Shown one piece after another: positions 1 through 64,000 of a stretch of DNA of 64,000 nt. Numbering within the stretch: position 1 is the first letter of the stretch; each line of letters starts with the position of its first letter. Source of the stretch: Atractiella rhizophila (lineage: Eukaryota); the NCBI GenBank assembly GCA_021432655.1, contig MU271278.1:1-64000 (forward strand), given 5' to 3'. The notes under the pieces were generated by a model that was not told the origin of the DNA, made no database searches, and saw only the letters and a program-made list of their open reading frames with translations. The position numbers were made by a program, and so were the translations under genes.

Positions 1-2293
1 AAGAAAGAGAGTCCAGCGACGGCTGTGGCGATGAGGAAGATGACGCGGAATCCTTGACGATACCCTGCTATCGCTGCCGCCTTCTGTGCAGCTGTGAGAG
101 AGGTAGTTGCATCCTGGATAGACGCTGGGTCGTCCAGGATCGAGGATATTAGTTGTTCGGAAAAATTGGCTCCTCGGAGGTGGGAGCGTAGGGAGTTGTT
201 CCTGCCGTCGGATGAACAGAATCAGTTCCATTGGATGCTGTGTCGTGAGGGAATACGTTACAGAATCGTGGAGGCTACACAAATGATTAGGGCAAGAACA
301 GCTCAGCGCAAGGAGAATCGTACCAATTGCCAGGCCAATAGTGCCTCCAAGTTGGCGAATGAAGTTCCTCACAGATGTCACGACTGACATCTCTTTCCGA
401 GGAACCGAAGCCTGAGCAGCAATGAGTGTAGTCTGAAACGTTTGACCTGCACCTATGCCACTTAGTAGAAGGTATCCCACAGCTTGTCCAGGAGTCGAAT
501 GTTCATCCAAAGTCGAAACCAGACCGACTCCAACCGTCCATATCGCCCATCCTAACAGGATGTTGACTTTATATCGACCGGTTCGCGAAACAATCAAGCC
601 TGACACGAGACTAGCGACGGCTTGGATGGACATGAGAGGGAGCAAGAGTAAACCGCTCGTGATTGGAGAATAGCCCCGCAATACTTGGTAGAGTTGAGGG
701 ACGAAGAAGAGGGAGGTGTAGAATATGTGGTCGTTGCCTAAAGAGGTTGCGAGGACACCGGAAATTGTGGCGTTTCGAAAGATTCGGAGAGGGATGATGG
801 GAATGCGAGCTGCCTTCCACTCCCACATCAAGAAAATGGCGAAAATCCCTATCGAGGCGACCAAAATGCCTAGAACGATGCCAGAATCCCAGGGATATTC
901 CACTCCTCCCCAATTAAGCGACAAGAGCAGGAGAACAGAACCGCATGTGATCAAAATAGATCCGCCATAGTCGATTTTCAGCAATTTCCTCCAGGAAAAC
1001 ACACAAGTCAGCAACAAGAAGCTAGTTGTGTCGTTCTACTTACTCCTTGAACTCGCCCTTCACGTGCCGCAGAGGAAGCGCAAAGATGACGACCAGTGAA
1101 GCTATGATAGACAGAGGCAGGTTGATAAAGAAAGACCATCTAAAAGCGATGAAACCATGATTCAAGATTCTGTTCACTGATTCAACTCACCGCCATGTGG
1201 CTTTCTCAGCGAGCACTCCCCCAAGTGTCGGCCCAAATCCGCTTCGTCTCTTGTCAGCCGACGCAATAGGAGGAGTATCCTAAGGCTTACTTTGCGAAAG
1301 CAATTGTGACTCCTATAAAGCCCTGATATTTTCCTCGATCTCTCAAGCTGACAACATCACTGACATCTTGTCAGTCTGATAGCCGCCTTTAAGCAAGAGT
1401 ACCAACCTAATAATAATCATAGTAAGGGATATAATTCCTAGAAACTTCATGATGAGCTAGGTATTGGTGAGAGATGAATGTCATCTTTACCTCCACCTCC
1501 AATGCCAGCAAATGCTCGAAAAACGATTAATTGAGTCATCGACTGTGCAACACCACAAGCGAGCGTCCAGACGAAAAAATTGGCCAACGAGAACAGCATA
1601 ACTCTTTTCCGTCCGAATATGTCGCTGAACCGACCAAAGAGAGGTTGAAAGGATGTCGACGTCAAGAGGTATGCGGTAGCAACCCAAGTCGACTCTTTGC
1701 CCGCTTTGAAGTCTTGGGATATTCGAGGTAAACTCGTGGCGACCTATTGACAATCATGTCTTAATTGATTCTACAGTTTTTTGAAAGTACCTGTGTCTGG
1801 TCCAGCATTGGAAGCACAATGGCGAGTGCGAGACCACAGAAAACCTGTGACATCATCAACACCACTTATGAAGCAGTTATCGAAGAATGCGAACAATTAT
1901 CAAGGCTTTCCGTGGGAGCAAGTTGGTTTGCTCCTGAAGTTGATTATCACTATTTCCAATAGGTGGGTCCTTAGATGATGGCTCTCCAGGGCTGCCTTTC
2001 TCGAGATCATCCGCCTGAGAACCTGAAGGTTCCTCTAGGCCGCTTTTGTTCTCTTCCACATCCTTCCTAATGTCTTCATCAAGACTCTTTTTGTCAAATT
2101 CGTGATCTTTTCCGTCGCTTTTCGTATTATCCTCATCTGTAACGAGAGTTTTTGCATCGTCTCGATGACAAGACGCCGTGTCAGAATGTCGTTTCGGTTT
2201 CGTCTCCAAGTCCTTCCCTCCCAAGGTCGACTCAACCTCAGCTTCGAGCTGAGAGCCCTTTCTCTTCATCTTCAAAACCTTCAGAAAACTCAT
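1..2293 (-). CDS. MFS drug:H+ antiporter (DHA2/14-TM type), multi-exon, 3' end runs off window
   Basis: ATG at 2293, charged N-terminus. Exons encode TSTSFQPLFGRFSDIFGRKRV (MFS motif A), [50 protein letters not shown] and GMGIGAGQTFQTTLIAAQASVPRKEM, separated by ~50-nt GT-AG introns. Confidence 0.9.
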
Positions 2294-2800
2294 TACGAAG
2301 TATCACGAAGCACTGCGACTAAGACCACAACGCAAAAACCTGTGACCTGAATGTAAGGAACTGGACTAGATTTCCCTCTGCTCCCAACTCGAGCTAAGTA
2401 GGTGAAAGCTAGCAACCTTTATATGAAGAAGGCACACGACCCAGCAATGAAATTCGCCTCAGTGGCAGCGGCAGAGAACGGCATTGTCCGCTGTTGAAGC
2501 AACATCGAGGCCGAAGGAAAAGAGCCGTTCGGCCGTGCTACGTGATAGGCACGTGACAACAAGACGGAGAACGAATAATAAATATTATCCCAATAATCAT
2601 CGAGGGATGTGGATATAAACCAATATCGAAAGGTATAGAAGGCTCAATAGTAAAATATCAGCGGGCGTCATCCGTCAATACTGGGCTGAGCGTGCCCGTC
2701 TCCCTGTTAGACTTCCCACAGGAGACTGATCGTCTAGGCACAAGCCATCAGTCATCAGCACTCCAATTAGAAATTCGACACGTTACGCAGGTGCTTCAAG

Positions 2801-4243
2801 CTATTCCTCGTCCTCCTTCCCCTTCTTCTCACGCGAACCACCCACAACGTCCAGCGCAACGAGCACCTTCATCTCCTGCAACCCATACTTGGACGCAACC
2901 TTCCTTTCCTCAACCAACCTCTCCTCCGTCCCTGGCGGATGAGCTCTCAAGACCTCTGCAATTCGATGCGCTTCGTTCCAAATCGCGATCAACTCCGGTA
3001 CCTGCCAACGCCACCATCAAACACAACCAAGTACAATCGTCAGGCCTAATAACGCGTGATATTGGGGGTGAGGTCGGTTCATGGCGGAAAACTGACTTGA
3101 TACGCCGCGCTCAACCCGCTCACTCCAGGAGAAGCGACGAGCCACGTCTCTCCTCCTTCGGGAAGGAGGATCTTGAGCGGCACTACGAACTGGCTCGGTT
3201 TCAATTTGTTCGGTTTGGGTAGTTTGAGCGAGGGTGGGAGCGTGGCGATGATGTGCTCATATATTTTTAAGGCCGTGAAGATGACGATCCTGCTTGTCGA
3301 ATCCATACGTATCAATTTTCTTTGTTGCACTCATCATCAGGGAGAGAACGTAAGCCGCACCGTGGTCTGCATTGCACTATTTTGCGAAACACTTCCGGTA
3401 CGCCACCCTGGCATTCTGCGTCTGATACTTCGGCAAACTAACCCCATGAGAGGACACTCTTTAGCTTATGGGCTACTTAGGAGGAGGAAGGGGACGAACT
3501 TGTCTGGTTGGACGCTGAACTAAGTCCAGTATCCCGATGGAATACTTTAAAGGGAAGTTGGGCGAATCAGGAGGCTTGACTGTGTCACCGTTTGTAAAAC
3601 CTGGATACATAGATATCATTCCACTGAAGCAGACGCTAAAAGTGGGTTACCGCTTTGTGAGAGGACTTTGTAGAATCGGTTGCCAGGATGAGCATAATGG
3701 TAGCCTGTTTGTATTCAACTTTTTGTGGCTGAAATACTGTAAGTGAAAGAATATGTATACCTTGTTTAGACGACTCTATTCCAGGATTGCAACCACAGAA
3801 GACGACTGTCAACACAAACATCAATTCTCTGTAATGATGCACTTTTGGAACGAGAACTCACCATGCAGATTCTCGCCCAACCTATCAGTGATAGGTTCAA
3901 GACCTTGATACGCCTTCGGATCCATATTCGGTTTCTTTCCAACCCTCACTTTCTTCTTCACAGTCTCGACAGAAGCTTCCCCATCCACTGTATTAAGACT
4001 CCTCTTTCGCTTCACCCTCTCCACATCGCCAGAGGTCACCTCCGTGGACGCGGAATCGCTTTCTTCTCGTTGTTTATCGCTCTTAGTAGCTACTGAGAGA
4101 GAAGCAGTGCCAGGATGCAGCCTGGGACTTCTACGTGGCGGTTTGGAAGCCTCTGCAGAGTCAGCCATGTCTGAGAAGGCGAAGCCTGCAAGCATGTCTG
4201 CGAACAGTTTGCCAGAGTTTGATTGGGATACAGAGGGTGCCAT
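2801..4243 (-). CDS. G/U mismatch-specific uracil/thymine DNA glycosylase (TDG/Mug family), multi-exon
   Basis: Basic N-terminal extension, then VVFCGCNPG (family catalytic Asn motif), GYHYAHPGNRFYKVL, YSIGILDLVQRPTR and SPGVSGLSAAY. Last exon ends at 2801. Confidence 0.85.
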
Positions 4244-4505
4244 TGCGCGCCTCTAATGCGGTTATGAATGCTGTGTAACTGTGTGAAAGACCGATGTGAA
4301 CGTAGTCATCAATGTGAATATGCATTCTGAAGAAGAACATGGAGCCCCGCAACCCGAATGAGTCAACGGCGCATTCCGATCCTCCGGCTAGAACCTGTCC
4401 GACCTGCCCGGTGTGCCGAGCTTTCAGGGCACAACAGCAAAGGAAGTCACACTCTCAACAAATCCCGCGTAACAAGTTCAGAGTAACAGGTGTCTAGAAA
4501 AGGAA

Positions 4506-5703
4506 ATGCGTGTGCAAGACAAAATCATCTTTGTCACTGGCGGTTCTTCTGGTCAGCTCAATCTTTCTCTCTTTTCAAACAGGCATCTAACAATACACAA
4601 CTTTATCTATTCAGGTCTTGGTCTCGCATGTGTACAATCTCTGGTTGAGAAAGGTGCCCTTGTAGCTGTCCTAGACGTCAATGAAGAAGTAGGGGAAGAG
4701 CTAGTGAAGCGATTCAAGCCAGTTCGCTATTTCTTCACAATATTTCCGTCAAAAAGGCACCTTAGAACATCATATTCTTGGCGTATAGAACTTATTTTTT
4801 GCCCAAGCGGATGTAAGAGACGAGGAAGCGATCAAAGCGATCATCGAACGCGCACAGAAGCATTGGCCTAAGAAGAGGATCGGTGGTGTTATCAACTGTG
4901 CAGGTTTCGGCATCGCTGGGAAGGTGAATTTGCTTCTTTCTTTGTTGCATGAGCCTGATATGGAACGCTAGATTGTTAACCGCGATGGCAGCGTGTTCTC
5001 CCTGGACGCGTTCCGTCAAATTTTGGACGTAAACTTAGTTCGTTATATTCCCACTTACACCATTCGGCTGGTTTATGTTGACGTAGACAGGCACTTTCAA
5101 CGTATCGGCACAAGTGGCATCAGCTATCGTCCTTCAAGAAAAGTCTCTACCGGCTGATGAGGAAGACAAGGGAGTGATAATCCTCGTGTCCTCAAATTCA
5201 TATAACCAAGGTCAAACGGGCCAGGTGGGCTCCTCTCATCCTCTTGTGTCACAATGATTATATATGTTTACGGTTCGAAAACAGACCGCTTACGCCTCGA
5301 GTAAAGCTGGTGTGGCCTCTCTTGCGCTTCCCATGGCTAGAGACCTATCACGGGACGGTAAGTCAATTGACAGAGTCAATGTCTCGCCTACTGAAACGAC
5401 TTTCAATCCAGGAATTCGAGTCGTAGGCATCGCACCGTCTCTCTTCGTGCGTTCCCAATACTCATATTATTCAAAAAGACCGATCGCTGACTTACCAACG
5501 TTGACCTGTCGTTGTAGGCGACGCCGATGGCCACCAAGCTCCCTTCAAAAACGCTCAAGCAATTGGAGAGCCAAGCTGTCTTTCCCACCAGATTAGGAAA
5601 AGGGGAGGAATTTGCGAGCCTTTGTATGGAAGTGATAGGGAATGGGTACCTCAATGGGACTGTGCTACATTTGGATGCGGCGACGAGGATGTCGAAGATC
5701 TAA
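4506..5703 (+). CDS. Short-chain dehydrogenase/reductase, HSD17B10 (3-hydroxyacyl-CoA dehydrogenase type 2)-like, multi-exon
   Basis: VTGGSSGLG Rossmann motif, VINCAG, GQTGQ-TAYASSKAGV (YxxxK), LPMARDL, GIRVVGIAPSLF, NGYLNGTVLHLDAATRM; TAA at 5701-5703. Confidence 0.9.
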
Positions 5704-6117
5704 ACTTATGTTTCTGTGTTTTAGATGTCGTTCCTCATTCTTCACTCAAAGGAAATGTGCAATCGTATGCCATATTGAGGATGAAGAAAGTGGTGACATT
5801 TAAAGCACGGGTATAGATGGCCTGGGCGCCCACCTACCTGACGCAGTGGTAGCTTTCAGTTTCATTTCACGAAGACGGGGCAAGACAACAATACAAGCCA
5901 ACACCATATACCCATTCAAGGAAAAGTGATACCAAAGTCCAATGGCGTGGAAAATTACAAATGCAAGAACTACTAGAAGAACTGACCCATTACTGCTTCT
6001 TTGCAACAACATGAACACCATACTGTGATGAAGAGTACTGATCGTGAGTGTCCACATCTGGCGAAAGATCGAGCCTATGTTCCCAATTGGACCCTTGTTC
6101 AGTTTGTTCTCGAATGA

Positions 6118-7604
6118 TCAATTAACGGACCCCTTTTCCAAGTTTGTCACACTTTCACCTTTGACGACCGCGTCTTCGAAACTAATGGGCAAAGCAGTGC
6201 CGTCCATTTGTCTCCCGAGCTTCTCAAGTCGTACTTCTCCCCTTCCATGCGTACCAGGTTGATTATGATTCCCAAAGGTCGGATTCATGTTGTTTCGAAG
6301 CCTGGATCCACTGCCGCTCGAAGGACCTTCCTCTCGCACGTTCACAGAACCGACAGACCGGAGATGGAGAACAATGCGACAGGCCATCATTGGGGTGAAT
6401 GTCACTGAAAGCGGTACGTTGAGTGCTGGATTGACCACCCCAGGGATACTGTCTCATTCACAAGTTCCAATTAAGCGAATGTAAACATATACGATCGTTG
6501 GAGAGATAACGAGGACGACAAACCTGAAGTAAACTGCATTAATTAGGTTGCAGATGGATACCACAACAAAGTATATGAGTCCATCGCGGGCAAAGATGGT
6601 GAGGAGGCGTGTGCGAGGTGCCTTGCGCCAGTGAGAAATGAGCGGGCTGTGCTAGTTTTCAGTCACAATGTTGTACATAATTAGCACTGGACGCACATAA
6701 TAACGAATATCGTGACCGTCGTGTCGTAGAGCAGAAGCGAGACCCTGAATTCTTCTCATTAATTTAGTAAATCTGCTGTCGAGCGGCGGACCAGGAAACC
6801 CATATGTAGCTTCAAGAGATATCAACTTCCTAGACATCAACAGAGAAAGAAGAAAATCACCTCTGGTCGGCGCGGGCAGAGATACATCCACGCAAGCCAT
6901 GAGGTCTATTCGATATGTCAATGACGCTCTCCCAAACCAAACTTTGAGCAGGTACAAATGTAATGGTTTGTTCGGGGCAAGCGTCCAAATCTGAAGAGCA
7001 GCAGCAGATATCGCAGATATTCCAAAGAACCAAGCAATCCATCTCCGGCGGTTCCACACTACTAACACTCTCGCAACCAGCAGGAACTCACAACTCACTG
7101 CATTCATATACGTCAGCCCCCTTGCTTTCAGATTGAGGGAGAGATAGCCACGGGAGATAATCAGGGTGGACAGGGGCGGGAGAAGATGAATCTTGTTGCA
7201 TGTCTTCAGGTCAATCTTGAGCCAGTAGAGGCACATGAACCCGACTAAGTGTAGGAGACCTCCGTAGCTTCATATTTCACGTCAGCCTTCCTGCATGTTA
7301 CAACAGAGTGGCTTGCCGGCTGATGAAGAAAGCGACGCGGACAGGTGTCCAGCGCTCAGCATTCCACATCGTCCTGTATTCGTCTGGGAAAGTAAGGATG
7401 AAATCCCAACCGTAGATAGCAAAGCACGCTGTTCTCCAGTTCAAGTTCAAGGAGCTTGACTCGCAGAAGTAAGAAAGAGAGCGAACCAGTCAAATATGTA
7501 CGACTAGCAGAAAGAACCTCTTCGATAGCTGCACGTTGGAGAGCAAGATCCAGCTGTTCTTCTACTGTGGGATCCGGACCAGTTGAAGGATTGGAGGATG
7601 ACAT
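6118..7604 (-). CDS. Basidiomycete multi-pass membrane protein, DUF6533-like
   Basis: Spliced exons give YVWDFILTFPDEYRTMW, LLTIFARDGLIYFVV and MMACRIVLHLR, which are typical of this fungal 7-TM-like family; several hydrophobic segments. Confidence 0.75.
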
Positions 7605-8348
7605 CCTCCGCTTCTAGGGACAGATTTGAATTCTAAATTGCCCTTCTCAGCCGAGACGAGATGGCCTGAAATGAAGACCTCTTTTATACTTGTGGAATGA
7701 ATTAGAGGATATGTTGCTGCATGAGCGTTGATTCCTCTCTGAAAGATTTCACTTTTGGCGGGGAAGACAATGTAACGCTCGAGAAAAGACCCACGCTTCT
7801 GACCGGGCGCCAGCATGGAGACTGCTCTGAGATCACGATTTCCTGCCAAAAGTCCCCACCTCCAAGACCTCACTGTTTCTGCCAACACTTCTGCATCGAA
7901 TTCGGCATGATTCTGACTCTGAGAACATCCCAGAGAGTTATTTCAACCGTGCCAGATGGAGAATCTTCGATAAAAGAAGCATCGATAACAAACTTTGTAC
8001 TATGGATTATGCATTACGTTGCTCCAATCATAAGCCGAATAAATCAAACCTCCAGCTCGCTCCATCTCCTCCTCTTTCTTTCCGAACTCTGAGTGGACTT
8101 CTGCTTTGCATGGGCACGTTCTGAATTTCTGAAAGTAAGATGCTGAGGAGAACCTCCATCGTCATAGCATGATCGAATGGGCTCATCCTTTGACAGCACT
8201 GCATTGGAGGAAATAAACCAGCGTTCTTCCGGGGAACAAACTTCTTCGAATGCAAAGATGAACTTTGCAGCGACGAGGAAAGAGGGCACAGTGCCGCAGT
8301 CGCATTCATTTGTATTTGTTCATTTAGTGGTTTGAGCGTCATCTCAGC

Positions 8349-8888
8349 CTAGACCATCAGCATTACTCGTGTAGAACTACTGAATTTCCGTATCAATATC
8401 TGGTGCCAACCTGAGTGATGGCGCAGCTCAAGCCCACTGAAGAAAAGAAATTGTCGATGAGGACAAAGAACCAAGATTCGATGCTGCAGCCAGGATTGAA
8501 GAGGAACTGAGAATGAAGAGGGAAGGTAGGGAAGGTCTTTGATGAGACAACATTGAACTTGTCTACAATATCCGATGTGAGAGCAGGCAATGATAGACGA
8601 TTCGATATGCAAGCAGTGCAGTTCGGGTGAAAGTAAAATCAGATCAAGTATAAAGTAACTGACCTCTTCCACCGAGTCCACCCTCAGTCTCGTCCTTCCC
8701 TCCCCTTCTCCCTCCACCGTGTTCTGTGTGCTTATCGGACTCGTCATCCCTATCCAAACACCGCGCTCCTCTTTCCACTGGAGTACAATAAAAGAATACT
8801 GCGGTGGGTGGCGCGATGGTATCGTTACGGGTATGGGAGAGCCTGAGGGGTTGTATCTGTGACCTGAGATGCTTAAGTTCGATGGCAT
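8349..8888 (-). CDS. Hypothetical protein or gene fragment; first exon weakly resembles proteasome assembly chaperone PAC4-like N-termini
   Basis: ATG at 8888 after a pyrimidine-rich leader; YSFIVLQWKEERGVWIG; donor-like gtcagt near 8663. No convincing downstream exons were found. Confidence 0.25.
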   Translation of the reverse strand: MPSNLSISGHRYNPSGSPIPVTIPSRHPPQYSFIVLQWKEERGVWIGMTSPISTQNTVEGEGEGRTRLRVDSVEEVSYFILDLILLSPELHCLHIESSIIACSHIGYCRQVQCCLIKDLPYLPSSFSVPLQSWLQHRILVLCPHRQFLFFSGLELRHHSGWHQILIRKFSSSTRVMLMV

Positions 8889-9142
8889 GCAAGGGATGTG
8901 AGACCCGCGTTTGAAGCGAAGAGAAGGTGAAGGGCGAGTGAGACAGGGAAGAGTGGGAGACAGGGAAGAGTGCGATGTGGAGGGCCAGAGGAAGGAGGAG
9001 GCAATCTCTGGACCAGAATTCAGCCCTGGATTCGCCTCGGAGTTCTTGCCAGTGTAAAGAAACCGTGATAGAGTAGATGATTGAGTAATACTTCAGCACA
9101 GCTTTTCACAAGTTCTTCCCGCTTATTTGTCACTAGCAGCAG

Positions 9143-10133
9143 TCACTCGGTCAGTTCATATGTTACTATTCTGTCTTCTTCTTTTCTTTCAAATCAAGAT
9201 ACCTCGCGTAAGCCAACTTCCATATCTTTCCTCCCTTTGACTCGATTACGTCACCTGTACGAATGTCAGCATTTTACTACGAGCCATTTGCCCAAAGGGT
9301 CACCATGACAGGGAATAATTTTTTCGATGTCCCAGCTGGCAACTCTTCGTGCACTCTCTCGCATGAGCGTCGTATCCTTCCCTCCTGAATGCATACTCGC
9401 CACAAATCCATCGTGGAACCACTTTGCCGGCTGGAAGATGGACACCATTGATCTGCCACCAAGAAACCATGGTGTTGAGGACTTGGTTGATTTTGAGTAT
9501 TGCTCATCTGCTGGGAGGTTGAAAATGAGGTCTGCAAGTACTAGTGTCTTCGATGGCGTGTGGTACAGCGCAATATCCTTGTTCTACCCTCAATATATCA
9601 GTCAACACTCCTTCATTGGGAGTTGGGAGAATCTGAGAAAAGCAAACCTTGAAAGTCTCGAAATATTCAAACAACACCTCCCCGCCTTCCAACTCCGTCA
9701 AGCCCTTCTCGCCATCCTTCCAAACCGCATAAAATTCCAAACCTTTCATCTCTTCCATCTCTGTGACCTTCTTGGGAGCCAACAATTTCGCGTTCGGAAA
9801 TGCCTTTGCCCATTGACGAAGGTAGAGGTAGTGCACATCATCCGGTGAGAACAGGTACGAAACTTCCTGGGGTTGAATTGCGGCCAGAGTTGCGGGAGTG
9901 AGAGGAGTGGAAGCGAGTACTAAATGCGTGTTGTTCTTCAAACGGATGGATACGCTTCGACCGCCGATTGGAACGAGGATGTAGCGGTAAAAGGGCTTGG
10001 AGAAAGTCGTGATGTTGTCATTCACCTTCCTAATCTGCATCCACATTCAGACTTTGGCATTTTTATAAGTGAAAAGTAGACGTACGACAAGCTCTGGGTC
10101 TTCGCTAGAGAGAATGTGACGGTCGACAACCAT
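9143..10133 (-). CDS. DUF4336-like / metallo-beta-lactamase-fold protein, multi-exon
   Basis: ATG at 10133. Motifs ITTFSKPFYR, IGGRSVSIRL, SPDDVHYLYLRQWAKAFPNAK, NKDIALYHTPSKTLVLADLIFNLP and WDIEKIIPCHGDVIE; TGA at 9143-9145. Confidence 0.8.
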
Positions 10134-11136
10134 GGTACTTTGATATCACCTCAGTATACTATCACACCACCAACGTCATCACAAAAACGCTCACGGCTTA
10201 GCACGCGACGCTCGCGTTATGGCCCTGTTTTGGAATGGGCGAAGCGTAGAGGGAGTCAGACGAAAGCGTTCAGCACACCGTTCAGGTGCAAATCTTGCGC
10301 AAAAGTTGGTCGCTTTGTTCCATGCTGCAACCATCATTTCATTGACGAAGTTGCCGAAGAAAGCGAGCAGAATGCGGTCCCGGCTAACTCACGTCGGACT
10401 CCCATTCTCATTGAAGACTGCTTCGTTAGGTTTGGTTAGACATTATCAGAAGTGTCAAAATAGGGATAGGGCATCTTTATTCAGGAATTATTGCGCTTTT
10501 GGAGAATCGGGCGCCTCCTGGAACGTCCCGTGTAAACAACAGTGCCAAAAGGCTTCAATGTGTAATTTACTGGCTGTAACGTGAGTATGGTAGTAAAGAG
10601 GTAGTTAGTAAATGTGAGCAGCAACTTCAAGTTGCAATTTTTCCTCACCAAGTCGGGTGTGTTGCAGAAGTCAGCTGGCAATTGGGTGGAGGCATCGAGG
10701 GCCAGGTGCAGGACAACAACCATTCCAGTCGTCCTCTATCCTTTTCATTGCGTCATAAAGGATGGTGTGCTCCTCATTCCGACCATCAAACCCCCTTATA
10801 TAACTGAATCTTTGGTGAACAACAAACGATGCGTTAATACATGGTGACGCTTCTCTTGCAGTTAATTCCAGCTGGTCTTGTTCTGTGATAGAGTATACCG
10901 GCATACTTAAACTTCCTGCTGCTCAATACCACTTATAAGTTGATACTGATGCGTTTGTGAGAGAGATGGATTTCACTGAATGCCTGTGAAGTGGATGCCT
11001 CATGCTAGCCTTCAAAGTTGCGATAATTCACTTTTGTCTCTCAGCTCAAGCCTAAGACCGTTTAACATCAGAGAGAAAACAATTTATTTTCTGTTAAATT
11101 CTTCACATTTGTTTAGTTTGACACGGGTACTGTGAG

Positions 11137-11946
11137 TTACTTCTGACCCTCCATAATCTTGATGCTCGCGCTCGCACCGACCCTGTCAGCGCCGGCTTCC
11201 CTCATTTTCTCAAAATCCTCATAAGTCCTAATCCCACCACTAGCTTTTACTCTTCCCTTCCCTTCCCCCACGTTTTCACAACACCATTTCATGATCCTGA
11301 CGGCCTCCACGCTCGCTCCGCCCGCCGCATTGAAACCGGTACTGGTCTTGATAAAATCCGCACCAGCAAGAAGGGAGATACAACTGGCGATCGCAATCTT
11401 CTCCGGCTTCAGGACGGCGGTTTCGAGGATGACTTTTAAAGTGACGTTGTGTTCGTGACAAAGAAGTGCGAGCTGTCGGATCTCATCGAAACAAGCCCAA
11501 TAATTTTCTTCACCCAGCCATCCCAAATTGATCACCATGTCGATCTCCTTAATAAATCCTTTCCCGTTTTCAATGCACCACTTCGTCTCTTGAAGCTTGG
11601 TTTCTGTCGCATTCGCTCCTAGGGGGAATCCAACAACTGCACAGAGAAAGGGGAAGAATTCGGCATTTTCTTCTTTCGCCTTTTGAAGGAGCGAAGCGGC
11701 ATGGGGAACCCATACTGAATTGATGCAGATAGCTGCGAATCGATGGGTCAGGGCTACGGAAACGAGCTTGGAGACGTCGGACGATGTCGCAGTGGCTGCC
11801 AAGACAGTATGATCAATGTAGGAGGGTACGGGATTTTTAGGATATGGAGATGACGGGGCAGGTGGAGGAATGGGAATGTGGGGGATTGATGTGGAAAGGA
11901 AGACCGAAAGTGAGTCCGCTGTGATCAAGGGTGGTGCGGGAAGCAT
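11137..11946 (-). CDS. deoC: Deoxyribose-phosphate aldolase (DERA, DeoC type), intronless
   Basis: IDHTVL, VVGFPLGA, EIDMVIN, LKVILET, GADFIKTSTGF (Schiff-base Lys), VKASGGIRT, GADRVGAS. Confidence 0.95.
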   Translation of the reverse strand: MLPAPPLITADSLSVFLSTSIPHIPIPPPAPSSPYPKNPVPSYIDHTVLAATATSSDVSKLVSVALTHRFAAICINSVWVPHAASLLQKAKEENAEFFPFLCAVVGFPLGANATETKLQETKWCIENGKGFIKEIDMVINLGWLGEENYWACFDEIRQLALLCHEHNVTLKVILETAVLKPEKIAIASCISLLAGADFIKTSTGFNAAGGASVEAVRIMKWCCENVGEGKGRVKASGGIRTYEDFEKMREAGADRVGASASIKIMEGQK

Positions 11947-13064
11947 GATAAGTGGAATGTCGTGAATTCTCTGGGATGCAAGTTAGCATTGCTCTGAGAG
12001 GACTACATCCGAGAAAGAGTCACAAAACTAAACAAGGATTGTCAGTTCTATCTGCTCTCCGTTCTGGCCCAATTCTTCTGATTGGCGTTTTTCTTTTATG
12101 CTGTGGGCCAGGCGGAAGCAAATGATCATGCCCCTGGCCAGCTTGGATATCAATCGATCTTGAGTTGTGGCTTAGGCTGGATCTATGTGGCACCCCGCAA
12201 AGCATATCCAAGTCCACTATTATTGCAGCACTGGCAGCCTCCTCGCACTCGCATTCTCGGAAGAGTTATCTCACTTCCAAAACCGTCTTCATCGGTGGGG
12301 CGGCAGGGCAATGACTGGCTCAAAACAGCGAGCATTTGAAGCCATTGTGCGGATTCTCTAAGGATCCGATGTCGGATCAGATCAAATCGCATTGTCAGCT
12401 CAGGATCCACTTTTTAAGGCTAAGCTGAAATATGAACTATGTGGCTTGCGCTTTCGCCTGCAACTACGCCTGCCAGTGCATACTCCAGATGAGTAAATGC
12501 CGTTATTTTACGGCCCTTCTTCAAGCAGACGACTGGAAGCGTTGCCTTGATGGCACGGTTCTTGCAGCAGTTCTTGCTGCACAGCTGTTCTTCGCTTCTA
12601 CATGCACGAGGCGATATATATCATGGCTTACACGATCCATCTTGGAGCCCTCCTTAGAAGGGGTCAAACACTGACTAAAAGAAAAGCATATCCGATCGAA
12701 GGAATGTGCTTACCTTTTGGTATTAGTGGTAATGCAGAATCTATCCTTCGCGTGGATTTCTCTGTTCCTGAAATTCCTCACACGGTGCAGTGCCTTCCCA
12801 GATCCCAGATCTCACACTTCCAGCTGTTGCAGTTCGAGTTTCGACAACTTTGAAAACTCAAACCAAACTCAGCTCCGAACCTTTCGCTCGTGTTCATTAA
12901 ACGTTGGTAACCTTGCACAGGCTAAACCGAGCGGGTGTTGCTTGATCTGGTGCTTGTTCCGCATCCTTATAAATTTGGCGAACTTCCTTTGAGATTGGGA
13001 TCGTCCTCACCGATATCCTCCTCTGATCGGCTCAGCTCCCTTTCACCTCTAATCCGCGCTTCTC

Positions 13065-14546
13065 ATGTCTGGCGACCGCCAAATCGTACCTTTCGATTCA
13101 CCTTTGCTCCTCTATCAAGGTCGCTGGACGTACCGAGAGGATGAGCAGTCCACAAAATTCGTAGGCACATCATGGGCTTCGTCGACCATTTCATTCATAA
13201 CGACGAGGTGTGTCGTTATTCAGTGGCGGGGGAGGTTTGTCTGAGGCAGGGGTAGCTCCTTTGTTACATTATCCCTCAACTACACGTCTAGAAATCGCGA
13301 TCGAGATGGAAGGCAAATGCATAACAAGGTGCTTGGACACAGGGTGTGGGAGCGGGCAGAAGATGGAAGCTGGAAGGAACTTTGGGATGCAAAAACAGTA
13401 AGCTTGGCGCAAGCTGAAGGTGCGTGTTCCATCCAGGGAAGCTCGGGTCTTGTCAAGACGTAACTGGCAGAGTACGGCGAGGTGTGGATCTACCACTCCC
13501 GTGCACCGGGAATCGAGCGCAAAGTGCTTGTGGGCAGTTTAGATTGTTTTACCTTTCTAGAGCTGGATGCGATCTACGCCGACTCAGTACGCTTGTCCTT
13601 TCGCTCATATGACGATTACTGACCGTTCCTCCTTCAAGCCTCAACTTTGTCCGCTGCCTCCGATATCACACAATCCTCCCGTTCGAATGCTCGTCATCGG
13701 TTCCTCCGCTTCTACCGGTTACTCTCTCTCGTTTGATCCATCAAGCCATAAAGATCGGGAACATCGGATGGGTTCTTGGGAAAGCTACCCCTTTGTTGCT
13801 CAGAATTGTCTCAATCGAGATCTGCCGCCAGAGGAAGATGGGAAGTTTCTTATTTCGCAAGTCATTGGATACGCAGAGAAACCTCTTTGCACAAGGCAGG
13901 AAAAAGGTATGGGAGAACTGTTTTGGGGCGTGAGTCCGCCGCTTATTTGGATGGGGAACGCTGATCTCATTCGTGTTCGTGGAATAGGTTTCACCATGGG
14001 ATGACGAGCGTTGGGATTTCGAGACTCAGAAAGGATACCCCTTGAACAATATTTCAAACCTTGGTCCAACAGCGATCCTCGTGGTGCTTGGTAGGTTGAC
14101 ATTTGGAACACACTTTGTCCATCGTTGATGGTGGAGTTACTGTGTCAGGCACTTCCGATCTCGAGCAGTCTATTCCTCTGGCTCAATTTGAGCAATCGCT
14201 TTCCACGTTGCTCCGACAGCTTATAATATACTTCTCCGAAACCCTGCGAGATATCATCATCGTTGTATGTGTTTCTCCGTTCCTTTTCAACGTCATTCAA
14301 GTTGTAGACCAGCCTCCTCTTCCCACCCACGTAAACGCTCCTCATTGGACCCAAGCCCTTGCAGGCTTCACTCTCCCCACCATTCCTGCCGGCACAACTA
14401 CTCCTCGTCTACATTACTGGAATATCTGGAGAACGTTGCAGCGGGACGCACATTTCGACACTACCAGTGTGTTGAACAAGTCTGGTCAAGAAAGAGCAGG
14501 CCAAGAACTCGCGCGTCTGATACGAGAGGAGGGATGGCCGATTTAG
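13065..14546 (+). CDS. SGNH/GDSL hydrolase-like protein of CE2 architecture with degenerate catalytic motifs, multi-exon
   Basis: ATG at 13065 gives MSGDRQIVPFDSPLLLYQGRW...SWASSTISF (CE2 N-terminal-like). It is followed by MLVIGSSASTGY (block I), PTAILVVLGTSD (block III), VCVSPF and VLNKSGQERAGQELARLI (block V position). Confidence 0.65.
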
Positions 14547-15572
14547 TCACCCTGAGAGAAGCGTCCAAGCTGCACGATGTACATGGAAGCCGTGGGGTCG
14601 CCTCGTTTTGCGGTCCCAAGTTAGACAGAGAATGGTGATCGTTGACCAGTGCAGTTCGGGTCCACAGTAAACTTATGGGATTTCAATCAAAGATTTGTAG
14701 GACTTGAAATTTTGGGTATTATGTTGTTCAGGTGTTCGATTAGTGCTCAGCTGTTTATCAATCAAGCATGTCAATCTCTCTCTGCACTCTTGCACTACCT
14801 CACGCTTTGTTCCCCTTGCAGGAAATCAAAGGTTCTAACACTGCTGCTAATGTCTTCCAAGTCAATGCAAATAGTGTATGCTCGGGACAACGATATGCTC
14901 CTTGTCTTCAACACCACCAAATAAGTACGCATCTTGTGACAACGCTAGCGCATCAACAAGTACAAATAAACTCTTGTTCTTGTCTGTGACAAAATTTACC
15001 CTTAAGCTTTTAAGTTAGAGGGACTCAAACAAGGCAGACGTAGTCATTCAATGATGAGCAGACTCAATATATATTTCTTTTTTGACCGCGAGTACCATCA
15101 TAAACACAGGACAGGAATTTCCAGCAGCAGGACAAGTCTTGACGAACTGAATGAAAGGATAGAAGATACACGATTGATCCAAAATCGAACGGACGACGAC
15201 GCCTTCTACAAAGAATAGATCATTGATTGAAATTCTAAGTAAACGTGACCCAAAATTGAAGTTCTGTTTTATCGAAGGACGCCGATGGATCACAGAAAAA
15301 AAGAATTGACATCCACGAAACACAGCCTGCTAAACTGATGCAATGACAGATCGCTAAGAACAACCCAACAAAAAAGAGGAGAAAAAATTCTTGTGACGAG
15401 ACGTGAGGCCAATTGAGATATTGTGGACGAGACTTGAAAGGAATAGATGTTTTTTTTTGGGAGGATATAGGATGTGGAGGTGTAGAGGATGAAACGGGTT
15501 GGGAGTATTCTAAACGACGAAAGAGGTGGTTGAATAACATAACTGATTCGGGAGCACAATGGAAGGTCGAGT

Positions 15573-17205
<1,633 letters not shown>

Positions 17206-19782
17206 GAATTGTTTTGATTAAGGAAATTGTCGGTTGGTTTGCGGAGTAGGCTGATAGGCGATTTGTCGAACCGAGAAAAGGAGGAATTGTCCAAGGTCGA
17301 GGAAAGAGAGAAGGTGGTGAAATTGAGTGAACTATGACAGTGAGACAGAAGCCCGCCTTCTGGCGGGCCGCGTCGCTGGTTGGAGTCGAAAAGTGGGTTG
17401 TTACTAATAGGCGAAGGCGAGGTTAATAAGTGCGTCTGTCGTGTTTTGTGTTGCGAGAAAGATGAAATGCTAAGCATCTACAATCAATATCTCCATCGTA
17501 CACTGTGCTCTCCCACGTACTGAAAAAGAGGAAATATGAGGCGGAAGCAAGGTAAGAAGATGCGATCGTACAGCTGGATATACACAGGAATAGTAGAAGG
17601 GTTCGAAATAAACGATGTGTATTGGAGAGATGGAATATGCTGACGATGAGTTTGGCTCTGTTGAAGAATCCTTGCTATTTAGCTTCTCGCCAAATCATGA
17701 CTGCATAAGGCTGAAATTTGGGTGAATGGACAAAGACATCCCACAAAATGGAACCGATCAAGGTTGCTCTGACCTTGTATTGCCACTGATCGCTGGAATA
17801 AGCGATCAAAGGGTGCATTTCTGACTGTGCATGTCTTCGTTTAGATACCGTGGGCAACTCCAAACCCTCTGAACCAGGGTACCAAGAAACTGGAGGGGAT
17901 GGGAAGGAGAGTTTACAAAAAACGTGCTAAATTGGAGTCGATCTAGAACAGCAGACCTCCCCAAAAGTCGAACAATGTGAACTCAATTTGCAGCCTGCAA
18001 CCAGCTGTCACAAAGTTAGGAAAAAAAGAAATTTCGTTAAACTTGCTTTGCACAGAGGACCCCTCAACTTACTCCTCATTCTCCAGGTGTAGGCGTGAAA
18101 CCAATGACTAGGAATAAACCTTTCTCACCCTCAAATCTCACCCGAGGGGTAATCGCGCAAATCACGGCTTATTACACATCACAGTTTGAACAAGGGACGA
18201 AATCAGTCCTCTTTGTTACCACACCTTCTCTAATAACAGAAGCGAGGACACCCTGATGAACTTTCTGTGCCCACAATAGTCAGGGCGAAGAGTCCTCAAG
18301 CTGGGCAGCTGATGCCCTTGAGGCCTCAGCACAAGCATGGGAGCGGGAGATAGCATGTCGGACGATCGCCTTTGAAATAGGCAGCGACGCATGCTCTCAA
18401 TATATGCCCAAGGTTAACTCCCGAACCACAATTCTTCCTTCTCACTCCTCTGCTCTCTGCGGCATCGAGAGTAGTTTCAGGGAAGGATACGAACATTGCA
18501 AGTGAAAGCAGCACAAATATGCGAACAAGTCGGTGGTAAACTCACAGGTATAATTTATCGCCAAATTCCTGTCCCAGATTCGTAATGCGCTGTCGGTTGT
18601 GAACAAAAGCTATCCAGTATCCAAATTCTTCGTCAATTCGAGATGCGACAACACCATGCTCAGCACACTCAAAATAAGTGCTGCATCCTCCCGAGTACTT
18701 TGGTACACGAAACACAAGCTGCCCCAGACGAGGCTGGATGGAGGGAGGGGACTGGGCTGGATGACGGTCGTCCAGAGAGATCGAAACAAAAGAAATAAGA
18801 TTTCGGCCTTCGATCCAAACAGGGCTGCATCCATGATTTGTTTGCGAAAGATTTCTAGATTTACGCAAGGACGTTTAATCCAAAAGGAAAGGGAAAGCGA
18901 CCTTTCAATTCACTGTTGAATGACAGAATGCAGCAATCAAAGCGGGGGCAAGTTTCACGTGCATTTCAGCGGATCTGTCGCCCAGTTGGTTCTGCCCATT
19001 TCATGACGAAGCAAGAGGCCACATGATAATGGACGCTTCAAGTTCACCTGCTTGACTTCCCCTGACATGGACTAGGCATAGATCAAAGCAGACACCGCTT
19101 GCTGGCGACCTTTCCTTAAGTTTGGAAAGAAATGCGGTCAGGATAAGCTTCACAATATGCCGAACCTAACCTTCTCACACAGACGCTCAAACTCTAACTT
19201 TTTTCAGCCAACCTGCCAGCACCCAGCAACAATTTATTGGTTAACATTGTTCTTCTCCCTGCGACCGAAGGGACCTTCTCGGAGCCTGCGAGGTGCTGAC
19301 TTGTTATCCCTTATAACCAGCCTCATTTGGAGAGAGGGTGGAGAAGACGTGGCCATAGGGTTATTGGATTGGTGCATTTCGCATTTTGGTGTTGAGGGAG
19401 AAGACTTCAACTCATAAGTGAGTCTTTCCACCGCCATTAAAAAATTGAAGCTTCGTGAATCTTCTTCCAAGCTAGAAACGCGATATTGTCTCCGAGACCT
19501 ATTGCAATCCTTCCTTGTGAATGGATTCTTGGACAAAGGATGATTCATTCCCACCGTTGCCCTGAAAGCTGCTTCTTGCTGAACAATACATGATACTCTA
19601 AGAGTGATGATCTGGTGCTAAAAGAACTCCTTTGCAGATCAAGGTCATGCTTCGGCGAAGAAGTAGAGTATTATTATTCAGGCGAGGCATACTCTACGGG
19701 TCCTTTATCTGCTTCCTATTCACTTCTTTTGCGAAGCGATCATGGAGTTCTTTGCTGATCGACCTGTTCATCCTAGGAAAAG

Positions 19783-21148
19783 ATGGCTTTTGTACCACCC
19801 ACGACTTTCGCCTTTCCTACGACCTTGACGCGAACATGGCATGTCGGGCACATGGCATTAGCCGTGAAAAATATTCAGCACCTGCTACGACGGTCGAAGA
19901 TCGACCTCCTCCTTGAAGTGCGAGACTCCCGCCTCCCACTTACGTCTATCAATCCTGCCTTTGAAGAGCTCATGACTTCGGTTGGGAGCCGAGTTGGGCG
20001 GATCATAGTTTATGGGAAGAGGGATTTGGCTCAGCCTGAGTTGGAGAGACCTATTACGAATGCCGTGATGAACAAGGGGAGGGCTGATCAAATCGTATGG
20101 ATCAATACCCAGCTCGAGAAGCAAGTGAGAGGCTTGTATCATCTGCTTGTGGAGAGGGCAAAAAGTAGGAATGTATCAGAAGAAGAGCAGCGAGTAATGA
20201 GAATCCTCATTATCGGGATGCCAAACGTAGGGAAATCGTCACTGTTGAATACACTCCGAAGAGTCGGCACGCGAAAAGGTAGGAATCATTCTCTCGCCGC
20301 ATTGGTGCTGAACTGAGGGGTCATATAGGCAAAGCAGCTGTCACTGGAGCCTATCCAGGTTTAACACGCTCTATTTCAGAATTAGTTAAAATCAGCCAGG
20401 AGCCTCTAATCTATGTCAAAGATACCCCTGGAATAATGCCTCCATTTCTCGGTTCTGGGGCCGCTGGCGCCGAACGAGGGATGTTGTTGGGGATCACCTG
20501 TGAGCGTACCCTTTTTCATGACGTTTACTGACTTGCGAGAAGCTGGAATTAAGGAATCGCTATATCCAATTGAAACACTAGCCGAATACCTTCTTTGGCG
20601 CTTAACCTTGCGATGCTTCTCTCCAGGCGAGCCCTCGTTGTCATGGTGTATGTATGTCTACTTTCCCCTTAGGTCCAAGTTGAATCTCGATTGCAGCGGA
20701 ACTCATGGAGCATCTTGGTCTTCCTCCCGACTACCCCCCTTCAACGCCTTACCACGAGCTTCTCGAACGCCTAGCAAAGCGGATAGGCGCTATGTTGCCT
20801 GGCGGGATACCAGACATCCCACGAACCTGTAAATTCCTTCTTGAACAATTCCGAAAAGGTAAATACGGTCCATGGACCCTCGATCACTTTCCACCACCAC
20901 CACCTCCGCTTCCAGAAAGTGGGGAGCCAGAATTCGATTATTCTGTACCGGAGCAGCAGGCGGATCCCAAGCTGTCCATTCTCGATTTAGGTTGGAAGAA
21001 AGATTGGGTAAAGACCCAAGGTGGAATTCAGCAGGCAGTCACCATGGCTTTAAATAAGAGGGAGGAACTCAGTGCGAGGGAGTGGACGAAGCGGCATAAG
21101 GAGGTGAAAAAGGTGATGAAACAGGAAGGAATGCATAGAGCGCGATGA
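19783..21148 (+). CDS. MTG1: Mitochondrial ribosome-associated GTPase (RbgA/YlqF family)
   Basis: WHVGHM, LEVRDSRLPLTSINP, GKRDL (G4) ahead of GMPNVGKSS (G1), PGLTR and DTPGI (G3): circularly permuted order. FRKGKYG near the C-terminus. Confidence 0.9.
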
Positions 21149-21505
21149 GGCAATAATCTGTCAGCATTATCCCCCTTTCCATTATTTATAAACCACAAGG
21201 CAAATGCACTCTTTCTCCCTAAGTAATTCATCAGAAGCAGCGAAAACAAGAAGTGTGAATTCTGCATTGCAGGGCAAAAGGATGGCTGTCATTGGTCGCC
21301 GTTAATTTTAGGTTTGCTGTTGGAGCTGTGGCAAGAAGGCCGTAAAACGCGAACTGAGTGATCGATCGAGTAAGAAACATTGCAGCAACGGCGAAAGCGT
21401 GAGGATTTCATTATTACTACCTCTGACTCTGATAAAAAGGCGCGCAGTTACAGGCAAAAATCCTCTCCAACTCATAACCAAGTGGAAAAACAGTAAAGAA
21501 ACGAA

Positions 21506-23252
21506 ATGTCCAAATCGAACGGAATGCCGATGGCCAATGGAAAGGCTCACCTGAGCTCGAAGGAATGCATGGCGTTGGAGGATCAGTATGGAGCGCACAA
21601 GTAAGAGAGTTTGCTTTTCAACTTGAGGATGGTGCTGTAGACGTTTGCTGAAATTCTGCTCTCATTGGAGCGAAATATATCGATGAGTTACTGAGCGATG
21701 TCCTTCTTTAGCTACCATCCGTTGCCGATTGTATTCGACAAAGCATCTGGAGCGCATGTCTGGGATCCTGAAGGAAAGCGCTACATCGATATGCTGTCTG
21801 CGTACTCTGCGGTTAACCAGGGACATTGCCATCCTCGAATACTCGAAGCTCTCACAACTCAGGCATCCCGTCTGACTCTCTCCTCTCGAGCCTTTCACAC
21901 TACCTCTCTCGGACCGTTTGCGAAGAAAATAACGTCTCTTTTAGGATTTGATCGCCTCCTCCCTATGAATACCGGCACAGAAGCTGTTGAAACCGCCTTG
22001 AAAATCGCAAGGAAGTGGGGATACGAAAAGAAAGGCATTACGGAAGGACAGGCGATCATCTTAAGCGCTGAAGGCAATTTTCATGGGAGAACGCTGGGGG
22101 TTATTAGTTTGAGCACTGAGGAGGAAAGTAGGAAAGGTTTTGGGCCGTACCTTTCTCGTGTGGGTGCGGTTTGCCCTGCTGGAGCAGGGAAGATTCGTTA
22201 TGGCAACATCGAAGATCTTAAGAAGGCATTGGAGCAACACGGAAAGGAAACAGCAGCTTTCCTCGTGGAGCCTATTCAAGGGGAAGCGGGGTAAGTGTTC
22301 GTTTGCCTGTCCTTGGCATGTGGGATTAACGGTGGGATGGTTCGAGGCAGTGTTGTTGTCCCACCTGAAGATTATTTGGAGAAAGCTCAGGAACTGTGCA
22401 AGCAACACAATATCCTCCTCATCTGCGATGAGATTCAAACTGGGCTTGGTCGCACTGGCAAAATGTCGGTCTTTCTCGCACTTGTTGTGTTTAGTCGATG
22501 ATGGGTTCTGCCACACTAGGTGCTGCTACGAGCACAACCCACGTGTTAAACCAGACATTATCACCCTCGGAAAGGCCCTTTCCGGTGGATTTTATCCCAT
22601 CTCTGCCGTCCTGACCTCCCATGAGGTTATGGGTGTGATTAAACCTGGAGAGCATGGTTCAACTTTTGGAGGCAATCCTCGTACGCTTACACCTCCTCCT
22701 CTGATATTTAGCCAATCATGTATCACAGTTGCATGCGCGATTGGCACCGCTGCTTTAGACGTGATTGTTGATGAGAAACTCACCGAGCGTGCTCAGAGGC
22801 TAGGCGAAGTCTTCCGTTCCGCCTTATCCACGTTGAAGAAGGATGAGAAAGTTGGTAAATGGCTTACGGAAGTTCGAGGCAAAGGTCTACTCAATGCAAT
22901 AGTCATTGATGAAAGTAAGAGCACGAGGGGAAGGGGGGCTTGGGAAGTTTGTTTGCTCATGAAAGAAAGAGGTGTGCTTGCCAAACCCACACACCGCAAC
23001 ATGTTAGAGATTCATTTCTTCCCACCACGAAATCATTCGCTAATTTGAACGCAGAATTCGACTGGCGCCACCACTGACCATTGAGGAGGAAGATTTATTG
23101 CATGCTGTACAAGTGATCAAAGAGTCGCTGGAAGCTCTTGATGTGGTCAGTGTCGACTTGTGCATTTAATAAAACAATCGTCTGACAAAGAATAGGTCGA
23201 CAATATTGACGATCCACATGCATCGGAGAAAATTGGTAGCATGGAGGCCTGA
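21506..23252 (+). CDS. CAR2: Ornithine aminotransferase (class III PLP), multi-exon
   Basis: [87 protein letters not shown]. Confidence 0.97.
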
Positions 23253-23617
23253 AATGTCTGTTCATTCAAGTCGTTTGGATTCAATTATGGAATGTCTCAT
23301 TCTCAAGGCAATTTCCACGTCCGTGTGCTGCCTCTCCACGTCGTTCTTTGTCAACTTGTTCATTGGTTCATTGAAAGCATTTTGATCATGTAGCATCACC
23401 AGAGCATATCAAATGAATGAAAGTGTTGTGAATAAAAGTTATTGCTGCCTCTTATCTACCATCAGAAATCTGGAAAAGTAAACTCACCCCTTCGTCGGCA
23501 GCCTCACAAACGACTCCAGATGAACAAAATTGATTAAACAGATATCATACATAATCGATATAGGCTAATGTCCAGGGTTCTATGTGAAACAAGAATGTCA
23601 GTGTCTACTAACTGTCG

Positions 23618-25498
23618 TCATTTCGGTGTTTGCGTTAGCAGCTCCAACTCCTCCTTTAGGGCATTAACCTGTCTTTGTAACTGACATTTCTCGTTCTCCA
23701 TAGCAAGATTACGCAGCGTGAGTTCTTGGAGCTGCGTGAAGAGTTTGTTGCAGTATGTTGTCTCATGAACCTGTGATACCTGTCAGTAATAAACGAGAAA
23801 AGTCAAAGCAGGAGTATCGTACTCGGACATCTGTTTTTGTGCTTTGAAAGAGACATCCTTCAAAGACGTTTGCACATCTTACAGTTGCAATTTAGTCCCA
23901 GTAGTAGGACGACACAAAGGAATATGGCGAACCTAACATTGGGACAGACTTCTTCGTGAGCCGCTAGCTCTGAACGTTTGATTTGAGGACAATCTGGCCT
24001 GCCGACGACAGCGCCAGGACAAGATATGAGTGCATTGGGACATTCCTCCACATGCTGAAGCAGCTTATTTTGGGAGATTTGTGCGCCACAGTCACTGGTG
24101 ACCTCGTTAGCGTCTTCAACGAAGCAACACGAAAGGGACTAACATGGGGCATGGCACCTTCCTATAACCGCACTGAACCAGGCTTGTCAACTTTTCCAGC
24201 AGTGCTGTACCTTCCTTACCTCAAGGTCGTGGATCAGAGCACAATCACTCCTTCCAGACCAGTCGCAACCATGAACATGATTTCCACACTTCCTTTGTTT
24301 GCTCGCCAGTAGCTGCATGAGCTCGGACGCTGGCAACACCGCCAATCTGAGAGGCTGGTTGCACAACGAGCACTCCCATCGATTCGGGAGGTTAGAAGAT
24401 CGTTGCCACTCCAAGCAACTGCACGTCATCCTCAGCCGATATTACAGAATGACACGGACGAGAAGCATACGCTCTGCAAAATGGATGTTCGTTGTCACAC
24501 CCAATGACGGGAGCGTCTAAAACTTCCAAACAAAGTGGACATTCAACATCTGTCACGTCGTCGACGAAAAGATTCGAGTCGATTCCAGAAGGTGCATTTC
24601 CAAGAGGTGTGGCAGGCGCAGGTGGAGCACGAGCACGAGGAGAGGTAACACTGTATGGCGGAATAATATTCAAAATATTGAAAGGGTTCATGGCGAAAGG
24701 AGGATCAGTGTTAGTGCGGTTGGGAAGTCGATTCGCCATATTAGCCATTCTGAGGAAGGGATCTCCGTCCTCCACTGATGCATCATTTAGGAGGATAGAC
24801 TCAATTCCTGCCCTTGGTCTCACTGCTATGTCACCAATCTGGCGGGCATGTTGAGTGGTTCCTCGAATATGAGGTAACGTCCGCGATATGGCATCGTTGG
24901 CGGGTCGAGCTGCTTGGACAATGTCTTTGGGAGGTTGAGGAGGCAATACATAGTCTTTGGGCAGGTCAAGCGGTAGCGTTGAATCTTTAGTTGATCGAAG
25001 TGATCGGCGTCTCAACTCGACGGTCGGCGATGGGTTATGTCCTGGTTGTTTCCTGGAAGAGTGACGAACTGGTAGTGGCTTGATGGTTCTGAGTTGATAA
25101 GGTAGAGAAGCGTTGCAATCAATGCTGCCACTTCTTGAACCTGACCCTGTGTAGAAGCTGTCTAGCATCGCTGAAGACCCAACGGATACGCGCCGCGTCA
25201 GCTCGTTTGAAGAAACGTGGGCGGCGTTCCTAGGCTTATAGCCGTTGGAAGTCTTAGGCATCCTCGCTTCAATAAACTCCACGTCACCATCTGCAGGTGT
25301 AGCAGAGATTTTGCGTTTGGAGGTGCTGGCTACCGAAGGTGGTGGAAAGTAAGGGTTTACTGGCGACGCCATTTTCGAATGAGAGACCACAGGATCTGAT
25401 TGACGTGATTTCTTGCGTGTCCGGCTCGACTCTTCCTCTTCAGCTTGGGTAAGGAAGCGTTCCAGCTCGTCCCGCACCGCTTTCGGAGTCGACTCCAT
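23618..25498 (-). CDS. RING-finger (C3HC4) plus TRAF-type zinc-finger protein, probable E3 ligase
   Basis: CPLCLEVLDAPVIGCDNEHPFC...CSLC RING, followed by CGNHVHGCDWSG, HMEECPNALISCP and AHEEVCPN repeats and a C-terminal coiled coil. Start uncertain. Confidence 0.8.
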
Positions 25499-26029
25499 GA
25501 GACTGAATTGTCTTGCGAAGTAAAGCAATGAGGCAGTACTGCCACTTGCGGACGCGCTTCTCACATCCTAGAACATTCAAAGACGGGCATACACAACGTA
25601 TTCGTGTCATAAGAGGGAAAATGCGTGACGCACCCGTAGCACCTTCTCGAGCGTGGGCTCCCAGGGTCGTGCCACAGCTAGTGGTCGCATCTGGGCTGCA
25701 TTTTTGACACCACGTTCTATAGCAGCGATATCCATCTTGATTGAGATCTCGCTACCCAACGCTCTCGAATCCACTTCAATCAGCTCAATCCTCCTTGTCT
25801 TGCCCCTGCCCTCCCTTTTGCGAGCCTCGCGGCATCCAGTCTGCGCGATCGCGCGCAGATTCACGCAACTTGTTTTGCACCACCAAGGTGCGAACCTTGG
25901 AAAAAGCGTTGGACCCTGTGGATGAAAGCTTAGCTGACTTAGACTAGTTGAAAGTCCACGAGCGCAATGATGACAATCCAGCTTCGTTGTAGAATGGGAC
26001 TACATAAACGTCACTCTTTGACAGGCACT

Positions 26030-26762
26030 TCATTTCTTCAACTTCTCCCCTTCGTCCAACACTGACTTAGCGCTGACTACCTCGGCAAATTCTCCATCGA
26101 TCAAACTCATCTCCACGTTGTGAACCGTCATCGCGCTCCAAGCGTTTCCATCTCTCCAATCACCTTTTCCCTTCATCTTCTCCCCATAAATCCACACCGG
26201 AAACGTGCCACAAGCGTCCTCGACCACCCAAACTTTGTACCCTTCGTCCGTTGCCGCTCTCGCAGCGGAGGAGACGCAATGGACGGAAGACATGCCGACG
26301 ATGATGAGGTTGTCGATCTTCTTTGCCTTGTGGGCGGGATGGGAAGACAATAGATCAACCAGGGTTTTGCCCTTCAAAGATGATGGGTGCGCGACCTGTC
26401 CCTTGAACGCCGAACTAGTATGTTTCTGCACGATCGGCTCGTCCGGCAGAGGAGCAGCGAAATCGAGTGGCTGCACGTTCGTCGTGTTGCCCTCATAGAA
26501 AGAGTCTTCCGGGTCTTTCCCAAGGTGGTGCACGTGGATGATAGGCAGATTGTGTGAGCGGAAGAGGGCAAGGATTGAGGTTACATTTGAGCCGAGCGAT
26601 TCCCAGGTGGAGGAGAATTGCCGTCCGATGAAATCGGGAGATTGGAAAGCCTGTACCATACCATTCGCGTCAGCAATTGGAAGTTGAAGTGGATTGGGTA
26701 TGTACCTTTTGCAGATCGATCACTATGAGCACCGACGACTCAAAAGACGAAGGAAGTGGCAT
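26030..26762 (-). CDS. Isochorismatase-family cysteine hydrolase
   Basis: LIVIDLQK (Asp), VQKHTSSAF (Lys), GMSSVHCVSSAARAATDEGY (Cys), VVEDAC; one intron near the 5' end. Confidence 0.92.
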
Positions 26763-27178
26763 GTTTGCTCACTTCTGATGGGGAAGCTTGAAATCGAGTT
26801 GTTCTGAGGTTCTGAGGAAGACAGCGGCAGTATCGCATCAGAATTCCATGGGGATTTAGATCTTTGCTCCCTTTTATGCCTCAAGGACCCACAAGGAACT
26901 GATCAACAATGCGGATGGGAGGACAAACGCGACGCGAAATTGACTTGAACAGGCTCTTGTATTGCACAACAGGAAGAACCTTACTGTAAAACCTGTAGGA
27001 AAGACACGTCAACCAAAAGGCTGTTAAAGGCTCGTAAAAGCAAGAACTTAAGTGGTGGACTTGGTGATCCCAATACTAACATTCATTCGTCACGTGGCTT
27101 TGGAAAGTTTCGAAAGCAGCCTTCAGTGCGTTTCTATTCTTCCTTCTGTCTTCGCTAACAATCCTTGGAATCTTAGGA

Positions 27179-28330
27179 ATGTCACACCGTTTCTTCTTTC
27201 CCACACGACGGCTGGGGACGCTCTCCATCCCTCTCCCAAAAGCAAGGCGCATTACCCAGCCTTTTTCAGCGCCAGCATACTTCAGCCGCTCATTCATCCC
27301 TCGCGGCCATGCATCTCCTCCTTCCGACCCTCCCACGCCCTCTTCAAGCTCATCCGCCGCTTCGTCTAGCAGCACCAGCCTCAGCACCATCCCGGCCCCC
27401 CTCCTCGAGCTTGGATACCGTCCCCTGCCCCCTCACACGCTCTCTTCCCTCTTCTCCGCCTACCGTTCCCTCGCAAAAGACCGCCTCCTCGTTCTCGTCA
27501 CACTTACCACAATGTCAGGATACGCTTTGGCGCCAGCGTCCTCCTTCGCCGACCTCAGTTCGCTATCCACCCTCGCAGCCCTCACAGCAGGCACTTGCCT
27601 GTGCATTGCGAGCGCGAACGCCATCAACCAACTTGTGGAGGTGCCTTACGATGCTCAGATGGCTCGTACACGTGGACGGGTGCTCGTCCGTCGTCTACTC
27701 TCCCCTGCACATGCGGGGGGTTTCGCATTAACCACTGGAGTGCTGGGCACTGGGATCCTAGCGGCATTCACCAATCCTCTCACTGCGGCCTTGGGAGCGG
27801 GAAACATCGTCCTCTACGCCGGGATATACACCTCCCTCAAGCGCATCACGCCATTCAACACCCATGTAGGCTCACTCGTAGGCGCCATCCCTCCTTTAAT
27901 GGGTTGGACAGCGGCCACGAATGCGATAGGCGACTGGAGAGCGTGGATTGTTCCCGCGATACTGTACATCTGGCAATTCCCACATTTCAACTCACTTTCT
28001 TCTTCCCTCGCCAGTTCGTACGCCCAAGCAGGGTACAGAATGTACGCTTGCCTTTCCCCACGGAAAAACAAGGCTATGGCTCTCCGTTATGCGCTCCTTC
28101 TCTTCCCTCTATGCTCATATGCCGCGCCAGCGGTAGGCATAGTCACTTGGTCATTTGCGTTGTGGAGCGCAATACCAAATGCGGCGTTGGCGGGATGCGC
28201 GTTGAGGTGGTGGATGTGGAGTGAGGAGAAGTGGGCGAGGTATACGTTTTGGGCTTCGCTTGTCCACCTGGCGGTGGTAAGTGGCTATTCCTTCCTTCCT
28301 CGTAGCGTGTCAGGCGTCACCAAGTTATAG
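27179..28330 (+). CDS. COX10: Protoheme IX farnesyltransferase (heme O synthase); true 3' end uncertain
   Basis: Arg/Ser-rich presequence, ANAINQLVEVPYDAQMARTRGR, YTSLKR, VGSLVGAIPPLMGW, WQFPHFNSL, YAQAGYRM, FWASLVHL. Confidence 0.93.
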   Translation: MSHRFFFPTRRLGTLSIPLPKARRITQPFSAPAYFSRSFIPRGHASPPSDPPTPSSSSSAASSSSTSLSTIPAPLLELGYRPLPPHTLSSLFSAYRSLAKDRLLVLVTLTTMSGYALAPASSFADLSSLSTLAALTAGTCLCIASANAINQLVEVPYDAQMARTRGRVLVRRLLSPAHAGGFALTTGVLGTGILAAFTNPLTAALGAGNIVLYAGIYTSLKRITPFNTHVGSLVGAIPPLMGWTAATNAIGDWRAWIVPAILYIWQFPHFNSLSSSLASSYAQAGYRMYACLSPRKNKAMALRYALLLFPLCSYAAPAVGIVTWSFALWSAIPNAALAGCALRWWMWSEEKWARYTFWASLVHLAVVSGYSFLPRSVSGVTKL

Positions 28331-30850
28331 TGTGACTGTACGTACCTACCGCGTGACGTCGGTGACCGTCGGCCTCTTGAAAAGGTGACAGAGGATTTTC
28401 CGTATTTGTACAGGATCACGATCTTAGAAGTTAACCCCCGTAGAACCTCTCCGAACCCTTCCAACTTACGAAGAACTGCACGTTCAAGACAGTTTTTGTC
28501 CCTTTTGTTAGCCATCAGGTAAAACTTATCAACTGTAACAGACACCATCTCCCGTGGCAAATCGCACTGAAGCTGAAGTCCTATGCTCTCGTTTGACTAG
28601 AGGCCTTAGAGAACACTTGGTCCCTAGCTTTTCCTCTCTCTTGCTGCTGACAGCGACGTTTCTGCTTTCCGCTTCCTCAAGGTGGCATAAGAAAGTTCAA
28701 CCGCTCAGTAACGTTTGAAGAGCGCGCGGCACTAACGGGGATCCAAGAGGGCTCGAAAAATTGTTTCGCAGTATCAGCTTGTGATCGGAGACTTTAGGTG
28801 CCGCGAAGAAGGGGTTCAGTCGGTCTTAGAGTTAATCTGTGAGGCGAGGAAAGGATGGGAACTAGAAGCATCAGTCCTTGGTCAGGTGTTAGAGCTTTTT
28901 GGCGAGGAGAGGTTAAGAACCGATGAACTCGTATCGCCTACTCCAGGTCAACTATGTTAACTATCACCTGTACCATCCCTCTAGCAAGCCTTGGATACGT
29001 CAGTCCACCTACTCTTATTGCCATAACTTTCGACTGCCCGTTCATAACCCTCCCAACCTCCTCGACTTTGCTTGCCCTCCTCTACCAACCCGCTTGAATT
29101 TTTGAAGCTGCTACTGTAGGTGACCATCGCTGTAAAACCGATGAATTCACTCCCGTACTAGGTTCTCCCTTCGTCTCAGCTAAAATTCCGATGTCTTCCA
29201 CCTCAGTCAAGTTGAGTTTACCTCGATCGTTGAGTGAGGATCTACGGTGCGGGGAGAACAGTTGCATGACCTTCTCCCTTCCTCAACGGACTTGTTTGGC
29301 GGTAACACGGTACATACGGCTGTCAACTTCTGCATGGACGAATCGCTGGAGTTTTATTTACATTAAACTGGTAAGGCGATGACGGCAAGTCTAACAGTGA
29401 GAGTTACACGTTCACAACCACGCAGGTAACTGAGACCAAATCACCTCGACATATAGGGTTGGCTATTTTCGTCTCGTCAACTGTCGTGTGTACCTTGTAA
29501 GGTTATGTCACGATTGATTATATTAAGACAAGAAGGGGTTGGACTTGCTTCAATTTGGGAGGACTTCTACGTAATTCACACTAGTAGGGTTGATGTGTAC
29601 TGACTGTTTGGAAAGAGTATGGAACAAATTTGTCGCATTGGAAGTGGTGCGAAAGAAGAAGAGACTCTTTTCACATTACATTCATGAGACAGGTATGTCT
29701 CAGTTCTGAATTTGCCTGGAAGTTCGTTGGAGGAGGGAAGGTCGAGGTTCGAAAGGTGCGCGAGAGGTGACAGGCTTTTGTTTACTTGAGACGGGATGAC
29801 CGTCCTCTACTCTCGAGTGGAAAGGAACTTTCGGTCGTAGTTGGGGTTGTTNNNNNNNNNNNNNNNNNNNNNNNNNATGTAATGAACGACGAGCTGCATT
29901 TCCATTTAAAGGCTCCTCGTCATGGACAAAGACTTCCGGAAATGCGCGGGGTTGAACTTTCTAACCTTTTGTCCAAAGTGGTACGTCAGCAGACCCCTTG
30001 TTGCCCTGTTACCCTTTGTCTTTGCCCTTCCCATATAAAGCGATCGAAGCACCGCCTTTGCCACCTCTGCCTATTTATCGCAAGATGAACCAGTGTGCGA
30101 AACAGTTGCGACAAGTAGGATCAAGAGAATTCCGCCGCTATCAGATGGACGATAAGACATCCAAGTGTGAATTAAGCGATCTAGGGCTAGCTGAACTCTA
30201 CCGCTTTATTCTACATGATTTCCCTAGACAACAGCTGGAGCAAGAAACACGTGGAAGGCAAGCGTTCAAAAGGTGTGAAGGAGAAAACTCGTCCCTCGCG
30301 GATCACTCTAGACCATCCTTCCGAGCGATCAGCTAAACCTCTCCCAAAAAGGACATATTCAATTCTGAGCCAATCCTCTTCTTCAAGTTATTCGAACCCG
30401 TACCTCAGTCCATGTTGGACCTACAGCCCTTCTTCATCCTACTCGAATTCCTCTTACACCTTCTCCACTTCGCCCTCCCCCTGCTTTACCCAATCTGTCC
30501 AACCTTACAGAAGAGGAAGAGGCGTCATACTGGCGACACCCTCCACACATGGAAACTTCCACAAACACGCCTAATAAACTTCAGAAAACGCGTCCCAAAG
30601 CTAGCAGGAGGAGGCTTGTGTCACTGAAGGGTGAGACGAGGTAGTTCTCACTCAGGGAGGTTCGTCGCTGGCAAGTACCTCAAGCTTTGTCTCTGGCTTT
30701 GCACATTGATGAAGCATCCAGGCTCAGAACTAGCAAGGCACGAGCTGAACACGCCTCTGTAAGGGGTACGGGTACACCGTCCACACTGAACTAAGGGGGA
30801 GCCTTGCTTAGATGAGAGGAGAGCTCGTCTGAGGTCCTGAAATGTCCGGA
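28308..30850. other. Non-genic, probably repeat/TE-derived stretch containing a scaffold gap
   Basis: Abrupt loss of COX10 homology, no intact ORF with recognisable motifs, and an N-run in the middle. Confidence 0.35.
29852..29876. other. Assembly gap (25 N)
   Basis: Run of n characters. Confidence 1.
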
Positions 30851-30916
30851 TTATGACCGCTGAGCTAGTCTTTCCGGCTTAACTGTTTTCCTCTTGGTAC
30901 ATAACTGTGGAAGACA

Positions 30917-32137
30917 TTACGCTTTATTTACATAGCCCCATTCTTCTTGAAACTCGAGTGCCCTTTTAGCCGCTAGCTCTCTTGCTGTCCCTCCTCCGAT
31001 TGGACTGACCAATAGCGATTGGCTTGCCTCCAATCTCGACTACTTCTATCCAAGGCGAATCCCCGTTTCCAATGTTTTCTGTTCGGTAGAGCAGACTGAT
31101 TCCGAGTTTCTTGCAAACGTTGTGAAGATCATTCTGGAACCTTTCCTCCTCACGCTTGGGCTTTGCCTGATAAACTTCTAGCGCGCGTTTCGCTGCCATT
31201 TCCCTCGCTAGACTCCGTCGTGAGCTCTCACCAATTGCAATTTCTTCTCCGTCGATTTCCACCGCTTCGCGCCATAGATGGTGCGGGTGTTCCACTTGCT
31301 CGACCGTCCGATAGCGAAGGTTGAAATCCTGAACTTGCGACAGATTGTGCAGTTGGATCTGGTACTTAAACTCGGCAGAGGGTCGTGACGCCATCTGAGG
31401 CTGAGGCTGCGACAACTTCTCGATCTTCGGCTGTCGAGCTAGGGTCTCTGTAACCATTTCTTTGTTGGCATCCAGGAATTCATCGTAGACTCCTTTGAGC
31501 CACTCAGATGTGAATTGAAAACCTTTCTCGAGCATGAGAGCTCCAACGACGGCTTCGAAGACGTCTCCGATGACGCGCTCGCTCAATTTCATATCAGGGT
31601 GGTGTTGAATCTGATTTGAAAAGCCGAGAGAAACGCTGAGTTGGTAGATGGCGGAAGCCTCGACTGATTTGGACCGTAGCAACTGCGAGTATCCATATTG
31701 AAAAGGTAACATCTACAGCTGGGAAGACTCACTGCACGTTCCGTTAAGCTCATTTCTGGATATTTTTCATGGATAAGTAAAGTCACAACTGTGCACAAAA
31801 CAGCATCTCCGATATGCTCCAAAAGCTCGTAATTGTTAGACGGGTCGATGGAGCCATGAGTGAAAGCCTGTTTACGGAGTTCTGGAGAAAGCGAGTGAAT
31901 AACTTGCCCCAGAGAGCTATCGATCCTAGCTTTTGTCGAGGTATACCGCTGAAGTGGGGGACGCGTGAAACGAAAATAAAGTGGAGGTGTGCGCCTGGTA
32001 TTGAAGGAAACAGCTGAAAATTTGTCCGTTCTGAAGGACGACAACGAAATGTAAGAAGATGAACGGTATGTATAATTGAGGCGCGATTTTGGGAAGAGAG
32101 AAAACGGCGCCGATATTGACCTTCGAAGTTGCATCAT
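30917..32137 (-). CDS. Ribonuclease III-domain protein with two C-terminal dsRBDs (second dsRBD frameshifted near 30990)
   Basis: AFTHGS, YELLEHIGDAVL and GDVFEAVVGAL (RNase III signatures), with one intron near 31681-31730. Two dsRBD-like repeats end AREMAAKRALE and (shifted frame) ARELAAKRALE. Confidence 0.88.
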
Positions 32138-32550
32138 CTACGGTCGTTCATACCTAGATTACCACGTCGAAATCAAGAGTGAACTTCGGTCAAGCGTTGC
32201 AATTTTAGGCTGAAAGAACCCAAGGAGCGTTTCAGTAGGAGGCCGTGAGACGTTCAAGCTCAGAAGGCTAGCATAAACCATTCGAAGATATCACTCTTTA
32301 TCGCGCACGGCTGGTACTTCTGTGCGACAGTCTCCACATAGTCAAGCTCATCGAACACATCAATCAGAGGTGATCTCGTCAAGCCTCTGATAGATAAAAC
32401 TTCTTGTGTTTTGGGCCAACGCCATACAGCTTTAATTACGATGGATGTATAGAACAGTTGAGGCTGCTTGTTTTGTTAGGCTCTTTCTCAATTCGTCACT
32501 CTCGAGTGGTGACGCTGCAGACATTATTCTAGATACTGCATAAACCTCTA

Positions 32551-33098
32551 CTGTGTCGGCACCAGTAGTTTAACAACTATGCTCAAAAAAATACCATAGA
32601 TCCTTAACAACGTACAATTTTGTGTCCAGTTTTGATGGTATTGATACCGGAATGCCCGGAATACCTCATGACAGGTCTCAACTACACTCTCATATATTTT
32701 GGTAAGGAAATTACATCTTCTTCACTAAGATATAGCTCCTCAAATGAGGAGTACTCCTTCCCGATTATGACTCAAGCTGACTTCCTTTCGTTGAGATCTG
32801 AGATAGTCGCGCTGACACTTAGGCAAATAGTTGGCTTGCCATATCCCTTGAATTTGCGCAAAAAAAAAAAAATTGCAATGACACTTACTTCCTGAGAAAA
32901 ACACTGTTTAGTAAGAAAATTATTTTCAGTAATACCTCCAAGAGATTACAACCAAACCTATTACTGTTTAGAGATAAAATTTGCATTGGGATGAGGAGAT
33001 CGCGAATCCAAAATTGTTAAGGGATGGAGTCGTTTTTGAGAGACTTTAATATATGGTGTTAAGGATCTGGTGCTGTTAAGGTTCTGGTGTCAACACAG
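32551..33098. mobile_element. Non-autonomous TIR element (MITE), Tc1/mariner-like
   Basis: Left end TA|CTGTGTCGGCACCAGTAGTTTAACA versus right end (reverse complement) TA|CTGTGTTGACACCAGAACCTTAACA. Inverted subterminal AGATCCTTAACA motifs; AT-rich non-coding interior. Confidence 0.75.
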
Positions 33099-33674
33099 TA
33101 TAGCTTTATATGTTGCGCCAAGCTTATTGCGCGGAAAATAATGGTTATTAGATGGCTCCAACATCCCTGCCTCTACAACGACGTACAAGAATACGCACTT
33201 AGTTATCTCGTGCCCTGTCTCGTGCCTTCTCACTAGATCTCACTTTGACTCTGGCTCCTGCTATCACAGTCGTCACGTCACCCACTGATTGTGGTTGAAT
33301 GATTCGGTGGTCCTAACACCGTAACATTAAGCTCATGGGGTAATTGTTCCATGACGTCACCTTCCGGCGATTGCACTTTCAGGCTTCTCCTTCGCTCTTT
33401 GGTATCTTTAGACTTCTTTAGACTCGGCTCTTTACACAAACGAGTCCAGCGTCTTCTATCCCAGTACCCAAAGTACCCAACGTAGGACCTCTTGGACCTC
33501 CGATCGCCCACGGTGGAACTAGGTTATGATCTCATTCCTCTCAGTGCGACTGAGTGCTCAAAATTAGTGTAATACCAATGATGCCATGCTGCCATGCTTC
33601 CGATTTGCCTTCTGAAACGTGCCAAAAACCTGTTAAAAGTGGACAGAAATGATTTAGAATTGCAGTCAACGACC

Positions 33675-35581
33675 ATGGCCTCCGTTCCTCCCGCGTTGGA
33701 TTTGGTCGAGAAAGGGGAAGAAGGTGATGCTCAACTAGACGCTTCAACTGGGTCTCTTCCTCCCGACACGTTCGATCCGCGCTATGCGACGACTCGGAAG
33801 GAACTGTGGAGCTATTACTGCTATTACATCGGCAACAATGGCTTGAGCCTTTTCAACTTTGCTCCTACCGCCTTTCAAAACCTTCTCTACCAAGCCGCCG
33901 AATCTCCCGCCCTGTCACATAACCCTCTTGCGTCGGCGGACAACCCAGTTCACCTCCCGTTTGCGGGAGGGATGAGAACGCCAAATTCGGTCGTGCTCCT
34001 CGCCAATGGGATCTCCTTCGCTATTCAGAGTGCCATCTTCCTCATCTTTGGAAGTTGGGCGGACTTCGGGACGTTCAGACCGAATATTCTCATCTTTTGG
34101 TCCATTTTCGCATACGCCATTGGATTCGGTTGGTTGGGTGTTCATACACCCGAGAAATGGAAGATTGGAGCGGGATTGTACATCTGCGGTTTGATTGGTT
34201 ATCAGGTCTCGCTCACTTTTTGGACCGCCGCCTTTCCAGGGTTGGCCAGGAATACGGAGGAGATGAGGGCAGCGGGAGAGAAATTGAGGAAGGAAGAGAT
34301 CACTAGAGCTCAGTACGATGGAGAAGACATGATGCAAAGGAATAGGATAGCGAACGTAGCGTTCTGGGTGCAGAGGTATTCTTTCATATGCTCCCTTGCA
34401 CCTCCTCTCCCTCGTCAGACCGTCTAATGAAATGTGCGAAGTGTGGGAGAGATCTTCATCCTTTGCATCATAGTAGGTATCATGTTCGGTGTGAACGTCA
34501 ACGCCTCCGTGTCGAACAACAACTGGGGTCTCTCTGTCCTTGTTGCTTTCGCCTCAGGCGTCTGGCTCCTCGTCTCCCTCCCGTGGTTCTTTTTCGAACG
34601 TCGACGACCCGGTCTCCCCATACCTCCCAACAAATCCATCTTCACAGTCGGCTTCTGGAATCTGTGGCAGGCGGCAAAGCAGATCATTCACCTAAAGCAG
34701 AGCGTGATTTATCTTGTTGGATACTTCTTGTTGGGAGACTCCCTGAATACCACTGTCACTGTGATAGCGACTCTGCAAAATGAGATCGTGTAAGCTTCCG
34801 CTCCATCATTCAACATTCTTCCTAATCCGCAGGGAACAGTTACTATAACACCCTCCAACTCACCTATCTCCTCATAGTTGGAATTGGAGCCCAAGCGATT
34901 GGAATTGCCGGCTTTTGGCTCATTCAGAAGCGTTACAAGCTTACTACAAAAACCATGTTCAACGCGGTCATCTTCTTCATAGTTTTGTTAGACCTTTGGG
35001 GGATGATCGGAGCGTGGACTACGAATTTTGGATTGTGAGCCTGTCTGCCCGCTGACCGTACTGACCACGCTCGCCGCAGTCACCACAAATGGGAAGTTTG
35101 GGCATATCAGGCATACTAGTCCGTGTTCCCCCAAGGTGCCTAAATACTTACTAAGTGTGTTTACAGTGGACTACTCGTCTGTCCGTGGTACACCTATTCC
35201 CAGATCATGATTTCAGAAGTCACACCACGAGGACAAGAGTTCCTCTTCTTCTCTCTCTTCAGCATCATCGGCAAAACCTCTTCCTTCATCGGTCCCATCG
35301 TTTCCAGTGCTATCATCGATCGAGCCGTCAACAATGGCGTTTCTCAATCGAAGGCGAACTCCATGCCTTTCTACTTCCTCTTCGCACTCACCCTCCTTTC
35401 GGCCATTTGGTTGGTATGGGCTGTGGATTTGAAGAAGGCGAGGGAAGAACAGGAGAGGTGGAGGTTGAGGATCGAGACAACCATCGTGAGGGAGGGAGAG
35501 CAAGAGGAGAAGGTGATAAATGAGAAAGGGCTAGAGAAGGACTTGGATGATAAGCATGTGGACGAATTCAACAAAATGTAA
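33675..35581 (+). CDS. ATG22: Atg22-like vacuolar amino-acid efflux MFS transporter
   Basis: TTRKELWSYYCYYIGNNGL, GSWADFGTFRPNIL, FWTAAFPGLARNT, YFLLGDSLNTTVTVI, ISEVTPRGQEFLFFSLFSIIGKTSSFIGP. Confidence 0.9.
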
Positions 35582-35706
35582 ATGGTCCTATGACTATTCA
35601 TGATATTTTGAAGATGTTTGATATCTATACAGAAAAGTGTAAGATATTACAACAAAGCATGAGCATGGAATGCTACTACTTTTACATACTTTGGGAACCA
35701 CATTGA

Positions 35707-38700
35707 CTAATCCAAACTCCTTTTACTTAGCGCAAGACTGATCTCTCGACGCTCGCGCAACCAAGAGGTAAACGCAACGTTAACCTTTCCTTCTGCGTGA
35801 TTGACTTCCATCAGGTAGTCGGCGAAGACAATCAACATTCCGTAGCTGAACACAATCCAACTTTAGCCCTCGCCCTCAATAAAAAGGAACTCACCGATAG
35901 AGATAGTTTAGCTATTTAGCAGGAACTTCATCAGATATTGAATAAGTCAATCAAGGTAACTCACAGCAACCTCGAAAAGCTTTCTTTGTTTCTATCAACA
36001 CAAGTCAGTCACTTTCTGTTCATACACTAATAAAAAGACACAGACATCGCTACCAGCTTCTGCAGACTCTGCTCGCAGCTTGTAATCATATACGGCCTTG
36101 CGCAAATTCTGTACAGCTTCCATCGCGCTGCTTAAAGCTCAGCGACTAGTAACAGTGGTCAGAGGGCGGTCCTTACTCGATCGCACGATCGGTTAGGCGT
36201 TTTGCGAGTTTGCCATACTGAGGAGAAGTTAGCGTCAGACATTCATTGAAGCTATCCACGCACTGGTAAGACCCCTACAAGCTGTAAGATGAGTTTGTAT
36301 TCGCCATCGAGGTAGGGATTGGAGTCCCGATCATCCCAGCTTATCATGGACTCGCTGAGACTCTCAGATGTCATCGTGCGACCGATCATTTCTGGTTGCC
36401 TCGCTTGCTTTGAACTTGAAATGTTAGCGACAAGGCAAGCTGCAATCATGCCCGTCGTCGTCCTCCCCCGTCTAGAGATATATCAATAAACGCTCTACAG
36501 AATCCTTCGCCGACGAACCCCATTTGGCTAAAATAGCTCCGTTAGATCTCAAGAACGGGGAGTAAAGCAGGGACCTGCCAATTAAAGACCATTCCCAAGC
36601 GTTCATTGTCCTGCAATGCTTTTTTCACTCTCCCATGCAGGTTTTCAAACACTCCAGGTATTGGAGCCTGCTCATCTGTAACAGGCAAACGCCGGTAATC
36701 CACTTTGTAACCTTCCGAACGCATCAACTCAAAGACTTCTTTAGGCGTAAGGACATCGTCTGGTGAAGCTTCTTCGTAATTTGCGGTAACCCTGAAGTCT
36801 CCTGGGGTCTCCTCTGCTTCATCATGAAGAAGTAGCCGACCTTGATATTTCTTCAGCTCCTCTAACACATCCCTTTTCAGTGCGTTCTCCATGTTTTCCA
36901 CAATGTCTGTCGTGACTCCCTGAACCAGCATGGTAAGTATGTTAGAGGCACAAAGAGGCAGCTACCGTCGTAATAACATTCTCCAAAGGGTTACTCTCCA
37001 ATCGAAGCACATGAGGTCGTCCTGTGGGTGTCTATTAGGATGCTCAAGGATAATGAGGTGACGTACCAGAGATATATAAGACTGGTTCCTAATCGTCGAG
37101 GTGAGTAATAGTACCAGGCGGCGCGAAACCACTTACCTCCCGCATGGACGTCCAGAAAACCTGAACACCGTCAGGGCCTTCCGCTCCCATTCGTTGCAAG
37201 GCGTGTCGTAGACTGGTTGGGAATTTAAAAGTAGATATTGCCAAAGACACAACGTACCCATCAACTGTAGGCATACCACAACCGAAAGTCGAAAAGTTTT
37301 CGCTTTCATCATGAGCTGCGTCCAAAAGAAGTTCTTGCCTACGATAATTTGGCGCTCCGTCGACACCTACACAAGATGTGAAAGATGTTGCTTGTAACAT
37401 ATTCGACTTACGGTCAGGCAAGGACATCTTTTGCAGGTTGGAGAAGAAGTCGGACTGTTCTATTTTTCAGTATGTTGGAAGGCTGTTAACACGTGTGAAC
37501 TACCTTGAGAATCGTTCGAGCAGAGAGGATCCGTCCCGATCGACGCTCTATGATGTCTGAAAGGCCTTCTTCGTCCGCCGTAGAAGGACGATCAAGTGGC
37601 CTGTTGATCCATTCAGCAAGCTTTCAACAGTCTGAACAACATGCAGACATTAATGCTTGCAGACCCATGGAATCAATTTCGTTCTCGATTGTCTTGAAGT
37701 CCGGTCGACTTTTGACAAAGTTTGGAAAGGACTTGTCGTCGTCCGTGTCCCTTATGGTGTCACCTTTGAGTTCGTGTAGATAGGAGGCGTACTATTCAAG
37801 CGTCAACTCGGTAACGAAGAATAAAATGTACCAGCGCTCACAAGGATAAGGTAAAAGTAGCGACGAAGCTTAGCTAATCCTGTTTTCAAAGCTCTCTCCT
37901 TCTCTTCCTGATTTCGAGCTTGTTCCATTCTCTGACGGGTCTCCTCAATTGATTCAAGTAAGTCGTAGCTTGATCCTTCCGAGGCTTGCTTGATAGCGCT
38001 ATCCACGAGGCGCTTGACATAGTGCCCGCGATTGACCACACGGAGAAGATTGTTAATGACTGCATAAGCATGGTATCGAGGATGCTCCTCCAGCTTGATG
38101 TAGGCGAACGGGTCAGATCGTGAATAAACCCATTGTTGTTGAAGAAGCATGTAAACGAGCGCCTGAGTACTTCGTCCGCGTCCCAGCTGGCAGTTGACGA
38201 CGATAGGCGAAGATTTCTCGAGCCGACCGATAATGCCAGCCAGTTCGCGAATATCAGAAAAATCCTACGGATCAATGAGTTGTTGTCGGTGCAGAAGAGA
38301 CAAAAACAGACCGGTGACTTCTCTGCTGTTGTTGGAATTCGGTAGAAGGTCAGCTGATGCGGCTTTCGCTGTTGAGCGACATTATTCATGATTTCCTTGA
38401 GAGTCTTGACGTTTTCAGGAAGACATGGCTCAAAGACGGGTACGATGGATCCATCCGCTTGTTCAAGGTGGAGAAGGATCTTCCCTTCAAACGATTTAAG
38501 TTCCGAAAGGATGTCGTTTTTAAGACGGTCTTCAATTATCTCGAGCCGAGCAGCAGAAATGCCACTAATTGCATCATGATGTCAAAAGAGCACCCTGCCA
38601 TGCGATTAAAAACCTACGAGTACGACTTCATGTTCCTCAAACTTATTGCCTCCTCCCTATCATAAAATAAGTGATTTCATCATTGAGGAACTCCTTCCAC

Positions 38701-41030
38701 TGACCGCAGAACGAAAGGTTGACCATTGATATAAATCAATGGCTCCTCCCGCAAATTTATCCACGTTACATCGTCCTTTCCAACGGAGTCATGTACCAGA
38801 CCAAGAACATTGTCGATTCCATCCTCAGTCGGCTGAGACAAGGCGAAGAAGCTGGAATGGTGGACATGTCGAATATTCGTAACTCCACTAAAAGGAAATT
38901 TAGAAAGCGAGCTGAGCGAAGTTCTCACACCTACCGCACTCTTGTTTCTTCCTCCGTCCTGCCTTCTCCCCACTGATCCATTTTCAGAATCGTCCCTTTT
39001 CTAAGGGTGATACCGCTCCTGTTGCTGACGATATGCACCGCCCATTCCAAACCTCCTCTAGTTGTGGAAGTGGCAGAGGGCATCAACGAAGCAGTCTTCG
39101 CGGCTCCGAGAGTTGCTTGGGAAACTGAAGATAGGTCATATATTGGCGCAAGGATATATATGTCCTTGTTGTTCATTCGCTTTAACATCGATCTGATTTC
39201 AGCACGCTCTTGCAGCCAGGAGTTAAAAGGGACATTTTGGTTCTTGTCGTCATTGATGAATGAAGCAAAGGCGATAAGAAAGAAGTACCGCTCCAGCGCA
39301 TGTACGGCACGTTTGACTGAAGCTCCCTTCTGATTGAGGGCTGTAAGGGCGTATTGTATCCGCTCTTCAACGATCTGGTCTCGCAAATTGATGACTAAGT
39401 CGCCTAAGTTCGGATTGTTTAGCAGTAGAAGAAGATGCGTGTCAGAACCTCACATTGATCAATGACAGCGTCCACAACACGCTTTGAGGAGTGTCCATCA
39501 TCCAGCACCGAAAGTAGAGAGAGTATAACGTCGTAACTACCTAGCACGGCATTCCTCAGACCTTCCAATATTTTCTCGTCTTGACTCAAAAGGTTGATTG
39601 GAACCTCCCCATCAAGACCTATCCCCATATGCTAATCAGTCGCGTTCCAATAAAGTTCACTATCGTACACTTCTGGAAGATATGCATCAGCTTGAGAAGC
39701 GCCATGTCCCTATTCCGTTGGCGTCCGGCCATCCTTAGACTCTTGACTGCGCCATCAGGTGTGGAGGACGACTCGTTATCAGCGAACGGGTCAGGGTTCC
39801 CCTCGCGAATGAGCTGTTTTCGGCGGATAAGGATGGCGGTAGACATTGCGAAAGTGGTCCTTTTCTGAGGCTCAACACGGATTTTCTGTAAAAGAGAAAG
39901 AAGAGACAAACGAACCGTACGACTCCCATTCCGCAGTTGAAAATGAGAGCTGCAGTGGTGGGCACAGACCGGAGAGCAGCAAGATATTGAGCGAGATAGT
40001 TGTCTCCTGGATTCTGATCGCTCATGATCGGTATACGCCGATACTACTCCACCCGTAAGGATCCATAACGTTGAGAAAACGGTACACACTTGAACTGAAT
40101 AACCAGCAGCTTTCACGCTCTCCCATACATCTCGACTCGTCATCACATCATCAACACTGATCCAGGTTTCGATGAGCTCTCCTTCTGCCGTTTCCTCGTG
40201 GACCATCTGTTCTCACTTTCAGTTTCAACTCCTCATAGGGTGAAGGATGAACCCACAAACAACCCTCCATACTTCGACCCTTCGCGAATAATATCGTTCT
40301 TGAGTCTGGCGTCAAAACAGAAAGTCACATGCAAGTTCTCATGAATTGCAGTTAAGCATGAAGTACAGATGCAGGTCTGCATTCTGTGCGACAAAGAGAC
40401 GTACCTGTTCTCGATGGCTTCCAACACTTCTTCTCTATCACTAACCTCCATATTTCGCTTCCAATTCTCGGAATCCCTCAATACGAATGGTCTAATACCA
40501 ATATAAACTACCGGCTCGTCCCTAGTACAAAACCAGATCGCTTCAGTTTTCTTCAACCCTTTATCCGAACTGGCATTCCCTTTCGACGGCCCAGCACCAA
40601 GGCTGGTCAAAATGCTTTTGAGGCCAATAACCGTCGGCTGCGCGCTCCCATAAATCCCGAGGCTCTGTTCAGGCTCAGCAGCACGAAAGTTGGGGGCGCC
40701 ACGGATGAGTAAAGGGAGGAAAGTGGCACGACCGGAAGTCCAGAAATCAGTCTTGACAATCATTCCTCGAGAGAGCACGCTGCCATTTCGAACGCGCACG
40801 ACGTCTGGAGCAGAGCGTTGAAGGCGAGAAAGGGAGGTAGGAAAGCGAATGGCCGGATCGGTAGAAGGCGGTGGGAGAGGGGAAGTGGAAGATTGTTGGA
40901 TGGGTTGAGGCGTCAATGTGCGACGTGCTTCCATGGTAGGCGACGGAATGATGGAGAGATGAGGGTTCGAGTGCGAGGCAGCAGGATTGATGGATGGTGG
41001 CGGTCGAAGAGCGTGAGAAGATGGCGCCAT
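35707..41030 (-). CDS. Paladin-like / PTP-like phytase (inositol-phosphate phosphatase) protein with three tandem PTP-like domains, many introns
   Basis: Repeated GAPNFR/GVTNIR/GAPNYR, R(D/E)EPVVYI..RPFVLR and (A/L)ERYFFLI motifs. Three CX5R loops: CGMGVVR, CQLGRGR, CQMGRGR. TAG at 35707-35709. Confidence 0.9.
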
Positions 41031-41642
41031 GACGTCGTGGCTGCTGTTGGAAGGTCGTCAGTACGCGTTGATAGTGCGATTGTTCGGGAAGCCTTCAACT
41101 TAGGAGCGACCAGAAATACGCATGCAGAAAAGAAGGGTGGGCAATATTCGACTAAGAATGGAGGGCTAAATCGCCGTGCAGCGAAAGGGACTCTACACAA
41201 ATGCTGTGAGCCCACGGGCATACATGACCGAAGCAAGACAAAATGTCTTTCTTTCTATGAGGGCAAGCAGCATTTCCTGATCAGATAGGACCACGCTGTG
41301 TAATTTCTGCAATATTGGGAGTTTATCGAGCTTGATCCTAGCCTCAACTGCAAAAGAGGTCGAGCAACTAGATAGATAGATGGACTACCTCGAAAGTGGA
41401 CAATGACACGACCCATCGATCACGATCGAGGAAAACAACTCACTTCCTTCGATTGTGCAAGCCAGGCGCAAGCCCCAAATCCTATTTGCTTGTGGTACTA
41501 GGCTGACACTGTCTGCTGTCTGCTGTCTAGACGAATACGAATACACAACACCTGAAGGAATACCTTCACGGTTGCCCCAACGCGAGATTTGCCCTCGGGG
41601 GGTTGGAAATCAACTTGCTCTCAGATGATTTGTTTAAGATCC
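40381..41642. repeat. Segmental duplication, copy 1 (paladin-like exon 1 plus upstream region)
   Basis: Aligns by eye with 47246-48514 in the same orientation; very similar in the exon and more diverged upstream. Confidence 0.92.
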
Positions 41643-42187
41643 TGTTTTAAGAGGTACAGTGAGCTGATACGTATATTAGTTGATATATTGCTTGTCATCT
41701 GCATCTGGTGCCCGAAAATCAAAGTAAGCATGTACAGAAACAGTACGTCGTTTCCATGAGGCCACATACGATTAGGAAGGGGCAGCTTAGAAGCTCTTGT
41801 AGACAGAGAAAGAGATATTCGTACTCGTTTTTGGTAAACAAAAAACAAAGGGATCACGTGTCCAATTCTTTTTTGCGCTTTCCCCCCGTTAAATAAGCTT
41901 GCGCTATACAGTTCGAAAGGCGTCGTATTCCGATGGTATACCTACATTCTATGGGGACTATTGCTGGTGTTACTATTGCTAGTGTTATCGAGGCTCGAAA
42001 GTACATGTATGAGTCATGATGAGGATGAGAAGAACATTGCTCATTTTAATGAGATGAATTGATGAGGTTGGGATTTGATCTCGGAGGCATCTGCCAGTGA
42101 TACATTAATATTAATATATTTCACAGATTTTGTTGAAATTTACAACGTTCAAAACGAAGATTTACCCTACAGTATTGTTCTGCTGAA

Positions 42188-43310
42188 TTAATTCACACAG
42201 CCAGCCATTCCCCTGCTCACAAGCTCACGAGACACAGCCTCGTCTGTTGTCATTCCAACAAATCTTGTTCCTTTTGCTTTCACTTCTGGCTTCTCTTGAT
42301 AGTCAAATTCCGGCAAAGTCCAAGTTGGGGCAGGAAATTGGGAGGGGAATAAATCTGGAGGATCGCGATTTGTAGCTGTGGTGCTCGGAAATAAAGTAAA
42401 ACTAGGTGCTGGTGCAGGATATAGCCAGACTCCCGGCAGCGGAAGGATGTGTGGTCGATTAAATTCTAGGATCCGCCGTTGGCCAGGCAAAGCAGACCAC
42501 AACCGCTTCAGATAAGCAGCTAGTGGCACGTTGACCTATTTCTGCTTCAGCTTGCTTCAAGAACATGCCAAAAGGAACTGACATATGCTGCAGCCGTTGC
42601 ACTGTTGAAGCGGCCGTTCAGCCGGTCACTTTCAACCCAAATTGTAATTGTTAAAGAGACATATAACTTGAGTCGTGGGAAAGGGTCGTTTCCTGGAGGC
42701 GTTGCAGAGGCGGTATAACACCATTGGCGATCGCGGACTCGAGGGACACATTCTAGCTCTGGAGAGTATCTACTGAAATATGCATCATAGTATTGGCCGC
42801 TAGCATCGAACAACCCGTAAAAGCGGGAATAGGGTAACCTGCCAGGATCTCCATGCCCCTTCGAGATGGAATCCTCGCGAAATCGAAAGTGGCCTTCCTC
42901 AATAAGGATGAAATATGTTAGGAGGTTGAGGTTAGGCAGAAAGCCCACAACCCCATCCTCGAACGGTCTCTTGAATCTTGATGGAAATAAGTTATGATAT
43001 CCACCTTCCTGGAAATCTGTCGGCAACAAGCTGAGTTCGCTCAACGTCTTTTGCTGTCCAGCCACATTGCGTTATGACTATTATACCATTGGAGGAAAAA
43101 CACAACATGCCAGGAACTCATTTCTCGTCTCCAGGTTGTGACACCATACAGTGAGGACTTCCTGGGTGAAAACGCAGCGCTTTCCATCATAGCGCTCCAT
43201 CATCCAGTCGAGGTGGTCTTGTCGAACTTGGCTGCTAACGGTCGATTGGGACGCTACCGTGAGCAAGGCTGAGGGGGTGAGTGCAGGTCTTCTGGTGGCA
43301 TCTGAGGCAC
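42188..43310 (-). CDS. Fungal HNH endonuclease-like (HNH_2-type) gene or pseudogene; 5' end unclear
   Basis: YDGKRCVFTQ...WCHNL followed by HNLFP...FEDGVVGFLP resembles the RDxxCxxT...AHI...NxxxL...FDxGxxxFxP pattern; spliced structure. Confidence 0.5.
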
Positions 43311-43452
43311 AACACTTGCTACATTAGACATCTCAGATAACGCTAAATAAGGGAGAAGGAAGATTGTGCCAAAGTCAATGACACTTGTTTTCGCGGGAGG
43401 TTTCCAGCTCGGTTCCGACGTGACTTTGTCCAAATCAATCTCACTCCCATCG

Positions 43453-43648
43453 ACATCTGCATCTCTCAACAAAAGTGGCGTTCTTCTCACTCCGAACGCT
43501 TTCATCCTGTACTTTTACCTCTCCCTTTGCAATTCTTACGCGCACCTTCAACATCTGCATCTCTCAACAAAAGTGGCGTTCTTCTCACTCCGAACGCTTT
43601 CATCCTGTACTTTTACCTCTCCCTTTGCAATTCTTACGCGCACCTTCA
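43453..43648. repeat. Exact 98-bp tandem duplication (2 copies)
   Basis: 43453-43550 and 43551-43648 both read acatctgcatctctcaacaaaagtggcg...cttacgcgcaccttca. Confidence 0.97.
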
Positions 43649-43659
43649 CCAGCACCAGA

Positions 43660-46600
43660 ATGGCCGCCCAACAAAACCCTCTCACCATCTTTCGTACTGC
43701 GATCGCTGGACAACTGTCTAAGATTATCGGCGTCGAAGAAGCAAAAGTGTTTGAAGGTGTAGATATTGGTGGGAAAAGGGGAGATTTCAGCGTTGCTGTG
43801 CCTAGGTTTCGGTTGAAGGAGAAACCTGATGAAATAGCGAAGAGGGTAGTGGAGCAGGTGCGTTGCTTCAGTTAGGGACACGAACAGGGATGGTTATTTC
43901 TGCGAATTTGCGGAGACCTTAGAGGATTCTTCCACTGCAATTGGTTGCAATGGACACTCCAATGTTGGGAACGTATCACCTAACGGCACGGCGCATCCGC
44001 GAGAGGTCTGATGTGATTTCTGTCCACAGATCTATAAATGAAAAAATAATAAACTGACTGATGGTCAGGAGATGTCACAATATGGGGCAGCTCCAAACGC
44101 TCGATGTAGTAATCCACGATTATTTCAGCGCAAAAACCAGAATTTTAGATTGCTGCGTCTGAGTTCAGATACATTTGGACTTTACAATCCATGTATTAGA
44201 CGCATTTGATTTATGGACTACTAAAAGCAAGTTTGCTATGTTTCTTGACTCCATGTCATTCGATGGCAGCCTGATGAAGACATTTTATCTATCTTCACTT
44301 TCATAAACTCTTTGTGCCCCTATTGGCAAGCGATAGGGGAGTTCCTTGTCACCTCATAAATTCCATATCAATAAGAGAATGCCAAGTACCGGAGTTTGTA
44401 TACACTGGTCAAATACAGATAAATTTAAACGGTCCTGTAACCTGATTTGCCCTTATGTCTGGCTAGAAAGAAGCGGCGCAGGATGCAGAATCCACCTTGT
44501 CTGCTTTCATTCAACATATAGGGAAAGCTCCATGGAGCGTCACCCTGATCTCCCAGCTATTCCTTCGTTAACGTTCCAAACGTGACCAAGTTAATCTTCC
44601 TTCAAATTGCCGATGATTGAATATTCTTACAGCTAAATACATAATCTGAATGAATCTCGAGTAATATGTGGAATGCTGAGAAATTGCTGCAGTGGCAACC
44701 AAACCAGCACGTCGCTTCAGTAACCAACGAAGGCGTCTTTCTACATTTTCACCTAAATACGAGCGTCATGACCCGGATAGTTCTGAACCAGATCAACGAC
44801 TCAACCATACCAAGCAAGGGCCTCCTGCCCTATGGCTGGAACAAGTCGAATGAAGGCAAGAAGGCCATTATCGAATTCAGCTCGCCTAACATTGCAAAAC
44901 CGTTCCATGCTGGTCACCTGAGGAGTACCATCATGTAGGCTTCTTGAATGAGCGCTACGGTATACTAAATCCTTCTTCAGTGGGGCTTACCTCTCGAATT
45001 TCTATGAGGCAAATGGCTGGAACGTGATGCGTATGAACTACCTGGGTGATTGGGGTCAGTTGTTATTCCTTTGTCCAAGCCTCCGGAATGCTAAGCAGTT
45101 GTGCCTCAGTCAGGCAAACAATTTGGTCTTCTTGCTGTAGGATTCAATATGGAAGAGCCAGCAGCTCGTGAACAAAAGCTCGCGGAAGATCCCATTCGCT
45201 ACCTTTACAATGTCTACAAGGACATTTGGGCAGCTGCTGAGAAAGATCCAAGCTTGCACGATCGTGCGAGGGAATTCTTCAAGAAGATGGAGGATGGTTT
45301 GTCTCGACTTCATGGCGTTGGCTTTTCTAACGCTGGAGGTACAGGCGACCCGGAAGCAATTGCACTGTGGACCAAGTTCCGTGACCTTTCGATTGAGAAG
45401 TACAAAGCAACCTACGCGCGCCTTAACGTCCACTTTGATGTTTACTCTGGAGAATCTCAGGTTTCCAAAGAACAAATGAACGAAGCTTTGGACATTCTGA
45501 TAGAACACAACGTCGTCTCTGAGGATTTTGGGAGCCTGAAGAAGCAAAATGAAGAAGTAGATGACAAGGCTGGACCGCCCGATGAAGACGAGCATGCGAC
45601 TGAGGTGAAGAAGGAAACCACCAACCCTGCGCCTTCCTCCGTTGCTGGAGAGACAGAAAAGATGACAGACGCCCAAAAGGAGGCGGCGAAAGGAGATGCG
45701 AAGGAACAGGTATCGAAGAAGCAGGCTAAAAAAGCTGATAAGGCAAAGAAGAAGGAGATGACGGAGGAGGAAAAAGGTGCGTTTTTGCCACGTACCCATT
45801 TCTGTGCTTACTAAATTGCCATTATGATCAGCGGAGAAAAAGGCCAAGGAAGCTGAAGCCAAACGACAGCTCGAAGTTGAAATAGCTGAACGAAAAGCTC
45901 GAGGAGAAAAGCCGGCGCTGGTCATCGATCTCGAGAAATACAGGTTAGGGAAGACTATCGTTAGGAAGAGCGATGGGACGACTTTGTACATTACGAGGGA
46001 CATCGGTGGAGCGATTCAGCGATGGAACAAATACAAGTTCGACAAGATGATCTACGTCATTGGAGCGACACAAGAACAGTGTGTCTGCTTATACCTCACT
46101 TCATCGAAGTATTGACAACGTGCCTTAGACACACTGCACAATTTTTCAAAGCTCTCGAACTCATGGGATTTGAGTGGGCAAACAGGATGCAACATATCAA
46201 CTTCGGTCAGCCGTGCCTACTTCCACGTGAAATTGGCGCTGACGATGTGTCCAGGGAGCATATTGGGAATGTCAACTCGCAAAGGGACAGCCAAGTTTCT
46301 TGAAGACATCATGAATCACGCAAAGGAGGTCATGCACACGCAGATGAAAGAGAATGCAGAGAAGTATGCCCAAATCGAAGATCCCGAACGGACGAGCGAC
46401 ATCATAGGAATGACTGGTGTTAAAGTCCAGGACATGACTGCAAAAAGGTGTCTATTTCCCTCTTTCCACTGCCATTAGCATTGACAGTGGTTAGAATTAA
46501 CAATTACAAATATACGGAAGAGCGTATGTTTTCGTTTGAGGGAGACTTCGGTCAGTTGCACTCCAGCCGACTGTCCATTAGGTTCACAATACCGTCACAG

Positions 46601-47033
46601 GACCGTTCCTTCAATACCAGCATGTTCGCATGTGTTCTGTCGAACGTAAAGCAGCTCCAGAGATTGTTCTCCCTCCGCCGGAGGACATCTCCACTTCCAT
46701 CAACACTGATCTTTTGACTGAGCCCGCCGCTCGCAATGTCGTCTTCCTCCTCTCACACTACCCAGAAGTTGTCATCAACGCATATGAGGAAGCCCAAGCG
46801 AGCACACTTACCACCTACCTCTTCAAACTCACTCGCGGTGCGTTAAATTCTAGCCTGAAATGATGTCTACTTACACAAGATATGCAGCCATCAGCAGCGC
46901 ATGGGAGACGCTCATCGTCAAGGGTGCAGATCCAGAAACGGCCAAAGCCAGGCTTTTCCTTTACGTTTGCGCGAGGACGGTACTGAGTAATGGGATGAAA
47001 CTCCTGACTCTAGAACCACTAGATAGAATGTAA
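43660..47033 (+). CDS. RARS: Arginyl-tRNA synthetase (class I), multi-exon; possible GUG-initiated extension from 43573
   Basis: [33 protein letters not shown] (HIGH), [41 protein letters not shown], ending LEPLDRM-stop at 47031-47033. Confidence 0.97.
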
Positions 47034-47143
47034 TTGCAATTGGGGTGAATTGTACAAAGGTACTGCTACTGCTTGCTAAACATGTGTTCATTCAGTTACA
47101 AGCAATCATGAAAGAGAAATCAAGGGGAGGTCTACAGTAGAAT

Positions 47144-47248
47144 TCAGAGAAACATTATGCCTTTACAATTCGGAGCACCACAATAACATCTGGCGATCTT
47201 GCTCGAACCATGACCACCCTCATGATTTTCGACGCCGTCTTGCTCATT
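47144..47248 (-). pseudogene. Orphan 3' fragment of a SET-domain histone methyltransferase gene (post-SET motif)
   Basis: Reads NEQDGVENHEGGHGSSKIARCYCGAPNCKGIMFL-stop. CxCxxxxCxG directly before the stop is the post-SET signature. Confidence 0.7.
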
Positions 47249-47885
47249 TTGTGTGACAAAGAGACGTACCTGTTCTCGATGGCTTCCAATACTTCTTCTC
47301 TATCACTAACCTCCATATTTCGCTTCCAATTCTCGGAATCCCTCAATACGAATGGTCTAATACCAATATAAACCACCGGCTCGTCCCTAGTACAATACCA
47401 AATCGCTTCAGTTTTCTTCAATCCTTCATATTCCCTTTCGACGGCCCAGCACCCAGGCTAGTCAAAATGCTTTTGAGGCCAATAACCGTCGGCTGCGCGC
47501 TCCTATAAATCCCGAGGCTTTGTTCAGGCTCAGCAGCGCGAAAGTTGGGGGCGCCACGGATGAGTAAAGGGAGGAAAGTGGCACGACCGGAAGCCCAGAA
47601 ATCAGTCTTGACGATCATTCCTCGAGAGAGCACGCTGCCATTTCGAACGCGCACGACGTCTGGAGCAGAGCGTTGAAGGCGAGACAGGGAGGTAGGAAAG
47701 CGAATGGCCGGATAGGTAGAAGGTGGTGGGAGAGGGGAAGTGGAAGATTGTTGGATGGGTTGAGGCGTCAATGTGCGACGTGCTTCCATGGTAGGTGACG
47801 GAATGATGGAGAGATGAGGGTTCGAGTGCGAGGCAGCAGGATTGATGGATGGTGGCGGTCGAAGAGCGTGAGAAGATGGCGCCAT
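47246..47885 (-). pseudogene. Truncated, frameshifted copy of paladin-like gene exon 1
   Basis: Nearly identical protein to the 41030 start. A 10-nt deletion near 47428 gives a stop at 47418; homology ends inside intron 1. Confidence 0.9.
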
Positions 47886-48514
47886 GACGTCGTGGCTGCT
47901 GCTGTAAGGTAGTCAGTAGGCGTTGATAGTGCGATTGGTCGGGAAGCCTTCAACTTCAGAGCGGCGAGAAATACGCGCACAAAACATAAGGCTGTAAAGG
48001 TACACGACTAGTGATGAATCCAAAATCGTCGTGCAGTAAAAGGGGCTCGAAACAAGTGCTCTGAGCCCACGGGCATACACATGACCGAAGCAGGGCAAAT
48101 GTCTTTCTTTGCATGAGGGCAAGGCAGCATTTCCTGATCAGACAGGACCACACTGTGTAACCTCTGCAATATTGAGACTTTATCAAGCTTGATCCTAGCT
48201 TCCCCCCAGCTACAGAAGACGTCGAGCAGCTAGATAGCTCGATGGACTACCTCGAAAGTGTACAATGACACGACCCATCAATCACGATCGAGGAAACCGA
48301 CACACTTTCTTCGATTGTGCAAGCCAGGCGCAAGCACTAAATCCTATTTACTTGATGTACTAGGCTGACGCTGTCTGCTGTCTAGCCAAATACACAACAC
48401 CTGGAGGAATACCCTGAGGAATACCTTCACGGTTGCCCCATAACGAGATTTGCCCTGGGGGGGGGTTGGAAATCAAGCTGCTTTTCAGGTCTGAGGTGAT
48501 TATGTTTGAGATCT
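47246..48514. repeat. Segmental duplication, copy 2
   Basis: Direct-orientation match to 40381-41642. Confidence 0.92.
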
Positions 48515-49063
48515 ATTATAAGAGGGCTGTTACGACAAGCTGAACTTCGTAAACGGTACCATCAAAGGTGTGTACTTCAACTGCGTTTGTATGGTACTCG
48601 AGCAAGAATCACATTGCTGCCAGGCTGACAGCCTTCGCCAAGGCTTGGTGAGTCTGTTACACGGCGAGATTAGTGGCATCGCCATAAAGTGACGCTATTG
48701 AAGCCAAAATTGGAGCATCGAACCTTGGCAATAAAGTTGAGGAAGGAATGAGGAACGCTATCGCGTACCATCCAGTTTTTACGACTGTCATTCTTCCTTC
48801 AACTTATATGACGTATGATCAGTGTTGCCTTGAGCTGAGTTTGTTCTACGCTTGTGACCACTTTCTCCTACAAGCTTTCCTCCGAGTATGGTTAGAATCA
48901 GGCTTCTTCTCCAAGAATGGGCTTTAGTCATTCCATGCGGCATTGGTTTTCAACACAGCTGCACCTGTTACGATGGAGCGTTGCATGCTGCATTCGTACC
49001 TTGCGATGCTAAAGGGGATATTGCATTGACCTTCATCTTTGTTAGAACGGACAAGCGTGGATA

Positions 49064-52000
49064 ATGAATAACCTTTCCCGGGGCATCTGCTGCCTCCGCC
49101 ATTCCACGTCTTACGACGCTGACGGCAAGGTTGCAAAACTCGCTGATTCATTTCGGAACGAATCAAATGGGAGTCCACTGAAGGTACACCCACTACAACC
49201 TGCGTACCCCCGCGTAACGCTACCAAGTGTTCCTTCATCGAATCAACCGATCTCTCCGCCGTCCACGTCGCATTCCGAGTCCATCAGAAATAGGTCGATC
49301 CACCCCGACTTGCAGATACGGCTGGCGGACATCAAGAAGGTTAATACCAAAGGTCTACGAATCCTCTCGATCGATAATGGAGGCGTCTCTGCATTCTCTT
49401 GCCTTTACATGCTTGACGCTATAATGGAGCAAGTAGCCGATCTTCTTCCTGGGAAGCCAGACTCCCGAACCCTTCGACCATGCCAATTCTTCGACCTCAT
49501 CTGCGGCACTTCGACCGGAGGATGGATTGCTTTGATGCTTGGAAGGCTGGGGATGACTGTCCGAGAGTGTATGCGGGCTTTCAACGAGATCGTAAAGGAG
49601 GTCTTCTCCGAGGAGACGCTTCGTACAGAGGGCTCAGCCGCTTATTCTGACAACGCCCTTGAACGTGTTTTCGAGAGGATCGTCAGAGATTACACCAAGC
49701 AGTCCGAAAGTTCGATGTCCACCGCCTTGGCCGACGTGAGCCTTCCAATGCTCGATCCTAACTTCGAACAGCGATGTAGAGCTTTTGTTGTTGCGACTTA
49801 CCGAGCCAACTCAGTAGTTCCTCTAGAGATGCGCACTTACCCTCTTCCCTCTGGTGGCGGATCTACCAAGTGCTCCATAGTAGAAGCTGCAAGAGCGACA
49901 TCCGCTGAACCGACGTTCTTTCCCCCCATCACTCTCGACAAGACAGAGTATGTACTGATTGGCAACAACAACCCATCCTCTTTCGCTGCTACAGAGGCAA
50001 AGAGGATCTGGGGCGTTGGCATTGAAATTGTTTGTTTCCTCTCCTTGGGTGTTGGTATTCGGTCCGCAGTGAAACTTGGGTCAACTTCGAACGAAATTGA
50101 GGATGCCTTCAAAAAAGTCGTGGAAGACTGCTCTCGTGTCGACAAAACAATGAAGGATGAAATGCGAATGCGTGGGATTGGCCACTGCTACCATCGATTC
50201 AATGTCGACACGCTGGGTGGTGTCGAATGGGACGAGTTCGGGAAGATGAAGGAAGTTGTGGGACAGACAAAAGCTCATTTGGAGGGACTGCGTTATGAAA
50301 TGAAGGTCGTGGCAGAATCTGTAACCCTCGGTACGCTTTGGTCTGCCTCTATCCCTGGACTAATGACACGTCCGTCAGCTCATCCTAAGCGAGTGGCGGT
50401 TCATGAGAAAGAGTCTCTTCCGCCACGAGGGCTTTGCTACGGGCGAACCAAGGAGATTGAAGATGTGCGGACGGCCATTCTAAGCGGTCAGCACGTAGCG
50501 ATCATAGGATTAGCCGGAAATGGAAAATCGACGGTCGCACTCGCTGCTTTACATGACGAGCTGGTGAAAGCTGCTTTCATAATTCGACAGGGCGATTTTT
50601 TAGTCGAGCGACGCTTTTGGGTCCGGTGTGACGCCTTCACTTCCTTCGCTGCTCTCTCGAGCCATCTGTGTTCCCGTGTGTTCACTCTATCTCGCCAGTT
50701 GGATACCACAGATTTGACGGCCGTCGCTGATTTTTTTCGAAGCAATAAATGTCTGCTTATCCTGGACAATTTTGAGACACCTGCACATTCGGATTCGAAA
50801 AGGATGCAACAGTTCTTTCAGGCCTTTGTCGCGGAACCTGGAGTAGGTTCTATTCTCGTCCTTGCCATGCGCGGGCATCATGCGCCACGTATCGACGTGA
50901 ATAGCACTACCTTTGTGCAAGTTAGCATTGGCACACTGAAAGAGGATAAGGAAGCAGCAACCAATACCTTTTGTCACTTCTATGAGAATGGCCGTGACCC
51001 ACAACATGTGGCAGTCACGCAAGACATTTTATCGTGCTTGGATTACCATCCACTGTCGATCCGCCTTTTTGCTCTGAGAGCGCGTCACGATCCTTTCTCG
51101 AGTGCAGCAGTCCTTCTAGAAAAGTGGCAGCACCAAGCCAGCGCAGTTCTGTCACAAAATGCGGATGGCAGAGACGGCACTCCCACTCTAGAGATATCAC
51201 TTGGGTTTTCTCTCATGTCTCCCGTTCTCCAAGAACGGCCAGGCAGTTCCCTCGCCCTGTCATTTCTGTCCTGGTCTCCAGATGGTCTCCTGCTCCTTGA
51301 CTTGGAAGGCTTACTTAATGGGGATTACCGGCCACTAGTCGCCATTCTGGATGTTGGTCTTGCGGACGAGGTTCCTGGGCTGAAGAGACGCTTGCGTATG
51401 CTCGCACCAGTTCGAAAATATGTGAACGAACTCGTTCTGAGGCAAATCGACCCGTTCCATTTGCCAGTTGTGGATTCTCTTCAGCCTCTTGCCAATTGCC
51501 TTTTGATCAAAGCACAAGAAAGAATCGACAAATTTGATGAGGCGAAGAAGCAAGATGCCTTAATAGAGTTCAGAGATGAATATGTGAACCTTCAACAAGT
51601 CATTTTTGACAGTCTACTGCACCTTCCAGAAATGAACAAAAGCATTGAAGAATTCATGTTGAAAAACGCAAACATTCTCCATTGCAAGAGGTTTGATACG
51701 ACACAATTGCTCCGGAGAATGCTATTGAGAATGGAGCTGCCCATCCAAGTGATGAGTCACTTGCAGTTCTACCTTGGAGAGGAGCTTTATTTTCGAGGTT
51801 ATACTGACGAAGCCTTAACAGAGCTGCGTAACTCTATTAAGAACAGTATAACCATTGGAAACCGAGCAGATTGTGTCCAATCCATAGGAAAGATTGATTT
51901 TCGATGCGGAAGGAATGAGGAAGCACTGGAGCGATTCAAGGAGGCAGAGGAGCTGTACATCGCAACGGGAGATCCACAGGGGAGAGCAAACTGCGTCCAA

Positions 52001-53509
52001 TCCATGGGAAAGATTGATTTTCGATGCGGAAGGAACGAGGAAGCGCTGGAGCGATTCAAGGAGGCAGAGGAGCTGTATATCACCATGGGAGATCCACAGG
52101 GGAGAGCAAACTGTGTCCGATCCATGGGGGACAGCAAACTGCGCCCGATCCATGGGAAAGATTGATTTTCGATGTGGAAGGAACGAGGAAGCGCTGGAGC
52201 GATTCAAGGAGGCAGAGGAGCTGTACATCGTGATGGGAAGTACACAGGGGAGAGCAAACTGCATCCAATCCATGGGAAAGATTGATTTTCAATGTGGAAG
52301 GAACGAGGAAGCACTGGAGCGATTCAAGGAGGCAGAGGAGCTGTACATCGCAACTGGAGATCCACAGGGGAGAGCAAACTGCATCCGATCCATGGGAAAG
52401 ATTGATTTTCGATGCGGAAGGAACGAGGAAGCGCTGGAGCGCTTCAAGGAGGCAGAGAAGCTGTACATCACCACGGGAGATCCACAGGGGAGAGCAAACT
52501 GTGTCCGATCCATGGGGGACATTGATTTTCGATGCGCAAGGAACGTGGAAGCACTGGAGCGATTCAAGGAGGCAGAGGAGCTGTACATCGCCATGGGAAG
52601 TACACAGGGGAGAGCAAACTGCATCCAATCCATGGGAAACATTGATTTTCGATGTGGAAGGAATGAGGAAGCGCTGGAGCGATTCAAGGAGGCAGAGGAG
52701 CTGTACATCGCCATGGGAGATCCACAGGGGAGAGCAAACTGCATCCAATCGATGGGAAACATAGATTTTCAATGCGGAAGGAACGAGGAAGCACTGGAGC
52801 GATTCAAGAAGGCAGAGGAGCGGTACATCACCACGGGAGATCCACAGGGGAGAGCAAACTGCATCCAATCCATGGGAAAGATTGATTTTCGATGCGGAAG
52901 GAACGAGGAAGCGCTGGAGCGATTCAAGGAGGCAGAGGAGCTGTACATCACCATGGGAGATCCACAGGGGAGAGCAAACTGCGTCCGATCCATGGGGGAC
53001 ATTGATTTTCGATGCGCAAGGAACATGGAAGCACTGGAGCGATTCAAGGAGGCAGAGGAGCTGTACATCGCCATGGGAAGTACACAGGGGAGAGCAAACT
53101 GCATCCAATCCATGGGAAAGATTGATTTTCAATGTGGAAGGAACGAGGAAGCGCTGGAGCGATTCAAGGAGGCAGAGGAGCTGTACATCGCCACAGGAGA
53201 TCCACAGGGGAGAGCAAACTGCATCCAATCCATGGGAAACATTGATTTTCGATGTGGAAGGAACGAGGAAGCGCTGGAGCGATTCAAGGAGGCAGAGGAG
53301 CTGTACATCTTGCGACGGGTACAAAGAGTACACTTGGTAGAGCAAACTGCATCCAATCCATGGGAAACATGGATTTTCAATGCAGAAGGAACGAGGAAGC
53401 GCTGGAGCGATTCAAGAAGGCACAGCAGTTCTATCTCAAGGCAGGAGATCAACATGGTAGCGCCTACTGCCTTGATCGCATCACGGATATCAAGGCAGGC
53501 TGTGGGTAG
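49064..53509 (+). CDS. Fungal NLR: patatin-like domain + NB-ARC (STAND) NTPase + TPR repeat array; intronless, two frameshifts in the array
   Basis: LRILSIDNGG, PCQFFDLICGTSTGG and AARATSAEPTFF (patatin); GRTKEI, GLAGNGKS (Walker A), LLILDNFE (Walker B) and LDYHPLSI; 40-aa GRANC...EALERFKEAEELY repeats. Main ORF stops at 52165; repeats continue in other frames to 53509. Confidence 0.93.
51860..53460 (+). repeat. Tandem array of ~13 x 120-bp TPR-coding units
   Basis: The anchor agca(a/g)a(c/t)tg occurs at 51865, 51985, 52105/52133, then every 120 nt from 52253 to 53213, then 53341. Confidence 0.98.
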
Positions 53510-54962
53510 ACTGTATGAACGACGGCACAAGGAACAATTCATGACTCCATTGTGAGTCATGTTTTATATTCCACGTTATGTGCTTGGTTAAACATTGACC
53601 TTGCTCCATTGTTATAGTTCTGTAGGCAAAGCACTGATATACATGCGGACTGGTACAAAGAGAACTTTCAAGCTAAGTGAAGAAATGCCAAGAATTGATT
53701 CACGGCCGACTCCATGTACAAGAGAGAAATTGGAGGAAATTATGAATTACTCTTCAGCCACGCTTCTTAATAAATGCAGACACCCTGATCATAACTGAAG
53801 TACATCGTCTTTAAGATCATGAAATCTATCAGGCTTGTCCTTGTGCATTGGCAAGCAATAGTACACATCTCTTAGGGTTAGGGATAAAGGTGGGACCGAC
53901 ATCAGCTGTAGAGGATAGAACCATCCGAGTCTAACAAAGTGGGACTCCAAAGCAAACCAAAGACAAAACAGTCACAGAGTAGCTTCTTCCTTCTTGATAT
54001 GTTCCTCTCAGAACTTCCAACAGTAAATAACTAAGAGCAGGAGAGGGAAGGGGTGATAGGAGGATGTGAGATGACAGGTTCCACCAGAAGGCAAGACTGG
54101 CTAGATGCTGTTTCGCTAAGGCTTCTTCAGTTCTGGTCATGGCGAAGGCTCCTAGAGTGGTGCTCTAAGTTGTTTATAAGTGAAGGAATTGGTGGGGATT
54201 TCCCATCGCATTGTGCAGAGTTGTTATCTACGCTTCAGTGTAGACTGAGGTTCTTTCTTGTCTTTTCTTATTTGTTCCAATGTTGAGTCCCTGGAAAAAC
54301 CAATGGTCCGGAATAGTGTTTCACTGGTGGTCATGGTGTTAGAATATGGTGGGCTTAGGGGCTGGTGTTTGTATGGTACCAGGATGGTGTGGAGAGAGAA
54401 AATGTGTGGAATATTTGTGAAATAAAATGGGATTGATCATGATGAGTTGAAAAATTCAATAAATTGAATAGCTGTGGACAAATAGGAACAACCCAAACTA
54501 CAGAAATATCATATACTGAAACAATAGAACGAACAAGTTGCAACACAATCCAGCCAAAATATCCAGCCAAATAGTTGCAAGATGGAAGATAGTGAGGCTA
54601 GTGCAGTTACATATGAAGACGGTAGATGCAAAGGCTCGCTCTGTATTCAGTATATATGGTGTATTATCCAAGCTCCATTTTGACATCTCCTATTTATACT
54701 TCTCTGTGGTATGAAAACCATACATGGATACCTCTCTAAATGGAAACCTTATGAGCTGTGCTATTCTACACGTGTCCTATAACTCTTTGTAGCAGGACAA
54801 ACTTTCTTACAGTGCATCAGAATGAAATGCAAGTCAGTGCATTGATCATTCGAGCACCCTTCAGCCAGTTACAGATGGCTTGATGGAGCAAGGTCAGACG
54901 ACTAGCAAATGCGGCAGGGATTGCTACGGAAGGTGTGCTCTAACATTAATATATAATTCTTA

Positions 54963-56100
54963 CTAGACTTCTTCATCTGAATCTTCCTCCGCAGGTTCCG
55001 CCGTCTCCTCTTCTTCTCCTACATCCTGATGAATATCAATGTCCAATGGTGGCTGCATTGTTAAATTAATGTTGGTGCAGTGTCGATGCAGGATGTATGT
55101 GTCGTAGTTGATGTTAAAGATGTCAATCATGTTCTGAATGCATGTCAAGGGAACAATTCCCCATTGCGCTGCTGAATCAAGCCTTGATCATACTCTGGTA
55201 TGGGGTCTTGACCTCATCATAGTACTGAACAACTCCAACGCTTCGTTTGACACTCCATTTGGACTTTGGTTGTAGAGATACCTGAAGGAAGCAGTGGACT
55301 TCACGAAAAATAGGTTGACCATCCATCAAGAATGCCTGTGAAGCTCTTATCAGATTGTTCTCTTTTCTGAATCTAACTACATGCCTGCATGCGCCCATAC
55401 GACTGAGTAGCTTTGATATTTCCTCTCTCCTGATATCTTGAGTGGATGAGATCACAATTCTCCATCTAGCCTTTCCCCACTGAGTCCAGACAGCAGCCAT
55501 CTCTTCAAATTCTGCATCATTGTTGGGAATTTCAAGGCCCAGCTCGTACAGTAGTCCTTGAGGGTGATGAGTGCCTTAACCCAATCCTCCTTCTCTTCTC
55601 CTTGAACTCTGATGTAAGGAGAGGTCCAGTTTGTTCCTACCAAAGAGAGACCAAACTTCGCGTTACGTTCCGGCCAAGCCTTTGAAGAGGTGAAGCCAAA
55701 GTTATACTTGTTGGAAGGGTAGAGAATGTCAACAATGTTGAGTTGCTCCTATGGATCATGTTCTGCATCAGGTTTTCGAAATACTTAGCGTTCTGAGTAA
55801 TAGATTCCTTGCTCTGACCAATAATATGCTCACAAGGAAGTTGGAAGATGAGAATCGAGGGGCCATGGTTGCGTATATTAAGGGGGAGATGGGAGGCGGA
55901 ATGAAAGTTCCTAGTTTATGCGATCAATGTTTTCAGCAACGTCTCGGTACAGGTGCTCAAAATTGATAGCCCATTCGTTGAAGTAAAGTTGTATGGCTTT
56001 GACCTCTGCTTCAGAACCTTCGTGCTTCCAAGCCACCGGAAGCCTTGAATGAAGGTGTTCCAATGGTTGATGTCCGATATTTTAAGGGTCCTGTGACCTA
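54963..56100 (-). mobile_element. Degenerate CACTA/EnSpm-like transposase remnant
   Basis: TRNFHSASHLPLNIRNHGPSILIFQLPCEHIIG (about 55820-55915) resembles the NxHxxxHL...GP...F/WxFxxER motif. Downstream WTQWGK and FREVHCFLQV and an acidic tail; stops and frameshifts present. Confidence 0.55.
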
Positions 56101-56254
56101 GTTCATCAACTTCTACTTGAATTTAAATCAGACGATAATCTTTTACTTTATGTTGATATGTTGGGTTTAATTTACACCATGACCTGTGGAACCAAGAAGG
56201 ATATCTCAGATGGGATCCCAAAGCGGAAGAACTGCTAATGAGTTTAACAGAGGT

Positions 56255-56810
56255 GGGGTTAGTCCTAAGGTCAGAATAGGGAGTGATCACCTGGTCCACA
56301 AGGGTGTCAGGCTTGCCCCTATGCATTACTGAAATGCACCATTTGATGTCATGTGACCTACTTTACTACGTCGTAGGAACACATGCCTACACTTCGCCGC
56401 TTTGCGCACGTTTGCGCTGACCGCCGCCTTCCCCCATCTCACACGAATCGCCGCTCAGCAAACCTTATACATTTCGCCGGTCTGCACCGTCGTCTTTATT
56501 GCCTTATTAACCTTTCTCACTTGTACTGCTCAGTATGTCTTATTTCCGAGTATTCCCTTTAGTGCTTTCCTGATCTAGCTATCTTACATGTTTCAAGAAA
56601 CGTATGTTACAGTTTATGGCAGTGCCTTCGCATATGTATATATACATTGAGATGTAGTGGTGGTGACCTCAGAGTATTCTCTTAGGTTTACCTCCACTAC
56701 AGGTTAGTCTTCTCATGCTATACTATCCACTTAGGTTTACCTCCACTACAGACGCATCGCCCGTCGGCGACCGCACATAGTGTCAGCCCTAACCAAGGGT
56801 TTGTTAACGT
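56255..56810. repeat. LTR-like non-coding segment with internal 22-bp direct repeat
   Basis: Purine tract agaggtgggg just upstream, TATATA box-like run, and cttaggtttacctccactacag at 56681-56702 and 56730-56751. No partner LTR in the window. Confidence 0.35.
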
Positions 56811-56814
56811 GATG

Positions 56815-59114
56815 GCTGATGACCTAGTAAAGCGATGCTTAATCTCCCACGCCCCAGAGGTGAATCACGGTTCTGATCACCTCCCCTTACTCATGATCTT
56901 CAACCTGGAGAAGATCGACCCACCTGGATGGGTCAGATTTAATCTGGCTAAGGCAGACTGGGACCAGATGAGAGGACATTGAAGCCTGTTTGAAGGGTTT
57001 TTCCTTTGAATGAAAAAGCCCTTTGAACCATGAAGAAGACGTTGAAATAGCAATTGAGTACCTTACTTCTTCCATCCAATCAGTCCTAGAGGTGTCAACC
57101 AAGAAAGCGAAGAATTCAAAGTTTTCTAAGAGGTGGTGGGATGAGGAACTCACAGGTCTCTGTGCGAATGCTAGCAGGCAAAGGAACAGGTTCCAGAAGA
57201 TGAAAAGCGAAGGGGATTATACATTGCGGGAGAGTTCCCTTCAGACCTTTTGACGTGGGGGTCAAAGCGTGAAAGTGCTCGCACTGAAACAGTTTCCTAG
57301 CCAGCTGAGATGAGCAGACACTCGGACTGCTTCATCGTACACTAAACACAAGATCCGTGAGAGACAAATCCCGCCACTTCAGAATCCCGACAATTCCTTC
57401 ACTTTTGATAACAAGGGAAATGTGGCGCGGCCCCACAACACCTGCAGCACCTCGCACCCCAATCCCAAACTAGATGACTTACAGCCAGAAAGACCGATGA
57501 GCATAGACTGGTTACACTTCAGCAAAAATCGAAATCCAGGAGCTGGATCAATATATCGAAAATGTAAAAAGAAAGTCAGCACCAGGGAATGATGGAATCT
57601 CTAACTGGGTTCCTCAAAGAACTATGGCCTAACAGCAGGGAAGTACTTTTCCATATTCTTATTTCATGTTACGCTCTGTCTTATTATCTACAAAAGTGGA
57701 AATGTTTCTTCACAGCGATATTAAAAAAGCCCAAAAAACCGGATTACTTCATTCCCAAAGCCTACCGCTTGATCTTCTGAAGTGGCTTGCTATAGTTTTT
57801 GATGGAGTTCTAGCTGCAAAACTCACCTTCTATGATGAAAAGCATCTCCTCCTACCAAAACCAGCACTTCGGAGGTAGATCTGGTCACAGCATGACTGAC
57901 ACTCTTTTCTTAGTAGTTGGGTTTATTATGAAGGGTTGGTAAAAGGGATAAGTGACTGCTGCTGTGTTTCTCGACGTGAAAGGTGCCTTCCCCTCCATTA
58001 TTCCAGCAGGCTAGTTGATGACCTCCAGAAGGTGAAGGTCGACCCATGCTTCTGTGACTTGGTTCCTTCATGGCTTGTGGGACGATCCACCTCCTACTCA
58101 TTCGATGGCTTCACCTCTTCTCAACTACCCATCAGGATCGGCCTGGTCCAGGGCTCCGCGCTTTCTCCTACCCTTTACTTATTCTATAATGCCTCCTTGC
58201 TCAAGATAGCATCCCAATGACATTCCCTATCGGCTGGCTTTATTGACGAGGTGTTCTACTTGAATAGGTCGTTGTAAGTAGTGCTAGCTATGAGGGGACT
58301 TGAAAAGATGCTTGATGAGGCAGAGGAGTGGAGGAGCTCTCATGGAGCACTATCTGAGATAGACAAATCTAAGTTTGTCATCTTTACTCACAAATGCCGA
58401 AGGATAACTAACTTCGGTCTGGAGGTGAAAGACTGGATATGTCTGACAACGTAAATCTCCTTGGTATCATTCTCAACAAGGAGCTCCGCTGGAAGCCTCA
58501 ACTCTCTCCCACGAGGAGAAGGAAAGAAAGTGCCCGATGACGATCAGGTCACTAGCTAAGGCCTCTGAAAGCATTCCACTAGCTCAGTTCCATCGCCTCT
58601 ACATCTCTATAGTCTGTGACGCCACCGACTATGCCGCTGTTTTATGGCATCGCCCTCATACCCATTCTGCTATCGTCAGAAGGCTGGAAGTCCTACACCA
58701 CATGGCCCAACGAATAATGCTGGGAACCTTTAAGTCCACCACCATATCTACACTCTGCTTTGACTCCAACCTTCTCGATGCCCTTGTTTGCCTCGACAAG
58801 CTAGTCCTCCACTATGCTCTCTGCCTACCTACCTTCCTGACTCTAACGAGTGCTGGAGCTCTGGCTCACACCTGCAGGATTTCTTTATGAATAAGTTCCC
58901 TTCCCCGCTTCACCACATTGTTCACTCTTCCAACATCTCCTTCTCTTCTGGCCTTGAGATCCTAAGCCCTCTTCCCCTCCCCCTGACTTGCTCCCATTCT
59001 TCACCACCTTGATACCTGACTCTAAGGAACTCGCACTTGAAGCGTACAACAAGATTTCTAACAACAGAACAGATCTTCATATATTTGTTGATGGTTCTAG
59101 TGGTGATGGAGGAG
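56815..59114 (+). mobile_element. Degenerate non-LTR retrotransposon (Tad1-like LINE) ORF2, 5' part
   Basis: HGSDHLP (end of APE endonuclease), RWWDEEL, KKPKKPDYFIPKAYRLI, FLDVKGAF, GLVQGSALSPTLYLFYN, LLGIILNKELRWK, DYAAVLWH, and RNase H start IFVDGS; many stops. Confidence 0.9.
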
Positions 59115-62100
59115 AGGAGAGATGAGATCAACCAAGATCTTTTGCCAGTTCCTTTCTGGGATTGATTAGGACGTAATTTTCCAACAGGCTTTGAAGGGAA
59201 AGTCTTAGCTCTGTTACAGATGTCACACCCTTTGACATAGTGTGAAATCATCCTGCCCATCCCAGGCCACCAATGGCTTCTTGATACTAATTCCTGAGTC
59301 TTATGGTGTCCTCCATGTCCTGCTATAGGCATAGCATGATGCATCAAAATGATGTCACGTCAAAGAGAGTCGTCCTTAGCCATATAAATCTTGCCATGAA
59401 ATCTGAAGAATCCATCCTCCTCCACCTTCCATTCTTCTCCTCTAAGTACCTTGTTGCTTGCTTCCTTTAATTCCTTAACTGCCTTTACAACAGCTTCACC
59501 CTTCTCATCTACCTTTCTGATTCTGTCCAACAGTTCTTCTGATTCTTTACCCCACACCAAGATTGCAGCTGGTCCCTCAGCACGTAATATGTAATGCCCA
59601 GGAAACCATTGATTTGCCTGAATGAAATACTTCTCTGGTAGAAGCACCATGTCCTCATTGTCGTTGGATCCATCATAATGATCAGCACACCTTGAGAGAG
59701 CATCTGGTTTAGCTGAACTTTTCCCTGGTCGATGTTGGAGAATAAAGTTGAATCTAGAGAGGTACAGGAGCTAATGAGCTTGATGATGATTGAGTTCCTG
59801 AGCTTCCTTAAAGTACTGAAGCACCTTGTGGTCAGTGAGGATGGTGATGGGGATAGGTTGTTTGAAGCAGATATCTCCATTCTTCTAAAGCTCTGATGAT
59901 CGATAACATCTCCTTGTCATAGATTTCATAGTTGTGTTCAGCTAGGATGGCAATAGGATGATACTTTCCATCGTCCTTCTTCTGAGACGGAATAGCACCA
60001 AGAGCATAACCAGAGCTATTGGCTTCAATAAAATAAGGCTTGTCATCTTCAGGATATGAAAGGACAGGTACTGAAACGACTGCTCTCTGAGTCTGAGGTT
60101 GTCAAAATGCAGCCTGCTGTTGCTGTTGTCAATGAAAGAGGGCACTGTTTTGTAAAAGGTCATGGAGGAGATGAGCAATAGAAGAGAAATCCTTGATGAA
60201 TTGACGGTAAAATTGAGTGAATCTGATAAAAGATTGGACTTCCTTGAGGTTCCTTGGAGTTGGCCATTCCATCACTCCAGTAACTTTTACTGGGTCCATC
60301 TTGATTTCAGTTCCAGAGAGTATGTATCTGAGGTGTCCGATTTCTGATTTGAGGAATTCACACTTCTCCAGCTTCAGGCAAAGCCCATTTTCTCGAAAGT
60401 GTCGACAGATTTCAGTCACTAGTTCTTGGTTCCTTTCTGCTGACACAGTGTGGGTCAGAACATCATCAATATAGACTTCCACTTCACCAGCTAAGATGAG
60501 ATCCTAGAGAATTTCCGTCATCATAGTCTGGAATGTGCCTGGAGTATTGCATAGACTGTAAAACATGACCAGAGGTTCAAAGAGGCCACAATTGGTGAGA
60601 AAGGCGACCCCGTGCTCGTCTCATCCCATCGAATATTGAGCTTGCTGAAGACCTTCTTTTGCTGATTCGTTTGATGAGATCACTGAGAAGGGGGATAGGA
60701 TACCGATTCTTGATTGTCATGTTGTTGCTTTTCTGATAGTCTTGAATCAGTCAAAGCTCTTTCCCATCCTTCTTGTTGATGAAGAAGACTGGATGGATAC
60801 CCATGTTCTCTTTTCCCATCACATATCTTCTCACATGCCAAGTTCTTCACCAGAAATTATCTAACTCTCCTTGCTCATTCTTTGACATAGGGTACACCCA
60901 AATCTTGTAAGCTACTGCTCCTTCTTTGAGGTCAATAGCATGATCCCACTTCCTTTGTTCTAGGAGTTTCTCAAATTCCTTCTCATCAAAAACATCTGAA
61001 AATTGTTGAAGCCATTTGGGTAAGTCCATAGTAGGTTTGTTGGGTTGTTTGGCCACTACTTCTTGAGCAAGATGCTGAGTTATTAAGGTTGTAGCAGAGA
61101 TGTAAAGGGGAGATTCGTGGTGAGGTGAATCGAGGTCAGCTAAGAAGACAAATTCATCGAGCCATGGGAAGTTGAGCGTTGATCCATTCCTTTCATATTT
61201 CTTTGGCCTCTATACTATCCAGCTTTATTTTGGTGCCACAGTTGGTAGGACAGCAATTGAGTTTGATGTTTCCTTGTTTCCGGTCATTTGACAGATTGTT
61301 TTGAAAAAGCCAGTCATATCCTAGGATTGGGTCCACAGGTCCAATTTCACAGATAGTGAAAGCCCTTCTTTCTGAGTGATCCTTGTTGAGAAGACGAAGG
61401 TCCATCATCTTGTCCACTGATCCCCCTGAGTTCAGAGCACAATCAATGTTATAAACTGGGATAGAATGTTATAAACTGGGATAGGCAATGTAATCTTCAA
61501 GCAGTTTCTTCCCCCTGCTTAAGTATAGATTGTTTGTGCCTTTCTGTAGCTGCTCAATCTGGATCCACAAAGAGTGTTCAAATTTGATTATGAAAGGTTT
61601 GACAATCAGGGAGGACAGCGCTAAAGTTGGTGTTAGGAGATTGAATAGCATGAACTTTGATTTTGGTCCATTCTGTTGCTGGCCCCTCGGTCATGAAGGT
61701 AAGGGCAAACAGTATCTTGGATCGATCCGTTGGAATTCTGATAGAAAAGCCTCAAATCAGAGATATATTGACTAAATAAAATGGTCAGTGTTAGCACGAG
61801 TTCCATCAAAAGGTTTAGGCTTGTTAGATTTGACTTTTGAGCTAATATGATAGAGCGTTGTTGGAGTGTTGGAGCAAAGGGTGGCCATTTCTGAAACCAA
61901 TTCTTCAATTCTTCTATCCCTTTGGTCTCTTCCTCCTATGCTGCATTCGCCAAACCAAGATAAGTTTGACTTAAGAATTAACTCTTTCACTTTTATATTC
62001 CATCTTGAGGGCCTCCATATCTTTCTTCAGTCTTATAACTTCATTTTGGAGCGTATTTCCTTCAGCTAAGAGTTGATTGATGTAACCCTTGAGCTGTTCT

Positions 62101-62500
62101 GAGGAAGCTGTTTGGATATTGAATGATTGGTCTGCCATGGCATTAATAAGAGTAAAGGGGTGGAGAGGAATGGTGGTTGGAAAAGGAAGATTGGTTCTGC
62201 AATTATGGCTGACACTCTGTAAGGCTATTGAGTAGGGGGCTGCCAAGTAGAGTGGATATCCTAAGAGAACCAATCTAGATATCTCACTCTATTGGTAGGG
62301 ATATACATAAGCAGACAGCCACAAGTTCCAGAATGCTCCAGCATATTCTACCATTAACTCTATTTGCCACATGCCTGATAGAACCTTCTAGACCATTTGC
62401 CACATATTCCAGAATGTGAGTCATGCTCCATGAGCAAACCCTGACAGGAAAGGGACATGCCAATAAGTCCCAGATCAGCACAGTCAGATGGTGCGAGCAG
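59111..62500 (-). mobile_element. Degenerate Ty3/gypsy LTR retrotransposon (gag-PR-RT-RH-IN zinc finger)
   Basis: KPKPFDGTR (gag), ILGYDWL (protease), WDHAIDL, GLFEPLVM, VYIDDVL, KLEKCEF, WPTPRNLKEVQSF, and HH...GHGG...HWWPGM...CDICNRAK (integrase HHCC). Confidence 0.93.
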
Positions 62501-62512
62501 CAGAGATTGTTA

Positions 62513-63540
62513 ATTTTTTTTTGAAAATCTCTTTCCTATTAATGAGCTTTTTGGACCTGAAGGTCATGAAGCTCTCCATCGAGATATGTAGAAAACATGG
62601 AACTGCGGGTGGTCGCCATCTCCTTTAACCCTCCTTTTCTCCCTGCAACGACACCTCCTGCCTGCTCCTCTCCAATCCCATGGTCCCTTACAAGGTGATG
62701 TGTTCGCCTGCATTTTGCATGGCAACTAAGATGGCTGGGTGAGAGACAAAACTCCTTGGAGGAAAGGTTTTGATGCAATGCTTGATTACAGCTGTTGTAA
62801 AGGGTTGTTAGATGCGTGTTTCATAAAGGGGAATAAAAGAAGTAGAAATACAATGAATACATGAAAGACAATGTGGAAGAAAGAAAGGGCTGTTTAAAAG
62901 AACGAATAAAAGGCAGTGAAAAGGAAGACCAAAATTTAAAGGGTTAAAGAGAAGGATTCAGAAAGGCTTAACTTTAAAATTGTGCCGTCGTGAGGGGAGA
63001 GAATAGTCCATCTTATCGTACTCCAACCCAGATGCCAGACGGTAGGGAAGCATCATGCTCCTTCTTCTTATGTCTAAGGACCCTCTCAGTTGCACAAGCG
63101 TGGATGGGAAACCTCCTAGATGCACGGATAAACTTCCATAGCGGTGGAAGGTGTCAGAGTTGGAGAGGACTGTGGTGTAGCTCGTAAGGCATACACCTAC
63201 TTTGGCCAAGTTCGCCTTAAAGATGTTGCGGTGTCTCCTGTATCTCCCACATGCCAAAAGGTAGTGCTTGACCATCTCACGGGAACGACAAAACTCACAG
63301 AGAGGGCCTCCTGCACCTTTCTAGTAGTCCCTGAGGCCAATGCGCCTGATCCTAGCTGGCGCTTTGACTGTCCGAGAAAATGACCACATTAGGAGGGAAG
63401 ACTTCGTCTTGTGACAGGCATCCTCGTGTGACTCTGATGGCTGTCAACTCCACCTTGAAGACTGAGTTCCTTCCTGCTTCTTCCAGCCTGACATATCCTC
63501 TCCATCCCAACTCCAACTCCATTGTGGCTGCTCTCACTCC
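62513..63540 (-). mobile_element. 3' part of the LINE (RNase H remainder, C-terminal Cys/His motif, T-rich 3' UTR), inverted
   Basis: SVFKVELTAI, VVIFSDSQSA, VKHYLLACGRY; pyrimidine-rich 3' region and a short A-run near 62515. Confidence 0.8.
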
Positions 63541-64000
63541 CAGAATCCCAAGGTTATGACGCTATCCTGGTAGTAGTCGATAGACGTTCAAAACAGTCAC
63601 ATATGATCAAAGCCTCTTCAACCATGGACTCCTTAGGATTGGCAAAACTCTTTTGCGATCACATCTGGAAGCTCCATGGCCTCCCAGAAGAGATAATTTG
63701 AGATCGAGGATAGGAATTCATCTCAGACTTCACCACAGCCCTCTATGTACTTCTTGGCATTCAAGCAGCTTCATCAATAGCATAACATCCTCAAACTGAT
63801 GGTCAAACTGAGCAAGTCGATTAAGAGATAGAGACGTACCTTCGGATTTTCATCAACTATCGACAGAATGACTGGGTAGGATGGCTGCCTATTGCACAGT
63901 TCTGCTACAACAATCAAGTTCACTCCTCCACTAGTCAGACTCCCTTCAGATTTAACACTGGTCAGAACTTGAAGATCCACCTCCAACATGATGATGATGA
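63537..64000 (+). mobile_element. Ty3/gypsy integrase core (continuation of the 59111-62500 element)
   Basis: LPESQGYDAILVVVDR, IWKLHGLPEEII.DRG, HPQTDGQTE, WLPIAQFCYNNQVHSSTSQTPF. Confidence 0.93.

Follow-up and report, generated by a model that had tools for sequence, protein, structure and literature searches.

The gene for an RNase III in the root-associated fungus Atractiella rhizophila raises the question of which kind of enzyme it encodes and in which compartment that enzyme would act. The gene is spliced and lies on the minus strand of the window (the whole stretch of 64,000 nucleotides analysed here, from contig C99 of an intron-rich, 51-Mb fungal assembly), with genes for a Cox10-type prenyltransferase and an Atg22-like protein as neighbours. 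The initial annotation had treated positions 30917-32137 as a single coding unit. This interval holds two open frames, an intron and a frameshift, and the stop at 30917 closes the frame read in two sister copies of the gene on other contigs (389 aa), not that of the window copy.

Contigs from the RNA-like runs X3, X4 and X7 (X3 being regarded as RNA on account of its spliced joints) join a non-coding first exon (33199..33281, minus strand, with 33281 not a firm upstream limit) to position 32209 across a 5'UTR intron of 989 nt (32210..33198, minus strand), the GT..AG joints of which appear in three of the four runs; in the two sister copies this intron is shorter, at 457 and 449 nt. Because these three runs join 32209 to the exon above 33198, the region of the ATG at 32137 is exonic. 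The first exon carries in-frame stops and no in-frame ATG running into the coding sequence, and in-frame stops precede the start in all three copies. An upstream ORF of five codons (32134..32151, minus strand), the stop of which overlaps the start codons, is present in the window copy and in that on C513 and absent from that on C772. The coding sequence opens with ATG-ATG and a putative mitochondrial presequence of 65 codons (31943..32137, minus strand), assigned on charge, composition and the lack of any indel or stop in the three copies. The RNase III domain (residues ~75-215; 31443..31915, minus strand), identified by Pfam and by the structure model, contains the catalytic codons for E107 (31817-31819), D111 (31805-31807), D175 (31563-31565) and E178 (31554-31556), all on the minus strand, and is divided 24 codons past the catalytic Asp by a phase-0 GT-AG intron of 50 nt (31683..31732, minus strand), which is spliced exactly in X3 contigs. 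Two double-stranded RNA-binding domains follow: dsRBD1 (31173..31355, minus strand; PF00035) and dsRBD2 (30940..31152, minus strand), the latter full in the sister copies and deprived of its last helix in the window copy. A one-base insertion in a short run (30989..30991, minus strand) shifts the frame of the window copy to a stop at 30966-30968; the stop codon of the intact sister-copy frame stands at 30917..30919 (minus strand).

Translation from a downstream ATG, which the initial annotation had considered as an objection to its own reading, finds little room in this structure, as neither the window copy nor that on C513 has an in-frame Met between residues 2 and 129, and Met129, the next one available, is already past the first catalytic motif. 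The C772 copy has an additional Met32, and a start there would retain half of the leader. Nor is the gene silent, another objection considered at the time: contigs of the three RNA-like runs cover parts of the region, with the 5'UTR intron spliced. We conclude that the RNase III paralogue is a genuine gene, expressed and restricted to its lineage.

Several observations concern its surroundings. The Atg22-like gene is divergently oriented, with no more than ~400 bp separating it from the non-coding first exon (window 33199-33594), and a common promoter for it and the RNase III gene is possible. At the opposite end, a convergent transcript (29880-30935, plus strand), covered by X3 and with a GC-AG intron at 30671-30721, reaches the 3' end of the RNase III gene, with which a sense-antisense overlap is possible; its ORF encodes 225 aa in C772, without a Pfam match, and is broken by a frameshift in both the window and C513. 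Past an assembly gap at 29852-29876, the window sequence departs from C772 and C513, which are mutually aligned over 9 kb, and this divergence represents either a rearrangement or a scaffolding error. Farther away, window 26000-28277 is repeated at 100% on C410 and partially on C165, and window 49064-53555 codes for patatin, STAND NTPase and TPR repeats across two overlapping frames, a combination that we read as an NLR-like gene interrupted by either an intron or a frameshift.

The 5'UTR intron of the window copy also harbors a MITE-like insertion of ~550 bp (32549..33100, unstranded), absent from C772 and C513, that has terminal inverted repeats of ~27 bp with TA at either end, and the ends of which recur throughout the genome. 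X3 contigs include three cryptic exons derived from this insertion, one of them of 15 nt, and end at 32670; the insertion may divert the transcript of the window copy. The public NCBI model, P0001, places its first exon within the insertion and thereby acquires another N-terminus that hides the leader, and the joints listed from the runs do not include the first intron of this model. Labelled 'ribonuclease III [Atractiella rhizophila]', P0001 is the sole close protein match (1 of 718 candidates, that is, the protein itself).

The copies on C772 and C513 are, respectively, 94.6% and 95.6% identical to that in the window and encode intact proteins of 389 aa, against 373 aa for the window protein; the PF00035 match to dsRBD2 is over the cut-off in both and is not listed for C99. 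Three versions of the gene exist in run X1, since the 5' region yields DNA contigs specific to each copy, at depths of 84 to 103, and the existence of three versions suggests polyploidy, a heterokaryon or a redundant assembly. The frameshift base is one of five single-base insertions within 1.1 kb by the gap, which suggests a consensus error, and the splicing of X3 into the MITE-like insertion suggests an impaired allele. K-mer bookkeeping at the frameshift (1.54 vs 1.59 copies) does not discriminate mutation from error, and the absence of window-specific letters from X1 and X3 is no proof either, because public contigs drop minor variants. The window copy is either impaired or misassembled, and the working alleles are probably those on C772 and C513. 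Between copies, the mature part of the protein shows pN/pS values of 0.12 to 0.26 and is under purifying selection, and dsRBD1 accumulates 3 to 6 synonymous differences and no non-synonymous one.

Inspection of the nuclease domain bears out the four acidic metal ligands of the initial annotation: the LEHIGD and DVFE motifs hold E107, D111, D175 and E178, which are kept in all three copies and are equivalent to E40, D44, D107 and E110 of Aquifex (numbering as in the accessible text of PMC8136814). The spliced protein exceeds the Pfam cut-offs for PF14622 (45 bits), PF00636 (43 bits) and dsrm. The description of the enzyme as catalytically intact holds for these acids but has to be tempered elsewhere, as the signature Phe is replaced by His and the Glu-Gly of RBM3 by Leu-Thr. 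Eukaryotic RNase III enzymes use extra Asn and Lys ligands, and the corresponding residues of the yeast structure 7DEY are Ala and Arg in the window protein. The structure model, built on a 90-sequence, mostly bacterial alignment, has a pLDDT of 80.8 (42 for a single-sequence model) and is confident over the nuclease domain (above 90) and dsRBD1. It matches the RNase III of M. tuberculosis with a Z of 19.2 and an rmsd of 2.0 over 137 residues, and structural Z scores range from 17 to 19 for active enzymes and from 14.2 to 16.0 for mitoribosomal chains. The resemblance between the two dsRBDs, noticed from the outset, amounts to 51.5% identity over 66 aa, with a score of 146 compared with at most 100 for 144 other stretches, and persists at the DNA level. 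As judged from this likeness, the pair arose by recent local duplication, which makes the architectural resemblance to Dcr1 of budding yeasts and R3B2 of Mucor convergent.

The usual roles of RNase III proteins appear to be covered by other genes in this genome. Two helicase-type Dicers (C4/C367), Piwi-domain matches on 5 contigs, an mL44-like gene (C462/C1337) and a small stand-alone gene for a degenerate RNase III-like protein in which Gln replaces the first of the acidic ligands (C162:52850-53670, L020) are accompanied by a more canonical RNase III of the Rnt1/Pac1 type (C13:92236-94600, L078), which lacks a leader, keeps the Phe, Asn and Lys, and has two dsRBD-like domains and a first intron of 432 nt. 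With these genes filling such roles, the paralogue is free to occupy a new compartment, and the same inventory argues against Dicer replacement. Hence, the non-canonical Dicer contemplated by the initial annotation is unlikely as a substitute for the two Dicers present together with Piwi matches, and its objection that the gene might be a plain Rnt1/Pac1 orthologue is weakened by the more canonical C13 paralogue. The 3' part of the latter has a tandem second occurrence ~1.5 kb apart, and a short C13 exon yielded no match in the PDB. No mL57 gene was found with PF14622, all 6 genomic matches of which are accounted for, and matches on C360/C134 were rejected as RNase III genes on inspecting C360. 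More paralogues may be unseen, because profile searches missed the nuclease domain of the C13 gene. A search for DNA methylases gave a single match, on C133, with no RNase III in the 30 kb covered there, and the search of the assembly for a mitovirus polymerase gave no match and is uninformative, as its controls were silent too.

Neither of the two protein collections contains a close homologue. The search at E<=0.001 returned 23 hits, 22 of them weak; a broader one returned 1783, of which those named are bacterial, and none of 1459 longer candidates was close. Scans of viral contigs with P0001 and P0100 confirmed no match, and the Atlas matches (0.90-0.93) are generic RNase III clusters, one of them, with 54 members, mainly from Basidiomycota and no more than a lead. 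A metagenome motif scan identified 8 loci, a single one of which, L063, is an RNase III; it is fungal-looking and, like the window gene, carries a signature His and is interrupted 24 codons past the catalytic Asp by a phase-0 intron. The third acidic ligand of L063 (455-640) is Ser. In both trees (97/91 and 99/96) the sister of the window gene is P0019, a protein with one dsRBD and a basic cluster and without a leader. P0019 is also the best outside match to dsRBD2, and its own 8 matches in the genome all fall on the three copies; P0004 is a weaker, partial match, and the two proteins look like distant kin of the window gene. The intron occupies the same alignment column in the window gene, L063 and the C13 paralogue, where it is the first intron, and its presence in the latter points to vertical fungal descent, for which this shared intron is the main evidence. 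The trees rest on 132 columns with long branches and leave out Rnt1, Pac1 and Rde3; the first lacks P0012, for which no domain was cut, and the second combines 36 of the 53 rows of the first with C13. They lean weakly to a viral-contig clade and reject neither a viral nor a fungal origin; the 'virus' label of P0011, P0015, P0016 and P0100 is a guess. The best PDB sequence match of the window protein (E 6e-14), L063 and P0019 is yeast 7DEY.

The N-terminus was correctly described at the start as rich in Arg, Ser and Phe and poor in acids; in the window copy it has one Asp and a net charge of +11 in 65 residues. In all copies the leader comprises 65 residues with a net charge of +9 to +11, 9-10 Arg, one Asp and 16-17 Ser/Thr, and ends in Arg-Tyr (Arg64-Tyr65) followed by Thr/Ser-Ser, ~ten residues before the folded domain. 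According to the accessible text of PMC12895284, matrix presequences are 10-70 aa long, positive, Ser/Thr-rich and acid-poor, with an R-2/R-3 site, a description that the leader matches in length, Ser/Thr richness and site. Its first acidic residue is at position 38 with a net +5 in 30 aa, compared with 50 and +6 in the Cox10-type control, and the N-termini of the C13 paralogue, P0019, L063 and the C162 gene have their first acid at 3 to 21 and net charges of 0 to -4. Of 68 ATG-initiated ORFs in the window, 2 pass the leader-type filter, one of them being the RNase III gene. Over its first 30 residues the leader has a moderate hydrophobic moment (0.50 to 0.52 vs 0.60 in the control); a second intended mitochondrial control, the mL44-like ORF, is not presequence-like, perhaps because its true start was missed. 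The contrast between 0 indels in 195 nt of leader (3.6 expected) and 7 in 376 nt of upstream sequence (P about 0.03), together with the conserved frame, marks the leader region as coding. It is more variable than the rest of the protein, yet frame and charge are kept, and none of the 8 to 12 non-synonymous differences between copies introduces an acid. Basic Arg/Ser tails of RNA-binding proteins can imitate presequences, and a long stretch rich in Arg occurs at another place in the relative P0004; no lysine-type basic cluster, such as that of P0019, was found in the window protein. Homologue searches of the protein collections did not retrieve a second species with the same leader. As regards the organelle targeting first proposed, the sequence features, the 5'UTR intron upstream of the ATG and the upstream stops speak for it and localization is a prediction; on these grounds, import into mitochondria seems fairly probable.

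The reading that we prefer, although we consider its chances evenly balanced, is that the product of this divergent paralogue enters mitochondria and cuts double-stranded RNA there. A fungal single-domain RNase III of the Rnt1/Pac1/Rde3 type would have been the ancestor of a paralogue that gained a presequence and doubled its dsRBD. The precursor would enter the mitochondrial matrix and be cleaved, most likely near Arg64-Tyr65; the mature protein would form a homodimer in which the dsRBDs hold duplex RNA and both strands are cut with Mg2+ bound by E107, D111, D175 and E178. The likeliest substrates would be mitochondrial antisense overlaps, precursor hairpins and possibly replication forms of mitoviruses, and such duplexes might be processed or cleared without the length ruler of a PAZ-containing Dicer. 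That an active RNase III operates in fungal mitochondria in any role has, in our estimation, slightly less than an even chance, and is likelier than a role in defence; the narrower proposal that duplication of an Rnt1-type gene, a presequence and a doubled dsRBD created a nuclease for mitochondrial dsRNA surveillance or against mitoviruses is rather unlikely.

The most serious competitor, which we deem doubtful, would be an Rde3-like accessory nuclease of RNAi or RNA surveillance in the nucleus or cytosol, with the basic N-terminus as an unstructured tail, RNA-binding or nucleolar. Of the 6 matches of L063 in the Atractiella genome, the window gene and its sisters rank as the 3 best, the signature His and the intron are common to them and L063, the genome contains RNAi machinery, and Rde3 itself is presented in the accessible text of PMC6643885 as a non-Dicer RNase III that is required for endo-siRNAs and copurifies with nuclear proteins. 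However, the leader is terminal and nearly acid-free and finishes with an MPP-type site immediately ahead of the folded domain, such a leader is missing from L063 and P0019, and L063 is a putative orthologue of Rde3; a nuclear role has, moreover, another candidate in the C13 gene, which keeps the Phe, Asn and Lys. Capture from a giant DNA virus, or from a bacterium, with later gain of introns and leader, is improbable. It would explain why the window gene and P0019 adjoin the viral-contig clade in both trees, without starred support (85/50; 89/77), why a topology uniting the two with 15 viral-type rows escapes rejection (p-AU 0.42), why the top domain identity (41.6%) is to P0015, unlabelled and viral by guess, and why a clade forced to hold the window gene, P0019, L063 and C13 gets a borderline p-AU of 0.058; bacterial enzymes are also the best fold matches, but of a model from a mostly bacterial alignment. 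Against such a capture, the phase-0 intron in the column used by L063 and C13 would require parallel gain, the trio of window gene, L063 and P0019 withstands both tests (likelihood 1.7 higher with p 0.55 in one, p 0.46 in the other), yeast 7DEY is the best PDB match of those three proteins, and the viral contig scans offer no close viral relative.

Two further readings take the product away from its presumed activity or its presumed compartment. A structural RNA binder of mitochondria (a partner or assembly factor resembling mL44/mL57), or a single-strand cutter resembling R3B2, would account for the changes at the signature Phe, RBM3 and the Asn/Lys positions and for the failure to find an mL57 gene among the 6 PF14622 matches, and R3B2 illustrates, in the accessible text of PMC8136814, that an RNase III with two dsRBDs can change substrate. 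Such a protein would hardly be expected to retain the four acids in 3 of 3 copies beside a separate mL44-like gene on C462/C1337, the Z scores of mitoribosomal chains (14.2 to 16.0) lie below those of active enzymes (17 to 19), and R3B2 is described in the same text as confined to Mucorales, with an altered acidic cluster, so that we regard this possibility as quite improbable. Least credible of all is a Dicer of the budding-yeast type making ~23-nt siRNAs by cooperative binding: the domain order is the same, and Dcr1 of K. polysporus and 7DEY are among the PDB matches, but the genome has two canonical Dicers, the protein lacks the helical N-terminal domain as well as the Asn/Lys ligands, and dsRBD2 is a recent local copy.

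The reading of the gene as a putative mitochondrial dsRNA nuclease can be set against known systems. With Rnt1p, Pac1 and Cryptococcus Rde3 the protein shares one RNase III domain, four acidic ligands, a C-terminal dsRBD and the lack of PAZ and helicase domains; it differs in having two dsRBDs instead of one, a presequence-like leader in place of the N-terminal domain and changed Asn/Lys positions, with ~22-24% identity to Rnt1p in structure alignments. Outside mitochondria, Rde3 is the nearest functional precedent (accessible text of PMC6643885), and it is retained in an RNAi-deficient species (PMC8022950, in its accessible part). Mucor R3B2 likewise combines one RNase III domain with two dsRBDs and is lineage-restricted alongside canonical Dicers, but in the accessible text of PMC8136814 it cuts only single-stranded RNA and has an altered acidic cluster, whereas the cluster of the Atractiella protein is canonical. 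R3B2 is absent from the 31 PDB sequence matches of the window protein, among which budding-yeast Dcr1 (K. polysporus 3RV0; P. stipitis 7DEY) presents the same succession of RNase III and dsRBD(s). The Dcr1 enzymes stand in for a lost canonical Dicer and have an N-terminal helical domain; Atractiella, on the other hand, keeps its two Dicers, and the extra ligands are changed. Bacterial class 1 and giant-virus enzymes superimpose with an rmsd of about 2 A over 135-139 residues and ~24-37% local identity, but the Atractiella gene is spliced and its protein scores 87 bits with TIGR02191, below the cut-off of 166, which sets it apart from the bacterial class 1 enzymes. Several mitoviruses are reported to evade cytoplasmic RNAi (PMC7082362, in its accessible part), and we found no report of an active RNase III from fungal mitochondria in the open-licence literature. 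The RNase III paralogue with a leader is known from one species and, if the postulated activity is true, would be a small, testable enzyme for mitochondrial dsRNA handling and possibly a tool for cutting dsRNA in mitochondria. To our knowledge, the only RNase III-fold proteins of fungal mitochondria are the inactive ribosomal ones, mL44 (MrpL3) and mL57, which share with the Atractiella protein the fold and a mitochondrial presequence (putative here) but have degenerate active sites, unlike the four-acid site found here next to a separate mL44-like gene. Active mitochondrial nucleases of the RNase III type do exist in kinetoplastids, an unrelated lineage, in which mRPN1 and KREN1-3 serve RNA editing and guide RNA processing.
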